Part shown: positions 1-508 of the stretch, piece by piece
Position numbering within the stretch: position 1 is the stretch's first letter
How the letters are laid out: each line of letters starts with the position of its first letter
From: Escherichia coli
GTDB taxonomy: Bacteria > Pseudomonadota > Gammaproteobacteria > Enterobacterales > Enterobacteriaceae
NCBI RefSeq assembly: GCF_003334255.1
Contig: NZ_QOWU01000229.1
Length of the DNA stretch: 508 nucleotides
Reading direction: 5' to 3' (one strand)
Notes under the pieces: generated by a model
What the model saw: the letters and a program-made list of their open reading frames with translations, nothing else
The model's database searches: none
Told to the model about the DNA's origin: nothing
Position numbers and translations under genes: made by a program

Positions 1-108
1 TCCACCAGCACTCGAGGATTATGAAATATCTGTATGGATTCACGGCCCGGCTTAAGGACCACCAGCCCAAGCTCAGGCACCAGAACAGGTCTAAGTAATA
101 CCCGCACG

Positions 109-381
109 TTACCTCCAGATCCGTTGCTGGAAAGTGCGGGACGGACGTGGTGGGCGTTCGGAATAAGGCAGCCTGACAGAGATTATCCAGTGCCGATAGT
201 CGAGACTGAGAGCTTTCTTAACCTCGAACCCGCGCCTGCGGTAAGAATGAATCAGCCATTCGGCCTGTTCTTCAGTACATGGTGGGTGTTGGTACCAGTC
301 GGTTTTAAATGCGTGTGAACGCCGCTCATGCCGGATGGCAAGGTCGGTATCAGAATTGTGAAATTTGGTTTTGTGCGCCAT
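109..381 (-). CDS. hypothetical small basic protein (90 aa), family not recognised
   Basis: ATG at 381..379 and TAA at 111..109 on the minus strand. In the minus-strand sense it follows a terminator, promoter-like hexamers and a leader with a weak Shine-Dalgarno-like AGAG 6 nt before the ATG. Second-codon-position composition is gene-like (A about 34%) and the first ~70 residues have a balanced, hydrophilic composition. Against: first codon position is C-rich rather than G-rich, several rare Arg codons (CGG, AGG) and one ATA, and a Pro/Arg-rich C-terminal tail (SERPPRPSRTFQQRIWR) that looks low-complexity. Confidence 0.4.
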   Translation of the reverse strand: MAHKTKFHNSDTDLAIRHERRSHAFKTDWYQHPPCTEEQAEWLIHSYRRRGFEVKKALSLDYRHWIISVRLPYSERPPRPSRTFQQRIWR

Positions 382-390
382 CTGTTTTCT

Positions 391-405
391 CTGCTGGCGC
401 AGCAG
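391..405 (-). promoter_or_regulatory. dyad CTGCTG-GCG-CAGCAG in the leader (possible operator or leader hairpin next to the ribosome-binding region)
   Basis: Plus-strand 391-396 (CTGCTG) is the reverse complement of 400-405 (CAGCAG), with a 3-nt spacer. On the minus transcript this gives 5'-CUGCUG-CGC-CAGCAG-3' immediately 5' of AGAAAACAG-AUG, so the 3' arm abuts the SD-like purines. Confidence 0.3.
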
Positions 406-416
406 GTGTCAGGTGT
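403..416. repeat. perfect tandem heptamer CAGGTGT x2 (ACACCUG-ACACCUG on the minus-strand leader)
   Basis: Plus-strand 403-409 and 410-416 are both CAGGTGT. A third CAGG follows at 418-421, and CAGCAGG precedes at 400-406. It lies in the putative 5' leader, 22-35 nt upstream of the ATG at 381. Confidence 0.6.
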
Positions 417-432
417 TCAGGCTGACGTGCGA

Positions 433-462
433 ATTGTAAACCAGAATGCCAGGAAAAAACAA
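433..462 (-). promoter_or_regulatory. candidate sigma70-type promoter for the 381..109 ORF
   Basis: Minus-strand TACAAT (complement of 433-438, 5/6 match to TATAAT). The best upstream -35 is a weak TTGTTT (complement of 457-462, 18-bp spacer) overlapping the terminator U-run. The alternative TTTACA (complement of 435-440) as a -35 has no convincing -10 at 16-18 bp. No extended -10 TG. Predicted start near 426. Confidence 0.3.
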
Positions 463-480
463 AACCCGCCGAAGCGGGTT
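454..480 (-). terminator. rho-independent (intrinsic) terminator, minus-strand only
   Basis: Minus-strand transcript reads 5'-AACCCGC-UUCG-GCGGGUU-3' followed by UUGUUUUUU. Plus-strand 463-469 pairs with 474-480 (7 bp, 5 G:C), loop 470-473 is a C(UUCG)G tetraloop, U-run is the complement of 454-462. On the plus strand the same stem is followed by AAGUGCGGG, not a U-run, so it is unidirectional. Confidence 0.8.
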
Positions 481-508
481 AAGTGCGGGTGCGTTGAGGA
501 TGCCTGAC
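479..508 (-). CDS. probable 3' end of a minus-strand gene running off the right edge (partial, frame tentative)
   Basis: In the minus frame aligned to the window edge the sequence reads V-R-H-P-Q-R-T-R-T-stop, with TAA at 481..479 inside the terminator stem. The terminator implies a transcript arriving from the right. Only about 9 codons are visible and the other two minus frames are also open here. Confidence 0.3.
   Translation of the reverse strand, partial: VRHPQRTRT

Follow-up and report, generated by a model that had tools for sequence, protein, structure and literature searches.

The 508-nt stretch of Escherichia coli DNA analyzed here (the window) is 100% identical to part of many E. 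coli chromosomes, such as that of the ST131 strain EC958, and some version of it is found in 4,531 of the 5,426 complete E. coli genomes. In EC958, the window is located in a Qin-like lambdoid prophage, and its neighbors there, comprising hokD, a 273-nt ORF, a DUF968/YdfU-type gene, rusA and the gene of the antiterminator Q, all lie on the minus strand. The 273-nt ORF (the minus ORF) spans 90 amino acids from an ATG and is opposed by a plus-strand ORF of 94 amino acids (the plus ORF), which also starts with ATG (Table 1). The lower coordinate of every triplet equals 1 mod 3 in both, which means that the two ORFs share codon boundaries; the coordinates and the register reproduce those given in a preliminary description of this DNA. 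The shared register applies to positions 109..318 of the plus ORF, where it is antisense to the minus ORF, while positions 34..107 are antisense to the 5′ end of the DUF968 gene in a different register. PGAP annotates the minus ORF of EC958 as a ‘hypothetical protein’ (WP_023141427.1), and PGAP or the depositors annotate it, at 273 or 279 nt, in 14 of 14 other records inspected. The plus ORF is annotated in none of these 15 records.

Table 1. Features of the 508-nt window.
Feature	Position	Strand	Evidence
Protein-coding gene (very probable), 90 aa, PHROG 1212 member	109..381	−	ORF, PGAP, phrog_1212, dN/dS, homologues
Conserved protein core, codons 26–90	112..306	−	Codon periodicity, dN/dS 0.11, alignments, AlphaFold2
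Qin-type N-terminal extension, codons 1–25	307..381	−	No periodicity, dN/dS 0.51, missing from distant homologues
Shadow ORF, very probably not a gene	34..318	+	dN/dS, stops in relatives, no distant homologues
5′ end of DUF968/YdfU-type gene, GTG start 107..105	1..107	−	Annotation, phrog_96, own wobble variation
GGAGG Shine-Dalgarno for DUF968 gene	112..116	−	Sequence; positions invariant in 13 copies
Intrinsic terminator, 3′ end of upstream hokD transcript	453..480	−	Terminator scan

The antisense arrangement of the two ORFs is mildly non-random. A single ORF of at least 85 amino acids was present in 37% of 3000 dinucleotide shuffles of the window, and an antisense pair with at least 85 amino acids each and an overlap of at least 200 nt was present in 3.1% of them, as expected if the window holds a real gene. 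The preliminary description regarded the evidence obtainable from the single sequence as mixed, which is accurate. The first codon position contains about 57% purines in the plus ORF and 43% in the minus ORF, as had been reported; in the plus frame, this richness mirrors the pyrimidines (57%) at the third position of the minus ORF. The plus product is indeed rich in Pro, Ser, Thr and Arg (12, 8, 9 and 8 residues, respectively) and contains one Lys, its codons include the rare AGA (three times), AGG (twice), ATA (twice), CTA (once) and TTA (twice), and no Shine-Dalgarno sequence is found at a usable distance before its ATG at position 34. A codon-usage log-likelihood trained on 20 neighboring genes gave +0.4 bits for the minus ORF and −1.5 bits for the plus ORF. 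Codon statistics of a single sequence are unable to separate the two frames.

While composition and codon scores remain undecided, a dozen diverged copies of the locus decide between the strands at once. We aligned 13 E. coli and phage copies displaying 83–100% DNA identity. In the overlap (112..318), 44 of 69 sites vary at position 3 of the minus codons (position 1 of the plus codons), 13 of 69 at the shared position 2, and 8 of 69 at position 1 of the minus codons (position 3 of the plus codons), so that the variation peaks on the wobble position of the minus frame (chi-square p = 8e-12). Pairwise Nei-Gojobori comparisons resulted in a median dN/dS of 0.10 (range 0.03–0.26) for the minus frame. 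The median for the plus frame was 2.7 with a minimum of 1.0 and no pair below, although a partner frame distorts the dN/dS of the frame that it overlaps, and a high value in the plus frame is, by itself, compatible with weak dual coding. Thus, the test on aligned orthologues suggested in the preliminary description returns a value below 1 for the minus frame only. The part of the window belonging to the DUF968 gene behaves in the same manner with respect to its own frame, its variation being concentrated on its own wobble position (17 of 34 sites). Furthermore, four distant 201-nt homologues of the minus ORF show pN lower than pS in the sense frame in six of six pairs.

The fate of the two ORFs in the same alignment is equally different. 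None of the 13 copies has a disrupted minus ORF: it encodes 90–92 amino acids from an invariant ATG, and the only indel among the copies is in-frame and 6 nt long. The plus ORF is shortened to 36, 48 or 73 amino acids in 8 of 12 relatives by stops at positions equivalent to 142, 178 and 253 of the window, and the changes that create these stops are mostly synonymous for the minus gene. Considering (i) the position of the variable sites, (ii) the dN/dS values and (iii) the distant homologues of the minus product described below, the sequence comparisons make it very probable that the Qin-like prophage has a genuine gene in the minus ORF and that the plus ORF is a non-functional shadow frame. 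A same-register shadow opposite a real gene was among the three readings that the preliminary description put forward without choosing, and it is the one that stands; its other two, that the plus strand codes and that neither strand does, are refuted.

The minus protein belongs to PHROG 1212. Its residues 25–90 match the complete profile (positions 1–66 of 66) with an E-value of 4.4e-36, its core has the motif and the length (about 66 amino acids) of the family, and its gene is located in a ninR region. The members of PHROG 1212 include ‘Orf QD1’ of N15, STM1021.1n of Gifsy-2, gp51 of mEp237, ORF47 of PY54 and phiES15_017. A tblastn search with the minus protein found 61 phage records, down to 31% identity, that range over Klebsiella, Salmonella (Gifsy-2), Yersinia PY54, N15, Edwardsiella, Erwinia, Hafnia, Pantoea and Cronobacter; the identity to the members from Gifsy-2, mEp237, PY54, phiES15, Klebsiella and N15 is 31–47%. 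A profile search of 1.84 billion representatives yielded 109 clusters at 50% identity, mostly of proteins of about 66 amino acids, and the exact minus product occurs on at least 1000 contigs in a predicted-protein collection of about 15 billion entries. The minus protein and the members share the motif W-F/Y..H..C-T..(Q/E)-A..L...Y-R.R-G ... L-P ... P-R-P-S..Q-Q-R-I-W, in which W29, A40, Y47, G51, L71, P72 and W89 are invariant or near-invariant in the alignments. The homologue of N15 is a 75-aa ORF ending in ...KPSKTFQQRIWE that lies between gene 40 (Q-like) and gene 41 at about 35930..36157 of NC_001901.1 (locus L018, 1992..2219, plus strand), where the RefSeq record has no gene annotated; the UniProt entry ‘Orf QD1’ is longer, at 142 amino acids.

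Several family members are longer than the profile, among them two AFDB proteins that are named DUF1364/YbcO and contain the PHROG 1212 domain. We considered such fusions as Rosetta-stone evidence of function and rejected them: the longer members that we inspected are chimeras of a type common in degraded prophages, in which the partner is replication protein O, a tail protein or a frameshifted HNH fragment. One member (P0121) contains an internal duplication and was examined together with the family chimeras P0148, P0177 and P0139. Decay of prophages or errors of assembly appear to have produced the duplicated and chimeric members, which do not look like real fusions.

The minus protein consists of two parts that are under different constraint. 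In the core, 40, 11 and 7 of 65 sites vary at positions 3, 2 and 1 of the minus codons, respectively (p = 4e-11), and this region aligns with the whole 66-aa protein of the distant homologues. AlphaFold2, supplied with an alignment of 47 sequences, predicts the structure of the protein with a mean pLDDT of 84.5 and block means of 96–98 for residues 31–70. The predicted fold is composed of a β-strand (residues 26–31), an α-helix (37–50) and two further β-strands (54–58 and 65–73), and is followed by the conserved tail P-R-P-S..Q-Q-R-I-W. Fold searches with this β-α-β-β structure returned no informative match and none that points to a specific function, a sequence-profile search of solved structures gave nothing better than E = 0.48, and neither ORF has a match in Pfam, NCBIfam or PADLOC.

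In the first 25 codons, variable sites are distributed without periodicity (16, 14 and 12 of 24 over the codon positions). This extension contains the only available in-frame start, the invariant ATG at 381..379, and accommodates the 6-nt in-frame indel seen among the relatives. It is specific to Qin-type copies, and AlphaFold2 assigns block-mean pLDDT values of 56–68 to residues 1–20; the extension is weakly constrained and, judging from the model, probably disordered. When a possible origin of the extension from the 3′ end of a NinB gene was considered, an in-frame stop was encountered upstream of the ATG.

The plus ORF is open because the minus gene avoids three codons. In the shared register, a stop in the plus frame is possible only opposite a sense TTA, CTA or TCA. 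The minus gene has a single codon of this type among its 90, the TCA of Ser22, and this is the codon that creates the TGA terminating the plus ORF (316..318). When the minus protein was kept fixed and its codons were resampled synonymously according to the usage of the 20 neighboring genes, the antisense frame stayed open for at least 69 codons in 12.6% of the resamplings, which makes the shadow ORF unremarkable once the minus gene is accepted as real. Long ORFs in frame −1 have been explained by codon usage in the annotated gene (Mir et al. 2012, PMC3454372), and an origin of such shadow ORFs from sense codon usage was proposed earlier (Merino 1994 and Silke 1997, both as cited in PMC3454372). 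The plus ORF resembles these frames in having the same register, no selection of its own and no preservation in relatives, in addition to the scarcity of TTA, CTA and TCA opposite it. There is no difference of substance; the plus ORF extends for 75 nt antisense into the DUF968 gene, where it is in another register.

The databases agree with this assignment. A tblastn search with the plus product found only 20 records, all from near-identical E. coli phages with at least 71% identity and alignable as DNA, and its exact sequence does not occur in the collection of about 15 billion predicted proteins. Of the two products, therefore, only that of the minus ORF has distant homologues, homologue conservation for a single frame being what the preliminary description had named as decisive. 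The plus product does match phrog_2734 (E = 1.7e-14). This 82-position profile corresponds to the C-terminal half of the plus ORF and to the N-terminal half of a separate plus ORF at 328..507 (window positions 190..430 overall); because it also matches this second ORF, it represents calls made on one and the same antisense frame, and phrog_2734 appears to consist of shadow-ORF calls from variants that lack the TGA at 316..318.

The ORF at 328..507 is in the same frame as the plus ORF and encodes 59 amino acids. It is annotated by PGAP (WP_001112736.1), matches phrog_2947 with an E-value of 1.3e-44 and has calls on some 1000 contigs. On the strand opposite it lie codons 1–18 of the minus gene, the leader between the genes and the hokD terminator. 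Among seven copies, whose diversity is low, its variable sites number 3, 7 and 4 over the codon positions, without periodicity, and one copy contains an internal stop; this ORF is probably another spurious call.

Among the alternatives to a single minus-strand gene, the one that survives best, albeit as a very improbable one, is that both strands code, as a true pair of antisense overlapping genes like those described for EHEC. There are published reports of such genes for E. coli O157:H7. The plus frame of the window contains only one stop between positions 34 and 507, it is open for at least 129–131 codons in 4 of the 12 relatives, and it reaches 137 amino acids in K-12. The openness itself is, however, expected from codon usage (P = 0.13), the plus product is of low complexity (Pro, Ser, Thr and Arg), and the stops in the plus frame occur at four different sites among the copies, most of them synonymous for the minus gene. 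A second coding frame should, moreover, leave a trace in the first one. The wobble positions of the minus frame are free to vary both in the overlap and in the 112..306 core, and synonymous sites are at least as diverse in the minus core (pS = 0.36) as in the neighboring DUF968 gene (pS = 0.23), which speaks against constraint by a second functional frame. Neither reduced synonymous variation in the mother gene nor purifying selection on the embedded frame, two marks of an overlapping gene, was thus observed. Translation of the longer plus-frame ORFs of the K-12 and O157 variants (at least 129–137 codons) is likewise highly doubtful.

The reverse assignment, with the plus ORF as the real gene and the minus ORF as its shadow, has almost no probability left. 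It draws on the purine-rich first codon position, on the invariance of ATG 34 in the 13 copies and on the phrog_2734 match, but ATG 34 is invariant because it is situated inside the constrained coding sequence of DUF968, and the phrog_2734 profile represents calls on this very antisense frame in variants without the TGA at 316. This assignment would also require a gene that runs opposite to the whole operon and overlaps two annotated genes, whose third codon position is the least variable one (8 of 69) at a median dN/dS of 2.7, which is interrupted by premature stops in 8 of 12 relatives, which has no homologues by tblastn beyond near-identical DNA and whose exact product has never been called in the 15-billion-protein collection. 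The third possibility, that neither ORF codes and that what separates hokD from DUF968 is a long untranslated leader or a decayed remnant, is in keeping with the frequent location of the locus in cryptic prophages, the MG1655 reference annotation, which has no gene at the homologous place, the lack of a Pfam or NCBIfam family and the absence of coding periodicity in the first 25 codons, but can be dismissed with near certainty given the dN/dS and strong 3-nt periodicity of the core, a minus ORF that is intact in 13 of 13 copies with in-frame indels only, a protein conserved across genera, including the complete deposited genomes of N15, PY54, mEp237 and phiES15, and a confident fold prediction.

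In the records inspected, the family is always found in the early or ninR region, on the same strand as and upstream of a nuclease gene. The homologues lie between NinB/Orf (phrog_319) and an HNH (phrog_131), NinG or exonuclease gene, upstream of rusA and Q: the order is NinB/DUF1367, homologue, NinG or HNH, (rusA) and Q in Gifsy-2, mEp237, phiES15 and Klebsiella, and the homologue of N15 is followed by the gene of a predicted exonuclease subunit. The placement just upstream of the early-region nuclease gene is tight in the window and in five of six distant phages, in which the homologue and the next gene overlap by up to 4 nt or are separated by at most 2 nt; PY54, with 48 nt from the stop of the homologue to the next start, is the exception. 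The DUF968/YdfU-type gene that occupies the downstream position in the window also belongs to an HNH endonuclease family (phrog_96, E = 1.3e-162), and DUF968 proteins are described as combining an Orf-like DNA-binding domain with an HNH motif (PMC4118853). The window gene differs from the distant members of PHROG 1212 in three respects: its protein carries an additional, weakly constrained N-terminal extension of 24–26 amino acids, it follows hokD or rem insertions whereas they follow NinB/Orf, and it precedes DUF968 whereas they precede a short HNH/DUF1364 gene or NinG.

The junction between the minus gene and DUF968 reads ATC TGG AGG TAA C GTG, the GTG of DUF968 being 1 nt away from the stop of the minus gene. 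The last two sense codons of the minus gene (TGG AGG) create a GGAGG sequence 4 nt before this GTG, and the equivalent ends in distant homologues are TGGGGGTGA or TGGGAGTAA. The terminal codons for Trp and for Arg, Gly or Glu, followed by the stop, thus double as the Shine-Dalgarno sequence of the downstream nuclease gene (112..120 and its equivalents in loci L015–L020). For this reason, the conservation of the near-invariant C-terminal Trp may act partly at the level of RNA. The ribosome-binding site of the minus gene itself, AGAGAAAACAG-ATG, is weak. The better expression context that had been ascribed to the minus ORF in the preliminary description consequently holds for its position in the operon and its tight coupling to the downstream gene, but not for its own ribosome-binding site.

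A scan of the window for promoters gave no promoter-like site on the minus strand and one weak candidate on the plus strand (173..200, 9 of 12 matches). The hokD terminator lies 72 nt before the ATG of the minus gene (window 382..453), and the hokD coding sequence is at 6549..6704 of locus L001. With no promoter-like site on the minus strand of the window and a terminator this close upstream, the minus gene is most likely expressed through antitermination, from transcripts that start at phage promoters farther upstream. The minus gene lies in the delayed-early ninR operon; in the mechanism that we propose, it would be transcribed with this operon by reading through the hokD terminator, and the minus gene and DUF968 would probably be translationally coupled.

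The leader region around hokD contains additional elements. A hok/sok leader is present upstream of hokD (Rfam sok match, 106.7 bits). An isrK-like Rfam match over the hokD 3′ UTR and terminator (window 459..508 and beyond; locus L001, 6459..6540, minus strand; E = 0.0019) was discarded as noise, its 27.2 bits being below the gathering score of 50; it is probably a case of terminator similarity. A perfect small hairpin, CTGCTG-GCG-CAGCAG, occupies positions 391..405, 10 nt upstream of the ATG of the minus gene, and is kept in the hokD-linked copies but not in the rem-linked ones. Among the hokD-linked copies, the stretch 382..508 is far more conserved than the coding region.

Going by the gene neighborhood, the minus protein could tentatively be viewed as a small protein accessory to the recombination and nuclease module of the ninR region and made together with the downstream HNH/NinG-type nuclease. 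A more specific and still more speculative proposal is that it may be a dedicated partner of that nuclease (a regulator, an inhibitor or a specificity subunit), whose expression would be tied to the nuclease via the embedded ribosome-binding site, and that the Qin-type N-terminal extension may have arisen when insertions of hokD, rem and relBE displaced NinB/Orf as its original upstream partner. In lambda, the small ninR ORFs ninD, ninE and ninF are found in the Orf–Rap(NinG)–Q interval; being short genes packed between recombination genes and Q, they are positional analogues of the minus gene. The organization of the ninR region has been described (PMC4118853).

The strand question is resolved, and its answer is ordinary, as the minus gene is already annotated and its family already catalogued; the significance extends little beyond annotation hygiene. 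In this regard, shadow frames of the locus have apparently entered family resources as phrog_2734 and, probably, as phrog_2947 and WP_001112736.1. PHROG 1212 is widespread in enterobacterial lambdoid phages, and its placement beside recombination nucleases provides a modest lead.

The reference annotation of MG1655 seems to lack this gene as well: it shows nothing between ydfU and rem, yet an intact and conserved 92-aa homologue is encoded there at about 1644306..1644584 of NC_000913.3 (locus L002, 2807..3085, minus strand), which PGAP annotates in K-12 derivatives as WP_012304870.1. The shadow ORF opposite the K-12 homologue is, at 137 amino acids, longer than the real gene. Published information on ydfU, rem and hokD was limited, in our search, to a genome announcement.

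The slot of the minus gene adjoins that of K-12 Rem (b1561), both being situated between hokD and ydfU. Identity of the two proteins was nevertheless rejected, as their sequences bear no resemblance by eye and rem is a separate gene upstream in the K-12-type loci. In three records (ON470583.1, ON470612.1 and ON470619.1), the homologue of the minus gene is labelled ‘toxin to Rem’. This label is unsupported, there being no PADLOC, Pfam or NCBIfam match and no similarity to Rem by eye. In K-12-type copies, the unrelated gene rem sits between hokD and the small gene as an insert of about 370 bp (locus L009, 754..1005; window junction at about 382..400), and the window matches K-12-type loci in two pieces. 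An insertion of another kind, about 300 bp long, is present in CFT073. The junction upstream of the small gene is a hotspot for inserted cargo genes, namely hokD, relBE and rem.

Follow-up and report, generated by a model that had tools for sequence, protein, structure and literature searches.

A PHROG 1212 gene as the probable first cistron of a lytic-cycle Q operon in the nin region of lambdoid Escherichia coli prophages

Introduction

Is a small, strongly basic open reading frame (ORF) that follows an intrinsic terminator in Escherichia coli DNA a self-contained regulatory gene of accessory DNA, or does it belong to a larger transcription unit that continues downstream? The question is raised by a 90-codon ORF, hereafter ORF90, in a 508-nucleotide stretch of contig NZ_QOWU01000229.1 (assembly GCF_003334255.1), which we refer to as the window. 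An earlier note, made from the letters of the window without database searches, described a stand-alone small nucleic-acid-binding or regulator-type protein of no recognisable family, with its own terminator, promoter and leader. Here, we report a computational analysis of the ORF, its leader, its homologues and the genes that surround them.

Results

ORF90 is a conserved gene of E. coli prophages

The ATG-to-TAA ORF at positions 109..381 of the minus strand and the protein sequence quoted in the earlier note matched the window exactly (Table 1). The protein is strongly basic (pI 10.3, net charge +8) and has 13 Arg and 1 Cys, as the note had it, but the count gave 7 His and 4 Trp in place of the 9 and 5 reported there. 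In RefSeq, the identical protein is found on more than 1000 contigs, under the names hypothetical or 'prophage' protein. Window-related DNA is present in 4,531 of the 5,426 complete E. coli genomes, at up to 10 places per genome, and many E. coli strains, ST131 strains among these, have chromosomal prophage DNA with 100% identity to the window.

Whether the protein-coding frame is that of ORF90 or the overlapping plus-strand frame at 34..318 had been left by the earlier note to comparison of homologous loci. When six alleles of E. coli prophage or phage origin were compared, pooled pN/pS in the core of the protein (aa 25-90) was 0.16 in the ORF90 frame, with 34 of the 51 variable sites at codon position 3, against 3.6 for the plus-strand frame. 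Furthermore, all 157 long-form loci collected from IMG/VR contain an intact ORF of exactly 90 or 92 aa, representing 70 distinct proteins, and protein homologues with 25-49% identity are encoded by phages or prophages of Salmonella (including Gifsy-1 and Gifsy-2), Klebsiella, Yersinia (PY54), Edwardsiella, Erwinia, Cronobacter, Hafnia and others. Conservation in the plus-strand frame, or in no frame, is thus ruled out and, as judged from these comparisons, ORF90 is a genuine conserved protein-coding gene, known in databases but uncharacterised.

Table 1. Features of the window, with positions and strands numbered on the 508-nucleotide stretch
Feature	Position	Strand	Details
ydfU-like DUF968 gene, 5' end	1..107	-	GTG start 107..105; Orf-like and His-Me/HNH nuclease domains
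Antisense shadow ORF, 94 aa	34..318	+	Stop-free; pN/pS 3.6 (six alleles), without protein-level constraint
ORF90 coding sequence	109..381	-	ATG 381..379, TAA 111..109; 90 aa; identical to WP_023141427.1; PHROG 1212 member
ydfU ribosome-binding site GGAGG	112..116	-	Within the last two ORF90 codons, TGG AGG
Conserved 66-residue core, aa 25-90	112..309	-	Spans the whole phrog_1212 profile; pN/pS 0.16 (six alleles)
N-terminal extension, 24 residues	310..381	-	26 residues in 92-aa alleles; Escherichia-type alleles only
RefSeq 'hypothetical protein' WP_001112736.1, 59 aa	328..507	+	Antisense to ORF90 start, leader and hokD terminator
Leader hairpin 2	391..405	-	CUGCUG, CGC, CAGCAG; abuts weak Shine-Dalgarno GAGA (391..388)
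Leader hairpin 1	408..426	-	GUCAG (426..422), loop CCUGAACAC (421..413), CUGAC (412..408)
-10-like hexamer TACAAT	433..438	-	Poor -35 TTGTTT at 18 nt; predicted start about 426-428
Intrinsic terminator of upstream hokD (hok/sok) transcript	453..480	-	Stem 480..463, AACCCGC-TTCG-GCGGGTT; T-run 462..454, TTGTTTTTT

The Qin prophage of K-12 MG1655 carries an intact 92-aa homologue with the same leader, located between ydfU and rem at about NC_000913.3 1644306..1644584 (locus L009 1907..2185, minus strand), a position at which the RefSeq record holds no feature. On the opposite strand of the window, RefSeq annotates WP_001112736.1 (Table 1). The K-12 counterpart of this ORF continues into non-homologous rem sequence, so that WP_001112736.1 is probably a spurious gene call.

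ORF90 precedes ydfU, rusA and Q in the nin region

The assignment to prophage DNA in the earlier note was borne out. Along the ORF90 strand of NZ_CP023849.1, replication genes and small ORFs are followed by hokD (with sok), the terminator, ORF90, the DUF968 gene ydfU, rusA, Q, tRNAs and lysis genes. By its gene content, the locus is a lambdoid nin region (replication-to-Q), carried by an E. coli prophage of the Qin/mEp460/Tritos type. The intrinsic terminator noted just upstream of ORF90, on the same strand, was also recovered (stem 480..463, T-run 462..454), and it belongs to the hokD transcript.

At its 3' end, ORF90 is tightly joined to ydfU, the product of which has been described as a fusion of an Orf(NinB)-like domain with an HNH/His-Me finger nuclease (PMC4118853; PMC5714182). 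A single C separates the two genes, and this junction, TGGAGGTAA-C-GTG, is kept in 154 of the 157 loci. The scan of the window found no terminator between the two genes. Since the ribosome-binding site of ydfU lies within the 3' end of ORF90, translational coupling of the two is possible. The description of ORF90 as a stand-alone gene is contradicted by this junction, in which ORF90 ends 1 nt before the ydfU start, contains the ydfU ribosome-binding site and is followed by no terminator. Read from the DNA, this arrangement shows ORF90 as the first cistron of a block ORF90-ydfU-rusA-Q.

Upstream of ORF90, the interval between the hokD terminator and the leader (about 440..462 of the window, minus strand) is a hot spot of cassette insertion among prophages. 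Depending on the prophage, the cargo is rem, a hypothetical gene with ImmA/IrrE, a divergent ParD-like antitoxin gene or other DNA (examples are L002 1888..2420, L010 638..2500, L194 and L159 at about 2240..2500, and L185 at about 1650..1930). Downstream of the hot spot, homology restarts a few bases ahead of the -10 element. A sub-threshold match to the Rfam isrK family (27 bits, versus a gathering score of 50) covered only the 3' end of hokD and the terminator (L001 8459..8540, minus strand; window 459 onwards) and probably reflects mere terminator similarity.

The protein belongs to PHROG 1212 and has a compact predicted core

The earlier statement that ORF90 has no recognisable family holds for Pfam, in which neither ORF90 (even at E<=10) nor any of the 52 family members had a match, and for NCBIfam; PADLOC likewise returned no match to ORF90. 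However, it does not hold for PHROGs: in an hmmscan search, residues 25-90 aligned to positions 1-66 of the 66-position phrog_1212 profile (E=4.4e-36, 123.8 bits). PHROG 1212 is a family of phage proteins with the function listed as unknown. A profile search of 1.84 billion representative proteins retrieved only 110 matches, most of which are stand-alone proteins of about 66 aa starting with MK.sWF.H. The matches P0206, P0212 and P0218 were discarded as homologues, being low-complexity helical repeats ("GKLTPEQAKKLL").

Members of PHROG 1212 are located in the early-right or nin region of temperate phages, upstream of a Q-type antiterminator. They include STM2620.1n of Gifsy-1, a Gifsy-2 protein, gp51 of mEp237, ORF47 of PY54 and 'Orf QD1' of N15, which have cores homologous to that of ORF90, share with it the nin or early-right location upstream of Q in temperate Enterobacterales phages, and are all uncharacterised. 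Unlike these proteins, ORF90 and its E. coli relatives carry an N-terminal extension of 24-26 residues, have a leader of their own and, because a separate ninB is missing, stand first in the block. NinD, NinE, NinF and NinH of phage lambda resemble ORF90 in being small delayed-early ORFs between the replication genes and Q, beside Orf (NinB) and Rap (NinG), but the lambda nin proteins are unrelated to it: the family profile scored 0.4 bits or less against lambda NinB-NinI and Q, and the Pfam models of NinB, NinE, NinF, NinG and NinH did not match ORF90.

Searches of PADLOC and NCBIfam yielded no toxin or defence family for ORF90, and literature searches with its coordinates, accession or PHROG identifier found nothing relevant. 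A homologue is named 'toxin to Rem' in three phage records (ON470612.1, ON470583.1 and ON470619.1); since neither the window nor the majority of loci contain rem, we rejected this name.

AlphaFold2 modelling with 52 homologues placed a strand at residues 26-31, a helix at 37-50 and strands at 54-58 and 65-73, with pLDDT above 95. The predicted core is thus a beta-alpha-beta-beta fold with a single helix. Structural searches returned only the N15 protein "Orf QD1" from BFVD and only uncharacterised family members from AFDB50. Accordingly, the family, profile and structure searches gave no characterised relative of ORF90 by fold or by sequence. The single predicted helix, the one Cys and the blank Pfam search leave ORF90 with no helix-turn-helix (HTH), ribbon-helix-helix (RHH) or zinc-finger signature; as for the nucleic-acid binding proposed earlier, it is composition alone that would suggest it.

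The N-terminal extension differs from the core in that it is variable (dN/dS 0.24-0.69 among informative pairs), tolerates an in-frame indel of 2 codons and is predicted to be disordered. Over its first 11 nt (ATGGCGCACGA in sister alleles), it agrees with the beginning of ninB in Gifsy-1 and mEp237. The E. coli long-form alleles have no separate ninB beside them, an Orf-like domain being found inside YdfU instead. The presence of the ninB leader and first codons at the start of the long form suggests a fusion, and the most likely origin of the extension is a rearrangement in which the 5' end of ninB became attached to the 66-aa gene.

The best conserved linear motif of the protein is its C-terminal tail, LP..PRPSR.[YFW]QQ[RK][IMV]W[RG], modelled with a pLDDT of 78-88, in which all of 49 sequences have the W. 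The beta sliding clamp is bound through the motif QL[SD]LF or QxxLxF. ORF90 could accordingly be read as a host-directed small protein that docks on a host factor through this tail, the best conserved segment outside the core: host machinery is a common target of small early phage proteins, and the end of the tail, Q-x-x-[I/M/V/L]-W-x-COOH (QQRIWR), bears a resemblance in pattern to the clamp-binding motif. However, the first motif position is Q in only 28 of the 49 sequences, the tail has a moderate pLDDT in the monomer model and might just lie against the open face of the sheet, and the TGG-[A/G]GN codons double as the ribosome-binding site of the next gene. Conservation of the terminal W-[R/G] may therefore derive partly from that overlapping ydfU site and not from protein function. 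Taken together, these observations make a host-directed role unlikely.

A local promoter is predicted to drive the ORF90-ydfU-rusA-Q block

The earlier note expected a transcript starting near position 426. A consensus promoter scan of the window did not call the TACAAT site (Table 1), because its -35 element is poor. Comparison of 163 long-form loci showed that TACAAT is kept in all loci of its promoter form, behind three unrelated upstream contexts, namely the hokD terminator, the 3' end of rem, and ImmA/IrrE followed by a terminator. Two other types of locus do not have TACAAT and carry TTGACG-17-CAATAT, beside a divergent ParD-like gene, or TTGAAC-17-AATAAT. These alternative promoter-like elements are found at the same distance of ~7 nt from the same leader hairpin (hairpin 1) as TACAAT. 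A second hairpin, next to the Shine-Dalgarno sequence, is less conserved than hairpin 1; it shows one compensatory change in K-12 and is absent in loci of the L185 type.

Homology to the ninB leader of Gifsy-1 and mEp237 extends over the entire leader and into the coding sequence, of which it takes in the first 11 nt (ATGGCGCACGA). In Gifsy-1, the leader has the structure TTGACT-18-CATAAT-7 nt-hairpin, which places the predicted start 1,606 nt upstream of antQ; the start site of the antQ operon is stated to map about 1,600 nt upstream of antQ (PMC4825925, in a secondary statement). An antirepressor is reported to induce this four-gene operon (Hershko-Shalev et al. 2016, PMC4825925). Its leader is homologous to that of the window in promoter, hairpin, ribosome-binding site and ATGGCGCAC and, like the ORF90 block, the operon contains an ORF90 homologue and ends in a Q-type antiterminator. 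The two differ in that the Gifsy-1 leader precedes ninB and the nuclease is NinG, whereas in the window the leader precedes ORF90 and the nuclease is YdfU, followed by RusA. In lambda, the tR2 terminator is found ahead of ninB instead of a leader of the ORF90 type. The conserved TACAAT, the homology with the Gifsy-1 leader and the reported antQ start site agree with the local promoter of the earlier note, and we infer with good support from these sequence comparisons that such a promoter drives the block, with the start near 426.

The operon is probably part of the lytic programme

Published transcriptomes of the LF82 lysogen bear on the state in which the block would be expressed. The LF82 prophage Tritos encodes a homologue with 88% identity, TRITO_42, which directly follows hokD, a hypothetical gene, ImmA/IrrE and a terminator. 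In the lysogen, hokD, the hypothetical gene and ImmA/IrrE are expressed 14- to 3,792-fold above local background (PMC9928086). Genes at least 5-fold above background do not include the ORF90 homologue, ydfU or Q (PMC9928086), a negative result that is valid if the homologue was in the annotation used. With the upstream genes switched on and the homologue, ydfU and Q unlisted, the data argue against a moron or a regulator expressed in the lysogen. The operon is thus inferred, with good support, to be largely silent in the lysogen and active in lytic development, mainly on induction.

These data also bear on the possibility that ORF90 is a stand-alone 'moron', a regulator or nucleic-acid-binding protein with its own promoter and terminator that is expressed independently of its neighbours. 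The basic composition, the terminator upstream together with a promoter-like leader, and the cassettes variably inserted just upstream would all suit such a gene. However, no terminator follows ORF90, which stops 1 nt before ydfU and carries the ribosome-binding site of that gene; the shorter homologues have no leader of their own and are placed inside ninB-X-ninG operons; the Tritos homologue is not listed among the genes expressed in the lysogen, whereas its upstream neighbours are; and the protein, with its one Cys, has no HTH, RHH or zinc-finger signature. A moron of this kind is therefore quite unlikely.

Our preferred reading is that ORF90, a member of the PHROG 1212 family, probably heads a Q operon of the lytic cycle within a lambdoid nin region. 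The block ORF90-ydfU-rusA-Q would be transcribed from the local promoter (-10 TACAAT, 438..433) with a start near 426, its RNA would begin with the conserved hairpin with the loop CUGAAC, and the operon would open with ORF90 and end in the late-gene antiterminator Q.

The leader hairpin is a conserved RNA element

The arms of hairpin 1 were compared across loci aligned at the loop, and subsequently by means of a covariance model. A dozen or more stem sequences surround a nearly invariant loop core, CUGAAC, and across relatives the stem covaries and ranges from 5 to 7 bp. Of the cells in the alignment, 98.8% are paired; each of the 5 pairs varies on both sides, and covariation reaches a score of 0.845, versus 0.247 in shuffles (0 of 500 shuffles reached 0.845), values that were obtained on an alignment fitted to the covariance model, which favours the structure. 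Moreover, the U-G and G-U intermediates of the stem pair on the sense strand only. For loci in which the leader is followed by ninB or ORF90, the model placed the hairpin upstream of that gene, on its strand, in nearly every case. No match to the model was obtained in PY54, phiES15, the Erwinia phage, L254 and L255, each of which has a gene for the protein. As judged from covariation, hairpin 1 is a genuine structured RNA element at the 5' end of the Q operon of many enterobacterial lambdoid prophages. No Rfam family matched the leader and, as far as these tools show, the leader hairpin has been undescribed so far. Hairpin sites were recorded at 408..438 of the window (minus strand), L252 2307..2402 and L004 2340..2410.

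Hairpin 1 resembles the boxB/nut hairpins of lambda and the put RNAs of HK022 in being a short, conserved stem-loop close to the promoter of a lambdoid early transcript, with a loop that is kept and a stem that covaries. It differs from them in its loop, (C)CUGAAC(AA), which does not make a GNRNA pentaloop in all variants, and no boxA was seen. We regard the likeness as a resemblance only, and an antitermination role finds no support here.

The hairpin might also be the target of the protein encoded behind it, ORF90 being in that case an RNA-binding autoregulator that binds the CUGAAC hairpin and tunes translation or stability of the Q-operon mRNA. Protein and hairpin occur together in both arrangements, leader-ORF90-ydfU-rusA-Q and leader-ninB-X-ninG-Q, and a conserved loop on a variable stem suggests sequence-specific recognition. 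However, the protein is found in PY54, phiES15, the Erwinia phage, L254 and L255 where the hairpin model is unmatched, and the beta-alpha-beta-beta fold has no recognised RNA-binding relative. Autoregulation of this kind, which is purely a matter of deduction, is very unlikely in our estimate.

Homologues are found next to recombination nucleases

We also surveyed the neighbourhood of the homologues that consist of the 66-aa core. In 80 short-form loci from IMG/VR, NinB is encoded upstream in 77, and the downstream gene encodes NinG/Rap in 43, an HNH protein in 10 and RusA in 2. These short homologues have no leader of their own and lie inside ninB-X-ninG operons, as in Gifsy-1, where the order is ninB, the 66-aa homologue, ninG, ylcG and antQ. 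In mEp237 and phiES15, the 66-aa gene is located between NinB or YbcN and a gene for a 96-aa HNH protein, followed by RusA and Q. Even the distant members L254, L255 and L256 (~30% identity) stand directly upstream of a gene of the NinG/Rap family, one to three genes before Q. PY54 and the Erwinia phage are exceptions, with other genes downstream of the homologue. NinG, DUF968 and DUF1364 are all His-Me finger nucleases (PMC5714182).

Two AFDB entries named DUF1364 or YbcO, A0A939NUB8 (177 aa) and A0A2X2YPE4 (166 aa), contain the 66-aa domain (37-45% identity), apparently fused to the downstream HNH nuclease; they would be genuine Rosetta-stone proteins, or else frameshift or annotation artefacts. 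No domain-nuclease fusion was present in the best 120 clusters; given this rarity, the two entries could be such artefacts.

From the gene neighbourhood, we tentatively propose, at somewhat less than even confidence, that the ORF90 protein is a small basic accessory partner of the adjacent His-Me finger recombination nuclease, which would be YdfU here and NinG/Rap or a YbcO-type HNH protein in relatives. As a partner, it could supply DNA binding, targeting or control of the nuclease. The adjacency could also simply be conserved gene order of the nin region.

Discussion

The comparisons reported here turn a presumed stand-alone ORF into what is, on present evidence, an ordinary uncharacterised nin-region gene of a lambdoid prophage. 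An alternative in which ORF90 is no gene, having arisen by chance, as what is left of a pseudogene or as a shadow cast by the plus-strand ORF 34..318, could point to the missing annotation of the homologous 92-aa ORF in the RefSeq record of K-12 MG1655, but it is refuted by the comparative data, namely purifying selection in the ORF90 frame and not in the antisense frame, an intact ORF in 157 of 157 loci, protein-level homologues across many genera and a confident structure model (core pLDDT above 95).

The Q-operon reading of ORF90 could be extended on both the protein and the RNA side. On the protein side, PHROG 1212 would be a dedicated partner, translationally coupled to the His-Me finger nucleases YdfU, NinG/Rap and YbcO-type HNH, in a previously unrecognised two-component nuclease; on the RNA side, the CUGAAC hairpin with which the Q-operon RNA would begin would be a new cis-acting element that controls Q and sets the timing of lysis in many enterobacterial prophages. 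We put forward this joint proposal as a doubtful, albeit possible, extension.

Most E. coli genomes contain ORF90, and many of them have several prophage copies of it; the gene opens the operon that would deliver Q, the switch to late genes and lysis. If ORF90 modulates the adjacent nuclease, it would be an added component of the lambdoid recombination toolkit of Orf, Rap and RusA. If the leader hairpin regulates the Q operon, it would represent a new control point of prophage induction, in the Gifsy phages of Salmonella as well.

Follow-up and report, generated by a model that had tools for sequence, protein, structure and literature searches.

The question raised by this prophage locus is what a perfect tandem heptamer and an overlapping dyad, both placed immediately upstream of a start codon, stand for. 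An earlier note had proposed there a structured leader, and had offered three explanations for it: a protein-binding operator combining the direct repeat with the palindrome, a leader hairpin that modulates translation initiation, or a slipped-strand duplication devoid of function.

The window, by which we mean the whole stretch of 508 nucleotides that was analysed, falls in the nin-like region of a lambdoid prophage of E. coli, whose genes lie on the minus strand. Its sequence is identical to a stretch in a lambdoid prophage of E. coli strain 4/0, and similar DNA is found in 4,531 of 5,426 complete E. coli genomes. Read along the minus strand, the order is hok/sok, a terminator, a gap of 81 nt, an ORF of 90 aa, a DUF968 gene, rusA, the antiterminator gene Q and a second terminator, with DUF968, rusA and Q in the DNA flanking the window. 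The leader, about 45 nt long, lies in the 81-nt gap, immediately 5′ of the ATG of the 90-aa ORF, and together with its promoter takes up window positions 382-462. The two terminators are near-identical (AACCCGC...GCGGGTT followed by a T-run; L001 6463-6480 and 3750-3769, minus strand) and flank the whole block formed by the ORF, DUF968, rusA and Q, and a scan for intrinsic terminators inside the operon found none. The features are listed below, where A1 is our alignment of 104 distinct leaders.

453..480, minus strand: intrinsic terminator of the hokD mRNA, with a stem-loop at 480-463 (7-bp stem, five GC pairs) and a T-run at 462-453, tail TTGTTTTTTC
433..462, minus strand: predicted sigma-70 promoter, with a -35-like TTGTTT at 462-457, an 18-nt spacer and a -10 TACAAT at 438-433
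408..426, minus strand: hairpin 1, with stem GUCAG (426-422)/CUGAC (412-408) and a 9-nt loop CCUGAACAC (421-413) whose core CUGAAC lies at 420-415
403..416, minus strand: tandem heptamer (ACACCUG twice), made up of the last four loop bases and the 3′ arm of hairpin 1, a spacer and the first three bases of the dyad
403..407, minus strand: single-stranded ACCUG (family consensus R-A-C-C-U), directly 3′ of hairpin 1 and conserved in A1
391..405, minus strand: dyad CUGCUG-CGC-CAGCAG, which shares bases with the 5′ arm of hairpin 3, so that the two cannot form together
374..401, minus strand: hairpin 3, UGCGCCA (401-395) with UGGCGCA (380-374), and a 14-nt loop holding a weak SD-like AGAG
109..381, minus strand: 90-aa ORF, first gene of the operon, with its ATG at 381-379, a 24-aa N-terminal extension and a phrog_1212 core
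107, minus strand: GTG start of the DUF968 gene, 2 nt past the stop of the 90-aa ORF

Residues 25-90 of the ORF match the whole phrog_1212 profile, of unknown function, and this was the only family found; searches of Pfam and NCBIfam gave zero matches. In Gifsy-1 the phrog_1212 core is a separate gene of 66 aa, 35% identical to the core in the window. The N-terminal extension is unrelated to DUF1367 except for Met-Ala-His. Since relatives place a DUF1367 gene between the leader and the core, the leader may have been joined to the phrog_1212 core through loss of that gene.

Several other observations concern the surroundings of the leader. A complete hok/sok toxin-antitoxin locus lies directly upstream, just past window position 508 (L001 6549-6873, with the hokD CDS and an Rfam sok match of 106.7 bits). 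On the hokD 3′ UTR and terminator there is a full-length match to isrK (RF01394) at L001 6459-6540, minus strand (window 459-508 and beyond), with 27.2 bits and an E-value of 0.002; it lies outside the leader, does not reach the gathering threshold of 50 bits and falls to 9.9 bits if cut by the window end, and it may reflect a shared terminator shape only. RefSeq annotates on the plus strand, at window 328-507, a hypothetical protein of 59 aa (WP_001112736.1) that runs antisense to the ORF start, leader, promoter and terminator; because the minus-strand elements are conserved there, it is probably a spurious call, an annotation that the leader result corrects. Two further repeats may be due to chance: an imperfect inverted repeat of 14 nt (86% complementary) at window 100-113 and 477-490, flanking the ORF, leader and terminator, and a 9-nt direct repeat, AAGTGCGGG, at 132-140 and 481-489.

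The tandem heptamer and the dyad

Both elements are really there. The heptamer CAGGTGT occurs at 403-409 and again at 410-416 of the plus strand, where TRF reports a repeat at 403-421 (period 7, 2.5 copies, score 31), and the dyad CTGCTG-GCG-CAGCAG at 391-405 adjoins AGAGAAAACAG and the minus-strand ATG at 381-379. The earlier estimate that such a heptamer pair is expected by chance about 0.03 times was upheld by 5000 dinucleotide-preserving shuffles, with a mean of 0.032 per window and at least one pair in 2.2% of them. Dyads with 6-bp arms and spacers of 3-8 nt appear 0.71 times per shuffled window, at least once in 45% of the shuffles. By these rates only the heptamer is somewhat improbable; a dyad of this kind would often turn up by chance.

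Homologous loci were gathered through the protein sequence of the ORF, with no selection on the leader, which gave 80 loci with 24 distinct upstream sequences. Among them, the perfect minus-strand pair ACACCTG ACACCTG is confined to the clade of the window, and other clades carry ACAACTG GCACCTG (most relatives) or ACAACTG ACACCTG, both differences mapping to hairpin 1. The segment has the same length in all 79 leaders gathered in this way, and exact scans of 2.9 million viral contigs for the one-copy and three-copy forms returned one unrelated high-GC match and none, respectively. The check proposed earlier, that of heptamer conservation and copy number in homologs, thus went against the repeat: restricted to one clade and constant in length, the heptamer is neither a variable nor a conserved repeat. 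We reject it as a functional unit, given its clade specificity and unvarying copy number, and the same lack of copy-number variation among close homologs leads us to reject a tandem-repeat or slipped-strand contingency locus. Judged from these alignments, the heptamer is a sequence accident, a by-product of ACAC-CUG occurring twice, with no role of its own.

The dyad fares little better. Its left arm is part of the conserved CUGCUGCGCCA, and its right arm is limited to the window's clade, where it arises because GCAGAG stands in the place of the CGGAG of most leaders. Perfect dyads are found in 120 of all 522 leaders compared (the perfect heptamer pair in 73 of them), and the dyad is retained in 73 of the 79 close relatives; one natural variant, L044, has CAGUAG in place of CAGCAG. 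In A1 the dyad helix (37-42/46-51) is 76.9% paired, with the fourth pair formed in 28 of the 104 distinct leaders and the third pair falling at a gap in 58, and the RNAalifold prediction for the same 104 leaders does not contain it. When the leader is folded, as the earlier note had suggested, as part of the window transcript from its predicted start, hairpins 1 and 3 are predicted, and the dyad, at -7.9 kcal/mol, is 3.3 kcal/mol weaker than the overlapping hairpin 3 and receives a pair probability of 0.003. A dyad so poorly paired across leaders and outcompeted by hairpin 3 is rejected as a conserved hairpin or operator; at most, the folding model would allow a transient co-transcriptional fold in the clade of the window. 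The leader upstream of the start codon is structured, as had been claimed, with the correction that the heptamer and the dyad are not its conserved features.

Hairpin 1 and the start-codon helix

Hairpin 1 belongs to the minimum free energy structure of the window leader (pair probability 0.99, -4.6 kcal/mol). In A1, 98.5% of its cells are paired, four of the five pairs have changed on both sides and one position shows five pair types. These values were reached by 0 of 500 shuffles, a statistic that overstates independence, as the sequences are related and often recombinant, and controls slid along the alignment were 20-38% paired. There are 21 different pairs of stem arms, 15 of them fully paired, around a nearly fixed loop whose core CUGAAC is invariant; within E. 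coli itself the second pair goes from U-A through U-G to C-G, and the Qin/K-12 type has another stem, GCGGGG/UCCCGC, round the same CUGAAC. A search of viral contigs with a pattern fixed on the loop and the start-codon helix, and unfiltered on the stem, gave 103 distinct matches, all except one (102) with at least four complementary flanking pairs. The loop is also fixed in sets picked via the downstream protein only, and the loci gathered via DUF1367 show the variants CCUGAACAA, UCUGAACAA/G, ACUGAACAC, UCUGAGCAA and GGG-CUGAAC-UCCC. The pattern of substitutions shows compensatory change maintaining hairpin 1 across the compared leaders as CUGAAC stays fixed.

RNAalifold, run on the 104 leaders, predicts hairpins 1 and 3 independently. 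In one subfamily hairpin 1 is down to 3 bp, and the thermodynamic z-scores of the window leader, -0.6 and -1.3, are unremarkable. The ACCUG-type segment is also present after the extra copies of hairpin 1 in L087 and L153. In the context met most often, of Salmonella/Klebsiella type (L092, L219 and many others; 37537-37785 in mEp237), the UGA within the loop of hairpin 1 is the stop codon of a small gene located after a dinI homolog, and the promoter lies inside the last codons of that gene. A search for a trans-acting RNA partner of the loop returned unconvincing GUUCAG sites in Gifsy-1, and IsrK is not complementary to it. No T-run follows hairpin 1, the dyad or hairpin 3, and the terminator scan reports 480-463 only; hence, none of the three is an intrinsic terminator or attenuator.

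The 7-bp stem of hairpin 3 takes in the U and the G of the AUG together with the next five bases, that is, codon 2 and most of codon 3. In the window transcript, from its predicted start, this helix is computed at -11.2 kcal/mol with a pair probability of 0.98. The Qin/K-12 type has CGUGCCA/UGGCACG, with two pairs changed on both sides, in one lineage only, and natural variants (GCG to GUG, A to G) keep wobble pairs. Otherwise the arms are almost invariant in A1, and thus mostly uninformative on pairing, most sequences having been gathered with a pattern that fixes both of them; therefore, the covariation support for hairpin 3 comes from that single lineage. The spacing between the arms varies by several bases. 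As modelled, the start codon lies within a stable and conserved helix, as in an RBS-sequestering structure, and the earlier suggestion of a leader hairpin modulating translation initiation comes close to the reading that these predictions favour. Moreover, the non-homologous first genes found behind the leader all begin with Met-Ala, indicating that the start of the coding sequence belongs to the module.

Promoter, relatives and extent of the family

In 118 of 119 distinct upstream contexts, hairpin 1 is preceded by a -10-like hexamer (with A2 and T6) whose end lies 3-12 nt from the stem, most often at 6 nt (76 cases), and in 116 of these 118 hexamers at least four positions match TATAAT. Together with the -35, a score of at least 9/12 is reached in 54 contexts, against 1.5 expected in shuffles, and an extended -10 TG is present in 34. 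These upstream sequences are otherwise unrelated, consisting of a terminator, the end of rem or the end of the small gene after dinI, so the promoter belongs to the module. Judged by -10 and -35 hexamers 16-18 nt apart, a sigma-70 promoter is thus predicted at a conserved position across the family. The window's own promoter is weaker, with a poor -35 (TTGTTT) and a score of 8/12, and was missed by a simple scan of the window that required 9. From its position, the start of transcription is predicted at around 427-425 on the minus strand. In one class of relatives (L097, L107, L144, L153 2270-2300, L277) the -35 lies inside an operator-like palindrome, TTGATTTTCCATAATCAA, and their promoters may therefore be controlled by a repressor.

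The closest known relative is the antQ operon of Gifsy-1 in S. Typhimurium (SL2582-SL2579), which also ends in Q and scores 67.7 bits. Its leader reads ACUGG-CCUGAACAA-CCAGU, a spacer and UGCGCCA-CGGAGAAUACCA-UGGCGCA, with the ATG inside, so that both the loop of hairpin 1 and the arms UGCGCCA/UGGCGCA are shared with the present family, and those arms are identical to the ones in the window. The promoter is homologous (TTGACT-N18-CATAAT, 6 nt before hairpin 1), with a good -35 where that of the window is poor. The leader precedes a DUF1367 gene, followed by phrog_1212, whereas in the window the leader is joined to the phrog_1212 core with no gene in between. About 1,606 nt separate the end of the -10 from the antQ ATG further down, and a start site of the operon SL2582-SL2581-SL2580-antQ has been mapped 1,600 bases upstream of antQ, a figure given only in that form and not base-resolved, in a paper that names the operon and the start site and leaves the leader undescribed (PMC4825925). 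Judging from this site and the conserved distance between -10 and stem (mode 6 nt), the predicted 5′ end of the transcript falls on the first paired base of hairpin 1 or on its neighbour.

The leader is carried by all 80 loci gathered via the DUF1367 protein. We built a covariance model, R1, from A1. The window matches it with 74.2 bits (E about 1e-19), and in contigs from one genome per species the model finds 18 clearly separated matches, which score 54-77 bits and come from Enterobacterales without exception: Escherichia albertii, Citrobacter, Enterobacter, Kluyvera, Leclercia, Pluralibacter, Pseudescherichia, Silvania, Serratia and Pectobacterium. Of the other matches to the pattern, the six listed by cmsearch (E up to 0.001) do not exceed 30 bits. 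The pattern is GC-rich, so most of the 120 stretches listed are chance matches in high-GC taxa, and filtering by hairpin and model is needed. Among sequenced phages the leader is present in Gifsy-1 and Gifsy-2, SEN34, SPN3UB, mEp237, FSL SP-016, a Klebsiella phage and a Citrobacter phage.

The promoter-leader module is conserved, and the operon behind it is bounded by terminators and ends in Q. The module sits at mosaic joints, where both the flanking upstream sequences and the downstream genes differ; the same terminator, promoter and leader stand in other phages behind unrelated upstream genes (L039-43, L068, L074-76, L086). In L087 (2226-2294, 3109-3166, 3967-4032) and L153 (2301-2366, 3405-3470) there are two or three promoter-plus-hairpin-1 units on one strand, about 0.9 kb apart, each preceding a different small gene, and one of them again directly after an intrinsic terminator.

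For the leader, Rfam 15 gave no match at E up to 1 (L001 5800-7400) or up to 10 (the Gifsy-1 leader and window 340-508), other than noise such as mir-3075 at 12.7 bits. Full-text searches of the literature, based on the loop sequence, on DUF1367 and on STM2620/SL2582, brought up no account of it. The family thus appears to be undescribed, though 5′ leaders of its kind, acting in cis and pairing the start codon in a helix, are familiar, and the R1 model could seed an RNA family.

What the leader may do

We consider it rather probable that this element is an undescribed cis-regulatory leader of the prophage Q operon, limiting translation of its first gene and possibly Rho read-through as well. 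Transcription would start at or beside the first base of hairpin 1, and hairpin 3 (-11 kcal/mol) would keep initiation on the first gene at a low level. With little translation, the early transcript, C-rich and G-poor, would be exposed to Rho, and little transcription would then reach Q in the lysogen. Hairpin 1, flush with the 5′ end, would protect the transcript and/or dock a factor that reads the invariant loop, shifting the balance on induction. As to composition, a region where C exceeds G runs on the minus strand from window position 430 to about 240 (C 27-37%, G 16-21%), covering the leader and the first 140 nt or so of the ORF; it is rut-like, which would expose the early transcript to Rho when untranslated.

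Layouts of this type have precedents. In the com/mom system of phage Mu, a stem buries the start signals, and a small protein opens that stem by binding an adjacent upstream hairpin. By analogy, this arrangement would match that of hairpin 1 followed by hairpin 3, in an unrelated sequence. Closer to the present locus, in the IsrK-orf45 system of Gifsy-1 an RBS hairpin keeps a transcribed operon untranslated until a trans-acting RNA opens the hairpin (PMC4825925). The type of prophage and the silencing through an RBS hairpin are the same, but IsrK-orf45 lies downstream of Q and has another sequence and another structure. As for Rho, indirect support comes from ydfU of the K-12 prophage Qin, a DUF968 homolog: the Rho-dependent terminator that precedes it ranks among the strongest measured in vivo, though in a different prophage with a diverged leader and in a study that does not place the terminator at the leader (PMC9160355).

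Among the rival explanations, the one that survives best is a passive 5′ stabiliser, in which hairpin 1 does no more than shield the 5′ end from RppH and RNase E, with a loop that nothing reads. Hairpins at the 5′ terminus, such as that of ompA, do stabilise E. coli mRNAs, and the start predicted for the leader, flush with the stem, would put hairpin 1 within a base or two of the 5′ end, as in the ompA type. Such a cap, however, needs no constraint on its loop, and it leaves the strongly constrained loop, with its fixed CUGAAC and the RACC beside a variable stem, unexplained. We give this explanation a low probability.

A second rival would make of hairpin 1 an antitermination RNA, boxB-like or put-like, that loads an N-type protein or acts itself on the polymerase, allowing read-through to Q and beyond. 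Like the nut boxB elements of lambda, P22 and phi21, hairpin 1 is small and promoter-proximal and conserves its loop rather than its stem, the boxB hexaloop of phi21 (CUAACC) is a U-turn loop of similar appearance, and the two or three units per strand in L087 and L153 could be taken in the same sense. But the 9-nt loop is not a GNRA-like pentaloop, and the complete genomes of Gifsy-1 and mEp237 each hold a single copy of the leader, which belongs to the nin/Q operon; behind their early promoters, PL and PR, there is none. The leader has no boxA, the sole match with at most one mismatch lying at 487-480, upstream of the terminator, and being equalled in 55 of 200 shuffles. In addition, no intrinsic terminator was found inside the operon, and the leader is paired with different Q families. 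With boxA at chance level and one copy per genome in Gifsy-1 and mEp237, a lambdoid nut site is rejected, and antitermination in general seems to us quite unlikely. Resemblance to a LexA box, mimicry of a tRNA anticodon arm and mimicry of an RNase P substrate are ideas that we take to be unsupported for this leader.

Equally hard to sustain is the absence of any function, with the heptamer as a slipped-strand duplication and the conservation due to recent ancestry or to a recombination "linker" at a mosaic boundary. The clade specificity of the heptamer, the position of the leader exactly at mosaic joints between differing neighbours and the ordinary folding z-scores all speak for it. Against it, the scans of viral contigs turned up no length or copy-number variants, and the constant length of the segment across homologs tells against the duplication by slippage that had been suggested. 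A neutral linker, moreover, would not keep 5 bp through 21 stems, nor a -10 hexamer in 118 of 119 contexts, and we regard this reading as quite improbable.

The DNA operator proposed earlier, here taken as the dyad, alone or with the direct repeats, bound by a repressor of the prophage or by the ORF product so as to block the promoter or elongation, is very improbable: it has in its favour a perfect 6-bp dyad between predicted promoter and start codon, kept in most close relatives, and the operator-like palindrome of some distant ones, which lies over the -35 and elsewhere than the dyad, but chance would supply 0.7 dyads of this size per window, the right half is unconserved outside the clade, so that conservation of both half-sites in sequence and spacing is lacking, hairpin 1 conserves complementarity between freely changing arms and not half-site sequence, a signature of RNA or single-strand pairing, and the variable spacing of the hairpin 3 arms is unfit for a dimeric DNA binder.

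Returning to the cis-regulatory leader, a more specific and more tentative version would see in it a dedicated riboregulatory switch of many enterobacterial prophages, where a host or phage factor reads CUGAAC and RACC, opens or stabilises the start-codon hairpin, and so decides between translation and abortion of the transcript by Rho. Once Q is expressed, a lambdoid prophage is bound for lysis and, if it is an Stx phage, for the release of toxin; the textbook control of Q runs through PR and N. Here, a terminator upstream insulates the Q operon, whose own promoter is followed by a leader that is strongly conserved. If the switch is real, it would be a control point on Q, and hence on lysis and the release of phage-borne toxins, independent of the PR/N cascade. 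The leader may also tie the silence of Q to the Rho-dependent silencing of prophage genes, and a defined element of 50 nt with clear mutational targets (loop, stem and start-codon helix) makes the silencing of Q testable in both cryptic and active prophages.

Follow-up and report, generated by a model that had tools for sequence, protein, structure and literature searches.

The hairpin and U-tract at 480..454 on the minus strand of the window (the whole 508-nt stretch of E. coli DNA that was analysed) form, with a probability that we put at about 0.9, an intrinsic terminator that ends the mRNA of hokD, a hok/sok-type moron in the nin region of a Qin-like prophage. Because an fbi (fold-back inhibitory) element lies directly upstream of the hairpin, the latter is regarded here as part of a post-transcriptional control module and not just as the end of an operon.

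The terminator hairpin and its upstream gene

Matches to the window occur in 4531 of 5426 complete E. coli genomes, and EC958 and many other chromosomes are 100% identical to it. The EC958 copy lies in a lambdoid Qin-like prophage, in which a replication/early block, several small ORFs, hokD, a 90-aa ORF, DUF968/YdfU, rusA, a Q-type antiterminator gene and the lysis genes follow each other, all on the minus strand. Upstream of hokD, the Rfam model of the hok/sok 5' region (RF01794) is matched with 106.7 bits against a gathering score of 59, which makes the hok cassette complete; the sequence also shows the AUG of mok and an AUGA at which it overlaps hok. The mok frame differs among similar cassettes: EC958 (L001 6759..6700, minus strand) has a 19-codon mok whose UGA overlaps the hok AUG (AUGA), and in L008-type loci (L008 1144..1356) a 1-nt difference places mok in frame with hok as a 70-aa ORF.

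Chromosomal hok loci were originally described in earlier work. The gene hokD (formerly relF) and its location in Qin have long been known, hok is enriched in prophages, and HokD is toxic on overexpression (bioRxiv 10.1101/2025.08.07.668861); chromosomal hok loci are reported, in work that the same preprint cites, not to mediate post-segregational killing. In the present cassette, toxin-antitoxin activity is putative.

Read on the minus strand, the 3' region consists of CCUCAACGCACCC GCACUU AACCCGC UUCG GCGGGUU UUGUUUUUUC, i.e., a 7-bp stem (480..474 with 469..463) with five G-C pairs, closed by a C(UUCG)G tetraloop and followed by a segment in which 8 of 9 nucleotides are U. This is the sequence make-up of an intrinsic (Rho-independent) terminator, a G+C-rich stem-loop with a U-tract directly after it, and a gene on the same strand, hokD, lies upstream of it with its stop 68 nt away. 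The isolated hairpin (30-nt segment) folds with -11.8 kcal/mol, compared with -4.1 +/- 2.1 kcal/mol in shuffles (z = -3.75; 0 of 200 shuffles as good). A pattern scan of the window returned one terminator-like site against 0.3 +/- 0.6 in shuffles, a count that is not significant alone, and the case for a terminator is therefore carried by conservation: the exact 18-nt hairpin is kept in 67 of 82 HokD loci (viral contigs with identical HokD, 80 in number, together with EC958, K-12 and one phage record). A preliminary description of the window had called this a textbook-quality minus-strand terminator with a UUCG tetraloop, and stem, loop and U-tract are all confirmed; the fbi element in front of the hairpin had not been recognised in it. 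Within the stem, no double changes occur among hokD-type loci, where we find one-sided C-to-U changes (L035, L056) and decayed copies only, so that support for the stem comes from conservation and position, not from covariation. In locus L074 (~1436..1470), a palindromic insertion of ~29 nt (AGCGCTGATTTATGGGGATCCCTCAGCGC) sits inside the terminator loop, with the 3' arm and U-tract retained after it. On the plus strand, an A-run lies 5' of the hairpin and AAGUGCGGG lies 3' of it; since no U-tract follows the hairpin in this direction, a plus-strand terminator was rejected and the terminator is taken to be unidirectional.

The preliminary description had further proposed that a gene to the right on the minus strand ends at a TAA triplet embedded in the stem. 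The triplet itself is there (481..479), and its frame is that of base 508, the window edge. Extension to the right and annotation of the flank, which the same description had suggested, identified the upstream gene as hokD. Thus, a minus-strand gene does adjoin on this side and its transcript is expected to end at the hairpin, but its stop codon (window-equivalent 551..549) lies outside the stem, 68 nt upstream of the hairpin and in a different frame. With the flank added, the frame of the TAA reads ...RHL*CVRHPQRTRT*, with a TGA ten codons upstream (window-equivalent 514..512) and many more stops beyond, and no ORF of at least 20 aa ends at 479. The TAA is a chance triplet, to which only the truncation of the window at 508 lent apparent meaning, and we give next to no credence to an operon whose last CDS would stop within the stem of its own terminator, for all that the triplet is in frame with the window edge.

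Another identity for the region is raised by two weak Rfam matches, according to which it would be either a CRISPR repeat or an Hfq-binding sRNA of the IsrK type, which is encoded in a prophage and has a leaky terminator. The isrK model (RF01394) matches the hokD 3' UTR (L001 6459..6540, minus strand) with 27.2 bits (E = 0.002) and CRISPR-DR28 (RF01356) with 20.3 bits (E = 0.47), but the gathering scores of 50 and 35, respectively, are missed, and both candidates were rejected on this ground. The isrK match consists of two hairpins of a generic kind, hok is not mentioned anywhere in the IsrK paper, the CRISPR-DR28 match is a single copy with no repeat array, and the region is fully explained as a hok 3' UTR. 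The similarity to Salmonella Gifsy-1 IsrK is probably a shared two-hairpin shape only, and an sRNA or a repeat at this site is very improbable.

Features of the window and its flanks. Positions are those of the window; all features are on the minus strand.
Feature	Position	Strand	Basis
5' part of a DUF968 (YdfU-like) gene; rusA and the Q antiterminator gene follow outside the window	1..107	minus	EC958 annotation
90-aa ORF, PHROG phrog_1212 (family of unknown function)	109..381	minus	homologues, PHROGs
Leader hairpin H2: UGCGCCA (401..395) / UGGCGCA (380..374), enclosing the Shine-Dalgarno region and AUG (381..379)	374..401	minus	covariation, RNAalifold
Leader hairpin H1: GUCAG (426..422) / CUGAC (412..408), loop with invariant CUGAAC	408..426	minus	per-sequence folds
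Candidate sigma-70 promoter of the 90-aa ORF: TTGTTT (462..457, in the U-tract), 18-nt spacer, TACAAT (438..433), start ~426	433..462	minus	comparative
U-tract UUGUUUUUU; expected transcript 3' end ~454-458	454..462	minus	pattern scan, locus comparison
Terminator stem-loop of the hokD mRNA: AACCCGC (480..474), UUCG (473..470), GCGGGUU (469..463)	463..480	minus	pattern scan, fold, conservation
TAA within the 5' arm of the stem, without function as a stop codon	479..481	minus	frame closed upstream, no ORF ends there
fbi (fold-back inhibitory) element CCUCAACGCACCC	487..499	minus	MFE fold, other hok loci, PMC9841398
Section of the spacer that separates fbi from the first hairpin of the hokD 3' UTR, the latter outside the window	500..508	minus	
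hokD, 51 aa, type I toxin; ends 41 nt right of the window	window-equivalent 704..549	minus	EC958 annotation

Predicted pairing of the hokD mRNA ends and mapped 3' ends in K-12

The 5' end of the hokD mRNA was predicted by taking position 1 of the RF01794 alignment as the first nucleotide, with similarity to the 5' end of R1 hok as a second guide. The predicted end, GGGUGCUUGAGG, lies outside the window, 373 nt upstream of fbi, and is complementary to it: CCUCAACGCACCC and GGGUGCUUGAGG pair over 6+6 bp with one bulged C. The predicted full-length mRNA of 419 nt has an MFE of -175.1 kcal/mol (z = -8.5; 0 of 100 shuffles as good), and in this fold nt 1-12 pair with window positions 499..487, with the terminator hairpin starting 6 nt later. 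For comparison, we folded one IncY-plasmid hokD-like locus and four R1-type plasmid hok loci; MFE folds give the same end-pairing in all six hok loci, which represent two subfamilies. In the five plasmid loci, the pairing partner of nt 1-12 lies 41-44 nt from the 3' end, directly before the terminator hairpin, and the order of stop, hairpin, spacer, fbi and terminator is kept, with terminator sequences that differ from that of the window. Between the subfamilies, the 5'-terminal tac and its fbi partner differ in a compensating manner, GGGUGC/GCACCC in hokD and GGCGC/GCGCC in the R1 type; tac is almost invariant among hokD-type loci, and the covariation therefore rests on this two-subfamily comparison with few independent events. 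In otherwise intact hokD loci, the variants of fbi are C-to-U changes that produce G-U pairs (positions 1, 2 and 13) or changes of the bulged base. By our own count, only about one-third of the single substitutions possible would leave the pairing intact, an argument that is weakened by transition bias. A hokD-like cassette at 606..700 of an IncY plasmid (L083, NZ_CP027199.1), with 94% protein identity, retains tac and fbi; the terminator hairpin behind its fbi is a different one, AAAGCUCC-CGAA-GGAGCUUU (written also AAAGCTCC-CGAA-GGAGCTTT), which is flanked by A-/T-runs and is possibly bidirectional, shared with a convergent gene.

In the model described for hok, which comprises a full-length and a truncated mRNA, tac/fbi pairing locks the full-length mRNA in a form that is untranslatable and inaccessible to Sok until 3' trimming removes fbi (PMC9841398). 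By analogy with R1 hok/sok, termination at the window hairpin would yield a full-length hokD mRNA of ~419 nt, in which fbi (499..487) would pair with the 5'-terminal tac and hold the message closed, untranslatable and out of reach of the Sok antisense RNA. Slow 3'-to-5' exonucleolytic trimming would then shorten the message as far as the stable hairpin just past the hok stop, taking off the terminator and fbi, and the loss of fbi would allow refolding into a translatable, Sok-sensitive hok mRNA. As the cassette and the early-right genes of the phage share one orientation, the terminator should also keep transcription out of the block of the 90-aa ORF, ydfU, rusA and Q, which apparently has its own promoter starting inside the U-tract.

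RNA 3' ends mapped in E. coli K-12 by Term-seq (Adams et al. 2021, PMC7815308, supplementary file 1) bear on the trimming step of this model. The tables list a 'primary' hokD 3' end at 1645082/1645081 (PMC7815308), which, in the printed 61-nt context with the register checked against the ATG of the neighbouring ORF, falls 7-8 nt past the first 3'-UTR hairpin GGCGGGGGAGAAAUCCCUCGCC. A processed 3' end is thus present in the K-12 homologue, as expected for a truncated hok mRNA. The preliminary description had named a 3' end near 454 as its test, and by this test the K-12 data are negative: at the corresponding U-tract (expected at 1645020-1645034) none is listed in the Term-seq tables. The K-12 locus is rearranged, with relBE in place of the sok/mok/tac 5' region of hokD and a different downstream gene, and its fbi consequently has no pairing partner. 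The absent U-tract 3' end fits rapid 3' trimming, especially with a hokD that has lost tac, and the relBE replacement may speed the loss of the full-length 3' end. With a Hok ORF upstream, a sok/mok 5' region, tac/fbi pairing before the terminator and, in the K-12 homologue, a processed 3' end, the features of a hok mRNA 3' module are found together.

The cassette boundary and the downstream junction

Across the 82 HokD loci, similarity to the window 3' UTR ends inside the U-tract, after 4-6 U, and about ten mutually unrelated downstream sequences lie beyond. Since the similarity stops at this point in all of these contexts, the terminator travels with hok and marks the 3' edge of a mobile cassette. 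In six loci (L006, L013, L031, L039, L057 and L058), fbi, hairpin and U-tract decay together. A stretch of 48 nt identical to the window fbi and terminator occurs at 1501..1548 of Actinobacillus phage vB_Apl-pPE4 (L090, PP818812.1), a phage that is recorded as infecting Actinobacillus pleuropneumoniae and that carries a Hok-family gene.

The hairpin is not exclusive to hok, and the same 20-nt hairpin ends other morons (L008, L025). Paired copies are found at 1425..1444 and 2272..2291 in L008 and L038 (duplicated stretch of 20 nt, AACCCGCTTCGGCGGGTTTT) and at 1426..1438 and 2091..2103 in L016 and L025 (duplicated stretch of 13 nt). The genes between the paired hairpins include a lipoprotein-looking 130-aa ORF and one of 164 aa that encodes an HPFANANKRT (Fic/Doc-like) motif. 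The duplication suggests that the hairpin is a recombination joint for moron gain.

These second copies, which lack fbi and stand directly before the 90-aa ORF after unrelated inserted genes, favour a different view of the hairpin, as does the orientation of the cassette, which is that of the early-right genes. The hairpin would then be mainly a terminator or insulator of the phage backbone in the nin region, like lambda tR2-tR4, gating early-right transcription into the Q block and shared between modules by recombination, with the link to hok being secondary. However, about ten contexts have the hairpin behind hokD and fbi, in several of them with no 90-aa ORF in the flank examined, and the terminator of R1-type plasmid hok loci occupies the same position with respect to fbi. 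We therefore consider a primarily backbone role unlikely, although the two roles are not mutually exclusive, and retain the hairpin as the terminator of the hokD mRNA.

Downstream of the terminator, a dedicated promoter for the 90-aa ORF that overlaps the U-tract, as proposed in the preliminary description, is plausible and has decent comparative support. Its -35 element matches in three of six positions, and the site was not called by the scan of the window. A -10-like hexamer lies 51-53 nt before the ATG (where counted) in five unrelated upstream contexts, with hexamer flanks that cannot be aligned: TACAAT behind the hok terminator, TACAAT (in L054, TATAAT) behind rem in loci of the K-12 type, for which the scan calls TTTTCA-16-TACAAT, TTTACA-16-TATACT in L029, TATAAT in L077, and TTGACG then CAATAT in L071. 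In K-12, a promoter-like TTGAAG-18-TAGAAT (L002 2482..2511, minus strand) lies directly after the hokD terminator and upstream of rem. Rem is an antirepressor of DicA, and the signal that turns rem on is reported to be unknown (PMC10448788).

Downstream of the hexamer, all versions of the leader (window 374..438; K-12 L002 2072..2144) fold into two hairpins, H1 and H2. The H1 stem varies in a compensating manner (GUCAG/CUGAC, GCCAG/CUGGC, GCGGGG/UCCCGC and GCAGGG/CCCUGU); MAFFT placed two stem types out of register, so that H1 was left out of pair-counting and rests on per-sequence folds. For H2, which RNAalifold also predicts independently, 98.8% of cells are paired in 23 distinct sequences, compared with 15-53% in slid controls, and three of the seven pairs are changed on both sides, with these changes amounting to few independent events. 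The leader has no match in Rfam.

Homologues of the 90-aa ORF are found in 59 other loci with 72-100% identity and behind five unrelated upstream sequences. It has no match in NCBIfam; a relationship to Rem was rejected, as there is no similarity to K-12 Rem, and the labels given to the ORF in phage records ('toxin to Rem', 'mobile element protein') are uninformative. RefSeq places a 59-aa 'hypothetical protein' (WP_001112736.1) on the plus strand at window 328..507, where it runs antisense to fbi, the terminator, the candidate promoter, the leader and the beginning of the ORF; the C-terminal part of this protein is wholly different where the sequence upstream of the hairpin differs (L008), and it is probably a spurious gene call. 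The K-12 homologue of the 90-aa ORF is intact (92 aa, 80% identity), lies between rem and ydfU (L002 1810..2085; NC_000913.3 1644309..1644584, minus strand) and is absent from the RefSeq feature table of the region. The Term-seq tables contain an abundant 'orphan' 3' end at 1644572, with scores (47,630-64,702) similar to those of hokD, which falls 12 nt into the homologous ORF and 5 nt past H2 and points to an expressed structured leader RNA in K-12.

As a tentative extension, to which we attach well under even odds, the junction might be an undescribed control point of the Q block, in which a promoter in the U-tract and the H1/H2 leader, acting as an attenuator or sRNA, would decide the expression of the 90-aa ORF, ydfU, rusA and Q, with the hok terminator as insulator; the K-12 leader may accumulate as an abundant, unannotated RNA of ~60 nt with its 3' end at 1644572. 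The probable promoter, the covarying leader that hides the ribosome-binding site and the unannotated K-12 ORF could matter for the control of Q in Qin-type prophages; of all that was analysed here, only the structured leader and this ORF might repay further work.

Relation to R1 hok/sok, K-12 Qin and lambdoid nin regions

The finding of a terminator is ordinary and already known in kind, the fbi-plus-terminator architecture of hok having been textbook knowledge since the 1990s. Its value is in part corrective: the embedded stop was an artefact of a truncated window, the 13 nt before the hairpin are a predicted long-range pairing element, and the terminator is the exact mosaic boundary of a mobile cassette present in most E. 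coli genomes.

The layout of the window and its flank is that of R1 hok/sok. In both, the hok stop is followed by a stable hairpin, a spacer, fbi, a short spacer and an intrinsic terminator, and in MFE folds the 5' tac pairs with an fbi located 33-44 nt from the 3' end. The predicted full-length mRNA has 419 nt here and 359-446 nt in the plasmid loci (439 nt in the R1-type locus L085). The terminators, however, have unrelated sequences: that of the window has a stem of 7 bp and a UUCG loop, and those of R1-type loci have a stem of 14 bp. The tac/fbi pair is GGGUGCUUGAGG/CCUCAACGCACCC here and GGCGCUUGAGG/CUGAAGCGCC in R1. HokD and R1 Hok share ~43% identity, and the present cassette lies in a prophage nin region, whereas R1 hok/sok lies on a plasmid.

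The hokD (relF) of the K-12 Qin prophage, part of the relB-relE-hokD unit, has the same fbi, terminator hairpin and start of the U-tract (L002), and HokD is identical in the matched loci. In K-12, however, relBE replaces sok/mok/tac, and rem lies downstream, followed by the homologue of the 90-aa ORF, whereas the cassette of the window is complete, with the 90-aa ORF directly behind its terminator.

A moron consists of a promoter, a gene and a terminator, and in lambda the terminators tR2-tR4 lie upstream of Q. The hokD cassette resembles the lambdoid morons and nin terminators in being self-contained, with its own promoter and terminator, in its position between the replication genes and Q, and in the mosaic joints at its terminator. 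Unlike the lambdoid nin terminators, the terminator described here would also supply the 3' end for a switch based on pairing between the 5' and 3' ends of the message.
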